Of a stretch of DNA of 64,000 nt, positions 1 through 64,000 are shown piece by piece. The first letter of the stretch is position 1, and every line of letters starts with the position of its first letter. The stretch is from Barthelona sp. PCE. Lineage: Eukaryota. A program made the translations under genes and the position numbers. Where the stretch lies: NCBI GenBank assembly GCA_040285745.1, contig JAUFOR010000008.1, positions 1,736,001 to 1,800,000 on the forward strand. The letters run 5' to 3'. Under the pieces are notes generated by a model, which saw only the letters and a list, made by a program, of their open reading frames with translations, was not told where the DNA came from and searched no databases.

Positions 1-351
1 AGTGATGAACAGTGTCTAAAAAGAAGGTGATAGAAGGATGAGTATTGCCGGCATAGTTTTTTTTAGCATGCGGTTAACACGTCATGTTGAATAGTCATAA
101 TTGCCACAACAAACCTGATTTATACCATAATCCAAGAAAACAAAAAGTGGAATGAGGATAAAAAATTTGAAGAATATATCTGTAACTTTTTTGCGATCTA
201 GCAGGACTTTAGAAGTTCAAAAATTAGTTTAAATAAGCAAAGTATGAATTCGTTTAAAAATTGTGTTTTCTCTTATTCCACCTCCATCTAGAACTTCTAG
301 AACAGTAGACTTTATTGTTTATTCTTTTTTAAACAGGTAAAAACACATAAA

Positions 352-1155
352 ATGAGCGAGGGTCGAGATCCAACAATTTTAGCAACGAAAATGTGCCTTA
401 AACAGTGCAAAGACAGACTTAAATCTGCGAAGCACGGGCATTCCCTTTTGAAGAAGAAGGCTGATGCGCTCACACTTCGATATCGTGAGGTACAGCGGGA
501 GATTGAAAAAGCCAAGTTAGAATTGGAAGATGCACACAGTACTGCAAAAGAACGTTACGCAGAGATGACATTCAGGGCCGACAGTAATATTACACACTTT
601 TTGGAACAACAGGTTGGTTCAGCTTCAACAAAAGTGACATCAAAACTTGTACATGTCGCTGGTGTTGTTTTGCCTCGTTTTGAGGTCCAAACAGATAGCC
701 TGGGTACAACATCAGAGCTGTCTGCGCTTCAGAAGGGTGGTGAACAAATCAGAGAGTGCAAGAAGGAGTATTTCAGAATGCTTGAATATGCAGTTCGTGT
801 TGCAGCTCTTCAAAAGAGTTACAAGATCTTGAATGAGGTCATTAAGCAAACAAACAGGCGTGTTAATGCGATCGAGAACGTCATTATCCCGAGGTTGGAT
901 GCAACCATTCATTATATCAAGGGAGAGATTGACGAAATGGCTAGAGAGGATTTCTTTAGGCTTAAGAAGGTACAGAAGGCTGCAAAGATTCGTCAAGAGA
1001 AGGAACATGAAGAACGAAGATTGCGTGAAGAAAAACGTCTTGCTGAAGAAAAGCTCAGACTTGAGAACATGGAAGACGTGGAATCTAGCAATGAGGATCA
1101 GGAAATAACCACAGATGAAGATGAATCTGACTTTGACGATATGATTATTGTTTAG
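352..1155 (+). CDS. ATP6V1D: V-type ATPase subunit D
   Basis: Motifs GHSLLKKKADAL, VAGVVLPRF, IKQTNRRVNAIENVIIPR and REDFFRLKKVQ; acidic C-terminal tail. Confidence 0.96.
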   Translation: MSEGRDPTILATKMCLKQCKDRLKSAKHGHSLLKKKADALTLRYREVQREIEKAKLELEDAHSTAKERYAEMTFRADSNITHFLEQQVGSASTKVTSKLVHVAGVVLPRFEVQTDSLGTTSELSALQKGGEQIRECKKEYFRMLEYAVRVAALQKSYKILNEVIKQTNRRVNAIENVIIPRLDATIHYIKGEIDEMAREDFFRLKKVQKAAKIRQEKEHEERRLREEKRLAEEKLRLENMEDVESSNEDQEITTDEDESDFDDMIIV

Positions 1156-1423
1156 TTATCGAATAGTAAAGAATTAGTGTTTTTTATTGATACTGTGAGG
1201 CTTTTTTTGCGTAGTAATAAGGTTAAACAAGTATGAATAACCATATACGCAATATGTGTTCAGATGTGAAATAGAAGCACTCAAGTTTAAGCATTTCAAC
1301 AAAATTTGCTGGCTCTATAGCCTCGTCTGCATATTACATATGTGTGTCTACTAATGATGAAGCTTGAACTGGGTGCTATTTGAATTACGCCCTTATACTT
1401 CTCGTTTTTGTGTTTTCATTGTG

Positions 1424-2551
1424 ATGGAAGTCCACGAAGCGCACGAGACAGAGCCACAGTCGCCAGAGATCGAAAAGATAGAGGAGACTCTTGAACCAGC
1501 AGTTCAAACCGAAGAACCTGAGCAGGAAGCCAAGAAAGTCATTCCAGAGGTAAAACCAGTCACAAAACCAGAGCCTGTAAGCAACCCAGATGATCGCAAA
1601 GTGATAGACGTTGATCAAAGTAGAGAAGAGTATTATTCTTCCCTCTCAGAAGTATTACCTGCCGAAAAAATGCCTTCAGTAACCCTAAAGAGCGGATACC
1701 AGATGCCCAAATTAGCTTTTGGCACATATAAACTTCGAGGTGAGAGTTGTTATATGGCTGTTCGGAGTGCTTTGAAGATTGGCTTCCGCCATTTCGACAC
1801 TGGTTCCTTTTACGAGAATGAAGAAGCCTTGGGTCAAGCAATCAGAGATTCAGGTGTTCCAAGAGAGGAGATTTTTGTAACTAGCAAAATTTGGAGAGAT
1901 GCCATGACTGAAGAGAAAGCAGAGACTGCAGTTGAAGACATTGTCCGTCGCCTCGGTATCGAGTATGTTGATCTTATCCTTATTCATTACCCTTCGCCAT
2001 GCGATGATTTCCAGCCCAGTCTTTTTAACGTTCACTCCAAAGTTGATTGTTCTAAGGCACGTAAAGACGCCTGGAGGGGCCTCGAGAAGGCAGCGAGCCA
2101 CGGATGGGTCCGCAGTATTGGTGTCAGCAACTTTGAGCTTCGTCATTTGGAGGATATCTTGACAATGAATAGGTTGCCAGTTTGTGTGAATCAGATAGAA
2201 GGACATCCGTATTACCACCCACTCGCATCACTCAAGACGTTCTGCAGCGACAAGAGAATTGTTGTTCAGAATCACACAGCTTGTAGTCGTGGGCAAGCAG
2301 TCACCGATCCAATTATAGGAGAAATTGCCATTGAGATGAATGTTAAACCAATTAGTGTAATTTTACAGTGGGCAATGGGCTCAAATATGTGTCCTGTTAT
2401 CAGAGCTAGTTCACATGATCATATGGTTGACGCTATTCAATCTATTGCTGAGTATGAAGAGGCACCCATGTCCACAAATTTCACAGTGCTCTTGGATACA
2501 CTTGACCTTGGCATGCGTTGCACCCGTTTGAAACCCGACACTGTACCTTAA
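1424..2551 (+). CDS. Aldo/keto reductase with acidic N-terminal extension
   Basis: AKR motifs MPKLAFGTY, GFRHFDTG-FY-NE, REEIFVTSKIW, YVDLILIHYP and RSIGVSNF. The first ATG is at 1424; the ORF track starts at a TTG (1364). Confidence 0.92.
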   Translation: MEVHEAHETEPQSPEIEKIEETLEPAVQTEEPEQEAKKVIPEVKPVTKPEPVSNPDDRKVIDVDQSREEYYSSLSEVLPAEKMPSVTLKSGYQMPKLAFGTYKLRGESCYMAVRSALKIGFRHFDTGSFYENEEALGQAIRDSGVPREEIFVTSKIWRDAMTEEKAETAVEDIVRRLGIEYVDLILIHYPSPCDDFQPSLFNVHSKVDCSKARKDAWRGLEKAASHGWVRSIGVSNFELRHLEDILTMNRLPVCVNQIEGHPYYHPLASLKTFCSDKRIVVQNHTACSRGQAVTDPIIGEIAIEMNVKPISVILQWAMGSNMCPVIRASSHDHMVDAIQSIAEYEEAPMSTNFTVLLDTLDLGMRCTRLKPDTVP

Positions 2552-2594
2552 CCTCTTTCGCAATAAATGTACGTTTAAAAACATTTTTACAGAT

Positions 2595-4277
2595 TTACAA
2601 AGACTTTACCAAATCTTCAAGATTTTGAAGGATTTCTATAATAATATCGGGTCGTTCTCCTTCAATGACACCCTTAATTTCATCTTTTGAAAGTTCAAAA
2701 CTCAATGTCTTAAAGATACTCGTAAGAATCCTCCAGTTATGACGACTGTTCTTCCCTCCAGGGAAAAACGTTGTGTTACCCACCAGCTGTGGGATTCGCT
2801 TCTTGATAATAGCCCCAATGATGAAGCCATCCTTCATCAGGGTGTGATTCTTGGCGGGATCCTTACTGACTCTAAATCTCAAATCTTTCAACCAGGCTAC
2901 AGTACTCTCTGACAAATATAAGGGGAGACGCTTTCGTCTCTTTCGCGCAGTTTGATGCAGTCCACCAACAAGTCCAGCTGTGACGGTTGGCTTTTGGGGT
3001 TCTTGCGTTTTGGGGAGTTGGGGAGGAATGTGGGCACGTGAAGAATGTGTGGGATGCGAGGGTGGGAGCCTGTTGCTGGCTCCTGTTTTATGGAAAGAAG
3101 GACTGTTTCCAACAGCTTGTACAGGTGATACATGTGTGAACACCTCTTCTTCTTGATGCTTTTCAGCAAACACACTGAGAGTGCTTACAGGACGCTGTGG
3201 TGGGCTTACGGTTGATATGACTTTAGCAGATTGAACACGTTTTGCACCACTTGCAGGACGACGTCGGCGATCGATATGAGAGTCTTTTTTCTGCTCTAAA
3301 CGCTTTCTAGCGCTCACAAGCTGTGGTATGCTTGGTCTGCGACGTAAAATAGGCTTTTTCATTGGATAAGAATACTTCTCTTTGTTATACACTTTGCTAT
3401 CCGGATTTAAACCCAGTTTATCATCAATTACATCAAGGCTTTGTTCCAATCGGCGCTCCTGCTCTGCAATTTGCGAGAGTTCTTTCTTTGTTACAGTACT
3501 TATAGGTCTTTTCTTTCGTTTTTCAATTCTCCTCTTCCGTTCTTCAGCAGCTTCTTTTTCAGCTTGTTCAGCCTGAATTCGCTTTTCCAATTCAGCAAAT
3601 TCCATCGTCTCTTTGCCAATTTGAGGCTGTGAATCAGATGGCTGTATGTCAATCACACTTTCACTCTCAAATAACAATGTTCGCCTGGGATCTTCTTCTG
3701 TTTCTGACTTTTTGTCTGACTTCTTCGCTATCTCAGTGAACTCCGGGTCAGACATTAATGAAAACGTATCCTCATCCCTTTTAAAACGTGTAAAATTACT
3801 TAAACGAGATATTGGTCTGCTACGTACTGAATGGCGTGTGCTTGCTGGAGACATATGGTGAGCTGCTGTTGGCGCAGACAGCGCGGGCTCGTATCTTTCA
3901 GCTGAAATAACACTTTCTGGAGGCAATGGAACATCGTTAACAGCGAAAACGTTTGTAGATGTTCCTGTGAATCTCAGGTTGCGTCTCTCGGTCGCTGGCT
4001 GATATTCCGACGCTCTCCTGTTGCGCGGAGTAGAAGCTCCTTTGAACGTACGCCGCACACGATGAGTAACATAATCGTTACGCTTCTTCTTTGCCAACAG
4101 GGCCTCAGAGCGCCTTCGCTGCTCTTCCTTTTCCTGCTTAAGCTGACGTTGTTTCATTGCGCGACGTCGTGCGGCAGCTTCACGCTTAATTTGATCCATT
4201 TTGTTATCTTCGAGCTTACGCTTGTGCTTAGCCTGCTCTTCGGCTTTCTTGAGTCTATTCTGCAATGAATAAACCAT
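2595..4277 (-). CDS. Basic coiled-coil protein with C-terminal SPEF1/CH_2-type calponin-homology domain (probable microtubule/flagellar protein)
   Basis: 560-aa ORF. The C-terminus (WL..L, MKDGFIIGAII, NW-IL, LSKDEIKGVIEG-PDIIIEIL) resembles SPEF1-type CH domains. Confidence 0.6.
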   Translation of the reverse strand: MVYSLQNRLKKAEEQAKHKRKLEDNKMDQIKREAAARRRAMKQRQLKQEKEEQRRRSEALLAKKKRNDYVTHRVRRTFKGASTPRNRRASEYQPATERRNLRFTGTSTNVFAVNDVPLPPESVISAERYEPALSAPTAAHHMSPASTRHSVRSRPISRLSNFTRFKRDEDTFSLMSDPEFTEIAKKSDKKSETEEDPRRTLLFESESVIDIQPSDSQPQIGKETMEFAELEKRIQAEQAEKEAAEERKRRIEKRKKRPISTVTKKELSQIAEQERRLEQSLDVIDDKLGLNPDSKVYNKEKYSYPMKKPILRRRPSIPQLVSARKRLEQKKDSHIDRRRRPASGAKRVQSAKVISTVSPPQRPVSTLSVFAEKHQEEEVFTHVSPVQAVGNSPSFHKTGASNRLPPSHPTHSSRAHIPPQLPKTQEPQKPTVTAGLVGGLHQTARKRRKRLPLYLSESTVAWLKDLRFRVSKDPAKNHTLMKDGFIIGAIIKKRIPQLVGNTTFFPGGKNSRHNWRILTSIFKTLSFELSKDEIKGVIEGERPDIIIEILQNLEDLVKSL

Positions 4278-4335
4278 TACATGCGTATTATGCTTGAAGC
4301 AAGAATTAATTCAGAAAACAAGTAATTTACAAATC

Positions 4336-7212
4336 CTAGGGTTTAGGGGTCATCAACGGATCAGCTATCTTCTCCGAGCGAGCCAATGATGATTGTAATG
4401 TAGTTTTTGAGAACATGTTCTTTGACTGAGATTCAAGACGAGCAATGTGATGCCTCCTCATAAATCCTACCGCATCTGCTGCGTGTTCTTGTAACTTGGT
4501 GCTTGCTGAGCCTATTAACTTAACTAAATATGGAACAGCACCTGCACGATGTAACTCATGTGCATTGCTAGCGCATTTTGCCAACTGAGAAATGGCTTCA
4601 ACACATGTGAGGTGAACTTTAACGTCATCGCACTTGAGGTACTCAACCAAGTGCGGAATCACTGCGATTTGACCAAACACGACTCTGTTCGTTGGGAGGT
4701 TGCAGACTGATGCAATGGAAGCGCATAGATGCTGTCTGACCTTGTTGTTCTTGGTGTTGCACAATGCAGCCAAAAGAGGAACGACTCCGTCCTCCGTAAT
4801 GACCAACAAATTCTCCATATTGGAAGCAACCTTTGCAAGGGCGGCGCATGTATTGGCGAGGACATCATCGTGTGTTGATGTCAACAGTGATATGAGCATC
4901 TCAATACCACCAACGAAACAACGTCCGACAGTGGATACATTCTGAGGATTATCCAGCAGAGGGACTATGGCACCTGCAGCATTTGCCTGAACACGGTGGT
5001 CATCACTTTTCAGATGAGACCAAAGGAGACGCATACCATCGAGTTCTGATACAATACGTGCGGACTCTGGGTGCTGTGAACACTGACAGAGTGCATCGGT
5101 TACGTTGACAAGCACAGCACTATCTGTGGACAGCAAGAGTTTGATCAACAATGGGAGACCACCACCGTCACGGACAGCATTGGATCCTGCATCGATACGT
5201 GCAATATTGGCAATTGCAGCTGAGGCTCTGATCTTCACACGATCGCGGCCAGTGGTCAGTAAACGTACGAGAACAGGGACGGCCTTCAGCTCGATTAGAC
5301 TACGTGCATTTTCTTCGTTCGCAGCAGCCTGCCATACCGCACCAACAACGTTTGCCATTCTCTCTGGATCATTGGACGATGTCTGAAGCAACTGAACAAG
5401 GGGTTCGAGACCTTCACGCTGCCTCAGCAACACACGCACGTTTTCATCGTGAAGCATGTTGAATAGGGCACCTGCGGATACGGTACGAGCTTCCTCTTGC
5501 ACGTCTTCGCTCAGGTAGCCAATCATATGGCTTACAGAATCTCTCTCGCTAATGACTCGCCTGGAGTTGGGCTCGTTGGCACACTGCATCAGGGCGCCAG
5601 CAACTGGCATCATCAGCTCTGCCTTTAACTTGGGAATAGCAAATATATCGCAGAGAGACACAACACCGCCTCTCTTTCTGAATATCTCCCTGTTCTTCGA
5701 GTTCTTACACATGTTCCAACACGCTGTAGCACTTGCAGAAAGTAACTTGACGTGTAGCTCGTCCATCTCTGAAAAATCAGTTGCGTTAGGATCTCTTTTG
5801 TGCAACAAGTGGATCAGGAATTGCATTCCCTTTGTTTGGCGCATTTCTCTACGGTTGGTTGCATTGTTCTTACATGAAGCACCAAGTGCAAGAGCGATTG
5901 CGGTCAATAAACGAATCTTCTGCTCGTACGATGAACAGCGCTGTGAAATGTTTGTGATGAGTTCCATTATGGTGTTAACACCATGTAAATGAGCTATTCT
6001 ATACTGAATCAGAGGGTAAACTGCAACTTCACTGAGAATCTCGCATATGGCAATTTGAGAACGAGCATCGGGAGCCTTGAGCAAGTTGAGCAACAGATCG
6101 ATACCCTGGAATTCAAGGATAGCAACCTGAGCACGTTCACTCTTCAGATTGATTTCTTCTAAGAACGACAGCGCAGCAGCGATTGTTGCTGTTGTTGTTG
6201 TATCACGCATACTATCAATAAGACGAGAAATTGCGTGTGCCTCAGGGATCGAATCGAGGTGAACCTTGTTGAGGTTAATCATGAGCTCGTCATAGTCATA
6301 GCCATCATCCTCGTCGCTGTCCATTTCAACTTCACGAACAATTTCATCATCAATGATTGCTTCACTCTCCGTTTCAACTGTTTTTGCTTCAACGTCAATG
6401 GGAAAGAAGTTGGTTGATGTGTCGACGTCCTCATCGTCAGGGATGGTCGCGAGTGGAGAGAGAACTGTGTCTTCTGCAATGAGATTTGTGATGTGGTGAT
6501 GTGATCCGAGACGTTTGCTTTTTGCAATAGATGCAGAACGTGTTCTGTTAATTCGCTCTGTGGTCTTACGGACTGAAGGGGACATAGATTTCATCGAGGC
6601 AGATGAAGAACGTGATGGAATACCTTGTGACATGATGCTGACAACTGAAGAACGACGGATAGCATTTGTAACAGCCTTAACGGTACGGGGATCAGAAGCA
6701 AAGTCACTTGAGACCTCACCTATTGTGGAATTAAGATCACCATATCGATCTCCTACCTCTTTGAATTTAACAAAATCTTTAGTTCTGTAAACACCATCAT
6801 TTGTGACAACAATGTTGATTGGCTTGCTCACATCGCTGCATACAGCAACAACATATGCTAAATCACCTAAGTTTCGTCGGGCTCGTGGAGGATGTGGTTT
6901 TCCAGCCGAAAAGAAATCGGGATGGTAATCTAAGGATACAAGCGGCCCTTCTTCGTCGCAGATTTTCTGTAGCGCTGATAATTCGCTCTGAATTCGATTG
7001 AGAACCTGTTGGGAATTTGGTTCGAGTCTGGATGGCGGCCTAGAACCTATAGGAACATCTTTTTGCGCCGCCTTGAAATCTAACATCTCTTGTTTAACTG
7101 TTTCTGTGGTCATCGGAGCTGGCTAAACGTAAGAAAAAAATGGTATTCAACAAATATGCGGAAAACATACACTTGGGGTGCCCACTGGACTTGTAACACC
7201 TTCTTGAGACAT
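4336..7212 (-). CDS. ODAD2: Armadillo-repeat outer dynein arm docking protein-like; join(4336..7122,7171..7212), 942 aa
   Basis: Many ARM repeats with ARMC4-like segments (DGMRLLWSHLKS, VGRCFVGGIEMLISLL, NLLVITEDGVVPLL, LHRAGAVPYLV). A 14-codon upstream exon (MSQEGVTSPVGTPS) splices in frame. Confidence 0.82.
7123..7170 (-). other. Spliceosomal intron, 48 nt, phase 0
   Basis: Reads GTATGT...TCTTACGTTTAG on the minus strand and contains an in-frame TGA. Removal joins ATG 7212 to the ARM ORF. Confidence 0.85.
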
Positions 7213-7646
7213 TATTACAATGTTTAAAACGTTTTAAACTGTGAAGAAAGGGATATAAAGCCGAAAACAAAATTATTCAGATTTTGAAGCTTCTCATGCG
7301 GTGAACACTGTCTATATTGAGCCGACACCGTGTATTTTATATAGAATATTTTATATATCTTCATTGCTATTACCGGCACAATTCATATTTGTGCAATTGC
7401 ATTAAAAAGTATTATATGGCGACTTAGTTACTTTAATAGACTAAATGTAGGGGTTATAGGTGGCTAAAGATTCAATTTATGGTTTTGTTTGACTCTTTAG
7501 TTCTGTACATTTGGTATGTTCTTATTTAGCAGTATATGCTGTTTGTGCACGCCAAATTATTCAGATTATATTACTTGAACCAATAATTATTTTATTTTGA
7601 TACGTCAAAATGAGAACCATATTCAACATTTGCACTTCTTTCAAAG

Positions 7647-9716
7647 ATGCCTATAAAAGTTGACCGGGGACTAAATTTGGTTGTTCGGCGGGTTATTGAT
7701 AATGAATTTACAGAAAACGAAGGTACTATCTATTTTAATGGTGGTTGTGGTGCTGATATATTTGATGGCTTAAGAGAACCGATTTATTCGCTAGAAGAAG
7801 AGTTTAAGCCACTATCACACGATTTTGATTCAGCTTTAAGAGTTACTGAAGGCGATAACCGATATTTTATACTTTCACGTTGCGCTTGGGATCATTCTTT
7901 ATATCACACTATTTCTATTAGGGATCAAGAGGACACGGGTGTGAAGGTTGCATTTTATCAGTGGATCAACGATGAGTTTTCATATGTTGGAGTTGATACA
8001 TATACAGATCTCGATATCAATTCAGGATTTATGTTTCTTGATCGTTATACCTTCATTTCTCAATGTAATCGAGAGTGTCACATGTTCTTTTTGGAAGAAT
8101 CAAAAGTCATTAAGAAATTAAATTTGAGATATAGTTTTTTTGGCGCTTTGGGTCAATATTTTTACTTATTAAGTAACACATTCATATACTTAGTGCGAAT
8201 GTCTAGGAGTGAGTTGTTTGAAATGGAAAAATTTACTACACTAGATGTTCATAGTGGTAAAATTTCTGTATTATCATTAGGCAGTGATTATTACCGTAAA
8301 CAAACACTAACAGACTCATTTGTATTTGCAAATTTGTCTCGTGCGAGTAAGGGTTATTACTTCATGTCATTCACTGTAGTATATATGGAAAATGATAAGT
8401 TATGTGCATTGGAATTAATTGATTATTTTCCACTCATTTCAACGTTGGGTAAAGTTGAAGAGGTTGAATTTCTAAAGTTGGAACTCGATAGCCCTCAGAA
8501 GATATTGGTTATGTACGCATCAGTTAATAGTCGAGATTGTTTAATTGTGTTTAAAGGGAAAGAATATCAAATTTTTGATTATTCTTATTTACGATGCCAT
8601 TTTGGAGCTAAGATGCCCTTTTCACGCAACTTTAGTACTTTAAAATCTTACTTAACTCGATACATGTTTTCAAATGATCAACTTATGAAGACAAATTCGG
8701 TATATTGCACTGATAATCTTTTTATTTGCTTTAGATCGAAGTTTCAGTCTATAACATGTGTTTTTAGCACTGGTATGGTTTTTGAAGAGGAAGATCAACT
8801 GATACGATGGGATATTGAAAATAATACCATTTGCAGCACTAGACGCTGGGCTCATTGGTCAAATTGTTTAGAAGACTCAATTGAACTATACAACAGAACG
8901 AGCATACCTCATTATCTCGTCTATCAAGAACAGGAATATCATTTGTGTTGTTATAATATGCAAGATTATGACCCGTCTGATCCAAACAGTGTGGTAACAG
9001 GTTATAATGTTATATTAGACTCGAACATACATTTACTTTCCATTAAGAATGATTCCATTATGTTTTACACAGAACATAATAATGAAGAGATTTTTGTTTT
9101 TGAGTATAACACTATTACGGAGGAGTGCAAGCTACTATTTGATGTTAGAGATAATGATATTTTTATGTGCAAACTTGTTGATGTGGATCGAATCACCATA
9201 TACAAAATGGGAAATAGTCTAAATTATGTGTTTGATGGAGAAAATTGGGTGAGGGATCTCAAACTGAAGTATCACCTCAAAAGAGGTGTGACGACAGTTA
9301 CATTAGATGACGATCAACACATTATATGCGATAGTTTTGTGAAGTCTGTTAATGATAACGTTTCCTTGTTCAGAGGAGGTGCATATTTGATATCGCATGA
9401 AGCCTTTGCCGAAAGACCAGCAGGTTATAAGCTGGTTGATCTGTATGAGTTGGGTATGATGGCTAAATCTGATAATACTTTTGTATTCACCAACGGGTTT
9501 GTTATTGCCAATGTTGATAATGTTGACAATGTCATCCGCCACCACACGTACATCTTTGACGAATCAGGTGGTCTGGTGGAGTCGATCGTGAAAGAAAAGG
9601 ATTTGTACACAGGTTTCAGTGAAGCAACCTACTATGACTTTACTTACGGATTTTTTGAAGACTGTGATCTATCGTACAGAAATTTGCATAGAGTTGATCT
9701 GCAATCGATTGTTTAG
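7647..9716 (+). CDS. Hypothetical protein, aromatic/beta-strand-rich
   Basis: Uninterrupted 689-aa ORF with no recognised motif; looks more AT-rich than its neighbours. Confidence 0.75.
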   Translation: MPIKVDRGLNLVVRRVIDNEFTENEGTIYFNGGCGADIFDGLREPIYSLEEEFKPLSHDFDSALRVTEGDNRYFILSRCAWDHSLYHTISIRDQEDTGVKVAFYQWINDEFSYVGVDTYTDLDINSGFMFLDRYTFISQCNRECHMFFLEESKVIKKLNLRYSFFGALGQYFYLLSNTFIYLVRMSRSELFEMEKFTTLDVHSGKISVLSLGSDYYRKQTLTDSFVFANLSRASKGYYFMSFTVVYMENDKLCALELIDYFPLISTLGKVEEVEFLKLELDSPQKILVMYASVNSRDCLIVFKGKEYQIFDYSYLRCHFGAKMPFSRNFSTLKSYLTRYMFSNDQLMKTNSVYCTDNLFICFRSKFQSITCVFSTGMVFEEEDQLIRWDIENNTICSTRRWAHWSNCLEDSIELYNRTSIPHYLVYQEQEYHLCCYNMQDYDPSDPNSVVTGYNVILDSNIHLLSIKNDSIMFYTEHNNEEIFVFEYNTITEECKLLFDVRDNDIFMCKLVDVDRITIYKMGNSLNYVFDGENWVRDLKLKYHLKRGVTTVTLDDDQHIICDSFVKSVNDNVSLFRGGAYLISHEAFAERPAGYKLVDLYELGMMAKSDNTFVFTNGFVIANVDNVDNVIRHHTYIFDESGGLVESIVKEKDLYTGFSEATYYDFTYGFFEDCDLSYRNLHRVDLQSIV

Positions 9717-9740
9717 TGCTAGATTTTTACTCATGACTCG

Positions 9741-12617
9741 TTAGTCAGAATCTGTAAAATCAGTAACGTGTTTAATCTCCATGTCTAATGACTGTGATCC
9801 TATTGTGAATTCAGTGGAAGTAGTTGGAATGTTTTCAGCGTACTTATAATTATTTTGACCAATTGCTGTTGTTGCAGTCTCCATATTTGTTGCAACAAGT
9901 GCATCAATGTTCACAAAACTGAAGTCCCGGAATAAAGCTTTCTTTTCAAATGACGCAGACTGTGGCATTGTTGAACTCGGAGAATTAGGGCTAAAAAGCT
10001 CTCCATCAAAGAAATTCTTCTCACTTTGGTTACTATCACTGCTTTCAATAAGATTCTTATCACTTTTCGGATACCTGCTCTCAAAGAATGATGTATCTGT
10101 GGGGTCTGCTACATTGGGTTGGAATGGTGGTGTCATTAATTGTAATCTGTCCCAATCCACTCCTCTGAAAAATGCATGCTCTTTAATATGCCTTGCCCCG
10201 TTGGCACCAAGACGCCGATTAGGCTGGCGTTCCAATAGCTTTGCAATGAGGTCACGTGCTTCACTGGAGAAATGAGAGGCAAACTGCCAGTGGATCTGCC
10301 CCTTCACGATATTCTCAAACACAGCTTCTCTTGTATCAGCGGAAAAAGGGGGTATTCCGGCTAACATCTCAAACAACATACAACCAACAGCCCACCAGTC
10401 TACGCTCTTATCATGGCCTTCACCCAAAAGAAGTTCTGGGGCCATGTAGTCACATGTGCCAACCAAAGAAAAATTTCGTCCAGATGATCGACTGCTTCCA
10501 CTCGTTGCACTGAATACTTGTTGATTAGGTTGTTGATTGAGCTGGAAATTAAACTCTGGAGCTAAAAGATTTCCAAAAGATTGCTGAACGCTAAGCGTCG
10601 GTTCTTGGTTAAGAATTGAAGAACCTTGACTGCTTAAACCAAAGTCAATCAATTTAAGGTGGCCGTTGTTCGCAATCAGAATGTTGTCAGGTTTGATATC
10701 ACGATGGATGATATTCTGTTGATGGACAAATTCAACACCTTGAATGATCTCTGCAATGTACTGCATGGCGACATCTTCAGTGAATGATCCAATATTCTTC
10801 AGCAGAGCATATAAATCACCACCAGGATGATACTCCATAACTAAAAAGAGATGCTTAGAGTTCTGGAAAGTATAAAACAACTTAACCATAAACGGCGACT
10901 GTGATGTTGATATCATTATCTCTCTTTCCATTTTGATACGCTTTTTAAGGTTCTTACGGATCATTTCTGACTTTTTAAGCACCTTCATAGCAAATATATC
11001 CTTTGTAGTTCGCTTTTTAACCAAATAAACCTTCCCAAACGCTCCTCGAGAAATTTCCTTAAGCACATCAAAATCATTAACCTGTGGGCATCTCTGCCTC
11101 TGAGGTGACGCCTCCTTTGTTTCTTGCTTCAGCTTCACGTTCTCAATCTTCTGATATATGAGTCTGGACAATGTGCTCGCGAGCTGTTGCACTTCAATAT
11201 TGTGCCCAAACGAGTTCGTGATCAGGATGACCCGTTGCAGGAGAGTTTGCATGTTTGGCTCACTGGGGTTAGCCATTGTGTTAAGATCGCGTGTTATATC
11301 AAGTAACGATTCAAAGGTTCGCCTCATTTTCCGCCGCTTTCCGAGCACAATACGTGTTAACGACTCGTAGAAGTTAGCAATACGGGTGTCAACAGACATG
11401 ATGCTGAGCTGCTCTTTGGCTTCAACAGAGCACGTCTGCGAGTGCTCGTCCATAAAGTCGGCAATGACCCAACTATCGCATATTCTGCACAGGCACCATA
11501 GATTCTCTTTATCTGGTTGTTCTAATGGTTTGGTGGGGGAAATCGGAACAACACGAGATCGATCTGACTCGGTTGACCTCGGCGTCCCCAAACTATTTGG
11601 CGTTCCCTTCCGAGATGACAGTGGTGTGAGGAACATCTTCGTCTTACTCAATGTGATTGGAGTTCCTGGATCAGGGTTACGCGGTTGCTTTAGTGGTCGC
11701 ATTTCAGGAGACTTATCAAAGCTTGTGCGCGGTGGTGAGTACTCGATTGAAGGCATTTCCGCCATTATATTGTCTTCATCATCACTACGGGCTTTGGACG
11801 ATATAAAACTGAACGTCCGCTCCCTCTGTTCAGGTTCAAGTAGCATCGACTGTGTGACCTGATCACTGATAGACATGTGTGGAATATCAGCAGTGTCAGA
11901 ATCCTCAGCGATTGTTGCAATGAGCAGAGACTTGTTCACTGGTGGCGAATGTGCTCTACTATGTATCGAGGGACGTGATCTAATCGGTCTGGGGCCTGCA
12001 GACGGCGAGTACAGCGGGGTAGAGATGCTATCCACGGAATTCCTCCTCTTCAATGATGCTTTTGAAATTGATCTCAGTAAAGGACTCTTACATGAACCGA
12101 AATCATCTTCTCTGACTGCATCCTCGAGCTGACTATATGCATGGGATGCCTGTGCGATACGTCCCATGTGGAACGTACACGATTGAACAAACATCTTTAA
12201 TGTCCAATCAAAAATGTCATTGGAAATCATCAACTGGGTCATCCTCAGCGAGAACCGGAGGATTGCACCATCTCTAAGTTCTGGTAATGTGGTAGAAGAA
12301 TAGTCATCAAGAATTTCTGTGATCTCGTTGAATATTTTCACTTCTAAAGGTGTAAAGTCTGGTAGATGTGACTCCTCCAACTTCTCCAGAGCAGATTTAA
12401 CTGCAATTGAGAACTCTGAAGCAATGTCCCGAAACTTTTCATTGAATATTGCAAGTAATGAACGATCGTCAATATATTCACCCATCGTGGACTCTGCAAT
12501 TGTATCAATTTCATCCTTGAATGCTGAAAATACTGAATCTTCATACAAGAAAACATCTTCTGATCCCGAACTAATGCTTTCAGCATATATCTCAATATCG
12601 GGTAAGCCATTCGTCAT
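9741..12617 (-). CDS. AGC kinase of the Rim15/IRE/Greatwall (MAST-like) group
   Basis: Motifs ISRGAFGKVYL, FAMKVLKK, MEYHPGGDL, HRDIKPDN, DFGLS plus insert, VGTCDYMAPE and RRLGANGA; upstream CRIC..H...C zinc finger as in Rim15/IRE kinases. Confidence 0.9.
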   Translation of the reverse strand: MTNGLPDIEIYAESISSGSEDVFLYEDSVFSAFKDEIDTIAESTMGEYIDDRSLLAIFNEKFRDIASEFSIAVKSALEKLEESHLPDFTPLEVKIFNEITEILDDYSSTTLPELRDGAILRFSLRMTQLMISNDIFDWTLKMFVQSCTFHMGRIAQASHAYSQLEDAVREDDFGSCKSPLLRSISKASLKRRNSVDSISTPLYSPSAGPRPIRSRPSIHSRAHSPPVNKSLLIATIAEDSDTADIPHMSISDQVTQSMLLEPEQRERTFSFISSKARSDDEDNIMAEMPSIEYSPPRTSFDKSPEMRPLKQPRNPDPGTPITLSKTKMFLTPLSSRKGTPNSLGTPRSTESDRSRVVPISPTKPLEQPDKENLWCLCRICDSWVIADFMDEHSQTCSVEAKEQLSIMSVDTRIANFYESLTRIVLGKRRKMRRTFESLLDITRDLNTMANPSEPNMQTLLQRVILITNSFGHNIEVQQLASTLSRLIYQKIENVKLKQETKEASPQRQRCPQVNDFDVLKEISRGAFGKVYLVKKRTTKDIFAMKVLKKSEMIRKNLKKRIKMEREIMISTSQSPFMVKLFYTFQNSKHLFLVMEYHPGGDLYALLKNIGSFTEDVAMQYIAEIIQGVEFVHQQNIIHRDIKPDNILIANNGHLKLIDFGLSSQGSSILNQEPTLSVQQSFGNLLAPEFNFQLNQQPNQQVFSATSGSSRSSGRNFSLVGTCDYMAPELLLGEGHDKSVDWWAVGCMLFEMLAGIPPFSADTREAVFENIVKGQIHWQFASHFSSEARDLIAKLLERQPNRRLGANGARHIKEHAFFRGVDWDRLQLMTPPFQPNVADPTDTSFFESRYPKSDKNLIESSDSNQSEKNFFDGELFSPNSPSSTMPQSASFEKKALFRDFSFVNIDALVATNMETATTAIGQNNYKYAENIPTTSTEFTIGSQSLDMEIKHVTDFTDSD

Positions 12618-12729
12618 TGTTAGTGGTTTTTCATGCTTTTAATAAATAGGAAAGGTGTAATAAAAACGATAACAATTTCTAGTTGTTGTGACGTTTATAT
12701 TCCTTTTCACACAGCCTTTCACTAAAACA

Positions 12730-13575
12730 ATGTCAGAATACTCCCGAAGAGAGTACACAAAAAACCAGGCACATATTCTATCATTGCTGAGCAAATCTAC
12801 ATTGTTCCCAAAACGTTTTACCTTTCCCAATACATCTGTAGCATTCAAAACACACAAAACATCAACGGGATTTCACACAGTATATTCTATCAAAGGAGAT
12901 TCTATGTCTTCTCCAGAGAAATCTGACGAAGAAAGTGCTGTTGTCATTGAACAGACTCATGAACCAGTCCTCGAACCAGAACCCAAGCAGGAAATGACTA
13001 TAAATACCCCTATCGGACCAAAGATACGTGAAATGATTTCATCGCAATGTTTTTCCGATTTACTCTGCTTTTTCCGGAACATGGATGAGGAAGATCTTGC
13101 GGCCTTTAAAGATAGGGAGCGTTCAATACTCCCAGTGCATCGTTTATTAGAAGAAAGGGCACCTCTTGACATAATCACCCAGATGCTTGAGTTAGATTTG
13201 TTTAGAGTGGATCTTCATGACAAGAATGGTTTTAATTGTTTGCATTTAAGTATTTTTTATTCTTTGAGTTGTCTAAAATTGTTTATACCGAAATATATTG
13301 AATTGATTAATACCAGTACTTATAATGATGAAGAAGATACTTTATTACATATTGCAGTCAGAGAAAGACACATTTCTATCATCCGTATCCTTCACAGACA
13401 TAAAATCAATCTTTTCGCAAATAATAAGACTGGACAGACAGCCCATGAACTTGCTGTTAAGTTAAATTACTTAAAGTGTGCGGAATTCTTGAGTAGAGCT
13501 GAAGCAAGTTCTAAGGGTGTAGGTGTGAAACGTACTGTAAGTGTTAAACCTACAAAAAAACAAAAAACACACTAA
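12730..13575 (+). CDS. Ankyrin-repeat protein (start uncertain: 12730 or 12904)
   Basis: Ankyrin motifs GFNCLHLS, DTLLHIAV and GQTAHELA. Confidence 0.8.
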   Translation: MSEYSRREYTKNQAHILSLLSKSTLFPKRFTFPNTSVAFKTHKTSTGFHTVYSIKGDSMSSPEKSDEESAVVIEQTHEPVLEPEPKQEMTINTPIGPKIREMISSQCFSDLLCFFRNMDEEDLAAFKDRERSILPVHRLLEERAPLDIITQMLELDLFRVDLHDKNGFNCLHLSIFYSLSCLKLFIPKYIELINTSTYNDEEDTLLHIAVRERHISIIRILHRHKINLFANNKTGQTAHELAVKLNYLKCAEFLSRAEASSKGVGVKRTVSVKPTKKQKTH

Positions 13576-13586
13576 TTTTATTCTTT

Positions 13587-14270
13587 TTAATAGCATAAAA
13601 TTTTTGCACCACTCATTAATTTTTCATGACAAAAGGCAAATTCCTTGTTATTCAATAATATTTTAATGATATTTCGCATTGTTTCAAAGGTGTAGTTGTT
13701 TTTTGAACTTGATTGTACAAAAATGCACAGTTTGTAAAATAACTCACTTAAAAAGCACCTCATGATCAATATTTGGTGTACAAAAAAATCAAAACACATT
13801 GAAAAAGTATGAATATTTAGAAATTTTGGCAAACAGTGATAAACTTCATTGTATAAGGAATTTGAGGCAAAAATCAAGATCCATTCTAATATACGGACGT
13901 CAACAGGTACAGAATCACTCTCAAGAAAAGTAGATAGACTATTTAAAAAGGAATAATTGTAAGGTAATTTAGGTAGACTAAAAAGGAAGCAAACAAGCCC
14001 TTCTGTGTCAAGTTTCATCAAGTTTAGCCCAAGTAAAAGTTCTATAACGTCGAAAAATGAAGCCAATGCAATAAAATTTGATTCCTTAACATGTTCTTCA
14101 GCAATTGACCACATATTTGTGGAAAAAAGCTCAATAAAATCATTAAAACTTTGCCCATCTATACGAAAAACCTGTTTTAAGTGGGAACTTACAGATGATC
14201 TAATCCTCTCAATTATGAAGCACTCGGCTCCATTGAATGTGGATATCTCCGGGATTGCTTCTAAATACAT
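13587..14270 (-). CDS. Hypothetical protein
   Basis: 227-aa helical-looking ORF with AATAAA just after the stop; no motif recognised. Confidence 0.55.
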   Translation of the reverse strand: MYLEAIPEISTFNGAECFIIERIRSSVSSHLKQVFRIDGQSFNDFIELFSTNMWSIAEEHVKESNFIALASFFDVIELLLGLNLMKLDTEGLVCFLFSLPKLPYNYSFLNSLSTFLESDSVPVDVRILEWILIFASNSLYNEVYHCLPKFLNIHTFSMCFDFFVHQILIMRCFLSELFYKLCIFVQSSSKNNYTFETMRNIIKILLNNKEFAFCHEKLMSGAKILCY

Positions 14271-14562
14271 CGTTAGTTGTTCTTGAATTGCGGAAAGAGG
14301 TGATAAATGAGCTATTGAATTTTGAATGTGTCAATATGCTATGTTAAGGCTATACGAACAATTTAATAGTGATCTATCCACAATATTACGTTGATAGAAA
14401 GGTTAAGCTTGATGGTATACTACCTATGATATAATCATCTTTATGTTCATGATACACACTTGCCTGTCAATTTAATTTCCCCTACCCACAAAAGAAACGT
14501 GTCAAATGTTAATATCGGATGTTTTTCATTTCTTTCTACAATACATCATTAAAACAACGCCG

Positions 14563-17500
14563 ATGTCGTTTTTTAACAGACGTCAGGCTGGGAAATTCAG
14601 GAACATACTTGAAAGATGGGCTAGGATACAAGAGAGTGTTGAAACAGAAGGTATTAGCTCACAATTGCTTACTTTTCTGCGTAACTTCCAGAAACTACCC
14701 GACTTTGCTAAAGTAGATGTCGGAGACAGGGCTAAATTCAATGAGTGTCTGGGTGGAACTATGATTCACATTATTCGTCTTGTAGCATACACTAAGCCAG
14801 AAGTAGAACTTTTACTTTTCATTGAGGTATTTGAGCGCATCATGGGACATGTGAGCAGCCTTCAGACATTAAAAAACAACTCAGCCATTATTAATAGTTT
14901 CACCAGTTTACTTGAAGCATCCAACTCAAATTCAATAATTTTTTTTGACAGATGTTATAAGGACCTCGCCATCCTCCTGCAGTATTGTGAGAAGATCGAT
15001 AGTTTTGTACGTAAAGGATGTTACAAGTTGTTGTGCAATCTATTAGATCATGATGGTATGTCCTCACGTAGTCTTTTACATTTTATTGACTTCACAGGTT
15101 TCCTCATTCAGCAAAGAAATGTTGCATACGAGGAGAATGTTGTGTTTCAAACAAATAGGAGAAAGGACCAAGAAGATATGCAGATCAGAACAAGATCACA
15201 TTCATTAACGTTCAAATTCGCCCCTACCATTTCCACAGCATTAAATTGGCTTCTTCCTAGACACATTGACACCATCGAGAAGTTTTCGGGTTCTTTCCAA
15301 GAACAACTGCAAGTTTCTCATGAAGACAGTGATCATTTTGAGAGAATTGATCATATCCAACGTCATATAGATTTCATCACTGGTATTTACGATGTTAAAA
15401 TAGTGGATATATGTTTCATGTTGATGCCACATTATCCAATGGAGGCTCTCAGTGTTATTGGTCCATTTTTATTATTGACTTCTTGTAGACAGCATTTATC
15501 CTCAGATCAGGCCGTTGGTATGATTCGTGAGGTACTTAACTCAATTGAAGTTGGTGGAAAAAGCGGTGTAGACACGTTCAACGGCATAGGTTTGAGTTTT
15601 TTATTGGGAGTTTTTGTTGATATAGAGTTTTGCAGCGGTGGATCTCTTAAATACATCCTTCATCTTTTAGAAACATCACCACTTGTCTTCAAACAGCAAC
15701 TTATTAAATCACTGGATATGTATCTGCTTACGAATCCGACTGTGATGCTCGAACACTTCTTTGCAAGTCTGGATACCGTTTTCGAACATAATTATTTCGA
15801 TTGTGACGGAGTTTTTGAAGACTTTATCAAACATATATTTTTTTACTGTGGTCGTGATCGTGCTATTGAGTGTACCAACAAGTTCATTGACATTCTAGAG
15901 AAGCTACTTAAGAACGATAATGTTTTTGGCGCAATGTTTATGATTAATGTCTTATATGAAACAGCAAAGCATAATTTTGATGACACACCCGGACTGACTT
16001 CCATTGTTTTAAAGGATAAGGCCATCTTTGAGCGTATTTACACAGTTATGATCGAATGTATGCGATTGAATATCACAACAATCAATTACATAATCATCAT
16101 TTATTGCACTAACGTTGTCAATGCAGTTGAGTTCTGTAAGCGAATGGATCTTGACACATGTATGCGATATCCAGACTTTATCAACACATATTTCTATTGT
16201 TTGAGCACATGTTGTGATGATGAGCACATGTCACGATTTGAACTTGAGCTATCCGAGTATCTGAGTACAGCAACGGACTGTTTTGAGAGGATCATGGACA
16301 TTTGTTGTTTGATCTCAAACAGCTATCTCAGCACAAAGATAGCAACTGAACTTATCCAACCGTCCATTGAGGAACTCATGCTTGAGAAGTCATGTTGGTC
16401 AAATACAGAAATATTTGACTTGATGTGTGGGTTTTATGGTAAGGCAAGTGAGTACCTCGTCACGGAGGAAGAAAAATCTGAAATGTTTGCGCGTGTGGAG
16501 TTGTCTGTTGTGGTTGATTATGTTTATTCAATGTTGCAAGTCAATGATATGCCATCAAGTGCATTGGGACTCTTTTTAGATATTTTTGTTGACTGCATCG
16601 ACTACAAATCTTTTAGTGGTAAACCACGCTTCCACAATATTCTCAAACCCAAGAACATATATCCTTTATTCGACTATGATTCTGTCGTATCGGTGCAATG
16701 TAGCTCCATAATGTGTGATTTACAGACGCCACTGCACAGCCCTTCCCTTATGCTACAGAAGCTCAAGGCACATGAATCAACCGTAGTTCCCATGTTCAAA
16801 TCCAAGGAGCGATGTGTTTTGTTCTGTGAGTTGCTGCGTAAGAACCCAGACAATAAGCTACTCTGGGACATGGTCAGTGTTTTTTCATTACACCCCACAA
16901 ATTGCGATTTGCTTGTTGATGCGGAAATCCTTCCTCTACTACTTTCCATGGAGAGGGACGTGACGGAAGTTGTTGTGAATATCGTGGTTCGTTCAGAAAC
17001 AGGTATTGCCAAATTACTTAGTGTTTTCAAACACTCGCATATGCATTTGCTATTGCACGTTGTTGAGGCGATGGTTGTTCGTCCGCACTCATATCTCATG
17101 TGCCGTGATTTGAACGAGGTGGTCACCCATAACGTTGACAAACAAGGAACATCATTAGAATTCTCAGTTGTTGATTTCAAGATTCCTGTCACTCTCAACG
17201 ATCACATTAAAAGCCATGTCGTCTATGATCATTTCTCCAGCGATGAGGACTTCATTACGTTCCTTGCAGTCGATGTTGAGACAGAAGAAGGTGTGAAGCG
17301 TGTTCCTATTGACCTAAAGAATGGATCTGTGTGTAGTCTCCGTGTTGGAGATCATATAATTGACATTAAGGGAACACCTCAACCGCGTCTGTGCCACGTG
17401 TCATTCACTAAAAACGTTGTTGTGATTGAGTTCAAACATCTTGAAGCTCGGTTCAGTATTCGACTTACTTCAAAGATTAAACACGTTGCGTTTGTCATTG

Positions 17501-19542
17501 TTAATCCTTTGATAGTGTATGCAATTAATGGTGACACGGCTGTTGTTTCAAATCGCGTTTTTCCAACAAAGGCTGATGTTTACGCTCAATATTATACCCT
17601 AGATCTTTTCGGCAAATGTCTTGATTATTTTTCTTTGCATTCTGATGATGAATGGAGTCTTGACAGCTTTATTGAAGTTGTTTTCCGTTCATTATGCCAC
17701 GAAGATGTCTTTGAAACAGCATGTAGTGAGATTAGAAGTAATGCAATTGTGTTACAGAAGCTTGGTGCATTACAATTACTTTTCCGAAAGTATTTGGTTC
17801 ATAAATCCAGTCTTGATCCTGATATCCATGCTTTTTTCTTGGGTACTTGCCTTTCATTGCTTGACGATAGTGGTTTTGAAGAAGTTTTGAATGGTCTTTT
17901 AAAATTTTCAAACTATTCATTTTTATTACCTTATTTCAACGTTACTATTAACACACTTCTACAAAGATGCTCGTCTTCTGATAAGTTATGTCACCAGTTG
18001 CGCTCGCTTTTAATGAGTATTATTTTGTCTGGAGATGAACTTGACTACGCATTTTGTTCCTATTTGGAACAGATCACAGTATTCACAAGCGACATACTCA
18101 TCACATTGTTGGAGACGGTCTGTATGGTGATTGATAGTGCCAGGAAGAATCGTAGGACAGATCCCGATGTTTCAGTTGCAATACTGCAGTTAACGTGGCA
18201 TTGTAACACAGCACCTGTTATATGTTCGACATTGCATCTCTTTTCAAGGTTTTTTACATCTTTTGACTCAATCCCCATTGTTATGCTTTCGGTTTTGCTA
18301 GCTGGTTTGGAAAAATGCAATGATGCATCATTACTATCATGTATTGAGTCGGTGTTTTTTATCAAAACGAAGGCCCAAGTCGGTATCGAAGCAACAAAAC
18401 AAAATTTCAAAGATAACACGATTGTTGGCGGAGAAAAATCTGATGAAGTGCTTTTGCACGAGTTTTCCTTGGATGTTTTTGCTAAGCCACATACTTTTGA
18501 TTTCCTAATCAACTGTATGATTGGCCTCTCCCAACTGGAGGGGTACAGCGAGTTCATTAGAAACGTCCTCACACCTGCTATTTGTAGATTAACAATCATA
18601 CCGTGCAACGTTGACCATCATGTTCTTCTTAGGGTACTTATAATGCTAGTGAACGATTCAACCAACGATGATATGTGTGATGCAATAACACATACTTTAC
18701 TGATCTCTGATGAGCTACTTTTTGAGACCACTTCAGAGTTTGACAGCATTTATGCAAATGACACCAATCTCACCCGCTCTTTGCTTAGTACATTGCTGAA
18801 GAGTATCATATCAGGCGATCTGAATGAGAAACACCTTGTTTTGTTGAAGAGATTATTAGATTTAACTTTTGTTGATGGTGAGTCAATATCTCAAACGATT
18901 TTTATTATGTTAAGTCAAGTTTATTTCAAAGCATCTGTTGATATGAAGCGATTACCACTCTTCCAAGACATACTTGATATTATTGAATTGCTTTTATTAA
19001 CTGAAATATCTTCATATAGAATCTCAGCTATTGTTAGTCATAGTCATGTGTTTTACTCGCTATTCTTGGGATTTGCCAAATCACCAGAATTAATATTGGT
19101 ATTTTTTAAGGTGCTTGAGCAATATCACATTGAGTCGAATATTTATGATAGTCAGTTGATAAGTTTGTTGAAGAAATTACTCCAAAACGATGATATCAAT
19201 GAGTATTTCTCAGGATTATGTGATTCGCTTGGTATAAATCCATTTAAGGACAATAATGATTCGAACGGCGGTGCACTTTGCCTCAGTCCAGGTTCTTTTG
19301 GTAGCTGTGATTTTGAAATTAATCTGGACTCTAAATTAACAAACTTTTTAGCAATTTCTGAGTCTGAAATTGATGAAACATTTAGTCGTATAAAAATGCT
19401 CATTAATACACGTTTAACATCACTTCAAAATGCTGTTAAAGAGCGTCTGCATGCGTATTTAGAAGCTGGAGAGCATTCTCTGTTTGATTTTGATGCTACT
19501 AAAGCAGATACACGATTTATTGATGTTGTTGATGATATGTAG
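14563..19542 (+). CDS. Large hypothetical alpha-solenoid-like protein
   Basis: ~1660-aa uninterrupted Leu-rich ORF. The start is probably ATG 14563 (MSFFNRR); ATG 14506 is an alternative. Confidence 0.8.
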   Translation: MSFFNRRQAGKFRNILERWARIQESVETEGISSQLLTFLRNFQKLPDFAKVDVGDRAKFNECLGGTMIHIIRLVAYTKPEVELLLFIEVFERIMGHVSSLQTLKNNSAIINSFTSLLEASNSNSIIFFDRCYKDLAILLQYCEKIDSFVRKGCYKLLCNLLDHDGMSSRSLLHFIDFTGFLIQQRNVAYEENVVFQTNRRKDQEDMQIRTRSHSLTFKFAPTISTALNWLLPRHIDTIEKFSGSFQEQLQVSHEDSDHFERIDHIQRHIDFITGIYDVKIVDICFMLMPHYPMEALSVIGPFLLLTSCRQHLSSDQAVGMIREVLNSIEVGGKSGVDTFNGIGLSFLLGVFVDIEFCSGGSLKYILHLLETSPLVFKQQLIKSLDMYLLTNPTVMLEHFFASLDTVFEHNYFDCDGVFEDFIKHIFFYCGRDRAIECTNKFIDILEKLLKNDNVFGAMFMINVLYETAKHNFDDTPGLTSIVLKDKAIFERIYTVMIECMRLNITTINYIIIIYCTNVVNAVEFCKRMDLDTCMRYPDFINTYFYCLSTCCDDEHMSRFELELSEYLSTATDCFERIMDICCLISNSYLSTKIATELIQPSIEELMLEKSCWSNTEIFDLMCGFYGKASEYLVTEEEKSEMFARVELSVVVDYVYSMLQVNDMPSSALGLFLDIFVDCIDYKSFSGKPRFHNILKPKNIYPLFDYDSVVSVQCSSIMCDLQTPLHSPSLMLQKLKAHESTVVPMFKSKERCVLFCELLRKNPDNKLLWDMVSVFSLHPTNCDLLVDAEILPLLLSMERDVTEVVVNIVVRSETGIAKLLSVFKHSHMHLLLHVVEAMVVRPHSYLMCRDLNEVVTHNVDKQGTSLEFSVVDFKIPVTLNDHIKSHVVYDHFSSDEDFITFLAVDVETEEGVKRVPIDLKNGSVCSLRVGDHIIDIKGTPQPRLCHVSFTKNVVVIEFKHLEARFSIRLTSKIKHVAFVIVNPLIVYAINGDTAVVSNRVFPTKADVYAQYYTLDLFGKCLDYFSLHSDDEWSLDSFIEVVFRSLCHEDVFETACSEIRSNAIVLQKLGALQLLFRKYLVHKSSLDPDIHAFFLGTCLSLLDDSGFEEVLNGLLKFSNYSFLLPYFNVTINTLLQRCSSSDKLCHQLRSLLMSIILSGDELDYAFCSYLEQITVFTSDILITLLETVCMVIDSARKNRRTDPDVSVAILQLTWHCNTAPVICSTLHLFSRFFTSFDSIPIVMLSVLLAGLEKCNDASLLSCIESVFFIKTKAQVGIEATKQNFKDNTIVGGEKSDEVLLHEFSLDVFAKPHTFDFLINCMIGLSQLEGYSEFIRNVLTPAICRLTIIPCNVDHHVLLRVLIMLVNDSTNDDMCDAITHTLLISDELLFETTSEFDSIYANDTNLTRSLLSTLLKSIISGDLNEKHLVLLKRLLDLTFVDGESISQTIFIMLSQVYFKASVDMKRLPLFQDILDIIELLLLTEISSYRISAIVSHSHVFYSLFLGFAKSPELILVFFKVLEQYHIESNIYDSQLISLLKKLLQNDDINEYFSGLCDSLGINPFKDNNDSNGGALCLSPGSFGSCDFEINLDSKLTNFLAISESEIDETFSRIKMLINTRLTSLQNAVKERLHAYLEAGEHSLFDFDATKADTRFIDVVDDM

Positions 19543-19683
19543 GATTTTCTTTAAGTAACATTTTTTGTTAATTTTATTCATGTAAAGGCATGTAGAGATC
19601 CATATAAACCTCAAAAAGGAGGTGTGAGACAGTATAATAAATATTTAAGTTGTTTTATTCATAAATACCTTTTCACTGGGCAT

Positions 19684-22600
19684 ATGCGACTTTCCGCGAA
19701 CGCACTTGCTACGATAAAGCCTGTCGATGGCGTATGTACTTGGATATTGGTAATTCTATCAGAATGTTAGTGTTGTATTCACAGATGTCTACATTACGTT
19801 GTAATAGAGATTGTTTGTATACAATAAGATTCTGCTGCATACCATACACACACCCCGCACACATGAAACTAACTCCTAGCGCATAAAACTTAACAAAAAG
19901 CAGCTAACATCAGTTCGTTCACTTACAAGCTCAAGCAGGTGTCAATATCTGTATCTGAGAGATAACTGTCTTACTGACTATGATGGACCGTCATTTCCCA
20001 GTCTTAAAATTCTTGATTGTGGTTACAATGATCTTTCAAGTGTCAAATTTCTTCGCAATTTCCCTGTTCTCAAGCAGGTATACCTGAATTCTAACAATAT
20101 TGAAACTCTACGAGGATTCCCTGTGTTAAATCACCTGGAACATCTAAGTTTCTCACAAAATACTGTTGCTTCATTTGAGAACTTGAGTCAGTTACCCAAC
20201 TTGAGGGTCCTGTGCTTTGTGGGCAATAATATTCAAAATTTCCAAGATTTTCCTTACTTTAAAAAGTTAGAAATCATTAGGTGCACTGGTAACCCATTCA
20301 CTAATCATCCCTTATATAAGGAATTCCTCATGTATCTCACCAACTATAAACTGGTGAAGATCAACGGTGAGGAAGTGACGGAGGAATTAAGGGAGAGATC
20401 AAAGCAACTTATTTCTCATAAGCTTGGTGTCTTTTTACGTTTTGGATTTATGCCTGAGGTAACGGATGCCAACATCACAACAAAGCAGCTTGATGATATG
20501 GTTGACACATATGTTAACAAAATCAATGTTGATAACTCCACTGAATATTTTAAGATCACAAACTCTTTCGCTATTGGTGAATTAAAAGAGGGTGAGATCA
20601 TCGAGATCCAGCACGAGTACGAAATTCTTGATCCTGAAGTCCAGAAGGTCGATATGAAGCACGAGTGGTTCTCCTATATTAGCGAGTCTGGTGAGTTTGT
20701 TGAGGTTGACTGCACTGACGCATGTATTACACTCGCATCAAAGTACACCAACCTGTGTCTTCATGGCCGAACTACCTTCTATATTAACAACAAAATTCAC
20801 TGTTCTGCACTCTATTACACTGGTAACATTCTTCCTGCTCAGCCTGACTGTCGCAACGCTGAGATCGTCGGTAGATGTGTCGAGGGAGAAACTATCACCG
20901 TGGCATACGATTACATTGGTGGTGAAGAGGGTGCAACAACCGTCGTGTGGAAGCGCAACGGAACAGGTGTTTATGAGGGTAAGTCATACGTGTGTTGCTT
21001 GGCTGACATCGATCACAATCTGACCGCTGAGATCACCCCCATGCGTAAGGACGGATTAAAGGGATCTCTAATCACTATTAAGACTGATTACGTGGAGGCA
21101 GCAACCCCACGCGTCAGTGATTTATACGTGGATGGTGTCTTTGTCGAGCGTGATATTCTCGAGGCCAAAGGCACATATTTCGGTGGTGTTGAGGGAGGTT
21201 CCAGATTCCAATGGTTCCGTCGTATCGAACCCACTGATAGCAACGAAAAAGTTCGTTTCTTGGAGATCAAGGGTTCAATATCTCGAACCTATGCGATTCA
21301 AACTGATGACTATGGCCACCAACTCGTCTTTCAATACACTCCTATCTCTAATAAGGGGGTTGAAGGCCCTCCATGTTCTGTTATCACGAAACGTATTGGT
21401 GCTGGTAAACCTCTGGTTTCAAGCGCTAGTTTCCACACTGTGCCTCTAGGTGTACTCGAGGAGAACAAAATGATCACCCTCAAGTACTCATACTCTGGAG
21501 GAAAGCAGGGTCCCACGAGAATCAGGTGGTTCCGAACTGTCCGCAAATTCGATAGTAGTGATATCACTGATGACGTACGTCGTGAACTGCAACGTAAGCT
21601 CATTGAGTTCGATGAGGCTTGGGAGCAGATCCCAATGGGTGTTGACGGTCCTGTCGAATATCTCCCCATTTTGCTCGATGTACACCATGTGTTAGGTGTA
21701 GTCATCGAGCCAGTAAGGGTCGATGGTGAGGCAGGTTCACGTTATACATTTGTTTGTAGCAACGTTGTGCGCCCTTGTGCACCTGTTTGCGCTGCGATCA
21801 AGCTGAGCGGTATCCCTAAACAAGGAACTGAGCTCATTGCTGACGTGTCCTATGCAGGTGGTCTGGAGGGAAGAAGTGATCGAGTTTGGTATCGCCGTCT
21901 CCCTGACAGTGAAGAGCTCGAGGAGATAAAGGCAGATTCATATTCTTATCTCCCACTTGTTCACGATCTAGGTTACCTAATTCGTTTCGTATATACACCT
22001 ACACGTGCTGATGGAGAAGTTGGCACCGATGTATTTGTCGAAACTGCTATCCCTGTTGAGTGGGCTGACCCACGCTACTTTGATGTAGAAATCGTCGGTC
22101 AACCTTTGGGTGGTTGCACTGTACAGGCTCAGGCCCAGTACTATGGTGGAATTGAGGGTGCGAGTGAGCGTCAGTGGATCCGTGTTGATAAACATGGAAT
22201 TCACACTATAATTCCATGTGTTGAAGATAATTACACTATCAGCGAGCCGGATCACGAATGCTGTCTTGTGCACCGTATCATCCCCGTTCGTCAAGACGGT
22301 AAGCGCGGTAAGGAGGTTACAAGCGGTGCTTTCGGGCCCTGTATTATTGGTCTTCCCACAATTACTAACGCTGAAATCATTGGTAGTGAGACATACACAG
22401 ATAATTCTAAGCTCGAATTTGTTGCCGACTACTTTGGTGGAGGAACACCAGAGATTACATATACGTGGCGTCGTTGGATGTGGTACGACCGTCTTGTATC
22501 AAATAAGATGGAAAACTACTTTCTCCCTACTCCTGTTGTCTTGCATGAAGGTGTTTCAGTATTGGGCAAGGATGACAACCCAACCTTTGTTCTGCGTAAT

Positions 22601-24649
22601 GAAGACGTCAACCATGTTATTGAGTTTGAGGCAACTGTTAAGCGACTTGAAGACAACACAATGGCTGACCCTATCGTTCTTCGCTTTGGGCCCACGTTTG
22701 ACAACTCACAGATTGTCATCACTGATGCTCAGTTCGACAGCGAACCACTTACGGGCATCCCATTCAAGGTATTCCCTCATGTGCTTGCTGTTGCAAATGA
22801 TCCATCGGATAACTCAAAGACAAGGTACAATTGGAGTCTCCGTGATGGCGCTGATTGGGTATCTGTTCCCAATTCTAACGCTCCAGAATTTACACCGTCA
22901 CATGAAGACATTGGTAAGTACGTACGCTGTCAGATCACTGCATTCACAGAAACAGGAGTACAGAGCTCGATCAAGACTGTGATGGCTGAACAAGCAATTG
23001 CTTGGGGTAAGCCTGCAGTCACCGATATTGTCATTAAACAGTCAGTTGATCGCAAGTGCCTTGTCACCCAGTACGAGTTCCACGGTCCCAAGGAGGGTAC
23101 CACCGATATTGTATGGTTCAGAGTTGGTTCCGATGGTACACGTACACAAGTTGCTGATGAATACGTTCGCGTTAACTCACGTGGTATTATTGACAGTCAT
23201 GTCATCAACATCTCTTCAGATGACGTTGATACGAGTTTCTTCTGTGAAATTACGCCTGTCACCGCAGATGGAGTCGTTGGCACGACTTTAAAGTCAGCCT
23301 CAACCCCAGTTATAACATCACCGCTTCTTAACGGTGAAGAGGTTCATCCCGAACTCCCCCTTGATACCGAGCACATTGGTGCTTGTGTTCTAGAAATCAA
23401 GCTCAGTGTGGCTCAAGAGGGGGAGATCTTGACGTGTCTGATCAAGGTTTCGGATGATGCCGACCCCATGCAAACAAAGTATGTTTGGCACCGTATCACA
23501 CCCGAAGGTAAGGTTGAGTTGTCCAGAGAGGCTTCATATGTGTGTTGTTATCAAGACATCCGTAGTGTTATTGAGCTCTGTGTTACTTCAGTTGACTATG
23601 AAGGAAAGGACGGACAGTGTATCACAGTTGTCTCAGAACCTGTTCAGCCTGCAATTCCTAGCCTGGTTTCATTGAAGATCAAGGGTGGTGAGTACAACGA
23701 CGATAAGCTTTACATTATTCCTGAGTACTTTGGAGGATTACAGGGCAAGTCAAAGGTTGCAATCTACCGCATCACAGATGATGGTAACGTTCCTGTACTT
23801 CGATTCAAGAAGTCATCCACAAAGGCGCAAGAACTGTATGATAAGAAAGATTATTCTGCACCAGAGGAAACGCAGTTTATGACTTACGTTCCTACTGTTA
23901 ACGATATTTACCATCAGTTATTGGTGAAGTACACCCCCATCAGCATCACTGGCGAAGAGGGTAGACCTATTAGCGTTTCCACTGAGAAGCTTGTGATGAT
24001 CAACCCTGAATGGAACACCTCCATCGGTCAGATGATCCAAGACTCCACTACGGAGTTCAACGTCAAGGAAGTGATGGAGAACGAGGTCGAGATTGATCGT
24101 GTCCTTCACGTCAACGTCGAGAAGTTTAAGATCAGGGAGCCTGCTGGTAAAACTGTTCTTAAACATGTCTGGGGAACAGGAACTCTTATGGAACTGGATA
24201 TTGAGCAGCAACAGATTGTGATTCATCTTAACGAGGACTTTGTTGACGGAAAGCAAAAGAGTAACTACCGTCGTACTTCTGTTAACGGCACTGTTCAATG
24301 TATTCTGAAGTCTGCTGATAACAACATTGCATTCATTGCATGCGTTCTAAGATCGTTTAATCTTATTGCACAGCGTGTCAATCCTTTCACAGGAACTGAG
24401 GAAGGCTTTGATGAGCTTAATGTTGCAGGAAATAACAGAAAGATGCTGCGCAAGCTTTCCCGCGCAACACTTTCAACGCCTAGTTTGAGAAGTGCTTCAA
24501 GCCTGAGCAGTCTGTTGGAGTTGGGTAGACCACCAAGCATGTCTAAGCTTCCCACTGTTAATGATCTTGAACAGAATCAGAAACAAGAGGATTCTGATGT
24601 ACTCGAGGAAGAGTTTGATCTTCCCTTACCTCCAAAAACTGAGGAATAA
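19684..24649 (+). CDS. AIR9: AIR9-like microtubule-associated protein (N-terminal LRRs plus repeated Ig-like A9 domains); join(19684..19731,19880..24649), 1605 aa
   Basis: LRRs (YLYLRDN, LKILDCGYN, LKQVYLNSN, LEHLSFSQN) followed by repeats of Y.GG.EG.S...W.R and P.R.DG..G. The 5' part is recovered by splicing. Confidence 0.88.
19732..19879 (+). other. Spliceosomal intron, 148 nt, phase 0
   Basis: Reads GTATGT...ACTAACTCCTAG. It joins the 16-codon exon MRLSANALATIKPVDG in frame to RIKLNKKQL..., which otherwise has no in-frame ATG after the TAG. Confidence 0.9.
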
Positions 24650-24655
24650 AGCTGT

Positions 24656-25234
24656 ATGTTTAATAATTTTTTTGTTATCCTGTTAATGAACCAATTCAAG
24701 GTAGACGAAGCTGTACTCACTGAAAGGGGCACGAGGCGGCGCAACGAGACTTATAGTAGGTTGCTTGTCCGGGGATTCAGAAAAGAAGCATTTGTTTTGG
24801 TTGAAGATATTGATCTCATAAATTTTAGACGATTTATGTACAAGATGCGAAACCCAATGGGCAAAACCTTACTATTTCAGAGGATGAATCTTGTGTTTAA
24901 AGCACTGAAACGACTTAAGCGATTTGATATGGAACATTTCACACAAGTTTTCCAAACATCTATGCTCAAATCTGACATGTGTGGGTCATTTAATGCGTTT
25001 TCACTTTATGGAGAACTCATGAAACGTTATCTAAACCTTGTAGAGGATCTTAACCTTGCATGTACACGTGCATTTCCAATTTTAGAGGGATCTATGCGTC
25101 AAACATATCACATGACGTTCTGTCTAACATCTCTTAGTTTTATTTCCTTAATTTTTGAAAAATCTATTGCACTAGAAAAAAAAGCAACTGAAAAAAAAAA
25201 TTCTTTCAATCAATTGCTTCGTTTTGTTTCCTAA
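24656..25234 (+). CDS. RMP1/NEPRO (DUF4477)-like putative RNase MRP subunit (start may be ATG 24686)
   Basis: FMYKMRN...FQRM..V.KALKRL and the later YHMTFCLT.LS.IS segment resemble the RMP1/NEPRO N-terminal domain. Confidence 0.55.
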   Translation: MFNNFFVILLMNQFKVDEAVLTERGTRRRNETYSRLLVRGFRKEAFVLVEDIDLINFRRFMYKMRNPMGKTLLFQRMNLVFKALKRLKRFDMEHFTQVFQTSMLKSDMCGSFNAFSLYGELMKRYLNLVEDLNLACTRAFPILEGSMRQTYHMTFCLTSLSFISLIFEKSIALEKKATEKKNSFNQLLRFVS

Positions 25235-26544
25235 CTGTCTAAAACTCCGCTATCAAAACGCTTTTTAATATGTTTAACGAGAGCTGGAATAATTTGTTGC
25301 TGCTCGCGTGTTACCAAATGTTGACTTGGTCTAGCCTCATATACGGTGCCAACGTCTTCTTGCCCTGTCATCTGCAATTCTCTTGATACAAAATTCTCAT
25401 CTGTATTGGACAAGAACTTGTGCAGGGCATCCTTTGCTGTTAACAAAAATAATGGTGTAGTACTTTCTAAACGTACAAATTTTCGTGTTATATCAGAGTA
25501 AAGCTGAATGCGAGCAGATGGTGCAACCTTTGCAATGATGAATGGAAACCGAATATGCCTTGTCTGAGGTTCAACAACTGATACCTGCTCTGGTTTCTTT
25601 CTTTTCTTAACTGAAAGCAAATGTTTGTTCTCCATCTGCGTCGCACGTCGTTTCTTTGACAGTTTTCCACCTACTTCAGCTATCCTTTTTGCATGTAAGA
25701 CATCAGCGTTAAGAACATGTGCTGTTTGCCGCACGTAATCTGTAAATAATGTCCTCCTTCTCTCCCTCGCTCTGAGAATACGTTCTTCCAATAAAAGAAG
25801 TTTTTCAGCCGTACTGCAAGGATATCCATCAAAAACTACAATCTTTCCCACTGAGCGCACAACTTTCAGCGCCTTCAGAACATTAACTACGTCATACACA
25901 CGCCGCCTAATATTCTCGTCCTTTCCACCGCTTGATCTTCCGGAAGAAACCATTAAATCTGCTATTCTTTGCTGTGTGCTAACTTGTTGAAACGCAAGAG
26001 CGTCGCATATAGGTTTGATCATATGCTTTACGTTTGTTGTTGCAAAAGAAACCATTGGGACCTTTGTCTCCGTTGCTGTAGCATGCTGTTCAACCTCTGG
26101 TTCTATTACGGATGAATGCGTTACCATTTTCGTTTTGTTTGTGATTGATTTCTTCGGGGTCACACCGAATTGGATGGACGTCGGTACGTTGACGCTCAGG
26201 GGCGTAAAGACAAGCCTTGGTGGTTCTCTTGCTGTGGAAGATGTTACATCGAATGATGGATAATAGTGTGGTTTTGGTTTTGTCGGGTTGGTGAGCAGCT
26301 CACTGGAGTTGATCCACTCGTGGCTGAACACTGGCGACACACCAGCACGGAAAAAATCCTTCAAACCCCTTGAAATCGATTTATCAAACGAATTTAAAAG
26401 AGGAGTTATGCTGTCAGCATCTTCTGTGGAGGCATTCTTTTCACCTTCTACATTACGCTTTTCGGGTTCAAATTCTTCTTTAACTTGTTCCTCGTTTTGC
26501 TGCTCGTTTTGCACTTCTTCTTTCTTTTCTGTGTCAGTCCCCAT
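25231..26544 (-). CDS. E2F/DP-family (DP-like) transcription factor
   Basis: Winged-helix signature ENIRRRVYDVVNVLKAL and a downstream IRFPFII motif, as in DP proteins. The first ATG is at 26544. Confidence 0.8.
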   Translation of the reverse strand: MGTDTEKKEEVQNEQQNEEQVKEEFEPEKRNVEGEKNASTEDADSITPLLNSFDKSISRGLKDFFRAGVSPVFSHEWINSSELLTNPTKPKPHYYPSFDVTSSTAREPPRLVFTPLSVNVPTSIQFGVTPKKSITNKTKMVTHSSVIEPEVEQHATATETKVPMVSFATTNVKHMIKPICDALAFQQVSTQQRIADLMVSSGRSSGGKDENIRRRVYDVVNVLKALKVVRSVGKIVVFDGYPCSTAEKLLLLEERILRARERRRTLFTDYVRQTAHVLNADVLHAKRIAEVGGKLSKKRRATQMENKHLLSVKKRKKPEQVSVVEPQTRHIRFPFIIAKVAPSARIQLYSDITRKFVRLESTTPLFLLTAKDALHKFLSNTDENFVSRELQMTGQEDVGTVYEARPSQHLVTREQQQIIPALVKHIKKRFDSGVLDS

Positions 26545-26886
26545 GCCCCACTGTTGGAATTCACCAGAAAAATACAAAAAAGGGATTGAAAAAGGGGGAA
26601 ATTCGAATTACTTGAGTTTCTTTTTATGTAAAAAGTCTCTTGTACACCCAAACCTCGAAGTCCCGTATGTATACACCGTTTCCAGGTCTTGAAAAGCCAA
26701 AATGCCATATTACTATCATAAAAAAGAAACTCACAATTTAGTACTTTTATTGTGCCTTACCACACATTATTTTGTAATTAAGTATACTCATATGTAAAAA
26801 ACTATATAAATATTTATATACTTAGAGTTTCCAACATTATTCTGTAGCATTCCGATGCTCAAAATTGTAAAAGCAAGTGTATTTTA

Positions 26887-27948
26887 TTAGTGCATCACCT
26901 TAACTCGATATTTATGAGAAGGTGTACAAACACGCTCCAAAACCCATAATTTCTTGTTCATTTTAGCAACACAAGATTCGCACGCGTTGTAAAGGCATAC
27001 AACATCGCCATCGCGGATATAATCAGCCATCTTACCACCCTTTGCTTTCCAAAGACGAACAGGTGTTGCCTTCCTAGTTGTAAGACACATTGGTCCACTA
27101 CAGTGTTTAAGCTTCTTGAGTGGTACGTATGGCTTGAGCATACCCTCAGATGTTTCAACGGATCTTCCATCAGACATCACCAGAAGATTCTTCTCACCAT
27201 GGTGAATTCTTCTAATCTCTTCAGTAGCAAAGTACAAACGTTCTTTTGTATGACCTTTGTACGTGATACTGCGGGTCTTGCCCTTGAATAAATGCATACG
27301 GTCAATTGGATTCAAATCCTCCAATTGGAAAACATAGTTTGAGACAACAGGCGGTTTTGGGAGTTTCATTTTTTTTGACAAGAAGCAGCCGGTCTTGACA
27401 CAAAAGTAACCATCGATTTTGTGATGATCTTTATAACCTAGATTACCAAATTTAGCACTAGCGCTGACCCGTTCCTTTTCCGGGCAAGAACACTTCTTAC
27501 TGGGTTTTTTTGGCATGTCATCCTCACTTACACCCGAAGAAAGGCCGGGAATGTCAATCACATCAGCTACTTGAGACGTGCGTTTAACATCATCAACAAG
27601 GGTAACATGTTTACCGGCAAGATACTTCTTTCTTCTTACAATACGGGAAAGGCTGGCAACATCTGCATGCTGAAAGTCTCGCATACAATCCCATTCACTC
27701 TTTTGAGCATCATCATGAATACATTCTTTTAATGCAATTTCAAGAATATCATGGCGAAAATCAGGGTATGTACACTGCTTTTTGCAATGCGTGAGCGCCT
27801 TATCAGCCGAATAGCTGACGTATTTCGATTCTGCACCACGAGAACACATTTTTATACATGTGGTGAAGTCTATTTCAGAAACTGCAAGTTCCTGCGCATA
27901 AGCGAGCCACAGTGGGCTGGCTATAAGCAACAATAAAAAGAATTGCAT
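26887..27948 (-). CDS. Putative secreted Cys/Lys-rich protein
   Basis: Signal-peptide-like N-terminus MQFFLLLLIASPLWLAYA; many Cys pairs; AATAAA overlaps the stop. Confidence 0.7.
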   Translation of the reverse strand: MQFFLLLLIASPLWLAYAQELAVSEIDFTTCIKMCSRGAESKYVSYSADKALTHCKKQCTYPDFRHDILEIALKECIHDDAQKSEWDCMRDFQHADVASLSRIVRRKKYLAGKHVTLVDDVKRTSQVADVIDIPGLSSGVSEDDMPKKPSKKCSCPEKERVSASAKFGNLGYKDHHKIDGYFCVKTGCFLSKKMKLPKPPVVSNYVFQLEDLNPIDRMHLFKGKTRSITYKGHTKERLYFATEEIRRIHHGEKNLLVMSDGRSVETSEGMLKPYVPLKKLKHCSGPMCLTTRKATPVRLWKAKGGKMADYIRDGDVVCLYNACESCVAKMNKKLWVLERVCTPSHKYRVKVMH

Positions 27949-28006
27949 TGAAAAGGGATGATTTCTAGGAATTCAAGAATTCCAAGACTTCTTTCGGGGG
28001 GCTAAA

Positions 28007-28089
28007 GGGTCAATGGTATGAGGAGACGGATCCCAACAGTAAACATTGTTAAAGTAAAAGCGTAAGTGAATCCAAATTGGTATAGTTGA
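28007..28089 (+). repeat. Left inverted-repeat core (83 bp)
   Basis: GGGTCAATGGTATGAGGAGACGG...CCAAATTGGTATAGTTGA; reverse complement of 32081-32163 except position 28017 vs 32153. Confidence 0.97.
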
Positions 28090-28155
28090 GAATATTCATT
28101 CATAAACTAATCCCTTATCGCTCATAAAGAAAACGCTTCTTTCGATTTATTGCTA

Positions 28156-31100
28156 ATGCCGGTTTTTAAATCTTTCAATGTGAGTATTCCAATGGACAAA
28201 ATCAGACTATGCAATGAAATAGAAGAAAATGATGCAAGTTATCACATTCGTGTTCGATTGTACACCAATGGGATTCTTGCAGATGGTAAAATTGGAAATT
28301 ACAATGAAGTAGGCTGCTTAGAAATACAAAACTGTGTTCTACCAAACGCTCGTGAATTTAATGCTTATAAGTACGCGATATTAACTCACGAAGATCTTTT
28401 AGCTACTTACAACAACATTAAGGGGCCTAAACAGAATCCTGTATCACGCAATGTAGTTTCAAAAGCCTCTTGTCATGTAATTGGCTTGTGTATCTTCACA
28501 GGTAAACACTATCTTCGCAGGATATCCAGCAAAGAACATATCAAGATCATCTGGAGTGCTATGGTGAACAATTGGATAAAACCTGAGTTTGATAAAGATG
28601 CTTTTATCGAAATGATTCGAATCCATAATCCCAAAATTACAGATGCTAGACTGGCAGATATGTTGGATAATGTGTATACTACAACTCCATCAAAACGCAA
28701 GTTTATAAATGACGCAAGTTTAAACTCTGTTACTGGTATTACTTCCAAAGAAGGTCAAGGAAATATTGACTATGACGAGCGCACGTGTGAGTGGACTTGT
28801 ACAGACATTGGAATAATCCAGGATTCAATATTTCCACTTCGTTTTCAACAATTAACAGAGCAAAATCACCAAATCACTAAGATGAAGGTATCACTTGCTA
28901 GGGTTAACGATGCTAGGGGCTTTGCTTTGCCATTTGTATTTAATGCTATGGATAAAAGTTTGAAAAGCATTAAATCTGAATACGGTGCAGCTTCTGAGAG
29001 GGCTTTCAGGGATTACACAACATATTACGGTAAGGTTGTGCACCCTTACATTCTGGAAACCATTTTTAACTCTGCTTATGTTCAAGCAGCAAACAATTCA
29101 GAAAACGTAACTCTTTTTATGGAATTTGATCTGTCAAGCGATGGATACAGTGCTGCACTTATTATGTTGAAGGTACCAACCGATCTGGAACTTGTTTGGG
29201 TCGAGCATCCATTTTTGGAGAGCTCTACGGAAATGTACACAAAAAAGCATTTAATAATCACACTAGAGCAATATTTGGATTCTTTAAAAGGTAAGTTTAT
29301 CATCTTTGATACATTTACAACCGAGTTCACTGTTTCCCACGCAACTGAAGTTGTCATTAATCCTCTTGATTACCCAGATTTCACTGTGCGTAATTTTGAA
29401 GTACCTGAAACCGACAAGGGTGCGAAATACAAGCGTGCTCAGGATCTGTGCGAACAGTTTTTGTCTCGGCTTAAAAAATACAAAATCATCCAGTCATATT
29501 CAATCATCGAGAGGAAAAACAGGGATCGCTGGTGCTTAGAAGATGTTATTATTGACATGGGTGATTCTGAAGTTAAGATTGTTGTTGGAACTGATAATGG
29601 CACGCCAGAACAGCTCGCCTTTCAAAAGATATGTGATGCATGCTCGTCAATATCACGAGTTCCTTGTATTTGTCATGTTTTGAATAAGATTATGGCAAAA
29701 ACCAGTGGGTTTGAGTTCTTTCCTTGTTCTCTTCAGCATCAATCCTACAGTCCTCCTTATTTTGATAGTTTTAATTCGTTGAGAGTCTCCAATGAAACCG
29801 TCACTATGGATATCATCGATCAAGTTTCACAAAATCCATTTGTTGAAGCGTTGTCTAAGAAGCTAGATTTATCAAATTTATTCACCAACCGTACCATTTC
29901 ACGTTCTGCTGCTGCTCGACTTAACAGCGTTGTTTCTCTCCATGAAACTCATCCAATCTTTGCACTTTCTGAACCTGCAGCAGAGAATGAGAGTGTTACA
30001 GATGATATTTCTGGTGCAACTATCAACAATTTAACAGAAGAATGGATCGAGTCATTTGTTCATTCTGACAGTGATGTGGTTGAAGGTGGTTTGATTTCTG
30101 ACGATAAGCTCATGTTTACCTTTGCATATACATCATTTCATGAATGTCAACACCTTGAAAACTTGTTAAGTCAGCGCAATGCTTGCCTGTTAGGCGTTGA
30201 TTTGACCTTAAGTAACTCTCTTTCAAATGATGCCTATCGTTTCAATGTACTTGAGCATTATACTGAATTCATTGATCATCTTGCCATGATTTCTTTAGAG
30301 AAATATGCAAAAATGTTGGATGATCAGCAGAAATCTCTCGCCAATTTTTCAAAGATACAGACGCTGTTAACAGTTGATACTATGCGTGTGTTTTATAAAT
30401 ACCATGTAGTCTGGTGTTTTGTAACGGAAAGATCCATATCTCTTTCGAATGTTCGTTGGGATACACTGGAATGGATTTATGATGTATTGTGTGGTGGACT
30501 GTACATGGACATCCCAAAGATACTATTTTTACCTGAGGGAACAGAAACAATTCCTGATGATTTTGCAATAACAATGTCTCATTTTGAGATCACTAAAAAG
30601 TTTCTTAATCTGAAGTACGATGAAGTTAAGGATTTGGCGATTAAGCGGATGTTAAAGAGCAATAATACTGTTTGTGACGAGGATCATTATCGGCATTTTC
30701 TTTCTCCTTTTTATGAGGCCATGAAGGATGGGAATAAGCAGCCTCATGAATTTTCTCTGGGCCCTGATATGTGGGTATTGGCAAGGAATTATTTTTCTAC
30801 ATATTCTCGTATGATCTTTATTCAACGTATGAGCAGTAAGAATGATTTTTCAGTTTTACAATCATATTTCCAAGTCTCCATTCTTTTACTTGAATTGCGA
30901 AAGTGGCGATCAGATTTAAGGATAGAAAATGAAACAAGCCTTGCTGCAATATACCATGATGGTCTTTTTGAGTATGTTCGTCATTATTTTTGCAAATTCC
31001 TCATCATGCCCGAACCTTTAGTGGCTTTTCTTCTCTCAGATTTAAGCACTGTTGAGCTCCAGGATCATAATAAGGAGGTTAAAGATATCACAAATGATAA

Positions 31101-31902
31101 ACCCCGAAAGAGTTGTTTGAAGGAAGAATTATATGAACAGTATGTTGATGCAAAGATACCCAATATGAACAGAGGAGGTTTAGTTGAGGTTACAGACAGG
31201 GAACTTGTAAGACTAAAAGGTATGATGGTTTTTTCATTTTTACCCACCAAGTTCAAGCGCTGTGCAAGTGATTATCCCGCATTACATCTTATTAGTGATC
31301 ATCTTATTATTGATATGACAATAGAATTTAATGATCCTACGTTGTATAGAGGGTTAGTGGGGTATATAATTTCGATTCTTTGTACCAATTACTATTTAGA
31401 CTTTTCACCGTCCAATGAAGATCGCAAGAAGGTCGTAATGCGCTATACACCAGAAGTAGAACCCCCAACAAATGTGAGACCACCATCAGCAACGTTCTTT
31501 TTCAGTCCTAGACGCAGATCCAATCGTACAGAGAGTGAACTATCTCCAAGTGCCCAAAGTGTGCGTGAGCCCCCTTTAAGTGTTCAAAGGGTGGCCGATG
31601 AGTTCGATTTCAATGATACAGGTATTAGAGAAAGAGATGTTCGTGCAGCACTTGTTCATGGCCACACCCACGAATCTGTGAAGGGTTTACCCGGTTTCCG
31701 AGCTATAATTAGACAACACAGCAGTGCATCTGCCAGCAATTCTGGAGTTGAGCGTGGATTTTCTATGTTAAAAAGACTGCATTCCAAGAATCAAACCAAA
31801 TTATTAGCTCGTATACGTTTTAATTGGTTTTTATTAAGTGAAGCTTCTGCAGTCCCAAGGATTACGTATGATAAACTGAAAGAAATAGTGAAAACTATCT
31901 AA
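28156..31902 (+). CDS. Oversized hAT-superfamily DDE transposase (start ATG 28156 or 28192)
   Basis: Motifs in hAT order (numbering from 28150): FMEFD327 (tentative D1), VVGTD482NG, C506ICH509VLN, R769W770 and SASNSGVE1201RGFS. Confidence 0.82.
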   Translation: MPVFKSFNVSIPMDKIRLCNEIEENDASYHIRVRLYTNGILADGKIGNYNEVGCLEIQNCVLPNAREFNAYKYAILTHEDLLATYNNIKGPKQNPVSRNVVSKASCHVIGLCIFTGKHYLRRISSKEHIKIIWSAMVNNWIKPEFDKDAFIEMIRIHNPKITDARLADMLDNVYTTTPSKRKFINDASLNSVTGITSKEGQGNIDYDERTCEWTCTDIGIIQDSIFPLRFQQLTEQNHQITKMKVSLARVNDARGFALPFVFNAMDKSLKSIKSEYGAASERAFRDYTTYYGKVVHPYILETIFNSAYVQAANNSENVTLFMEFDLSSDGYSAALIMLKVPTDLELVWVEHPFLESSTEMYTKKHLIITLEQYLDSLKGKFIIFDTFTTEFTVSHATEVVINPLDYPDFTVRNFEVPETDKGAKYKRAQDLCEQFLSRLKKYKIIQSYSIIERKNRDRWCLEDVIIDMGDSEVKIVVGTDNGTPEQLAFQKICDACSSISRVPCICHVLNKIMAKTSGFEFFPCSLQHQSYSPPYFDSFNSLRVSNETVTMDIIDQVSQNPFVEALSKKLDLSNLFTNRTISRSAAARLNSVVSLHETHPIFALSEPAAENESVTDDISGATINNLTEEWIESFVHSDSDVVEGGLISDDKLMFTFAYTSFHECQHLENLLSQRNACLLGVDLTLSNSLSNDAYRFNVLEHYTEFIDHLAMISLEKYAKMLDDQQKSLANFSKIQTLLTVDTMRVFYKYHVVWCFVTERSISLSNVRWDTLEWIYDVLCGGLYMDIPKILFLPEGTETIPDDFAITMSHFEITKKFLNLKYDEVKDLAIKRMLKSNNTVCDEDHYRHFLSPFYEAMKDGNKQPHEFSLGPDMWVLARNYFSTYSRMIFIQRMSSKNDFSVLQSYFQVSILLLELRKWRSDLRIENETSLAAIYHDGLFEYVRHYFCKFLIMPEPLVAFLLSDLSTVELQDHNKEVKDITNDKPRKSCLKEELYEQYVDAKIPNMNRGGLVEVTDRELVRLKGMMVFSFLPTKFKRCASDYPALHLISDHLIIDMTIEFNDPTLYRGLVGYIISILCTNYYLDFSPSNEDRKKVVMRYTPEVEPPTNVRPPSATFFFSPRRRSNRTESELSPSAQSVREPPLSVQRVADEFDFNDTGIRERDVRAALVHGHTHESVKGLPGFRAIIRQHSSASASNSGVERGFSMLKRLHSKNQTKLLARIRFNWFLLSEASAVPRITYDKLKEIVKTI

Positions 31903-32080
31903 ATTCAATTTTTTCATTTTTATGGTGGAGAAACATTTTTGTGGATTTATTGTGGGGTATCTGGTTCACAAGGTACATGAAAGCTTTCACATGTATTTCT
32001 GAGCACTCTAATATTGCGATATGTTTGGAAATTTGTACTGGAAAATTCCCCTAATAAAAATATGGAACAACTGTAGAAAA

Positions 32081-32163
32081 TCAACTATACCAATTTGGAT
32101 TCACTTACGCTTTTACTTTAACAATGTTTACTGTTGGGATCCGTCTCCTCATGCCATTGACCC
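32081..32163 (-). repeat. Right inverted-repeat core (83 bp)
   Basis: TCAACTATACCAATTTGG...CTCCTCATGCCATTGACCC; reverse complement of 28007-28089. Confidence 0.97.
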
Positions 32164-32232
32164 ATTGACCCCACGAAAGTAAACTTGGTATTCTTGAATC
32201 TCTAATGATTTCTTATATACATCCTTTTCAAT

Positions 32233-33222
32233 ATGCTGCATGATTTTGTGCAGTCAGATGCTTTGAAGCGTGTGTGTAGGGGGCTTCTGGGAAAGTTACC
32301 ATCCGTCTCAATGTTACCAATCAGAAGCTTGATTAGCTATGCTGCTCTTTCACCGCTAGCACTATTTAACAATGTTGATTTCGAAGTTGAGGATAGAGTA
32401 GAGCTGATTGATGCTATTTACGATCTTCATTCTCAATGTTCAAGCGGTTTCTTTGCTTCAGAGATCCAGTCGGGGATTGAATCATTTTCTTATGGAGATA
32501 TATCCATGACGTTCACAACAATATCCGTGCTCATCATGCTGGGTGACGATCTGCAGCGAGTTAATCGTGAAAGCGTGTGTCGTTTACTGCGAGAGTGTTA
32601 CAATGATGCAACTGGAAGTTTCTTACTTTCTAGAGAGGGAGAAATGGACGTGCGCGCAACATTCAGCGCAATTGCAACGTGCAAATTATTGAACATTAAT
32701 CTTAAGGAGAAAAACGAAATTCAAGCTGGTGTGTTAAAATGTCAAATGTGTGACGGTGGATTTGGACAGTCTCCCGGCCTTCCAAGTCACGGGGGATCAA
32801 CATTCTGTGCTATTTCGTCTCTTCTTTTGCTCCAAGAAATGGGAGTAATGACGCAACAATCTGTTTTTAAAAAATGTGCTAGATGGTGCCTCAGAAGACA
32901 CAACAGGGGGTTCCATGGACGCGAGGGCAAGGATGATGATACGTGTTACGGATTCTGGATTGGTGGTACACTTCGGAATTTAGGATACTTGAAGTATGTT
33001 AACAAAGATCGTTGGCTTACGCATTTGGGTAACACTGCGAGGTATAAACAAGGTGCTTTCGCTAAGTTTGAAGGTACAAAGATAGGAGATCCCATTCACC
33101 TCTGCTTTGGATGTTATGCTTATGCTTATGTCACTGAAAGTGCCAATGTTGACTCTATTATTGGTGTTCCTCAGCACTGCGTTGATGCTGTCTACGCTTT
33201 CGAACCCATGGAATGCAAATAG
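32233..33222 (+). CDS. PGGT1B: Protein geranylgeranyltransferase type I beta subunit
   Basis: Prenyltransferase repeats: LIMLGDDLQRVNR, EMDVR, DGGFGQSPGLPSHGGSTFCA, GFHGREGKDDDTCYGFWIGGTL and DPIH. Confidence 0.85.
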   Translation: MLHDFVQSDALKRVCRGLLGKLPSVSMLPIRSLISYAALSPLALFNNVDFEVEDRVELIDAIYDLHSQCSSGFFASEIQSGIESFSYGDISMTFTTISVLIMLGDDLQRVNRESVCRLLRECYNDATGSFLLSREGEMDVRATFSAIATCKLLNINLKEKNEIQAGVLKCQMCDGGFGQSPGLPSHGGSTFCAISSLLLLQEMGVMTQQSVFKKCARWCLRRHNRGFHGREGKDDDTCYGFWIGGTLRNLGYLKYVNKDRWLTHLGNTARYKQGAFAKFEGTKIGDPIHLCFGCYAYAYVTESANVDSIIGVPQHCVDAVYAFEPMECK

Positions 33223-33414
33223 GAATAATTGATTGAGGCCCAAAGTTTTTTTGCAAAGATTTCCAGTGGTTTCAATACTGTAGAAGATGGCTAGCTAGTT
33301 TGGCAATGTATCTTATGGTATAAAAATAGTAAAAACCCTGTAATGAAGAATTTAACTTTCATTTGCTTGTTCTCTTTTAGTTTACTTTTTTCAGTAATTT
33401 TGCACCATACAAAC

Positions 33415-36351
33415 ATGAGCAATACCGCTGAGAACATCACATCAACAGATTACGTTGTTCCTGAAGGTTTTGTCTTCGAAACAAGCCGTATAGTTGATGA
33501 AATGAACATTGAGTTGATCGTTATGAAGCACGTAAAGACGGGAGCAGTTGTCTACCGCATGAAAACAGATGACTCGAACAATTTAGTGCAGTTCAAGTTC
33601 CGAACACCTCCCACAAACAATAAGGGTATTAATCACATCATTGAACATTCACTGCTTCTTCGATCCGAGAAGTATCGCACCAAGGAACCATTTTCAGAGC
33701 TTCTTAAGAGCTCCATGAACACCTATCTTAACGCATTCACTGGTTCTGATTATACTGGATATGTTTTCGCCAGTCAGATCGGAAAGGATCTCCACAACCT
33801 GTGCTCTGTGTATCTGGATTGTGTTTTCCGTCCTGAACTTATTACCAACCCCAAGTTCTTCCAACAAGAGGGCTTCCATATTCATAATGAAGGTGGAGAG
33901 GGCGAGGAGACGACTGTTTCCGGCATCGTTTTCAATGAAATGAAGGGCTATTACAGTGATCCAGACTTTGTGATTTGGGATCAGATTGAACGTAATTTAT
34001 TCCCCGACACATCAATTGGTTTTGAATCCGGTGGAGACCCCATAGAAATCATGGACTTGACATATGAAGAGCTAATTGCGTACTACAATAAGTACTATCA
34101 TCCAAGCAACGCTGCTTTTTATTTATATGGTAATGATGATATCGAACAATTACTGCCCCTAATTGACGAGTACATCTCAGAGCATGAGGCGATCAATGTT
34201 GATTTTTCACGGATTCCCTACCAGGATGCCTTCACTGAACCTCGAACAATTGATACAAAGTACATGTTCGACACTGCTGTTGAGAACCGTAACTACATGG
34301 GAGTCGGATGGGCTATGCCTGCCGACTACACAGATGACCTAATCTTTAACAATTTCGCAATAGATCTTGTTGGTGATGCTCTCTTTTCCTCTCTATCAAG
34401 TGAGGGACAGAAAGCGTTAGTTGACACTGGTATCGTCACTAAGATCCACGCCCACAATGACGAAACTAACCAACAACCTATGTTTATCATTAGTGGTAAG
34501 GATTCATCACATGAATTACACGATTTTGATGTATTCAGTATTCTTCAATCATTTGTTGACAATGGTCCCGTTTCTCAGGAGCTCTTCATGGGTGTTATGA
34601 ACCGTATGGAGTTCCAATTACGCCAGATGGATTCAGCAGAGTCGCCACGTGGAAACACCTTGATCTCCCATCTGAGCACATTCCATTTGTATGAGAGAGA
34701 TATCAAAGATGCATTCAAGTGGAACGCCGCCCTTGAGAGACTCAACGCAGACGTCCGCAATGGTTGTGCTGAAATTCGTGCTATCACCAAGCGTTTCCTA
34801 ATCGACAATCCTCATCGCGTAAGTGTCATTATCAGACCAGATCCCACCGTATTTGACGCCGTTAAGGAGAAGGAGAAGGCTGTCATTACTGCTGAACTTG
34901 AGGAAAGGAGTCTGGAAGAGATTATTGCATCGACAAAGGAACTCCTCGAAATGCAAGCCAGAGTTGATACCCCCGAAGAGTTGGCGACAATCCCGCGCCT
35001 TTCCAAGGAGGATCTCCCAACAGAACCCAAGCTACAACCGTACACGGTCATCAACGATTCATCAGAGTATAGATTAACTCATGTTGAGCAACACACTGAC
35101 GGTATCAACTATGTAACACTCGTATTCCCCATCGAGGACATGCCTGCTTCAGACATCCTCCTACTACAGCGTGCATTCCATCTTCTGACAACGGTTGATA
35201 CGGAGAACTTTACATCTGATGAGTTAAGCGCAAAACAGATGATTCACTTTGGTACCTTCTATGTTTCCCTCACGCTTCTGACAGATGCTGAGACGTTGGA
35301 GACAAGGCCAGCAATTAAAATGCACTTCACACATCTCAACAGCGAGACCGAGCACATCCCCGCCTTCATCGAAGAGCTTGTCAAGCGCACCGACTATAGC
35401 AACCTTGATAAGGTCTTGACACAGCTCAAGATGCACGTTGTCAACTTTGAAAACGGACTCAAGGGTGCAGGAAGTCGCTACGCACGTATGCGTTCAGCCG
35501 CAAAGGTTTCTAAGGAGAAGCGTGTTGAGGAAGAGCTTATGGGTGTTTCTGCCTTCTTTGTTTTGAAGGATTACGTCAAACGTGTCGAAGCTGGTGAGAA
35601 CATTTTTGCAGATGTACAGGTTCTTATTGATAAAGTTTTTGCTGTTAAGCCCGAAATTATCATTTCTACTGATGATTTGGATCAGCAAAAGACACTTGTT
35701 CAGAAAATAATGACTATTTGGCCTGAGAAACGTACTTTACAGCCTCGTATTGTTTATGAGCCTCTAGAAAACTTAAGTGAAGCGTACATCATTCCAGGTG
35801 ATATTGTTTTCAACGCTATCTCAGTGTCTCTTGTTGATAACATGGATTACAAATTTTCTGGTAAGGACGTTGTACTTCGCAATGCTTTGGGTGATACTAT
35901 GTGGAACATTGTTCGTGTTCAGCATGGTGCTTATGGTGCTTTTGCAACTTCCAACCGCCCAGGTGTTATGACATTTTCATCATACCGTGATCCGTCATGT
36001 AATACACTTGATGTAATGCAGAAGATTGCACACTCTTTCATCCAAGAATATAATGGTGATTTTGATGGTCTCGTATCAGGTGCCATTTCCACATATGTCC
36101 CCCATCGTCCACCAAAGAACAAGCATGATTTTTGCGTTAGTGTTGTAGCCCAGAACTTGAACGATAACTATTTCTGTGACATGGTAACGGGTATTTTAAA
36201 TACAACAGAATCTGAACTGTTAGAACGAGCTGAAGCTGTGAATGCTATTTTTGAGGACAATAATAAGATTGCGGTTACAACATTTGGTACTAAGCAAAAA
36301 GTTGCTGAGAGTGATCGTTATGATCGTGTGATTTCGTTATTTGAGCAATAA
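33415..36351 (+). CDS. M16C presequence protease (PreP/Cym1/PITRM1-like)
   Basis: Inverted zinc motif HIIEH, plus KEPF, YLNAFT, GIVFNEMKG, SGGDP, YYHPSNA, VR..HGAYG and SYRDP. The probable start is ATG 33415. Confidence 0.93.
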   Translation: MSNTAENITSTDYVVPEGFVFETSRIVDEMNIELIVMKHVKTGAVVYRMKTDDSNNLVQFKFRTPPTNNKGINHIIEHSLLLRSEKYRTKEPFSELLKSSMNTYLNAFTGSDYTGYVFASQIGKDLHNLCSVYLDCVFRPELITNPKFFQQEGFHIHNEGGEGEETTVSGIVFNEMKGYYSDPDFVIWDQIERNLFPDTSIGFESGGDPIEIMDLTYEELIAYYNKYYHPSNAAFYLYGNDDIEQLLPLIDEYISEHEAINVDFSRIPYQDAFTEPRTIDTKYMFDTAVENRNYMGVGWAMPADYTDDLIFNNFAIDLVGDALFSSLSSEGQKALVDTGIVTKIHAHNDETNQQPMFIISGKDSSHELHDFDVFSILQSFVDNGPVSQELFMGVMNRMEFQLRQMDSAESPRGNTLISHLSTFHLYERDIKDAFKWNAALERLNADVRNGCAEIRAITKRFLIDNPHRVSVIIRPDPTVFDAVKEKEKAVITAELEERSLEEIIASTKELLEMQARVDTPEELATIPRLSKEDLPTEPKLQPYTVINDSSEYRLTHVEQHTDGINYVTLVFPIEDMPASDILLLQRAFHLLTTVDTENFTSDELSAKQMIHFGTFYVSLTLLTDAETLETRPAIKMHFTHLNSETEHIPAFIEELVKRTDYSNLDKVLTQLKMHVVNFENGLKGAGSRYARMRSAAKVSKEKRVEEELMGVSAFFVLKDYVKRVEAGENIFADVQVLIDKVFAVKPEIIISTDDLDQQKTLVQKIMTIWPEKRTLQPRIVYEPLENLSEAYIIPGDIVFNAISVSLVDNMDYKFSGKDVVLRNALGDTMWNIVRVQHGAYGAFATSNRPGVMTFSSYRDPSCNTLDVMQKIAHSFIQEYNGDFDGLVSGAISTYVPHRPPKNKHDFCVSVVAQNLNDNYFCDMVTGILNTTESELLERAEAVNAIFEDNNKIAVTTFGTKQKVAESDRYDRVISLFEQ

Positions 36352-36501
36352 ACAGCTTACCTGAGTTTAAATGTCTATCTATTTATTCTGCTCAATGATA
36401 TGAGTGAAATGCTAAAAGGATCTGCTTCAATCCAATAAATTCAAAAACTTGAATAGAGGAGAAACACGCTGTAATATCTGCAACAATGATGAAAACGGTA
36501 A

Positions 36502-37878
36502 TCACACTTCTAAATCATCACAACTACCGTAATCATTCACTAAAACTGATGAATCAAATACTTGAGATCTTCTCTTCTCTGAACGGACACCCTTGTACTT
36601 ACTAAGGAACAAAAGTCCAACAAAGTAAATAGCAGCCATCAAAAAAAATGTGGCAGAGTATCTATCGTCCATTGAAAGTGATGAAATGCTAAGGATTTTA
36701 CCAACTCCCATTTGTAACAATGCAGAACCAATAAAAGCAACAGTGCTAATGATTCCGATTGTGGACGACTTTGCAGAGGCGAGGATGGATACATCACCAT
36801 AAACAGGAACACATGCAGAACCACCAATAGCACCATGCATAAAGAACACAATGTAGAACATCCAGCCGGGGGTTGAAATCCAACCTTGAGCAAACAAAAA
36901 CACAGCTCCGAGAGCGTGCATCGCTTTGTTCATTGTGCTACTGTTAATGAAACGAGATAGATAGCCTACAATTTGTCCACCATAGAACATAGATGAAGAG
37001 TACAAAGCTGTAAGCATCGTGATCGTTTGAGTAGTGCATTTCGTGTAAGTCAGGTATCTGTTGATCATGAGACCCGCAACAGCAGACCATGGTGCATAAG
37101 TAGAGAATGCATTAAAGCACAAAATCTTTCCGTCCGTTGTTTTGAAAAAATCAATGGTGGATGCCACTGCCTGCTTCAAATCGAGCTTTGTTGTAACAAT
37201 TGGTTCACGGACTACTGTAATAAAAAGAATGTAAAAAAGAATCTGAAGTGTTAAACAAACTATTAAAGCATCTCTTGTAGTGGAATACATAGAAGGCAAA
37301 ACACTCGACATAAAGAGTGTTCCAATGGATGAAAAGGCAAAGAATACCGAAGTAAGGAAAGGAATTGACTTTTCTAGATAAAAATGAGGAAAAACACGTG
37401 ATGCTGAAATGTACACAGAAGAAGCTCCGCATGCCATAAAAACACGAGATAAACACAATACTAAATAGTTAGATGGATTCAGCGCAAGGAAACACCCAAG
37501 GATAATGAAGGGGAAAAGTACACCAACAGTCTTCTTTGATGAAAAGCGATCTGCAAGAAGACCCAATGGGAATTGGAGCGAACCATAGACAAGGTAGAAC
37601 AATGAAGCGTAGAACGAGTACTCTGAATCAGTCAAATCAAGACCAGTATCAGTGAAAACTGCAGGATAAACAAGAAAAGCTTGGGAAATTGTGTAACATA
37701 ATGCGTATGCCATAAAATTCATAAACTTGAATGAAGAGGTCGGATAGTGCTTCTGCCTCGCCATGGCGAAAACGTTTTCAAGAACTTGGGTTTCATTGTT
37801 TTGAGGAACAGCCTGTTCCTGATGATTAAACAAAGGATGAGGTCGTCCAGAAATAATAGTGTCAACGGGAGGTGTCAT
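36502..37878 (-). CDS. Major facilitator superfamily transporter
   Basis: About 12 hydrophobic helices and MFS motif A (PLGLLADRFSSKK). The probable start is ATG 37878. Confidence 0.9.
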   Translation of the reverse strand: MTPPVDTIISGRPHPLFNHQEQAVPQNNETQVLENVFAMARQKHYPTSSFKFMNFMAYALCYTISQAFLVYPAVFTDTGLDLTDSEYSFYASLFYLVYGSLQFPLGLLADRFSSKKTVGVLFPFIILGCFLALNPSNYLVLCLSRVFMACGASSVYISASRVFPHFYLEKSIPFLTSVFFAFSSIGTLFMSSVLPSMYSTTRDALIVCLTLQILFYILFITVVREPIVTTKLDLKQAVASTIDFFKTTDGKILCFNAFSTYAPWSAVAGLMINRYLTYTKCTTQTITMLTALYSSSMFYGGQIVGYLSRFINSSTMNKAMHALGAVFLFAQGWISTPGWMFYIVFFMHGAIGGSACVPVYGDVSILASAKSSTIGIISTVAFIGSALLQMGVGKILSISSLSMDDRYSATFFLMAAIYFVGLLFLSKYKGVRSEKRRSQVFDSSVLVNDYGSCDDLEV

Positions 37879-38663
37879 GATCACGAGAAAATATTGTGGG
37901 CATAGAGGTAAGATAAAGATTTGTAAACCTTGACCAAACATGACCCAACAATAATATCGAGGGCTGTTTGTGGGTCAACATGTTTGCTCTACGTGGTAAA
38001 AATCCCAAAAATATTGTACAGGTTAATTACAATGCGTTTTTTAACATCCGCTAATAAAATTCTCAAGTACCGATTTACGTGAAATAATTATGTTGCACGC
38101 GTTGTACAACATATTTAAAGGGAGATTCCATACATTAAATAAATGAATATGCTAAAATAGCAAAGTTTAAATGAGGTCACAATGACAATCGAATTTTGAG
38201 CAAACAAAGCACTTCAATAGATGGTTTGGAGTTGAACATACGAACCTTTCGAGAGAAATCGTGGTAAAAGGGTAGTAAATGAACAATATGACTTTAAACT
38301 TCATGGATCCTCTTGTTTCCGAAATAATTACTGCAGAATACTTGGATATGAGCTTTTTCGCACTCAGCACGCTTTACTTCTTGCAAAAAAATTTTCCAAA
38401 CTATTTCGTCCAATCATCTTGAGTATCGCGTCATAAGGGTAAATCAACCGAAATATTTGGATGAATGGGGTATATTTGCTCCTGATGTTTACAGTACAAG
38501 CAAATTTTGGCAGGGCATCATAGCAAGCGTCGCAACGCATTTACTGTTCCAATTAGAGTTTCTTAGCTTTGTATAATGGCTTAGCAACTCAAAAATACCA
38601 ATTTAACACCTCAACATCATTACACTATTTTTAACCTATTTCAGCCATATTTAAGGGCTAAAA

Positions 38664-40922
38664 ATGAGCAATTGGGAGCTTAACAAGGAAAATATCCGAC
38701 CTGCAAGGTCGGGAATTGATCTTTCACTCCTAAATAGCGATAAGGATAAGATTGCTGATTTGCAGAGAGTTTTTGCTGAACAAATCGAGCAGGAAGAGGA
38801 GGATGCCGCACTAAAAACCGCAGTCAGTATTGTCAAACAGTATCAAGCACTTGGAGACGTGAACGAACTGTACAATAGCATCAAACAACTCATTGCTACA
38901 ATGTTCGATTGCCAGACCCTGTTTAACAACCCAACGTTCGTGCGCCTGTGGATGACTTACGCCGATTTATGCGATGATAGCAGACCTGTTTTCCGACATA
39001 TGTATGATAGACGCATTGGAGAGTTTGTACCTGACTTTTACATGGCTTGGAGCATGATATACGAGCAATTAGGTGAGATAGAGCAAGCCCATGAAGCTTT
39101 ACAACTTGGTTTAAAAACAACAAAGAGTAGGAAACTTTCAACATATTTTGAGGGATTTTTAGAGCGTTTTCCAACACTTTCTAATGAAAATACACTATCC
39201 TTAGCATCTCTATCGTTCCAGGAGGGAAAAATGCGCGCTTTACAACAGCTTGATCGAATCAAAAATGCGCCAGACAAGCCTATTAACGTATACACGGATA
39301 GGAGAGAAGAACTACCACAGCGACTATCGGACGCAACACTGGGACAACTTAGCACCGTGCCTGTTCCCCAAGAACGCCAACAGGAGAACATACAACCGTT
39401 TGCGGAAACTTTTGTATTACCTCAAAAAAAGGTTGAGAGACAACGCAACGATTTTGCCATATTCGTTGATGATAGTTTCAAGACAAGAAAGAAGAAAGAG
39501 GCCGCCCCGAGACGCAAGAAGACCAAAAAAGAAAAATGGGTTGTTGTTTACGATGATGTTTTCGATCAGGAACCTGAATTATCATTTGAAGAGCGCCGTG
39601 CTGAGCTACCCAGGTATAGACCTCTGCCGAAACGTACACATACGCACTCAACGGTGAAGGCGAACGTGAAGAAGAACTTATCGTTTATAACGCCTGCCAA
39701 ATTAATACAAACACCAGCTATGCGACCATCCCGTAAAATGGCGCCCCAAACACCATTGAACAACGACGGAATGACAATGATAGGAGCACAGGTGGCCCAG
39801 GATGTGCTTGATATGTACGGTCAAGACATAGAAACAGGGTACTCACCAGCTATCAAGAGAAGGAGACGTGACCCCGAGCTGGGTATGATCCGCAACTCGG
39901 TAATTGCCACTTATGACGAAGACGATGTGCACACAGGAATGACTACGTTGTTGAGTGAAGATAATTCGATCACATCTAAATTGCAGAACAACACATTCTT
40001 GAGTGACTTCACCCCAAACCCAAAGACTGAGCTCATATCGAAGGAGGATGTTTTTGAGATCAGAGAGGATACGGTCTTTGTTGATGCTACCCAGTTTGCA
40101 TCTGTACAACCTTCTGGTGTTTCATTGCAACAGATGGCACTTCCAGAGTACAAATTCGTAGATTTACTTCACAAAAGGGTCAAAACTAAGGAACAGCGTG
40201 AACTCGATAGCATGGAAGCTCTAACGATACTGCAATCTGAGAGCTACATAACATTCCAACTGCCATTCATTGAGAATGCAAATTACATTCTTGACGGTAT
40301 GAATTATGTATTTGAAGGGTGCAAGGCACGTGTTTTCAACGACAACAGCACTGAAGAATATGTGTGTCGAGTTTTCCACAGTCAAGATGGTGAAATGGAC
40401 GCTTGCATGCATTTTGAGGCGTATAACAAAGGGTTTGAAGAAATCTTACTTCAGCCAATAGTTGTTGCACATTTCCCTGCAAGTAACATTTTTATTCTTC
40501 TATTTAGCGTCGCACCGACCGCAATTGTACGAATGGTGTACCCCATTGAAGAGGATCTCCAAATACTACAAATCATTCTCTTCCTTCTGAGGTGTTACCA
40601 AGCCTGCAAAGAATCAAACATTTTTATACCGTCTCTCTCGGTTGACACGCTCGCTTTCACCAACCAGGCCATTGTTTTAGCGTCGGTTGCTGGTGCTGCA
40701 AAGGTAGAGTGGGATGATAGCCATAGTATGGACATGTGCTCACTAATGCTCGACATCCTGTCTTGTTTCATGGATGGAACTGCTGGTAGATTCCACATAA
40801 TTCCAAAAAGACTTTCTCAATACAGTGAGTTTATACTAAGCTTCGAAGACGTTGTGAGTTTTGCCAGTGAAGATGATATAATTTCGTATTACAACCAAGG
40901 ACTTGAACTCCTTGGACAATGA
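38664..40922 (+). CDS. MadBub (Bub1/BubR1/Mad3) spindle-checkpoint protein with degenerate kinase domain
   Basis: KEN box WELNKENIRP.RSG, TPR domain (FVRLWMTYAD, IG....DFYMAW), ABBA-like FAIFVD and GLEBS-like ELSFEERRA. Confidence 0.9.
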   Translation: MSNWELNKENIRPARSGIDLSLLNSDKDKIADLQRVFAEQIEQEEEDAALKTAVSIVKQYQALGDVNELYNSIKQLIATMFDCQTLFNNPTFVRLWMTYADLCDDSRPVFRHMYDRRIGEFVPDFYMAWSMIYEQLGEIEQAHEALQLGLKTTKSRKLSTYFEGFLERFPTLSNENTLSLASLSFQEGKMRALQQLDRIKNAPDKPINVYTDRREELPQRLSDATLGQLSTVPVPQERQQENIQPFAETFVLPQKKVERQRNDFAIFVDDSFKTRKKKEAAPRRKKTKKEKWVVVYDDVFDQEPELSFEERRAELPRYRPLPKRTHTHSTVKANVKKNLSFITPAKLIQTPAMRPSRKMAPQTPLNNDGMTMIGAQVAQDVLDMYGQDIETGYSPAIKRRRRDPELGMIRNSVIATYDEDDVHTGMTTLLSEDNSITSKLQNNTFLSDFTPNPKTELISKEDVFEIREDTVFVDATQFASVQPSGVSLQQMALPEYKFVDLLHKRVKTKEQRELDSMEALTILQSESYITFQLPFIENANYILDGMNYVFEGCKARVFNDNSTEEYVCRVFHSQDGEMDACMHFEAYNKGFEEILLQPIVVAHFPASNIFILLFSVAPTAIVRMVYPIEEDLQILQIILFLLRCYQACKESNIFIPSLSVDTLAFTNQAIVLASVAGAAKVEWDDSHSMDMCSLMLDILSCFMDGTAGRFHIIPKRLSQYSEFILSFEDVVSFASEDDIISYYNQGLELLGQ

Positions 40923-41044
40923 TCGTCAGAATCTTGCCAGCTATCCTCAAACAGTAAAAGAGTTAAACAAAACTGAAAGTTTCGCTTTCACAATTTTACA
41001 GCTTTCCAGACTTTTTTAGTCTTATAAATTGATAATCTTGCATC

Positions 41045-42916
41045 ATGGAGGTAGTTACTGGTCAGTTGATCCGAAGAAGCAGAACTACTGGTGTTGTACG
41101 ACGAAAAATTGCACTGAGGAAATTTCCTGTGACATTGGGAAGACGTGAGCTGCCATGCAAAGATAAAAAGAGCATATCTCGTAAGCACATTTCTATAGAT
41201 CGTATTGGAAATAGTGCATTCACAATTACATCACTGGGAAAAAATCCTCCCATTGTTAACGGACATGTTCTGTTAAAGAATGAGACAACCAGTCTTTACG
41301 ACGGGCATACCATCCAATTAATTGAAGGAGATTTCACATATGTTTTTGAGGAAGTGATACCATCATCACCACGCAATCCAGTTGGTGTTTCTGTTCATGA
41401 ACAGCTCATACAGAGCAACTCTGAGTACGTAAAGACCCATTTTGACTTTGATATAAATGATTATAATATGAAGCCGAAGCACAGACGTCAAAGAATTAAG
41501 CAAGAACCAATACCTGAGGTTGAAAAAATTATGTTGAGAGATGGTGATGAGCTGGATGTTGATGCAGACTTTCTGGTATCGGGACCCAGGCGTAAGAAAA
41601 AGCTCGAGAGTGTGTATGATAATCTTGAATACATGTTTAGTGAAGAGGAGGCTGAGGATATTGAGAGTGATGACGATTACAGACCGGAAGATAACGATAT
41701 TGAGCCCATAAAGTCACCCGAAGTGGAGTGCCCAACACTCATTATTGAGCCAATGGCTGGTGATGAAAACGGTCAGTATCTCGGTCACGTTTTACAAAGT
41801 TGCTTTGATTTTCAGCTTATACATGACTTCAGGATAGAGGTTGTTTGTGAGGATAGCGTTTCAGTTCCCAGCTTTCTCAACATGGTCACAGTAACACGCA
41901 ACAGTATTGTGGACCGACTGCGCTCATCAGTAGAGATGTGCATATTCGCCATCGGTACTTCACGTTTCTCAGACTGCAACGTCAGTTTTGACCCGTCTAT
42001 TGTCAAAGATCCAACGTTTGTGAATGAAAATAACATATCATACGTTCTCTATCTTGATGCAGAAGTAGAAGAGGTGCAGATAAAAAAAATTTACTACAGA
42101 ACCATCGATCAATTCCTTAATGCACAGGGTTGTAAGTTGGTGTTCAACGACACACATGAGGTTACCGACGTCGTCAAAATGACTGATGTTGAGAAGGTGC
42201 AACGCGAAAGACAATTGTCTCTGAAGTCAATGCGTGTTTTGCAGGAAGCTGCTTTTGATTTCGAGGAAAGTGACGAAGAGGAAGATGTTATGGAGCATGT
42301 TGAAGAGAAGCGTGTGGCAAGCACAACCCCCATTGATGCATGCTCGAATATTGCGCTGCGCCTTCTCCATTCGGACAACAAAGAGTATACAGAGCTTATA
42401 CGGTACAAGACGCCATTGTTTCTTGTTTTTGATCTCCCATCAGCGGAGAAGTACCCTGAGTGGGCCGGCACTCGATTTGTCAAGGTAAGTGACTTCCATG
42501 TCGGTTTTTTATTCAGAAAGCCGATTAAACTGGCTGAATTCGACGAATCCATATTCAACATTTTCATGAGCGAGTGTCTTCCCATCCAAGAGGAGCTTTT
42601 TGCGAACCTTGGACGGTTGAAGGTAGGTATTCGCTTCGACCTTGAGGAATTACCTGTTATTGAAGCTCTCACAGTTGATTTTAAGCACTTACAGGGCGAA
42701 GGATCGTCTCTGGTGTACAAGAGCTACACTTGTGGTTCTTTTATAGAGACCACATATTTACATCGCGAATTTTCGGTGTACGAGAACTTGGAGAGAATTT
42801 TAACTCGTGCCGATTACTACAGACGTCTTGCCAAGGAGGCTCCTCTCATATGTTGCGTTTGTGGTATGAAGTGTGACAGTGTTTCTCATGTGAGTCAGTG
42901 CACTGGGGTTGTGTAA
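41045..42916 (+). CDS. FHA-domain protein with C-terminal Cys/His cluster
   Basis: FHA motifs LGR, SISRKH, SLGKNP..VNG and L.DG..I; C-terminal CCVC...H...C. Confidence 0.8.
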   Translation: MEVVTGQLIRRSRTTGVVRRKIALRKFPVTLGRRELPCKDKKSISRKHISIDRIGNSAFTITSLGKNPPIVNGHVLLKNETTSLYDGHTIQLIEGDFTYVFEEVIPSSPRNPVGVSVHEQLIQSNSEYVKTHFDFDINDYNMKPKHRRQRIKQEPIPEVEKIMLRDGDELDVDADFLVSGPRRKKKLESVYDNLEYMFSEEEAEDIESDDDYRPEDNDIEPIKSPEVECPTLIIEPMAGDENGQYLGHVLQSCFDFQLIHDFRIEVVCEDSVSVPSFLNMVTVTRNSIVDRLRSSVEMCIFAIGTSRFSDCNVSFDPSIVKDPTFVNENNISYVLYLDAEVEEVQIKKIYYRTIDQFLNAQGCKLVFNDTHEVTDVVKMTDVEKVQRERQLSLKSMRVLQEAAFDFEESDEEEDVMEHVEEKRVASTTPIDACSNIALRLLHSDNKEYTELIRYKTPLFLVFDLPSAEKYPEWAGTRFVKVSDFHVGFLFRKPIKLAEFDESIFNIFMSECLPIQEELFANLGRLKVGIRFDLEELPVIEALTVDFKHLQGEGSSLVYKSYTCGSFIETTYLHREFSVYENLERILTRADYYRRLAKEAPLICCVCGMKCDSVSHVSQCTGVV

Positions 42917-42969
42917 CTATAAATAAACTTGTGCTTGGTAGGAAAACATTTATTAATTATAAAAGGTTA

Positions 42970-45900
42970 TTATTCGGCACGATACTGACCAATAATGTGC
43001 TTATGGTTATAAACATCTCGCTCTCTACGGCTGTGATAGCCGCAAAGGAAGCACCAATGTATTGAACAACAAGGACACTGCACATGAAGACAACCCTCAT
43101 ACTTCTCAGTAACCTGCGAACATACAGGACATGTACGAAGCTGTCCAACACCCATTGCATCCTCATCAATTTCAGCCAACATATCCTTCTCAACAATGTG
43201 GAAACCGCCGCTAAAGGCAATTGAATGAGAGCAGTCTCGCATGTGATGGAAATGACCACCGCATATTGCACACAAACGCGTGTGGCAGTCTTGACAACCA
43301 CAGAACTCGCGAGGGTGAAATATATCCGGTGCCTTGCTCGAACGGACCATAAATCTGCCGCAGTCCGGTGACGGGCAGCAGAACGCAGGGGAGTGCAATG
43401 AAAGGAACTGCTCAGCTGAAGCAATGCACAATTCACGGAAGAAAGGTGCTTCCATAAAAAAGGTAGCAGGGACAATTTGATGACATATATGACACTTGAG
43501 ATCAAGCGCAAAGCGAGACATCTGTTTAAACTGATGCAACAAATTGACCATCTGAGAGTTCACGCACTTAATGCACATGTCATGACCACACGGAGCAATC
43601 ACCTTCCTCCCAGCACCATTGCACAAACGCAAACATCCAATCGGAACCGGTACATCGTCATCATCCTGCTCTGGGGCAACATTGGTGGCAACAACAACCT
43701 CACGCGGTAATGTCTTGGGTAACCCAATCAGCTCAAATCGTATTGTCTGGATATCAACAATAGCTGGGTCACAAAAAACATATGCGCGTTTCTCAAAAAC
43801 CATGGGGATGGCAACCCCATTCTTCACAGCCATTGAAAGCTGGGTAAGATACATGATGAATCTCAAGAACCGCTGTGGAAGGTTCAACTCAAATACGAGG
43901 TTTTCATCATCAGAATATTTAATTCTCCAGAGTAAAAAGTATACGTAGAACGGTACCTCGACCGGATGCAGCGGTCCCCTGTCTTCAAGCGCGTTGATTA
44001 GTGCCTTCTTAACAATGGGATAGAGCTTGTGGCTGGACGCAAACACCGATACGTGTGGTGGAGCCTTGAAAGCAGATGCAGTGTGGGAAATCGAAAGATG
44101 GAATGCAGGCGTCAGATCAACACCAACAAAAGCCAGACTGTTTCCACTGTTAAGCTCCTCGAACTCACGACGACGCTCGTTGTATTGCGCAACCATCGTT
44201 TCAACCTCAGCGGCTACAGTAGAGTCAATCTCTTCCTTAGAAAGAAGATATCTGCTCAACAGGTCTGGGTGCAGAGGGATGCGTTCTCCGCCGAAAAATC
44301 GATCAAGATACATCATTGAGTAGTCCAAGTATTTGGGCGCAAGAGCATCCACATATATGGTCACTTTCTTACCCTTCGACTTGGAAATATGCGCATGCAC
44401 GGTACCAAGATATAAATTCTCAATAAGCGGAACCAGCGTGTCCTGAACCATTCTGATACTTCCTCTGTCAACACGGATGCTTGAACTCACAATAGCGTAC
44501 GCCTTTGCGATTCCAGGCAGCAACTGATTAATGACACCAGATACTCTTGACCAAGTTGATGAGCGCACCTCGATATCGTTCGAGCGAGGTATAATACGTA
44601 CGTACGTGAAGCAACCCTTCATGTACTTCTGGAAGCGAAGCTGGGAGCAATCGATGCGCTGGCTCTTGAGTTTGGCGCGCAACACCTTCACAGGGTCAAC
44701 AATAATCTCCTCATCTTTCCACTGCTCGCGCTCAGCTCTTGAGGCGGAGACTGAGAAATGTGGGAGGTTAGTGAGAGTTTTCCCCATTACGAAGTCACAG
44801 TGATCGAGGATCTTAAACGCGCAGTCTGATGGAGACGATGCGCCACCCTTAAGAACAATGAACGGGCGATCACTATCTGTATGGAAGTGAGAGCCACGGA
44901 AAACACTGTATAAAAACGATGTTATGCGATCAAAAGTTAGCACCATAGTTTGATACGGACATATCTCTACCTGAACACCACGCACACTGAAATTTGATGT
45001 GGAGTGGATGTTTAGCATTTCACTCAAAGACAAGGTCTGCTTTTTAATCTCTGGCAACTCAAATACCCTGCCAAAAAACTTACCTTGCTTGAATTTGATG
45101 CTGATGGGGAGCGTGCTTCCTGCGATTGCTGACAAATCGTGAGCTGAACGGATAGGAAGCTCTCTAGATGCCAAGACCGTCTGCGGTGTAAGTGGCAAGT
45201 CAAGTTTATCAAAATCAACGTGAACAGTTCTGAAATCTGCATCTATATAAGACGTTTGACGTGGTCTTGGACAGTCACGAACAGCAACTATTTGCTCAAA
45301 CCTTTTAGACGCAGTCACGGCATCTTTTAAAATTTTCTTAACTCCAGAAACCATACCGTATTTCTCACAAAAAACAAAAATTGAATGTGAAGGAACAGGT
45401 GTGGTAAAGGGGACCTTGGCTGTTTTGAATGGCCAAAGAACCTTCATAGTCTTGCCCTCCAACGATCTCAACAAACAACAAAATGCATGAGAAAGATGTA
45501 GGTCATCGGTTAGTGTTGACATGCGGAACAAAAGAGGTGTCTTCTTCTTGAGAATGTCATTGCTGCTGCGGCATAACTCGAGCGCACCAACTGTTGCGCC
45601 AGCATTGACGTCGTTACCAAAATTGACGCAGTTGACAAACTGTATGATGCGAGGGAATAAGTTCTGTGCCTCTTCTTCGTCGGTTACGCTAATTGTATCC
45701 ATAGGATGAGAGCCGAGCTGCTGCGATCTGTACTGGTCTTCGGATCCAGGAAGCTTATACTTGAGAATAATGTCGTACTCAGACGGTTTCAACGGATCGC
45801 AGTCCATGACGACGTCTGCAATGACTGCATGACGCAGGTCCGCGTAAAAGCGAGCTGCTACTGTTGCGGCAATTTCGTTAGGAATCATACCCTCGAAATT

Positions 45901-47847
45901 ACAACTCATCTCTATTTTTAGACGTGTGAATGCCCTAGTTGCCTGATCGAACGCCTCACGTGCAACAAGAAGCATCTTTCGGTTGACATAGTTCGCAGAG
46001 CACCAAGCAGACTCATAACCCACGCGACTCGCCTCGATAACGACGTTTGCGAGTGTGATGATGTCACCATGCATGCTGCGGAACATTCCGTGAGCCGCAA
46101 CTGCACGACGTTGCATATCACCAGTCAAATTCTTTGCAAAGTAGAAGAGAGATGATCCGGCTGTCAAAACTGCAATAATAGCAGCAGTAACATAAGCAAA
46201 CTCACCGCCAAGCATCGCAATACCCAACAGCTTCACACCCAACGCAGGTGTCACAGGAATCTCCGCGAGCATACGACCCAATTCGGTCAGACGACCATTC
46301 TCACACAATGCGCCGATCTCAGACAGTGTCTGGAGCGCAATTTCACATCTCTTCACATCGGGGGGTGATGGGAGTTCCATGTCTTCGAGGTTGAACCCGT
46401 ACTTCCGAGTAACCAATATCAAGTGGGAAAGATCTACTCTCTGAATCTCTGGAAGAAACGAACCGGCATCACTCGTTTCGAGTGCAGCCTTTACGTAATA
46501 CCCCTTGCGTGTACGCCCAGCTCTGCCCTTTCTCTGAAGGTTAGAGTCGAGTGGGGCGTGACACAAGCGTAGAGTAAAAACACCAGTTGCAACGTTAAAG
46601 TATGGCAGTTTGACAAGTGAGGAATCGACGACAACAGACACGCCTGGGATGGTGACGGACGTCTCCGCAACATTCGTTGAGAAAATCACCTTACGTGCAC
46701 CCTTGGAGATCTTCAACATGACACGATCCTGCAGAAACAGTGGGAGCCTACCGTATAGCGCACATGCGACAATGACTTCTTGCTTCTTAGCAGTCATGTT
46801 ACGTACTGCGTCAAGGTACTCAACATGCGACGAGTAATCGAATGGATTGACAACGCCAATGGAGGACATGCCTCCAAGCTCACGTATGAGGATCTTTGCT
46901 CCTGTGTCACATGCCCTCTGAGAGGGTAGAAACACGAGCACGTGACCATCATCCTTGAAATCACGGTTGCTGATAAACATCTGGTTGACGAGATCAGCGC
47001 AGTATTCCGCTGGTCTCATGAAGCAATCATGCGTGCTCTCAGCGGGCTGCATGTCAGTGATTGGATGTAATCTCTGCGTAAACGCCATTGCAGTACAGTT
47101 TGGAAAGAATCGTTCAATTGGCGCCATATTACAGGCACTACTGATGATTATTCGCTTTCTTTTGTTCTCATACAGGCGGCGCTTGGCCATTGACAGTAAA
47201 ACATCAGTCCAAATATTGCGCTCATGCACCTCATCTATCATCATTATATCGATCCATTTACCGACGCGTCTGAACGCGACATTCTCCGTGGTGATTAAAA
47301 TAAACACACGGCGATCATTGCACTTTCTGATACGCTTAATAATAGAACCAATTGAATAGCTGGCGACAAGTTCGACAGTTACAAATTCAGGTAGCATTGT
47401 TCTCAGTCGTTGAGCAATTGCTCTTGCTGCAAACTTACGCGGCTGGGACATGAGAAATGTGAGCGGTTTGTCACAATTAACAAATGAGAGTGTCCTTTCG
47501 TAATAACTACGAGCAACAAAACTTGGAATTAATGTTGACTTTCCCGATCCGGTCGGTGAAGAGAATACAGACACCTTTGAATCACATATTGTGGATACAA
47601 TTTCAGAATATTTGTCGAATAAAAGCCCACAGGAACTGTCAAATTGGAAATTTTCCCTTGAACGTTTTTTTAAAGAACGTGAATGCCTCGGTGGCTCTTT
47701 TGCGGTAGTTTTGGGTGCTTCAGTAATAGGTTCTTCACTTTTTGCACACTCTTGTAATGGTTGGTCGTCAATTTCAGGTCGTTCCTTTGGAACAAACTCT
47801 GAAGGTCTAAAGGGAACAGAATCAGCGATTCTGTCACTGTATTTCAT
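42970..47847 (-). CDS. DEAH-box RNA helicase fused to C-terminal RING-IBR-RING (RBR) E3 ligase
   Basis: Helicase motifs PTGSGKST, SQPRK.AA, DEVHER, STNVAETSVTIPGV, QRKGRAGR and an HA2 region; C-terminal CGHDMC..C, CPSPDC...C..C and CPVC...GCLHVQC.CC..HWCFLC. Confidence 0.92.
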   Translation of the reverse strand: MKYSDRIADSVPFRPSEFVPKERPEIDDQPLQECAKSEEPITEAPKTTAKEPPRHSRSLKKRSRENFQFDSSCGLLFDKYSEIVSTICDSKVSVFSSPTGSGKSTLIPSFVARSYYERTLSFVNCDKPLTFLMSQPRKFAARAIAQRLRTMLPEFVTVELVASYSIGSIIKRIRKCNDRRVFILITTENVAFRRVGKWIDIMMIDEVHERNIWTDVLLSMAKRRLYENKRKRIIISSACNMAPIERFFPNCTAMAFTQRLHPITDMQPAESTHDCFMRPAEYCADLVNQMFISNRDFKDDGHVLVFLPSQRACDTGAKILIRELGGMSSIGVVNPFDYSSHVEYLDAVRNMTAKKQEVIVACALYGRLPLFLQDRVMLKISKGARKVIFSTNVAETSVTIPGVSVVVDSSLVKLPYFNVATGVFTLRLCHAPLDSNLQRKGRAGRTRKGYYVKAALETSDAGSFLPEIQRVDLSHLILVTRKYGFNLEDMELPSPPDVKRCEIALQTLSEIGALCENGRLTELGRMLAEIPVTPALGVKLLGIAMLGGEFAYVTAAIIAVLTAGSSLFYFAKNLTGDMQRRAVAAHGMFRSMHGDIITLANVVIEASRVGYESAWCSANYVNRKMLLVAREAFDQATRAFTRLKIEMSCNFEGMIPNEIAATVAARFYADLRHAVIADVVMDCDPLKPSEYDIILKYKLPGSEDQYRSQQLGSHPMDTISVTDEEEAQNLFPRIIQFVNCVNFGNDVNAGATVGALELCRSSNDILKKKTPLLFRMSTLTDDLHLSHAFCCLLRSLEGKTMKVLWPFKTAKVPFTTPVPSHSIFVFCEKYGMVSGVKKILKDAVTASKRFEQIVAVRDCPRPRQTSYIDADFRTVHVDFDKLDLPLTPQTVLASRELPIRSAHDLSAIAGSTLPISIKFKQGKFFGRVFELPEIKKQTLSLSEMLNIHSTSNFSVRGVQVEICPYQTMVLTFDRITSFLYSVFRGSHFHTDSDRPFIVLKGGASSPSDCAFKILDHCDFVMGKTLTNLPHFSVSASRAEREQWKDEEIIVDPVKVLRAKLKSQRIDCSQLRFQKYMKGCFTYVRIIPRSNDIEVRSSTWSRVSGVINQLLPGIAKAYAIVSSSIRVDRGSIRMVQDTLVPLIENLYLGTVHAHISKSKGKKVTIYVDALAPKYLDYSMMYLDRFFGGERIPLHPDLLSRYLLSKEEIDSTVAAEVETMVAQYNERRREFEELNSGNSLAFVGVDLTPAFHLSISHTASAFKAPPHVSVFASSHKLYPIVKKALINALEDRGPLHPVEVPFYVYFLLWRIKYSDDENLVFELNLPQRFLRFIMYLTQLSMAVKNGVAIPMVFEKRAYVFCDPAIVDIQTIRFELIGLPKTLPREVVVATNVAPEQDDDDVPVPIGCLRLCNGAGRKVIAPCGHDMCIKCVNSQMVNLLHQFKQMSRFALDLKCHICHQIVPATFFMEAPFFRELCIASAEQFLSLHSPAFCCPSPDCGRFMVRSSKAPDIFHPREFCGCQDCHTRLCAICGGHFHHMRDCSHSIAFSGGFHIVEKDMLAEIDEDAMGVGQLRTCPVCSQVTEKYEGCLHVQCPCCSIHWCFLCGYHSRRERDVYNHKHIIGQYRAE

Positions 47848-48099
47848 CCAAACACAAGTGAAAAGGGAGTGAAATAAAAATGAGCTCTAACTCAGTCCAG
47901 TTTCTACTTGTTGCTATCCTTTTCAGTAATGGAGTTTTATGTGGATTAACATCTATCCACAACAAGAATATGAGCAATAACATGGTTGTAACTATTCATC
48001 CTTGTTAATCATTAATTGACCTCATTACGATATACCGCTTGAAAGTATACGCCACAATTTTCCATTAAATAACTGAAAGTCCCTGAGAATATATTAATT

Positions 48100-50511
48100 A
48101 TGACCTTTAGCTCATCATTGCATTTGTTTCTATATTTCATTCTGTTAATTACATTTTTTAACCAATGTTTGGCCGCTGTAGACATGTCTCCTGAACGGAG
48201 CAGTGACCGAAAAATCATAGATTGCTCACCTACCGAAAAAATTAGTTTAAATCCATTAAATTCACATATCACTGAAGATATGGTGTATAAGGGTGTCACA
48301 TTCCATAAAATTGAAGTTCCAGACAGTATTGTGAAAGGTGTACCTTTTTCTATTACAGCTCATTTTACTACTTCAGTTATTAACGATACTGTCTGTGGAC
48401 CGTCACATTTTTTCATTGAAGTGAACGGCAAACAGACGGAGCATCTCATCCACAACCTGTGTGACGATAACAAACAATTTCTTTCAGAATTGACTTTCAA
48501 GGAACTGATAGTTCACACCTACTGGACAACAAATATTAAAGTCACAAGTGACTATGGTAACCGTGAAGCAAGCACATGGTCTCTTCCAGGTCTAATAACA
48601 CTCATTCCACCAATTGTTCTTGTCATTGTCTCTATCAAGACCAAGATGACATTCCCGAGTATTCTACTATCGCTTTGGTTGGGTTGTACATTCATAAGAA
48701 AATTCAACCCTATAACAGGTCTTCTGGACCTAGTGGGTGATCTTTTTGTTGATGTTGCAAGTGAACGTGGCACTGCAAGTATCTTTATTTTTACATTTCT
48801 ACTCGCTGCAGTGACTGCATTCCTTGCAAGATCAAGTGGTTCGAGCGCACTGGTTGATCTGGCCAAAAGATTTGCTTCATCCCCTCGAAAGAGTATGATT
48901 ACAGCAATCGTACTCGCATTTGTTTTATTCTTCGATGACTATGCTTGCTTGATTGTAACTATTTCTGTCATGCGACCAATTTTTTCTAATATGAATATTA
49001 CAGCAGTGAAATTAGCGCATATTGCAGATGTTTCCGCTTCTACATTGTGTTCATGTATGGTTATCACAAGTTGGATCGGTTTTATGTCCAGTATCTTGGA
49101 AAGCCAGCTTTCTATCGTATATATCAAGAGCGACCCAATATCTTTCATTATTAAGAGCATTCCATTTGCGTTTTATCCACTAGTGAACTACTTTTTAATG
49201 CTGGTCACTGTTTTTTCTGGTAAAGAAATGGGAAAAATGTACTACTTTGAATCTAAAGCTAATACTATGGTCACTGAGACTGCACAAAACGATCGACAGG
49301 TTGATAAACGTGTCGTCCAGAAACTCCGTCGTAAGTTCCAGGGTATGGGCCTATCTCGTCTCATGCGTCCTGAAAAAGAAAGTGATAGCGAAAGTGATAA
49401 TGATATTGATGCTGAAGCGCTTGTTTCTGTCGCTAAAACAATATATCAGGAAATTGGAGGTGAGGACCCACATATCCAAGAACCTGACTATGATAGCGCT
49501 GATGAACTTGATAAGCATAAGATTACAAAAGTATCCCCTCTAAACGCCCTACTCCCCATTTTTGTAATTTTCATTGTCTTGGTGTCAAGTATCGTTTTCA
49601 TTGGTATCAGACGTGTCATTGTTATTAAAGATGAGTGCTACGACGACTTGAACTATTACAAAAACCTAGGTAGATTGCGCGACTATAACAGCACAAAGAC
49701 GAGGTGCGAATCTTATTCTTTAACTCCAATGGACATCCTTGAACACACAGACCCTTACGTGGCTATACTGTGGGCATCCTCAGTGGGTGTTTTAGTTGCT
49801 GCTGCTGTATGCTTCTTCAAAAAGATTTTATCGGCTGAAGAGACATTACAAACTTTTTATGGAGGTTGCAAATCTGTCATCGAGGCCATATGTTCGCTTC
49901 TTGGGGCGTTCTCATTGGGTGTAATGGTGTCCCAGCTGCAAGCTACAACCTGGCTTGCTCAAGTTATTGGCGGAACAATCCCAACATTCTTGTTACCTAT
50001 GGTAACCTTCTTCCTCGCTGCAATGTGTAATCTTGCGAGCGGCTCCACATTTTCCACTATGTCTCTCCTCTACCCTTTCGTCTTCCAAATCGCACATCAT
50101 TTGCATCTACGTGGCGAGGTAGAGATCATTTTTTCATCAGTTGGTAGTGTTGTTGCTGGTTCTTTATTCGGATCAAACCTCTCATTTGGATCTGACTGCT
50201 CTGTATTAAGCAGTATGTTAAGTGGCTGCACAGTTTTTGATCATGTTACCACTATGCTTTCATACACAATTATCAGTGGAGTTACCTCATCAATCCTCTG
50301 TGTTCTCGCAGGGCTTGGTGTCTCCCCTATTATTTGCCTTGCTTTGGGGTTCACTTCTGTATTGATCATCGTCTTGGTCTTTGGCAAATCAGTACATCGT
50401 ACAGCAAAACGTGTACGCAGAGCTTCAGAAGTCGAAGATGAGCAGAATCTTCGTATAATTCCTCGCAATCAGACTCCTGTTCTTAATGAAGAGACTCCAC
50501 TACTCAGTTAA
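48100..50511 (+). CDS. NhaC-family (IT superfamily) Na+/H+ antiporter-like transporter with signal peptide and extracellular N-domain
   Basis: Motifs LIPPIVLVIVS, LFFDDYA, KLAHIADVSA...ITSWIG, SIPFAFYP, ASGSTFSTM and GSLFG.NLS..SD..VLSS...GC...DHV.TML.Y, typical of NhaC-like proteins. Confidence 0.85.
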   Translation: MTFSSSLHLFLYFILLITFFNQCLAAVDMSPERSSDRKIIDCSPTEKISLNPLNSHITEDMVYKGVTFHKIEVPDSIVKGVPFSITAHFTTSVINDTVCGPSHFFIEVNGKQTEHLIHNLCDDNKQFLSELTFKELIVHTYWTTNIKVTSDYGNREASTWSLPGLITLIPPIVLVIVSIKTKMTFPSILLSLWLGCTFIRKFNPITGLLDLVGDLFVDVASERGTASIFIFTFLLAAVTAFLARSSGSSALVDLAKRFASSPRKSMITAIVLAFVLFFDDYACLIVTISVMRPIFSNMNITAVKLAHIADVSASTLCSCMVITSWIGFMSSILESQLSIVYIKSDPISFIIKSIPFAFYPLVNYFLMLVTVFSGKEMGKMYYFESKANTMVTETAQNDRQVDKRVVQKLRRKFQGMGLSRLMRPEKESDSESDNDIDAEALVSVAKTIYQEIGGEDPHIQEPDYDSADELDKHKITKVSPLNALLPIFVIFIVLVSSIVFIGIRRVIVIKDECYDDLNYYKNLGRLRDYNSTKTRCESYSLTPMDILEHTDPYVAILWASSVGVLVAAAVCFFKKILSAEETLQTFYGGCKSVIEAICSLLGAFSLGVMVSQLQATTWLAQVIGGTIPTFLLPMVTFFLAAMCNLASGSTFSTMSLLYPFVFQIAHHLHLRGEVEIIFSSVGSVVAGSLFGSNLSFGSDCSVLSSMLSGCTVFDHVTTMLSYTIISGVTSSILCVLAGLGVSPIICLALGFTSVLIIVLVFGKSVHRTAKRVRRASEVEDEQNLRIIPRNQTPVLNEETPLLS

Positions 50512-50513
50512 TA

Positions 50514-51569
50514 TTACTCCCTTCTTCCTCTCTCTTGTAAAGGATTACTTATTGTTGGTCCTCTTTTCCTGCAAAGACCGCAGAACCCGCCAGACTCAAC
50601 CGTTTCAAAGAGTGGTAACGGATAGTTTGGCAATGTGGGTGTGTTTTTCAATACAATGTTTTCTGCCTTTGGTGGAGTTAAAAGTTTCTGTGGGGTTGCT
50701 GTGAACGGTAATGGGATAGGTGGCAAATGACTGCTAAACTCTTTGTGCCTGATAGACGCCGTGTGTGTTGACGAGTGTGTGATAACGACATCATCGTACT
50801 TATTAAACTGCTCGATGTCTGAGGTCTTGCTGCTTGCATCAATCGATGTTGATGGTGTCAGTAGGGGTGAAGATGTGCTACGTATTGCGCGCATTGTTTG
50901 GGGTTGGTTCTTGAGAATCATGAGTCGATGCGGCTCGCTTTCACGATCACTTTGCACTGACGGCGATAGTCTGTTAGAGTCCTGATCTATATCCAAGTCA
51001 AGCTCAATATCTGAATCCATTTCCGGTATAGTAATGGATTGTGGTTGAGATGAAGCAACTGATGACACACTTACAGGAGAGTTTTCACCTATTTCATGTT
51101 GAGGAAGCAGTTTAGCTGATCGTGGTTCCGGTTCCTCATCCTTTAACTGGGTTAATGTATCGATACGATTGGCCATGAGCACAAGAGAATCCTGAAATCC
51201 ATCAAAAACAGGTTTAAGTGACTCAAAAATTCTGTCTAACAATTCTTCCTGAGACTCTGTAACGCTATCCCTAAGCTTTGAATGGCTTGATTCAAGCGCA
51301 TCAATGCGGGTTTGCATCACTGCAAGCTGCTGGCGCATAGAATCACTCGTTGAAGCAACATTTAAAAAAATTTCCTTATCACTTCGTTCTGCAGTGATTT
51401 TTGGTTTCTTGTGTAACGCTCGACGCAAGTTGCGCGTTTTTGCCGTGTCACGCGACACAGAAACAGTGCGTACACCCCTATCCAAGTTAATGGATAAAAC
51501 AGGAGGCTCTCTCCGCTTTTTCCTGCGTTTGGTCGTTGTTTTACGATTTTGGTGGTATTTAGTTGACAT
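50514..51569 (-). CDS. Hypothetical protein (basic N-terminus, coiled coil, Ser/Pro-rich tail)
   Basis: Long ORF; the probable start is ATG 51569 (MSTKYHQ). Confidence 0.7.
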   Translation of the reverse strand: MSTKYHQNRKTTTKRRKKRREPPVLSINLDRGVRTVSVSRDTAKTRNLRRALHKKPKITAERSDKEIFLNVASTSDSMRQQLAVMQTRIDALESSHSKLRDSVTESQEELLDRIFESLKPVFDGFQDSLVLMANRIDTLTQLKDEEPEPRSAKLLPQHEIGENSPVSVSSVASSQPQSITIPEMDSDIELDLDIDQDSNRLSPSVQSDRESEPHRLMILKNQPQTMRAIRSTSSPLLTPSTSIDASSKTSDIEQFNKYDDVVITHSSTHTASIRHKEFSSHLPPIPLPFTATPQKLLTPPKAENIVLKNTPTLPNYPLPLFETVESGGFCGLCRKRGPTISNPLQERGRRE

Positions 51570-51688
51570 TTCACTGTATGCGGTACCCAAAAAATGCAAA
51601 AGGAATATGCAAAGTAAAACAAACTGCTCCACCATTTAACATACTACGCAATTATTTACTGTTGAGACACGTTCCATCTTGCCCTGTA

Positions 51689-53011
51689 TCACTCCCCTGT
51701 CAACTTAATATCAGCTAGACCACATGCATAGCTGAACCACTCTGGCACCTCTGTGAAATAATGTTCCACGAACTTATTCACAAACACCTCTAGTGTCCCT
51801 GTCAAAACAGACCACCGGATTGCGTTGGTGAAGTTGTGCAAGAACTGGAAGTTGTGAATAGTCAACAAACGACAGAATGCCGATCTCTGACCTGTAGCGT
51901 TGAGTGCAATGAGGCCATTCTTTGTGTAGTTGCTGCAGCACTCACAATCACAGTTCGGATCAACAAGTTCACAGTCGGTATCATCCTGCAAAACATCCAC
52001 AAAACCACGAGAAGTGATAGCTCGACCGAAACGTGCTGTACGTGCCGGGAAAACACAGTCAAAATGATCAGCACCCATCAAGACGCATGCCAGGATATCT
52101 TCCGGATATCCAACACCCATAACATAACGAGGGCGATCGGGCGGAAGTTCCTCACATGATATGCGCACCATTCGGCAGAAGTCGGACTTCTCCTCACCGC
52201 CACTGAGCCCGCCTATGGCCCAACCCTCCAATGGGCGCTTGGCGATCTCTCTGGCTGACCACCTTCTAATCTCATCATCGAGCGCACCGTGGACTATCGC
52301 ATATAGGATAGTATCCTTCCGCTGCTTTGCTGCAATCTGCCTATCAAGCCATCTGATAGAACGTTCTGCTGCTTCCTTCACACGGTCTCTACTCTCTTCC
52401 AGTACATGCACAACATCATCCAACTGCATCATGATATCCGCGCCCAATTTCTCTTGGAGATCGACTGCGTCCTCTGGGGTCAACGTGAGGACTGCGTCTG
52501 AGTGTGTGGACTTGAATTTGACCCCCTTCTCAGTTACAATTGCCAAAGAGGAAAGAGAGACGAGCTGAAATCCTCCGCTATCCGTCAACATACACTTATT
52601 ATACTTCTCGAAGGTATGTAGGCCACCGTGATCAGCAATTGAATCGGCTCCAGGGTTCAGACTGCAATGATACGTATTTGCAAGAATCATTTGAGATCCT
52701 GTCTGCTCTAATTGCTCAGGTGTAAGACCCTTCACTGTTGCGTTCGTACCCACGGGCATGAACATTGGCGTAAGATTGGTTCCATGTGGAAGGACTACCC
52801 TTGTGAAACGAGAAAAATGATCCTGTGCAAAAACTGTACAATTCAGTGTTTCTCCATCAAATCTGTGTAATGCCCCATCCTCCAATGTGTCCATCAATTC
52901 ATCTGTGATGGTGGGAGGTACTTTAGGCCATAAAGAGCCATTATACTGAATTTCTTTCCCATGCGTACTCCCATTGTGGCATATTTGCTGTTTTGTCTCC
53001 ACTTGCTGCAT
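51689..53011 (-). CDS. QTRT1: Queuine tRNA-ribosyltransferase catalytic subunit
   Basis: Motifs TPMFMPVGT, ILANTYH, LTDSGGFQLVSL, IGGLSGGEEK, PRYVMGVGYP, FDCVFP.RTARFG and zinc site CDCECC...HN. Confidence 0.95.
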   Translation of the reverse strand: MQQVETKQQICHNGSTHGKEIQYNGSLWPKVPPTITDELMDTLEDGALHRFDGETLNCTVFAQDHFSRFTRVVLPHGTNLTPMFMPVGTNATVKGLTPEQLEQTGSQMILANTYHCSLNPGADSIADHGGLHTFEKYNKCMLTDSGGFQLVSLSSLAIVTEKGVKFKSTHSDAVLTLTPEDAVDLQEKLGADIMMQLDDVVHVLEESRDRVKEAAERSIRWLDRQIAAKQRKDTILYAIVHGALDDEIRRWSAREIAKRPLEGWAIGGLSGGEEKSDFCRMVRISCEELPPDRPRYVMGVGYPEDILACVLMGADHFDCVFPARTARFGRAITSRGFVDVLQDDTDCELVDPNCDCECCSNYTKNGLIALNATGQRSAFCRLLTIHNFQFLHNFTNAIRWSVLTGTLEVFVNKFVEHYFTEVPEWFSYACGLADIKLTGE

Positions 53012-53089
53012 CTTTGCTTTTGCAAAAAGGATGAAAATGTGTTATAAGAAATATTCCCGTTTCTTTTCACTTGTAATCTTTAAAGGAAA

Positions 53090-54451
53090 ATGAACCTGCC
53101 CCACATCCTTGAAGACGAGCGAGATTGGCTCTCAGAATTCTCCAGAATGCAGAAAATGGGCTCAGGAAGTTTTGGAACTGTTTATAGCGCACTGCATAAA
53201 GTTAGCGGGGAAACCGTTGCGTTAAAGGAGATCAACGTGTCTTCCTTCTCTGAAACTGTAATGCAAACCTTCAGAGAAGAAGTACGTATGCTTCACCAAC
53301 TTAACCATAACAATGTTGTTGGATATTTTGGTAGTTTTTTCAACGTAAAGAAGGACAAGTTATATATAGTGACTGAATACGCCGATGCTGGGTCATTAGA
53401 TGATCTGTTAAAGATATATTCATTTTCCCCTAGCGATGAGCGTGTTATAGCATTTATTGCTCGTGAATTACTGAGCGGAATAACTCATCTCCACGAGAAC
53501 AAACTCATGCACAGAGATATTAAGGGCGGTAATGTTCTTTTGTCACGAAACGGTGACGTCAAGATTTGCGATTTTGGTGTTTCAAAAATGATGGAAGCAA
53601 CAGTAGATCAGGCTCACACGTTTGTTGGAAGTATGCTGTGGATGGCCCCTGAACAAATTGGTGCTCGAATTAGCGATCACAAGGAGTACGGATTTGCCGT
53701 CGATATTTGGGCTTTTGGCATTACCCTAATTGAGCTGGCTGATGGTGTCCCACCCCATGCAAATCTTAAGACATGGGCAGTCATGAACGCAATCACAAAC
53801 GGCGACCCACCAACGGTTAAAACCCAAGGATACTCACCTCTCTTCATTGATTTCCTCTCAAAATGTCTCGTTGTTGACCCACAACAGAGATGGAAGCCCA
53901 GACAACTGCTCAGCCATCCATTTTTGAGTAACGCTTGTCCCAAACAAGTTATATTGGATCTACTGAACTTAAATATGAGTACAGTCTCAACTCACAGTAC
54001 ATTCCTACAACCAAATCTCGAGACGGTTGTTGTCAACGACTCACCGCGTGTTGAAGAGAAGAATGCGCCTGCACCTTTTAGTTCACAGTTTATATCAAGT
54101 GAAACTGTTGTTATGAACAGTGACACTGTAGTTATGGGCAATACAGAGACTGTCGTTATGGGTAATACGGAAACTGTCGTTATGGGTAAGGGTCAGGCTG
54201 CATACAACAACGATACATTTCAATTTACGAATGCTGAATCTACAGTGCAGTTGGCGAATCCAGCATTCGTAGTATCACCCAATATGATACGTAAACTCTC
54301 CCCAACACCGAGTCGGTTCCGTAAATACGATCATGTCAGCCACGATCAATTGCGGGAAACATATGTTCGCTTGATGCAAGAGGAAGAAGAGCTGAAGGAG
54401 AGGCTGAAGCAGTTGGAGGAGGAGCGTCTTTACATTGCAGGCAAAATTTAA
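53090..54451 (+). CDS. STE20/GCK-family kinase, MST/Hippo-like
   Basis: Motifs GSGSFG, VALK, EYADAGS, HRDIKGGN, DFGVS, TFVGS.LWMAPE, DIWAFGIT.IELADG.PP; C-terminal coiled coil. Confidence 0.9.
   Translation: MNLPHILEDERDWLSEFSRMQKMGSGSFGTVYSALHKVSGETVALKEINVSSFSETVMQTFREEVRMLHQLNHNNVVGYFGSFFNVKKDKLYIVTEYADAGSLDDLLKIYSFSPSDERVIAFIARELLSGITHLHENKLMHRDIKGGNVLLSRNGDVKICDFGVSKMMEATVDQAHTFVGSMLWMAPEQIGARISDHKEYGFAVDIWAFGITLIELADGVPPHANLKTWAVMNAITNGDPPTVKTQGYSPLFIDFLSKCLVVDPQQRWKPRQLLSHPFLSNACPKQVILDLLNLNMSTVSTHSTFLQPNLETVVVNDSPRVEEKNAPAPFSSQFISSETVVMNSDTVVMGNTETVVMGNTETVVMGKGQAAYNNDTFQFTNAESTVQLANPAFVVSPNMIRKLSPTPSRFRKYDHVSHDQLRETYVRLMQEEEELKERLKQLEEERLYIAGKI
54101..54187 (+). repeat. Coding tandem repeat (E/D)TVVM(G)N x4
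   Basis: Encodes ETVVMNSDTVVMGNTETVVMGNTETVVMG; units of 21-24 nt. Confidence 0.9.
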
Positions 54452-54504
54452 TAAAAAACAAAATAAATACATACAACGTTTTACATAACACTTATAAGCG
54501 CTGC

Positions 54505-55728
54505 TTACTGCCAAACCTGAGTTTGACCCATGTGAGCGTAAACACGCATGGCACCAAGAACGACAAAAGCAAAGAGCTCGGAGGTGGGGAGCTGATTAGC
54601 CTGATCGAGGAAGAACTTGAGGTTGTAACTGTAGACGGGAGAATCTGAGGGGTTCTCAGCAAAGAAGATGGACTCAAGCTTGGTGGGGCAAGGAGGGCGG
54701 GGAGCCTGCTCCATATCAGACTTCTCAAGAAGACGAGAGTAGATGATACCAAACAAAGCCATAATCTCACGGTTCTGATATCCGTTGGCCTTCTCAAGGT
54801 GACGTTGGGGTTCCTTTAAGGTGACGAGACCTTGACCACATTCCTGAACGAGCAATTGCTCAACCTGGTTCATGGCACGGAAGCCACGGAGGTTACCCTT
54901 GACGGGCATACGCTGACCACGACCGATTCTCTCGGAGAGTAAGACGCAGATAGCAACGAGGGCGCGCTTATCAAGCTGGTTCTGTTGGAACATTTGGAGG
55001 TACTGCTGGAACTGAGGGAAGATGGCGGGTTGGGGACCGTTCTCACGCATGACAGTTTGAGCAAAGAACTCTTGAGGGAGACGATAACCGGGTTGCCATT
55101 GGTTGAACTGCTGAGGAGCAGGCTGGAGCTGAGTGGGGTTTCCGAGGAAAGAGCACTGAGCGTTGACGAACTGTTGAGGAGGACGGAAAGAGATAGGGGC
55201 AGGCTGACCTTGAGGAGCAAAGAAAGGGTTGTTTGAAGGAGCAAACATATTCTGCTGAGGTTGGGGCTGCATACCAGGCATACCCATACCGGGTTGACCC
55301 ATACCAGGCTGACCCATACCCATACCGGGCTGACCCATACCAGGCTGCATTCCGGGCATACCCATACCGGGTTGACCCATGCCAGGCTGACCCATACCCA
55401 TACCGGGCTGGCCCATACCAGGCTGCATACCGGGCATACCCATGCCAGGCTGGCCCATACCCATACCGGGTTGACCCATACCCATACCAGGCTGACCCAT
55501 ACCCATACCAGGCTGACCCATACCCATACCGGGCTGGCCCATACCAGGCTGCATTCCGGGCATACCCATACCAGGCTGACCCATGCCAGGCTGGCCCATA
55601 CCCATACCGGGTTGACCCATGCCAGGCTGGCCAAAACCTTGGTTCATTTGGGGTTGACCAAAACCTTGGTTCATAGGCTGACCGTATTGTTGGGGCTGCT
55701 GACCGTACTGATTGGGTTGGTTAAACAT
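54505..55728 (-). CDS. Gln/Gly/Pro/Met-rich low-complexity protein with folded C-terminal domain
   Basis: Probable start ATG 55728 (MFNQPNQ); GQPGM repeats followed by a non-repetitive ~150-aa domain; strong C/T-ending codon bias. Confidence 0.85.
   Translation of the reverse strand: MFNQPNQYGQQPQQYGQPMNQGFGQPQMNQGFGQPGMGQPGMGMGQPGMGQPGMGMPGMQPGMGQPGMGMGQPGMGMGQPGMGMGQPGMGMGQPGMGMPGMQPGMGQPGMGMGQPGMGQPGMGMPGMQPGMGQPGMGMGQPGMGQPGMGMPGMQPQPQQNMFAPSNNPFFAPQGQPAPISFRPPQQFVNAQCSFLGNPTQLQPAPQQFNQWQPGYRLPQEFFAQTVMRENGPQPAIFPQFQQYLQMFQQNQLDKRALVAICVLLSERIGRGQRMPVKGNLRGFRAMNQVEQLLVQECGQGLVTLKEPQRHLEKANGYQNREIMALFGIIYSRLLEKSDMEQAPRPPCPTKLESIFFAENPSDSPVYSYNLKFFLDQANQLPTSELFAFVVLGAMRVYAHMGQTQVWQ
55270..55630 (-). 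repeat. Coding tandem repeat of GQPGM(GM)/MPGMQPGM units
   Basis: Repeated 15- and 21-nt units such as ATGGGTCAGCCTGGTATGGGT on the minus strand. Confidence 0.95.
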
Positions 55729-56040
55729 TGTTCTGTTATATATATTGGAATATAAAAGGAAAAGCAAGCTAAGTTGTTCTACTAATTTCTCATGCGCCAC
55801 ATGAAGCATAAACGTGCATATCTGTGCATTTACAAAGCAACATTTTCCCAAAAGGTCATAATTTGAGGTTTTAAACACAAACTAGATCCTCATTCTACAC
55901 AAGCTTTTGCTTCATCACATTGGTGATGATATGTATTTCCAAAACTCTTCCACAAACAATAAAATCATTTAAAAGCTAATAATAGCACTGCTACAAAATA
56001 TAAAAAAAAATGGTTTTTACAATAAATTATTCAGTAATAA

Positions 56041-57234
56041 TCAACACCCCAGACCTAACTTACACTTATGCTCTCGCGACCTAACATCAACAGGTAAAAT
56101 TTGACCTGTTTCTGTATTATACTGTCTCTCAAGCGGCAAAACAACTTCTGGGAGTGTGGGAAAACAGCACTTACAACAGCACTGTGGGTGCAAAACGAAG
56201 GCGTGTAACGCATCGTTGGTTAAATAAAACATAGGTGGATTATCAAACATATCAAACACATCCAATCTGGCACCATGTTGAAGCAATAATGAAATTATCG
56301 CTAGATTATCCACAATACAAGCAGCATGGAGTGGACTTTGGTATAATTCTGCCCAAATCTTATTTGGATTGGCTCCACGAGTTAGCATCATGAGACACAT
56401 AGCATATTGATCTGTTCGAACCGCTTCATGTAATGGAGAAATGCCGTATGGGTCTAATGCCTCGAAATCTGCCTTAAATTCGTCAATTAGATACTCTGCC
56501 ACTTTGACATGTCGTCCTTCAATGGCATAATGGAGTGGCATCTTATTAAACTTATCTCTGGTATTAACCAGCTCAACTACATTCTTCTTCTGGTTCATAA
56601 TCGTCGACGATAGATCCTTGAACGCCAGTGTCATGCCTTGTTCAGCCAATATATGAAGTAAATTGGCGCCTTTCTCATACTCGTAATCAATTTGAACTTT
56701 ATCTCGAAGTAGAGCGTATACATTATGACAACCTTTGTGGTACGCCATGACTATCGGGGGTATACAAAATACCGACGGTTCAAAACGTAAATGGATTCTC
56801 ACATCCTTCAAAATAACAGGTGAATCAACGTTGCATCCAGCGAAAATCAATTCCATTGCAATGTATTCGTTCCTAGTATATAATGATGCCATGAGCGGTG
56901 TGAACCCAACTACATTGTTGCTCTCTGCAAAATAATCATACCTTTTGAAATCTATGATGTGCTGCAGTTTTAGCGGTGGAAATTCTTTTACCACTCTTGA
57001 TACCATGTCTCGGTCTCCCATAAAGCAGATTTGCCAAAGGAAATTGGCCATCTGATATCGTTGCCAAACTGACAATGTTCTTGGTACATAACAAAAATGC
57101 TGTTTGGAAAATCGATACTTCCTGGCAATATACTTGTTACGACCGAACTTTAAAATGCGTTCCTTTCCCTCTTCCTCTGAATCAAATTCGTCTAATTCTG
57201 AATCTATATCCTCACTTCTTACGATCAAAGCCAT
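56041..57234 (-). CDS. Ankyrin-repeat protein
   Basis: Ankyrin motifs GFTPLMAS, NLLHILA, MPLHYAI, GISPLHEAV and QSPLHAAC; Cys cluster near the C-terminus. Confidence 0.9.
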   Translation of the reverse strand: MALIVRSEDIDSELDEFDSEEEGKERILKFGRNKYIARKYRFSKQHFCYVPRTLSVWQRYQMANFLWQICFMGDRDMVSRVVKEFPPLKLQHIIDFKRYDYFAESNNVVGFTPLMASLYTRNEYIAMELIFAGCNVDSPVILKDVRIHLRFEPSVFCIPPIVMAYHKGCHNVYALLRDKVQIDYEYEKGANLLHILAEQGMTLAFKDLSSTIMNQKKNVVELVNTRDKFNKMPLHYAIEGRHVKVAEYLIDEFKADFEALDPYGISPLHEAVRTDQYAMCLMMLTRGANPNKIWAELYQSPLHAACIVDNLAIISLLLQHGARLDVFDMFDNPPMFYLTNDALHAFVLHPQCCCKCCFPTLPEVVLPLERQYNTETGQILPVDVRSREHKCKLGLGC

Positions 57235-57523
57235 TTTTCACAATATAATATATATGTTCGCTTTAATGCGTTTACAGTGGCGTAAATCGTTTCGGAGGGA
57301 TGGAGAAGGGATAAAAACCTTAAAACAAAAATAGAAAAGTTTTTTCCTTCTAAGCTTCTCTAAAAACAATAAGTTATGGCTGTACGAAGTATTTAATCTA
57401 AAGTAAGACTCGTACTACCAAAAAAATACCGGAAATACCGAACAATGTGACTTTCACAAATACAGATTCTATATCACAACTCTTTCAAAATGATCTTATT
57501 TACACATTTGTGTTTGCTACTAC

Positions 57524-58153
57524 TCAGCAGGAGCAGCCGGGTGCTTCTTCCTCAAAATCATCGAGGGGAATAAGTGAATTTGAATGCATATCAAACGATA
57601 CAGTTTCCTCCACCTCTTCCTCGAAGTCAGCGTTGCGCTCCAGCAGTACCCGCAATAATTCTGTGAATGCCTGAATAACATTTTCTCCATTCAAAGCTGA
57701 TGTTTCAAAAAACAATGCCTGATGCTTTTCTGCAATCTCAATACCATCCCTTTGTGGTACACTACGCTTCTGTGGACTCAAATCGACCTTATTACCGCAA
57801 AACATCAGCAAAATTTCATCACCGCAATGATTGTGGACTTCACTGATCCAATAATCAAGAGAATTGTATGATTCCTCACTTGTGATGTCGTATACAAGCA
57901 GAACTGCGGCTGCACCATGAAAAAGAGAAGCATTAAGTGACCTGAATCTCTCTTGACCAGCTGAATCGAAACAATTCAGACATACCCGTTTCTCGCCAAG
58001 CTCGACAATCTTGGAGTAGTATGCAACTCCAATTGTGCTCTGCGTGTTGTGGTTGAAAGAATTGTGAACGTATCTCTCCAAAACACTTGATTTACCACAT
58101 GCAGCTTCTCCCAGAATGAGTACTTTATAAGTACAGTCGTAATCTGATGACAT
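57524..58153 (-). CDS. Rab-family small GTPase
   Basis: Motifs GEAACGKS, STIGV, FDSAGQERF, LVYDIT, GNKVD and FFETSA; C-terminal CSC prenylation motif. Confidence 0.96.
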   Translation of the reverse strand: MSSDYDCTYKVLILGEAACGKSSVLERYVHNSFNHNTQSTIGVAYYSKIVELGEKRVCLNCFDSAGQERFRSLNASLFHGAAAVLLVYDITSEESYNSLDYWISEVHNHCGDEILLMFCGNKVDLSPQKRSVPQRDGIEIAEKHQALFFETSALNGENVIQAFTELLRVLLERNADFEEEVEETVSFDMHSNSLIPLDDFEEEAPGCSC

Positions 58154-58927
58154 ATTACCTGATACTAGTTAATGAAATAGGGCAGAATTGATATAACAAT
58201 ATTGATGAAATATTGTAGTGATTGACTAACATAAAACAGCCTCATGTATAAATTAGCCTCCTATGCCAAATATTGGATGTGAAAAACAGACTTCATGCAT
58301 ACCTGCTCAAATAGAAACCTTTTTCTATCAATATAAGCACCAGGATATTTGGAAAATTTCTATAATGTTTTACTATACGAGAGTACAAGCACATAAAACA
58401 TGAATAACTCAAAAACTCACAATGCTTCATAAAGAACTGCTATAGCTCTATACATTTTGAAAGGGATTTGTATATTACTTATTATGTATGTTTCTGCAAG
58501 ACTAAAGGTAAAAAGAAAGTTAAGTACTATAGGTTAAAAAAAACCGCACCACATGAACATAAACCATGGTTTTCTTTCAAATGATTCATGCTTAATTCGC
58601 CATAATAAACCATGGGGAGTGTGTAAAATCTCTGAATTAATAAAAATTTTGTGGAAAAATTAAAATATTTTGCAATTTAAGGAAAAAAAAAATTTCCTAA
58701 CATTTTTATTAGTAGAATTTAAAAAAAGTCAATCATTTTTAAATTTCCTAATATAAAAATATCTACATATAAGCACAATATAATGATTTAAACATTGAAA
58801 ACACTGATTATAGAGCACTTAAAACATCCAATAAGATATAATTATTCAGAAACAAAAATTTTTAACCAGCTTCTTTTTGTAGAAGATTTATTCTTGGTCG
58901 AATTTTTCTTTGAAATAGTGGCAACTG

Positions 58928-59362
58928 TTATGTGTCATTCAGCTGCGATGAACGGAGTCGAACCAGTGAAGTTAAAAAACGACTAATATCTCTGAGTGTT
59001 GTATTCTGAATAGTCTGTCTTGTAATTTTAGGGTGATTGATATAAGAAATAACCTGTCCCAGATCTTCTTCCCGTACAGTAGATAGATCTAAGCTGAACA
59101 AAAAGCTTAACCATTGTTCTTTTGATGAGTCACATTCCTTGTAATCTTTTTTAATCTTTTCTTTCAGAGCATTCCAGCTATAATCACTATCAAAGTAAAG
59201 CATGCTAATAGAGGTTGTGATGAGGCACATCTCCAAGGGAGGCTCAGTAATTCCTAGTAATTCTTCAAAGTCATTTTCTTTTGTATTGTTAAGTTGCTCA
59301 ATACTTTCTCTGTATTCCTGTCTTGCAAAAATTTCAGGGAGTTTGATTTTCTTACGTCCCAT
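58928..59362 (-). CDS. Hypothetical protein
   Basis: 144-aa ORF with an ATG after a pyrimidine-rich tract; no motif recognised. Confidence 0.6.
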   Translation of the reverse strand: MGRKKIKLPEIFARQEYRESIEQLNNTKENDFEELLGITEPPLEMCLITTSISMLYFDSDYSWNALKEKIKKDYKECDSSKEQWLSFLFSLDLSTVREEDLGQVISYINHPKITRQTIQNTTLRDISRFLTSLVRLRSSQLNDT

Positions 59363-59452
59363 TTTAGTGGAAGAGTAGGAAAGAATAAGAAAGAATAAGA
59401 AAGTCAGTATTCATTTGGTCAACTTACCAAAACAGTTCGTAAATTTTTGGAT

Positions 59453-60130
59453 TTATTCCTTGGGTACAAGCGCCTCATACCCGGGATATTCATACTCATA
59501 ACCTTCATCCTTAAGCTTCTGTTTCTTCACAGCTTCCTTTTTCAGGAGTTTATCCCAGTTCTTCTGGATTTGTTCTGCTGTTCTCTTCTTGTTGATTTCC
59601 TCTCTGTGCTTGCGGCGATGGTTCACGTGGAAGAACGGTTTAGCGGCGTTCTTAAAAAGACCTTCATGAATTTCACTATCTTCAAGTAATTTGGCTTGTA
59701 GAAAGTTAAAATGCACAAGATAGTTGGTCATAACTTCGACTGCAACCTCAGCGTCATGTCTGTCTTGGAATTCAACCCAACCAAAGTGCTTGTGAGCACC
59801 AGTTCTACGATTCCTACTAATTCGCACTGATTTGACAAGACCAAATTGTGTAAAATAGCTCCTTAACTGTGGTTCGTTGAGGTATTTGGGGATACGGCTG
59901 AGGAAAACCACTGAACGTTCGGATTCTTCATTCTTTTCACTGTTTTTGGCTTCAACAGCGGCCTTAGCCTTTTCCATGATCTCTGTTGAGATTTTCTCTT
60001 CCAAAGACTTGATGGAAATCTCGTTCTCGTCATTTTCATTATCATTGAATTCAATTTCACTATCTATGTTCTTTTCTGTCTCTGATTCGTTGTCCGTGAA
60101 CACGATCTGGTCAACTTCGATGTCGCTCAT
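59453..60130 (-). CDS. RRM nucleolar protein, NOP15/NIFK-like
   Basis: Motifs VVFLSRIP, YFTQFG.V..VRISRNRRTG.HKHFGWVEF, A.VAVE.M.NYL and a basic tail ending GYEYEYP. The probable start is ATG 60130. Confidence 0.88.
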   Translation of the reverse strand: MSDIEVDQIVFTDNESETEKNIDSEIEFNDNENDENEISIKSLEEKISTEIMEKAKAAVEAKNSEKNEESERSVVFLSRIPKYLNEPQLRSYFTQFGLVKSVRISRNRRTGAHKHFGWVEFQDRHDAEVAVEVMTNYLVHFNFLQAKLLEDSEIHEGLFKNAAKPFFHVNHRRKHREEINKKRTAEQIQKNWDKLLKKEAVKKQKLKDEGYEYEYPGYEALVPKE

Positions 60131-60310
60131 GTCCCAAAAGTACTTGTAAAGGTTAAAAAAGGCAAAAGCATTGAATTGATATGATACGCTCTTTAATTCA
60201 GTGTAAGTGATCAAATAAACGAGTATTCAGCAACAAAAGCACAGATAAATCACCAAACACCCTTTCTCAAGTGTTTTTTAGTGCATTTGTGTATTCTTTC
60301 CTTTTCATGG

Positions 60311-61720
60311 ATGATGCATCGTAAAGAGGTCATTATAGGGGCACTGTTGTTTGCAGTGTGCGTCAGAGTTATGTTGGGTGTTAATCCACATTCCGGATTC
60401 TCTAAGAAGCCAATGTACGGGGATTTCGAGGCTCAAAGACATTGGAAAGAGATAACAATCAACCTTCCCACCGATCAGTGGTACGTAAACGGTACAGATA
60501 ACGATCTCATGTACTGGGGTTTAGATTATCCACCACTCACTGCATACCATCATTTTCTGGTAGGAAAGGTGTTCGAAAAGGTGCACCCGCCGAGCGTATC
60601 TCTTCACGAATCGCGAGGAAACGAGGATAAGCAAACTTTGTTACTTATGCGATCAAGTGCTCTTATTTCTGACTGTATTCTCTTCATTCTTCCAGTTCTA
60701 CTATTACACAATATATTCCACTTCGAACGTCTCACACTCAGCCTGCTCTTTGCAGTTGACCTGTTGGTTATTGATCACGTACATTTCCAGTACAATCATA
60801 TAAGTCTTGGTCTCATGTTATTGGCACTAATAACTTTTAAAGTTAAGAAGCCTTTTTTCTCAGTATTATGCTTCCTGTTATCCGTATCTTATAAGCAGAT
60901 TGCACTGTATTATTCACTGACATTTGTTGTTGCTGTGATCCGTGACTTTGCCTTTGGTTCTCTCGGCAGCTTTATGGCTTGTGCAGCCGGTGTGATTGTT
61001 GTTGCCGCCACTGTATTCCTTCCGTTTCACAGTACAATTTTTGACGTTTTTGCTCGCATATTCCCTTTTTATCGTGGTGCTTTTGAAGACAAAGTGGCCA
61101 GTTTTTGGTGCATCATTACCCCAGTTTTTGATATTAGACAATTCAAAAAAGGTCCTATACTCGCCACAGCCTTAACAGTTGTGTGCTCATTAATACCTAT
61201 CACTTTATTGTTCAAGCGCCATCAACGGCACCATCGCTTCCAACAGCTCACAAAGGCGCTCTTTCTGCAGGCACTCACATTCTTCTTCTTCTCGTATCAG
61301 GTACATGAAAAATCGATTCTTTATCCGTCTTTAATGGTACATTTCATTTTATACAATGCAAGCGATGCAGAGAAGTACAAACTGCTACCGTATTGGTTTC
61401 TATGGTCTCTATTCAGTATGTCTCCTTTGCTATTAACAAAGGACATTGTGTATGGTGCTTTTTTTGGTTTATACATTCTGTCAATATTTATGCACATTAT
61501 TTTGCAATCAAAGGTCAATACTGCTGCTCTATGTACCAGTGTCGCTGTCCATTTAGTTTGTATTGTCCTCATGATCTTTGGACATAAACCAATCACCCTG
61601 CCTTGGATATACGATTACTTAATCAGCGGGTTGTCTTTTGCCTATTTTGGGCTTGTTTATATTGAAATAACGTATCACGATCTCCTGTCCAGTCGTGAAC
61701 AGTGCGTGATTAAGAAGTAG
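60311..61720 (+). CDS. ALG6: Dolichyl-P-Glc:Man9GlcNAc2-PP-Dol alpha-1,3-glucosyltransferase
   Basis: Motifs PMYGDFEAQRHW.EIT, YWGLDYPPLTAYH, IDH.HFQYN, YKQ.ALYY, RIFPF.RG.FEDKVA.FWC and FSYQVHEKSIL. Confidence 0.95.
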   Translation: MMHRKEVIIGALLFAVCVRVMLGVNPHSGFSKKPMYGDFEAQRHWKEITINLPTDQWYVNGTDNDLMYWGLDYPPLTAYHHFLVGKVFEKVHPPSVSLHESRGNEDKQTLLLMRSSALISDCILFILPVLLLHNIFHFERLTLSLLFAVDLLVIDHVHFQYNHISLGLMLLALITFKVKKPFFSVLCFLLSVSYKQIALYYSLTFVVAVIRDFAFGSLGSFMACAAGVIVVAATVFLPFHSTIFDVFARIFPFYRGAFEDKVASFWCIITPVFDIRQFKKGPILATALTVVCSLIPITLLFKRHQRHHRFQQLTKALFLQALTFFFFSYQVHEKSILYPSLMVHFILYNASDAEKYKLLPYWFLWSLFSMSPLLLTKDIVYGAFFGLYILSIFMHIILQSKVNTAALCTSVAVHLVCIVLMIFGHKPITLPWIYDYLISGLSFAYFGLVYIEITYHDLLSSREQCVIKK

Positions 61721-62059
61721 TAGTAAATATGTTCCCCTGCAGATTTTCCATTTTGGTTTTTTTTCATTTATTGCATATATGGATAATAAATGTACGTATA
61801 TGGGTCATATAACCCTTGTAAGGATCGACACCAGATGATTTAATGCAATTGTATCTCCCATTGATTTTTAAGAGCTCAGCAGGTTTGTTTCACAATTGAA
61901 CAGCAGAATCCGGTTTGCATTTGTGTGTTATACGTGCAACTTCAACGAAATATGAGAGATGTGAATAGCGATAATTGTTTTGAAGTTTTTCCACACTTTC
62001 AACACTTTCAACAGTTTCTGTCCTCTAAAACTCTTGATAGATAATATGTACCGTTAGGA

Positions 62060-63076
62060 ATGGCTCTAAATCTTAAAAAGATTGACTCTCCTTTATTGTT
62101 AGTATCACTTACCGTGTTATGTACGGTTGTGATGTTGTTTATACGTCTAGCAAACTGGATCCAGATTAGCTGGTGGGTGATATTCCTCCCATTGTATGTA
62201 TGTGACATCATCACCCTTTTTACCGCATCTTCAGCAGTATTGCATTATTTCAATTCGTTGACCAGCTCATACGACGTTGCCGACGTAGACGCGCTTATAG
62301 CAACCACTGTATTATATATTCCTCTTATAGTATTTGAGATTTTCTTACCCTGGTTTCTTTCAAGGGTTTCCAGTTCAAATGATATTTGGATTCCTCTAAG
62401 CGCGTATTTTGTAGCATTTGTAGCATCAATAATCACATATATCTTCAAATTGAAGAGCAGACGATCGGGACACTTTGATGTAATGATCATGTTTTTGTTG
62501 CCATTCTTCCTTTCATTTGGCCTAAAGGTGAACGGCTTTGTTGATTGGAGCTGGACAGCCATGATTTATTCACAGTGCTTTTCTTCACTTATTTGTGGAG
62601 GATTACTCATGCTTAGTGGTGAACGATTGAATGGTAGCACTTTTGCAATTTCAAATACATTGGGTTTCTTATTACTCGCTCAGTGGTCTTCTAGTTACAG
62701 CAGATCAAGTTTTCTCGTATGGTCTTTTCTCATTTTCTTATGCCAGTTTTTTGTCTATTTTTATGTTGCATGGAATAGACCACCTCAGAATAAGTGGTGG
62801 GTGTCATGGAAAACTGGTTCTGAGCTTCCAGAGTATACAGTATCATCAAATTATTTGGAACCCGTTCCCCATGCAGTTGTTCATGAAGGATCAGTGTCAT
62901 CCCGATCAAGAAGGGATTCATTAAGTACAATTCGTTCCAGACCATCATCGCGCGGATCAAGAAGCGCTTTGTCAAGAAGTTCATCACGTGGTTCACTCAA
63001 ATCCATCAAATCTTATAAGAGTAGTTCCTCAAAACGTGTAGATGAACTTGCTCAAATAGACATTCAGTTTACTTAA
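62060..63076 (+). CDS. TMEM185/FAM11-like multipass membrane protein with Ser/Arg-rich tail
   Basis: Repeated helices with SWWVIFLPL, IWIPL and LKVNG..DWSW, plus NKWW after the last helix. Confidence 0.65.
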   Translation: MALNLKKIDSPLLLVSLTVLCTVVMLFIRLANWIQISWWVIFLPLYVCDIITLFTASSAVLHYFNSLTSSYDVADVDALIATTVLYIPLIVFEIFLPWFLSRVSSSNDIWIPLSAYFVAFVASIITYIFKLKSRRSGHFDVMIMFLLPFFLSFGLKVNGFVDWSWTAMIYSQCFSSLICGGLLMLSGERLNGSTFAISNTLGFLLLAQWSSSYSRSSFLVWSFLIFLCQFFVYFYVAWNRPPQNKWWVSWKTGSELPEYTVSSNYLEPVPHAVVHEGSVSSRSRRDSLSTIRSRPSSRGSRSALSRSSSRGSLKSIKSYKSSSSKRVDELAQIDIQFT

Positions 63077-63401
63077 CTGTTTATTTCGTGATTTCTGCAT
63101 TAATTAGAGTAAAGTATATGTTAAAAATGATTTTGAGGATCAATTAATTGCTGTTTTGTATATTTGTACTTAAAGATCACACATAACCAGTTCCATGGAG
63201 CACCGTTTGAGCACTAATTTCCGTTCTTCAAGTTTCAAAATAATTCTGATGCTGGCATTTCCTGTTCTCGGAAGAACCAACTAAAAACCTTTGAAATTCG
63301 CAGGGTCCGCGATACCATCCCACTTCACACCCATCTAGTAAATGAACAATATTACAACCTCTTGCAAACAGTTTTTAAACTTATACATCTATTTTTCTAA
63401 T

Positions 63402-64000
63402 ATGACAAGCAAAGATTTCTCCAACTCAGAGTTTCCCACAACTGGTGAAGGTCGTGTTTATCATTTAGGAGCCAAAAAAGGTGAAATTTATAACCGTATT
63501 GTTACTTCCGGTGATGTAGGTCGTATTAAGCGTATTAAAACTCATCTTACCGAAATTCACTATGAAATTGAAAGCTCCAGATGCTTTTATATTGTTTCTG
63601 GTGTGTACAAGGGTTTCAACGTAACACTGGTTGCCTCCCTTATGGGTTATCCTAACATGGACTTTGCTGTTCGTGAACTCCGTGCTATCGTTGACGGTCC
63701 CATGGTCATCATCCGCTTAGGAACATGTGGTTCTCCCAGAGCCGACTCTCGCCTTGGTGATATTGCTATTGGCCGTGAGACTCGCGGTATTTACCGTAAC
63801 CCTGATGCTTTCCGTCCCGGTGCCCCCGCTGATATGGAGAAGTATCACATCACCCTTCCTGCCAAGGGTTGTGACCGTCTTTCAGACATTGTTAAGGCCA
63901 AACTAATTGAACAAGAGCTTAACGTTGTTGAAGGAACAACTTTCTCTGGTTGCACTTTTTATTCCGCTCAAGGACGTGTTGGTGTTCACTTTGATGACAA
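63402..64000 (+). CDS. Uridine phosphorylase-like nucleoside phosphorylase (3' truncated by window end; absent from the ORF track)
   Basis: Manual translation: MTSKDFSNSEFPTTGEGRVYHLG...RIVTSGD..R...MGYPNMDFAVRE.R......IIRLGTCG...FYSAQGR. Confidence 0.88.
   Translation, partial: MTSKDFSNSEFPTTGEGRVYHLGAKKGEIYNRIVTSGDVGRIKRIKTHLTEIHYEIESSRCFYIVSGVYKGFNVTLVASLMGYPNMDFAVRELRAIVDGPMVIIRLGTCGSPRADSRLGDIAIGRETRGIYRNPDAFRPGAPADMEKYHITLPAKGCDRLSDIVKAKLIEQELNVVEGTTFSGCTFYSAQGRVGVHFDD

Follow-up and report, generated by a model that had tools for sequence, protein, structure and literature searches.

The inverted repeats that lie between the two divergent genes of this locus are best explained as the ends of a 4239-bp, autonomous-looking cut-and-paste transposon, most probably a very divergent hAT element, that inserted into a divergent host spacer of about 37 bp (Table 1). 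We assign this reading a probability of roughly 0.78. The earlier note on this DNA had recognized a transposase cassette with inverted repeats at its ends, which the present analysis supports; the cassette holds an uninterrupted 1248-aa open reading frame (ORF). The same note had described repeats running up to the start codons of both neighbors; this apparent oddity disappears when the region is resolved into a normal transposon, its target-site duplication (TSD) and two copies of a host motif.

Boundaries and ends of the element

In the window (the whole 64-kb stretch of DNA analyzed), a single inverted repeat reaches 30 nt or more. It is a pair of arms, each placed at 124 nt by a repeat search, that agree at 113 of 124 positions by count (91% in the repeat search) and delimit an element of 4239 bp (27966-32204). 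The 33-nt core of the arms occurs twice in the window, against zero occurrences expected (100 shuffles), and searches of the window with blastn and tblastn recovered no second copy, solo end or MITE of the element; the same 64 kb likewise gave no matches when scanned for Rfam families and tRNAs. Both arms open with TAG, the right tip reading TAGAG and the left TAGGA. The right arm also carries GGGTCAATG twice in tandem, while only one intact copy is present in the left.

Although the earlier note reported no direct TSD and had the inverted repeats reaching both start codons, neither statement survives closer inspection. The perfect 8-bp direct repeat ATGATTTC abuts both arm tips (the ninth base, a T, matches too), and random pairs of 8-mers from the window were identical in 78 of 2,000,000 cases. 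The arms themselves end 17 bp before the left ATG and 28 bp before the right one, and linking them to the outer block in a global alignment requires a 10-nt gap. Arms, TSD and TAG tips together are what the ordinary insertion of a 4239-bp element leaves behind. The sequence shows that the transposase made an 8-bp staggered cut in the target, with repair leaving ATGATTTC on each side, and that the inserted DNA has 124-bp inverted ends starting with TAG, a promoter-like motif of its own and the single 1248-aa ORF.

Terminal inverted repeats (TIRs) of hAT elements usually measure ~10-25 bp and have the tip consensus YARNG, which the right tip fits completely and the left tip at four of five positions; at 124 bp, the TIRs described here are far longer. 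Features shared with hAT transposons (Hermes, hobo, Ac and Tol2) include the 8-bp TSD, imperfect ends that differ from each other, subterminal repeats and a single transposase gene. For Hermes, the account in PMC10368747 gives 8-bp TSDs, imperfect TIRs and asymmetric subterminal repeats.

Table 1 Positions of the element, its parts and its flanking features within the 64-kb window
Feature	Position	Strand	Description
Left host gene	26887..27948	-	353-aa ORF, hydrophobic signal-peptide-like N-terminus (by eye)
Left gene's own motif CCCTTTTC (CCYTTWY instance)	27950..27957	-	8-9 nt before ATG, native flank
Left TSD copy	27958..27965		8 bp ATGATTTC, adjoins left arm tip
Left TIR	27966..28089	+	124 nt, begins TAGGAATTC
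CCCTTAT motif	28112..28118	+	44 nt before transposase ATG; in element, outside TIR
Putative hAT-like transposase	28156..31902	+	Uninterrupted 1248-aa ORF
Right TIR	32081..32204	-	124 nt, reverse complement begins TAGAGATTC
Right TSD copy	32205..32212		8 bp ATGATTTC, adjoins right arm tip
Right gene's own motif CCTTTTC	32223..32229	+	10 nt before ATG, native flank
Right host gene	32233..33222	+	329-aa beta subunit of a protein prenyltransferase, nearest to GGTase-I beta

Identity is unevenly distributed along the arms. Our counts reproduce those made previously, with 82 of 83 positions matching between 28007-28089 and the reverse complement of 32081-32163 (99%), and an ungapped 28 of 36 between 27971-28006 and 32164-32199. 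Taken to the tips, the outer 41 nt (27966-28006 in the left arm) match at 31 of 41 positions (76%), and the sharp step in identity that had been described is real: the outer 41 nt hold 10 mismatches and the inner 83 nt hold one (Fisher p = 5.7e-5). The two tips of hAT elements usually differ, and the step most likely represents either such left-right asymmetry at the level of the family or one tract of gene conversion. Tips that are less alike than the inner arm nevertheless differ from the hAT norm; they are the opposite of the usual pattern, and this observation counts against explanation by a hAT insertion.

The transposase and its family

Residues conserved across relatives of the 1248-aa ORF include D329 (within DGYS), D480 in G-T-D480-N-G, C504 and H507, R767-W768, and E1199 in V-E1199-x-x-F-S. 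The blocks G-T-D-x-G-x-P-E and P-C-x-x-H are invariant in all eight aligned relatives, and V-E-x-x-F-S is invariant in five of five. In transposases of hAT elements, an all-helical insertion domain with a conserved RW interrupts an RNase H-like DDE core, and the ORF's D, D, CxxH and RW residues and its C-terminal E-x-x-F-S are candidate counterparts of the hAT consensus. Sub-threshold matches to DUF659, a hAT-associated domain, were found in three of 12 family members (best E 0.0047, at 16-17 bits against a cut-off of 34.7 bits) and sit exactly on the D-CxxH block.

Language-model comparisons in the Atlas point in the same direction, though scores of the size obtained (0.80-0.91) are leads only: hAT-type families occupied nine of the 10 best named clusters for the whole protein (scores 0.80-0.84), and Dimer_Tnp_hAT (PF05699) appeared in 27 of the 30 neighbors listed for the C-terminal 149 residues (1100-1248; scores 0.90-0.91). 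The nearest named clusters comprise hAT proteins of the Buster, ZBED5, FAM200 and GTF2IRD2 type (PF27073, PF14291 and PF05699), but this proximity is without alignment support, and hmmscan against Pfam finds none of these families.

Conventional searches yielded less. The N-terminal BED zinc finger is common, though not universal, in hAT transposases, and Pfam at E ≤ 10 detected neither a zf-BED finger nor any other family in residues 1-500. No transposase family was matched at E ≤ 10 when the ORF was searched against Pfam whole and in four pieces, nor did hmmscan at the same threshold match the PF05699 dimerization domain or, across 12 family members, the MULE models. The element differs from known hAT transposons in lacking a significant match to any hAT Pfam model and a detected BED finger, and also in the length of its transposase, which at 1248 aa is about twice the usual. 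The family profile had zero matches among PDB sequences at E ≤ 10. AlphaFold2 models of residues 49-1248 (12 sequences) and 250-530 (eight sequences) were poor, with mean pLDDT of 44.2 and 59.2, respectively, and Foldseek searches of both against the PDB gave zero matches at E ≤ 0.001, with unrelated top entries on which we base no conclusion. The only Pfam entry returned for the ORF was MFE-2, at a chance-level E of 0.068. A single-protein query of bacterial and archaeal genomes also produced one match, to a Thiothrix MAG (31% across 85 residues), which we treat as chance.

Because the length of the TSD, the conserved D, D, CxxH, RW and E residues, the weak DUF659 signal and the language-model neighbors all agree, the family of the 1248-aa ORF probably belongs to the hAT superfamily, an assignment that is not formally significant. 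The hAT label used in the earlier note therefore holds as the best-fitting superfamily but is not confirmed by Pfam.

At least eight named proteins of Barthelona sp. PCE are related to the ORF, and they include full-length, truncated and internally deleted forms. Four named proteins from this organism match it at 88%, 85%, 89% (57% coverage) and 39%, while PCE1_000604 and PCE1_004525 are more distant relatives. PCE1_002132 is a C-terminal fragment of the transposase, and PCE1_004087 joins its N- and C-terminal parts in an internal-deletion form, a likeness to the Ds-del derivatives of Ac, which also arise by internal deletion (PMC3260210). When a profile of the C-terminal domain was searched among longer proteins, it matched only the family itself (four matches). 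Judged from these protein sequences, the family appears to be multi-copy with the usual demography of a transposon. The longest contigs listed for the eight named proteins have four different lengths. Several protein copies, some of them decayed, together with the intact TIRs and TSD at this locus, mark the family as active or recently active rather than as a domesticated single-copy gene.

The closest named genome is described in PMC11316075 as the smallest of any free-living eukaryote, at 10.2 Mb. A hAT-like family too divergent for Pfam would live in a lineage near that genome, a modest point and one that goes beyond what a single window can prove. The main text of PMC11316075, searched by term, contains no description of Barthelona transposons, the search terms are absent from three of its supplementary files, and a search of the literature for hAT transposons in metamonads found no relevant paper.

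Flanking genes and a shared upstream motif

Both flanking ORFs are intact. The ATGs that the earlier note assigned to them open ORFs of the lengths given in Table 1, and its identification of the right gene as GGTase-I beta is upheld by a match to the prenyltransferase beta family (PF00432, E 2e-57) and by the nearest PDB structures (E 2.7e-38 for GGTase-I beta versus 3.8e-21 for type 2). The left ORF matched no Pfam family. Neither gene had been thought to possess upstream DNA other than the repeats. However, the DNA between each arm tip and the adjacent ATG is native flank, made up of the TSD and a motif common to many genes in the window, and both genes have kept it (17 bp on the left, 28 bp on the right). 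Without the element, the predicted divergent spacer is 37 bp. The window's seven remaining divergent spacers (78-722 bp) are all longer than this inferred native one, which is a point against explanation by insertion.

The motif, CCYTTWY, precedes 12 of 30 window ORFs on the sense strand, no more than 60 nt from the ATG, where 1.03 would be expected, and none of the 30 in the antisense orientation; its positions range from -8 to -52. The signal persists when both flanking genes and the transposase ORF are dropped (9 of 27 ORFs), and the hexamer CCTTTT alone precedes 9 of 30 ORFs against 0.64 expected. These counts bear on the outermost 'ATTGAAAAGG(G)ATG' block that had been regarded as part of the repeat. 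Its two occurrences are indeed present, as ATTGAAAAGGGATG at 27947-27960 and as a reverse-complemented partner with one G fewer at 32220-32232, but they are two copies of the strand-specific motif, each facing its own gene. The palindromic look of the outer block may therefore arise from two host-motif copies that face away from each other. Both neighbors would still be expressed from their own CCYTTWY, 8-10 nt before the ATG and outside the element, and CCCTTAT, the copy upstream of the transposase ORF, is likely the promoter of the element itself.

Insertion so close to two intact genes hints that very short promoters are enough in this organism, and in a very compact genome with such promoters it may well have been tolerated. 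CCYTTWY resembles the m5 element of Trichomonas vaginalis, a 'CCTTT' core-promoter element that PMC7370421 places no more than 20 nt upstream of the ATG and credits with setting the start site. Both are strand-specific, contain CCTTT and lie near the ATG, but the likeness is one of sequence only, drawn between distant metamonads and from 30 ORFs of one window. If it held, it would suggest an old type of core promoter common to metamonads, which one window does not establish. The location is also reminiscent of Hermes, whose insertions favor nucleosome-free promoter regions (PMC7534453); the present element likewise lies in a promoter gap, and a nucleosome-free bidirectional promoter would be the kind of target that such hAT elements prefer.

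These threads could be tied into a more specific proposal, namely that the insertion is fixed and harmless because a complete promoter lies within ~17-28 bp of the ATG, around an m5-like initiator that parabasalids also have, that the family finds safe havens in such bidirectional, nucleosome-free gaps of a 10-Mb genome, and that conversion or inversion between the arms keeps the inner 83 bp identical while the tips drift. We regard this combined proposal as rather unlikely.

Alternative explanations

The earlier note favored a fixed, co-opted element whose arms act as outward promoters or 5' UTRs and whose inner 83 bp are homogenized, either through gene conversion or because the 4-kb interior inverts. 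Several features are in keeping with this account: just 17 and 28 bp separate the element from the start codons of two intact ORFs, one of them a likely housekeeping prenyltransferase; a single conversion tract ending at 41/42 would give the observed step; and the left arm contains CCTTTAG, a near-miss to the motif, facing the left gene ~60 nt upstream. However, strict CCYTTWY facing outward is absent from both arms, and each gene has its own motif outside the element, which argues against the arms as promoters. The premise that there was no TSD and that the arms formed the only upstream DNA also fails, given an intact TSD flanking TAG-tipped arms. Domestication is unlikely for an element with intact TIRs and TSD that belongs to a many-copy family with decayed members, and an invertible promoter switch finds little room, since the sole motif copy inside the element lies ~4 kb from the right gene and an inversion would show both neighbors the same sequence, leaving them unaffected because the recombining arms are identical. 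Co-option is thus quite improbable in our estimation. The abrupt rise in arm identity at a single position, from 76% outside it to 99% inside, would also fit a young element with 83-bp perfect TIRs that had entered the center of an older, decayed palindromic relative, of which the outer 41 nt would be remnants. Yet the boundary of the inner 83 bp lacks a direct repeat (0-3 of 8 matches across nine offsets), the inner arms start with GGGTCAATG rather than a TAG- or CAG-type tip, both remnants would need to be exactly 41 nt long and in register, and it is the outer tips that the perfect TSD flanks; such nesting is very improbable.

Insertion of a single hAT-like transposon into the host spacer also accounts for the locus better than the two remaining possibilities. 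The element might be a cut-and-paste transposon outside hAT, either Mutator-like or from a superfamily yet to be described whose D-D-CxxH-E layout is similar, as could be argued from the lack of significant hAT Pfam models and of a structural match. MULEs have TIRs of at least 100 bp, a DDE transposase with a CxxH-type motif and TSDs of ~8-11 bp (usually 9-11), and the 124-bp TIRs, atypical of hAT, and the CxxH-type motif found here resemble them, as does the duplication if read as 9 bp with the shared T. But the duplication is otherwise 8 bp, neither MULE nor other transposase models were matched at E ≤ 10, the sole weak Pfam signal is DUF659, and the Atlas neighbors favor hAT both for the whole protein and for the C-terminal domain, which resembles the hAT dimerization domain; we therefore consider a non-hAT origin unlikely. 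A false palindromic junction created during assembly is extremely improbable. Nanopore sequencing underlies the published assembly of the closest organism (PMC11316075), but an artefact would not produce an 8-bp TSD, the TSD, TIRs and intact ORF of the locus match the anatomy of an insertion exactly, and the 1248-aa ORF is 85-89% identical to separate annotated genes.

Insertion anatomy and inverted arms

Our analysis identifies the transposase cassette lying between two divergent genes (ATGs at 27948, minus strand, and 32233, plus strand) as an ordinary transposon insertion, very divergent and in an unusually tight spot. Where the earlier note had found no direct target-site duplication (TSD), perfect copies of ATGATTTC adjoin both tips, or outer ends, of the inverted arms (27958-27965 and 32205-32212); random 8-mer pairs drawn from the window were identical in 78 of 2,000,000 cases. 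Each tip opens with TAG (left, TAGGAATTC; right, read as reverse complement, TAGAGATTC). Since the ninth base (T) is also identical, the duplication can be read as 9 bp, while the 8-bp reading gives symmetric tips. The interval 27966-32204 (4239 bp) is laid out as a normal cut-and-paste insertion would be. With the element and one TSD copy taken out, the native spacer between the two ATGs is 37 bp, which, as a caveat, is shorter than all seven other divergent spacers in the window (78-722 bp); the next-shortest, at 78 bp, has the same layout as this native site.

The arms (see table) are 3991 nt apart, extend beyond the 83-bp core, and are the only inverted repeats of at least 30 nt within the 64 kb. 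Within the window, a 33-nt stretch of the core is confined to the two arm sites (0 expected, 100 shuffles). Aligned without gaps, the arms match at 113/124 positions, with mismatches at 4, 5, 16, 22, 23, 25, 32, 37, 38, 41 and 52 from the tip, and these positions bear out the previously reported matches of 82/83 (inner) and 28/36 (outer). The sharp step in identity is likewise statistically real: ten mismatches fall within the outer 41 nt, one within the inner 83 nt (Fisher p = 5.7e-5). Contrary to the earlier claim that they run up to the start codons, the arms end 17 bp (left) and 28 bp (right) before them, and joining them to the recurring outer block in a global alignment takes a 10-nt gap.

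As an alternative origin of the identity step, the earlier note had offered a young element sitting inside an older palindromic relative. Such a nested insertion is unlikely because the 41/42 boundary carries no TSD (at each of nine offsets, 0-3 of 8 positions matched). Two options are left: the left and right tips may differ family-wide, or a conversion tract may have homogenised the inner 83 nt, either arm-to-arm or from another copy. The ends of hAT elements are described as typically imperfect and functionally asymmetric (PMC10368747). Read as reverse complement, positions 32146-32163 of the right arm are two tandem units, GGGTCAATG GGGTCAATG; in the left arm (27998-28015) a single GGGTCAATG is intact and the outer unit is GGGGCTAAA, creating a CCTTTAG that faces the left gene from some 60 nt upstream. 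These units may be subterminal binding repeats, or a coincidence.

Inverted arms of the element and instances of the upstream motif CCYTTWY (window positions; minus-strand ATGs marked)
Feature	Position	Extent	Basis
Left arm	27966-28089	124 nt	repeat scan and direct reading
Right arm	32081-32204	124 nt	repeat scan and direct reading
CCYTTWY instances	ATGs at 1424, 12730, 20330, 24656, 26544(-), 27948(-), 28156, 32233, 47847(-), 53011(-), 60130(-), 60311	-8 to -52 from ATG

An upstream motif and the flanking genes

As the earlier note had observed, ATTGAAAAGG(G)ATG recurs as an outer block on both sides, though as each gene's own strand-specific upstream motif. The window holds 30 non-overlapping ORFs of 150 aa or more that open with ATG. 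When their upstream 60-nt segments were set against the window as a whole, CCTTTT was the hexamer with the strongest enrichment (9/30 ORFs versus 0.64 expected). The pattern CCYTTWY occurred in sense in 12/30 of these segments (1.03 expected) and in antisense in 0/30, and therefore the outer block represents each neighbour's own copy of the motif, appearing palindromic solely because the left and right genes diverge. With the transposase ORF and its two neighbours set aside, 9/27 remained. A longer form, CATCCYTTT, is common to several instances, and the motif often reads CATCCYTTTYCA. CCYTTWY is similar to 'CCTTT', the m5 core-promoter element of Trichomonas vaginalis, which determines the start site and is looked for no more than 20 nt ahead of the ATG (PMC7370421). 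We infer that CCYTTWY is a putative core-promoter motif in this organism, and it may mark a core-promoter type common to metamonads.

The left gene (353 aa) matched no family in a Pfam scan. The right gene (329 aa) encodes a prenyltransferase beta subunit (PF00432, E 2e-57) whose closest solved structures are GGTase-I beta (E 2.7e-38 versus 3.8e-21 for type 2), in keeping with its initial label. The native motifs of both neighbours sit outside the element, and no strict CCYTTWY faces outward within either arm; the proposed co-option of the arms as promoters is not needed. Nor could inversion of the interior act as a switch: with identical arms, both neighbours would face an unchanged sequence in either orientation. 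Under the ordinary-insertion reading, the transposase would bind the ends, excise the element and insert it at cuts staggered by 8 bp, and the gap holding the bidirectional promoter would have been an accessible target; Hermes insertions are reported to be biased to nucleosome-free promoter regions (PMC7534453). The insertion would have been tolerated because the inferred core promoter lies within ~10 nt of each ATG.

The transposase family and its superfamily

The uninterrupted 1248-aa ORF (28156-31902) has its own CCYTTWY at -44 (28112-28118). A word-indexed protein search returned four relatives, all hypothetical proteins of Barthelona sp. PCE, with identities of 88% (1247 aa), 85% (1227 aa), 89% over 57% of the query (734 aa) and 39% (986 aa), and an exhaustive search of 1.84 billion representatives found just eight proteins at E <= 0.001. 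Further searches added distant members (PCE1_000604 and PCE1_004525) and two short ones: PCE1_004087 (P0005), in which the N-terminal ~136 residues are fused to the C-terminal ~130, and PCE1_002132 (P0012), a C-terminal fragment. These relatives place the window in Barthelona sp. PCE or a close relative. The element is one of a multi-copy family whose members include full-length, truncated and internally deleted forms; this is the usual demography of a transposon and argues against the suggested domestication. Identity to the two full-length paralogues (P0001 and P0002) varies along the protein: 37-51/60 in three of the four blocks of residues 49-288 and in both blocks at ~1009-1128, 51/60 in the fourth block of residues 49-288, and mostly 50-60/60 in those remaining. 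Such unevenness is consistent with a mosaic of subfamilies or with recombination among copies. The 10.2-Mb Barthelona genome was repeat-masked before gene prediction, and the searched text and supplements of the genome paper do not describe these elements (PMC11316075).

The evidence points to a hAT element, without formal significance. G-T-D-x-G-x-P-E and P-C-x-x-H are invariant in 8/8 aligned relatives, V-R-W is conserved among relatives, and V-E-x-x-F-S is invariant in all five C-terminal sequences; we take the D, CxxH, RW and E positions to be the second catalytic D, CxxH motif, RW motif and catalytic E of hAT transposases. A sub-threshold DUF659 match falls exactly over the D-CxxH block in 3/12 family members (best E 0.0047). 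In the ESM Atlas, hAT-type families were common to nine of the ten best named clusters for the whole protein (scores 0.80-0.84), and Dimer_Tnp_hAT appeared in 27/30 hits for residues 1100-1248 (0.90-0.91). Pfam scans of the ORF and family members gave no significant model, a PDB sequence search with the family had zero hits, a fold search from weak predicted structures (pLDDT 44.2 and 59.2) found no match, and no BED finger was detected in the ORF. The TAG tips and the 8-bp TSD speak for hAT, Hermes also making an 8-bp TSD (PMC10368747), whereas the terminal inverted repeats exceed the usual length roughly five- to tenfold.

Other features of the window

The window is extremely compact, its 30 ORFs of at least 150 aa spanning 87% of it and several same-strand or convergent neighbours lying 2-60 bp apart; scans of the 64 kb for tRNA genes and Rfam families found neither. 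A degenerate tandem array at 55219-55629, within a minus-strand ORF (54505-55809), repeats with a period divisible by 3 (spacings 15, 21, 27 and 63 nt; a 129-nt reference is matched by 11 overlapping copies) and is probably a repetitive low-complexity protein segment. The 1439-aa ORF at 20330-24649 contains seven AIR9 A9 immunoglobulin-like domains (PF23197, E 1e-93), a family found in plants and some excavate protists. A 192-aa ORF (24656-25234, plus) starts 7 nt past its stop, with CCCTTAC at -33, and may not be a real gene; it overlaps the 3' end of an E2F/DP-like gene (25231-26544, minus) by 4 nt.
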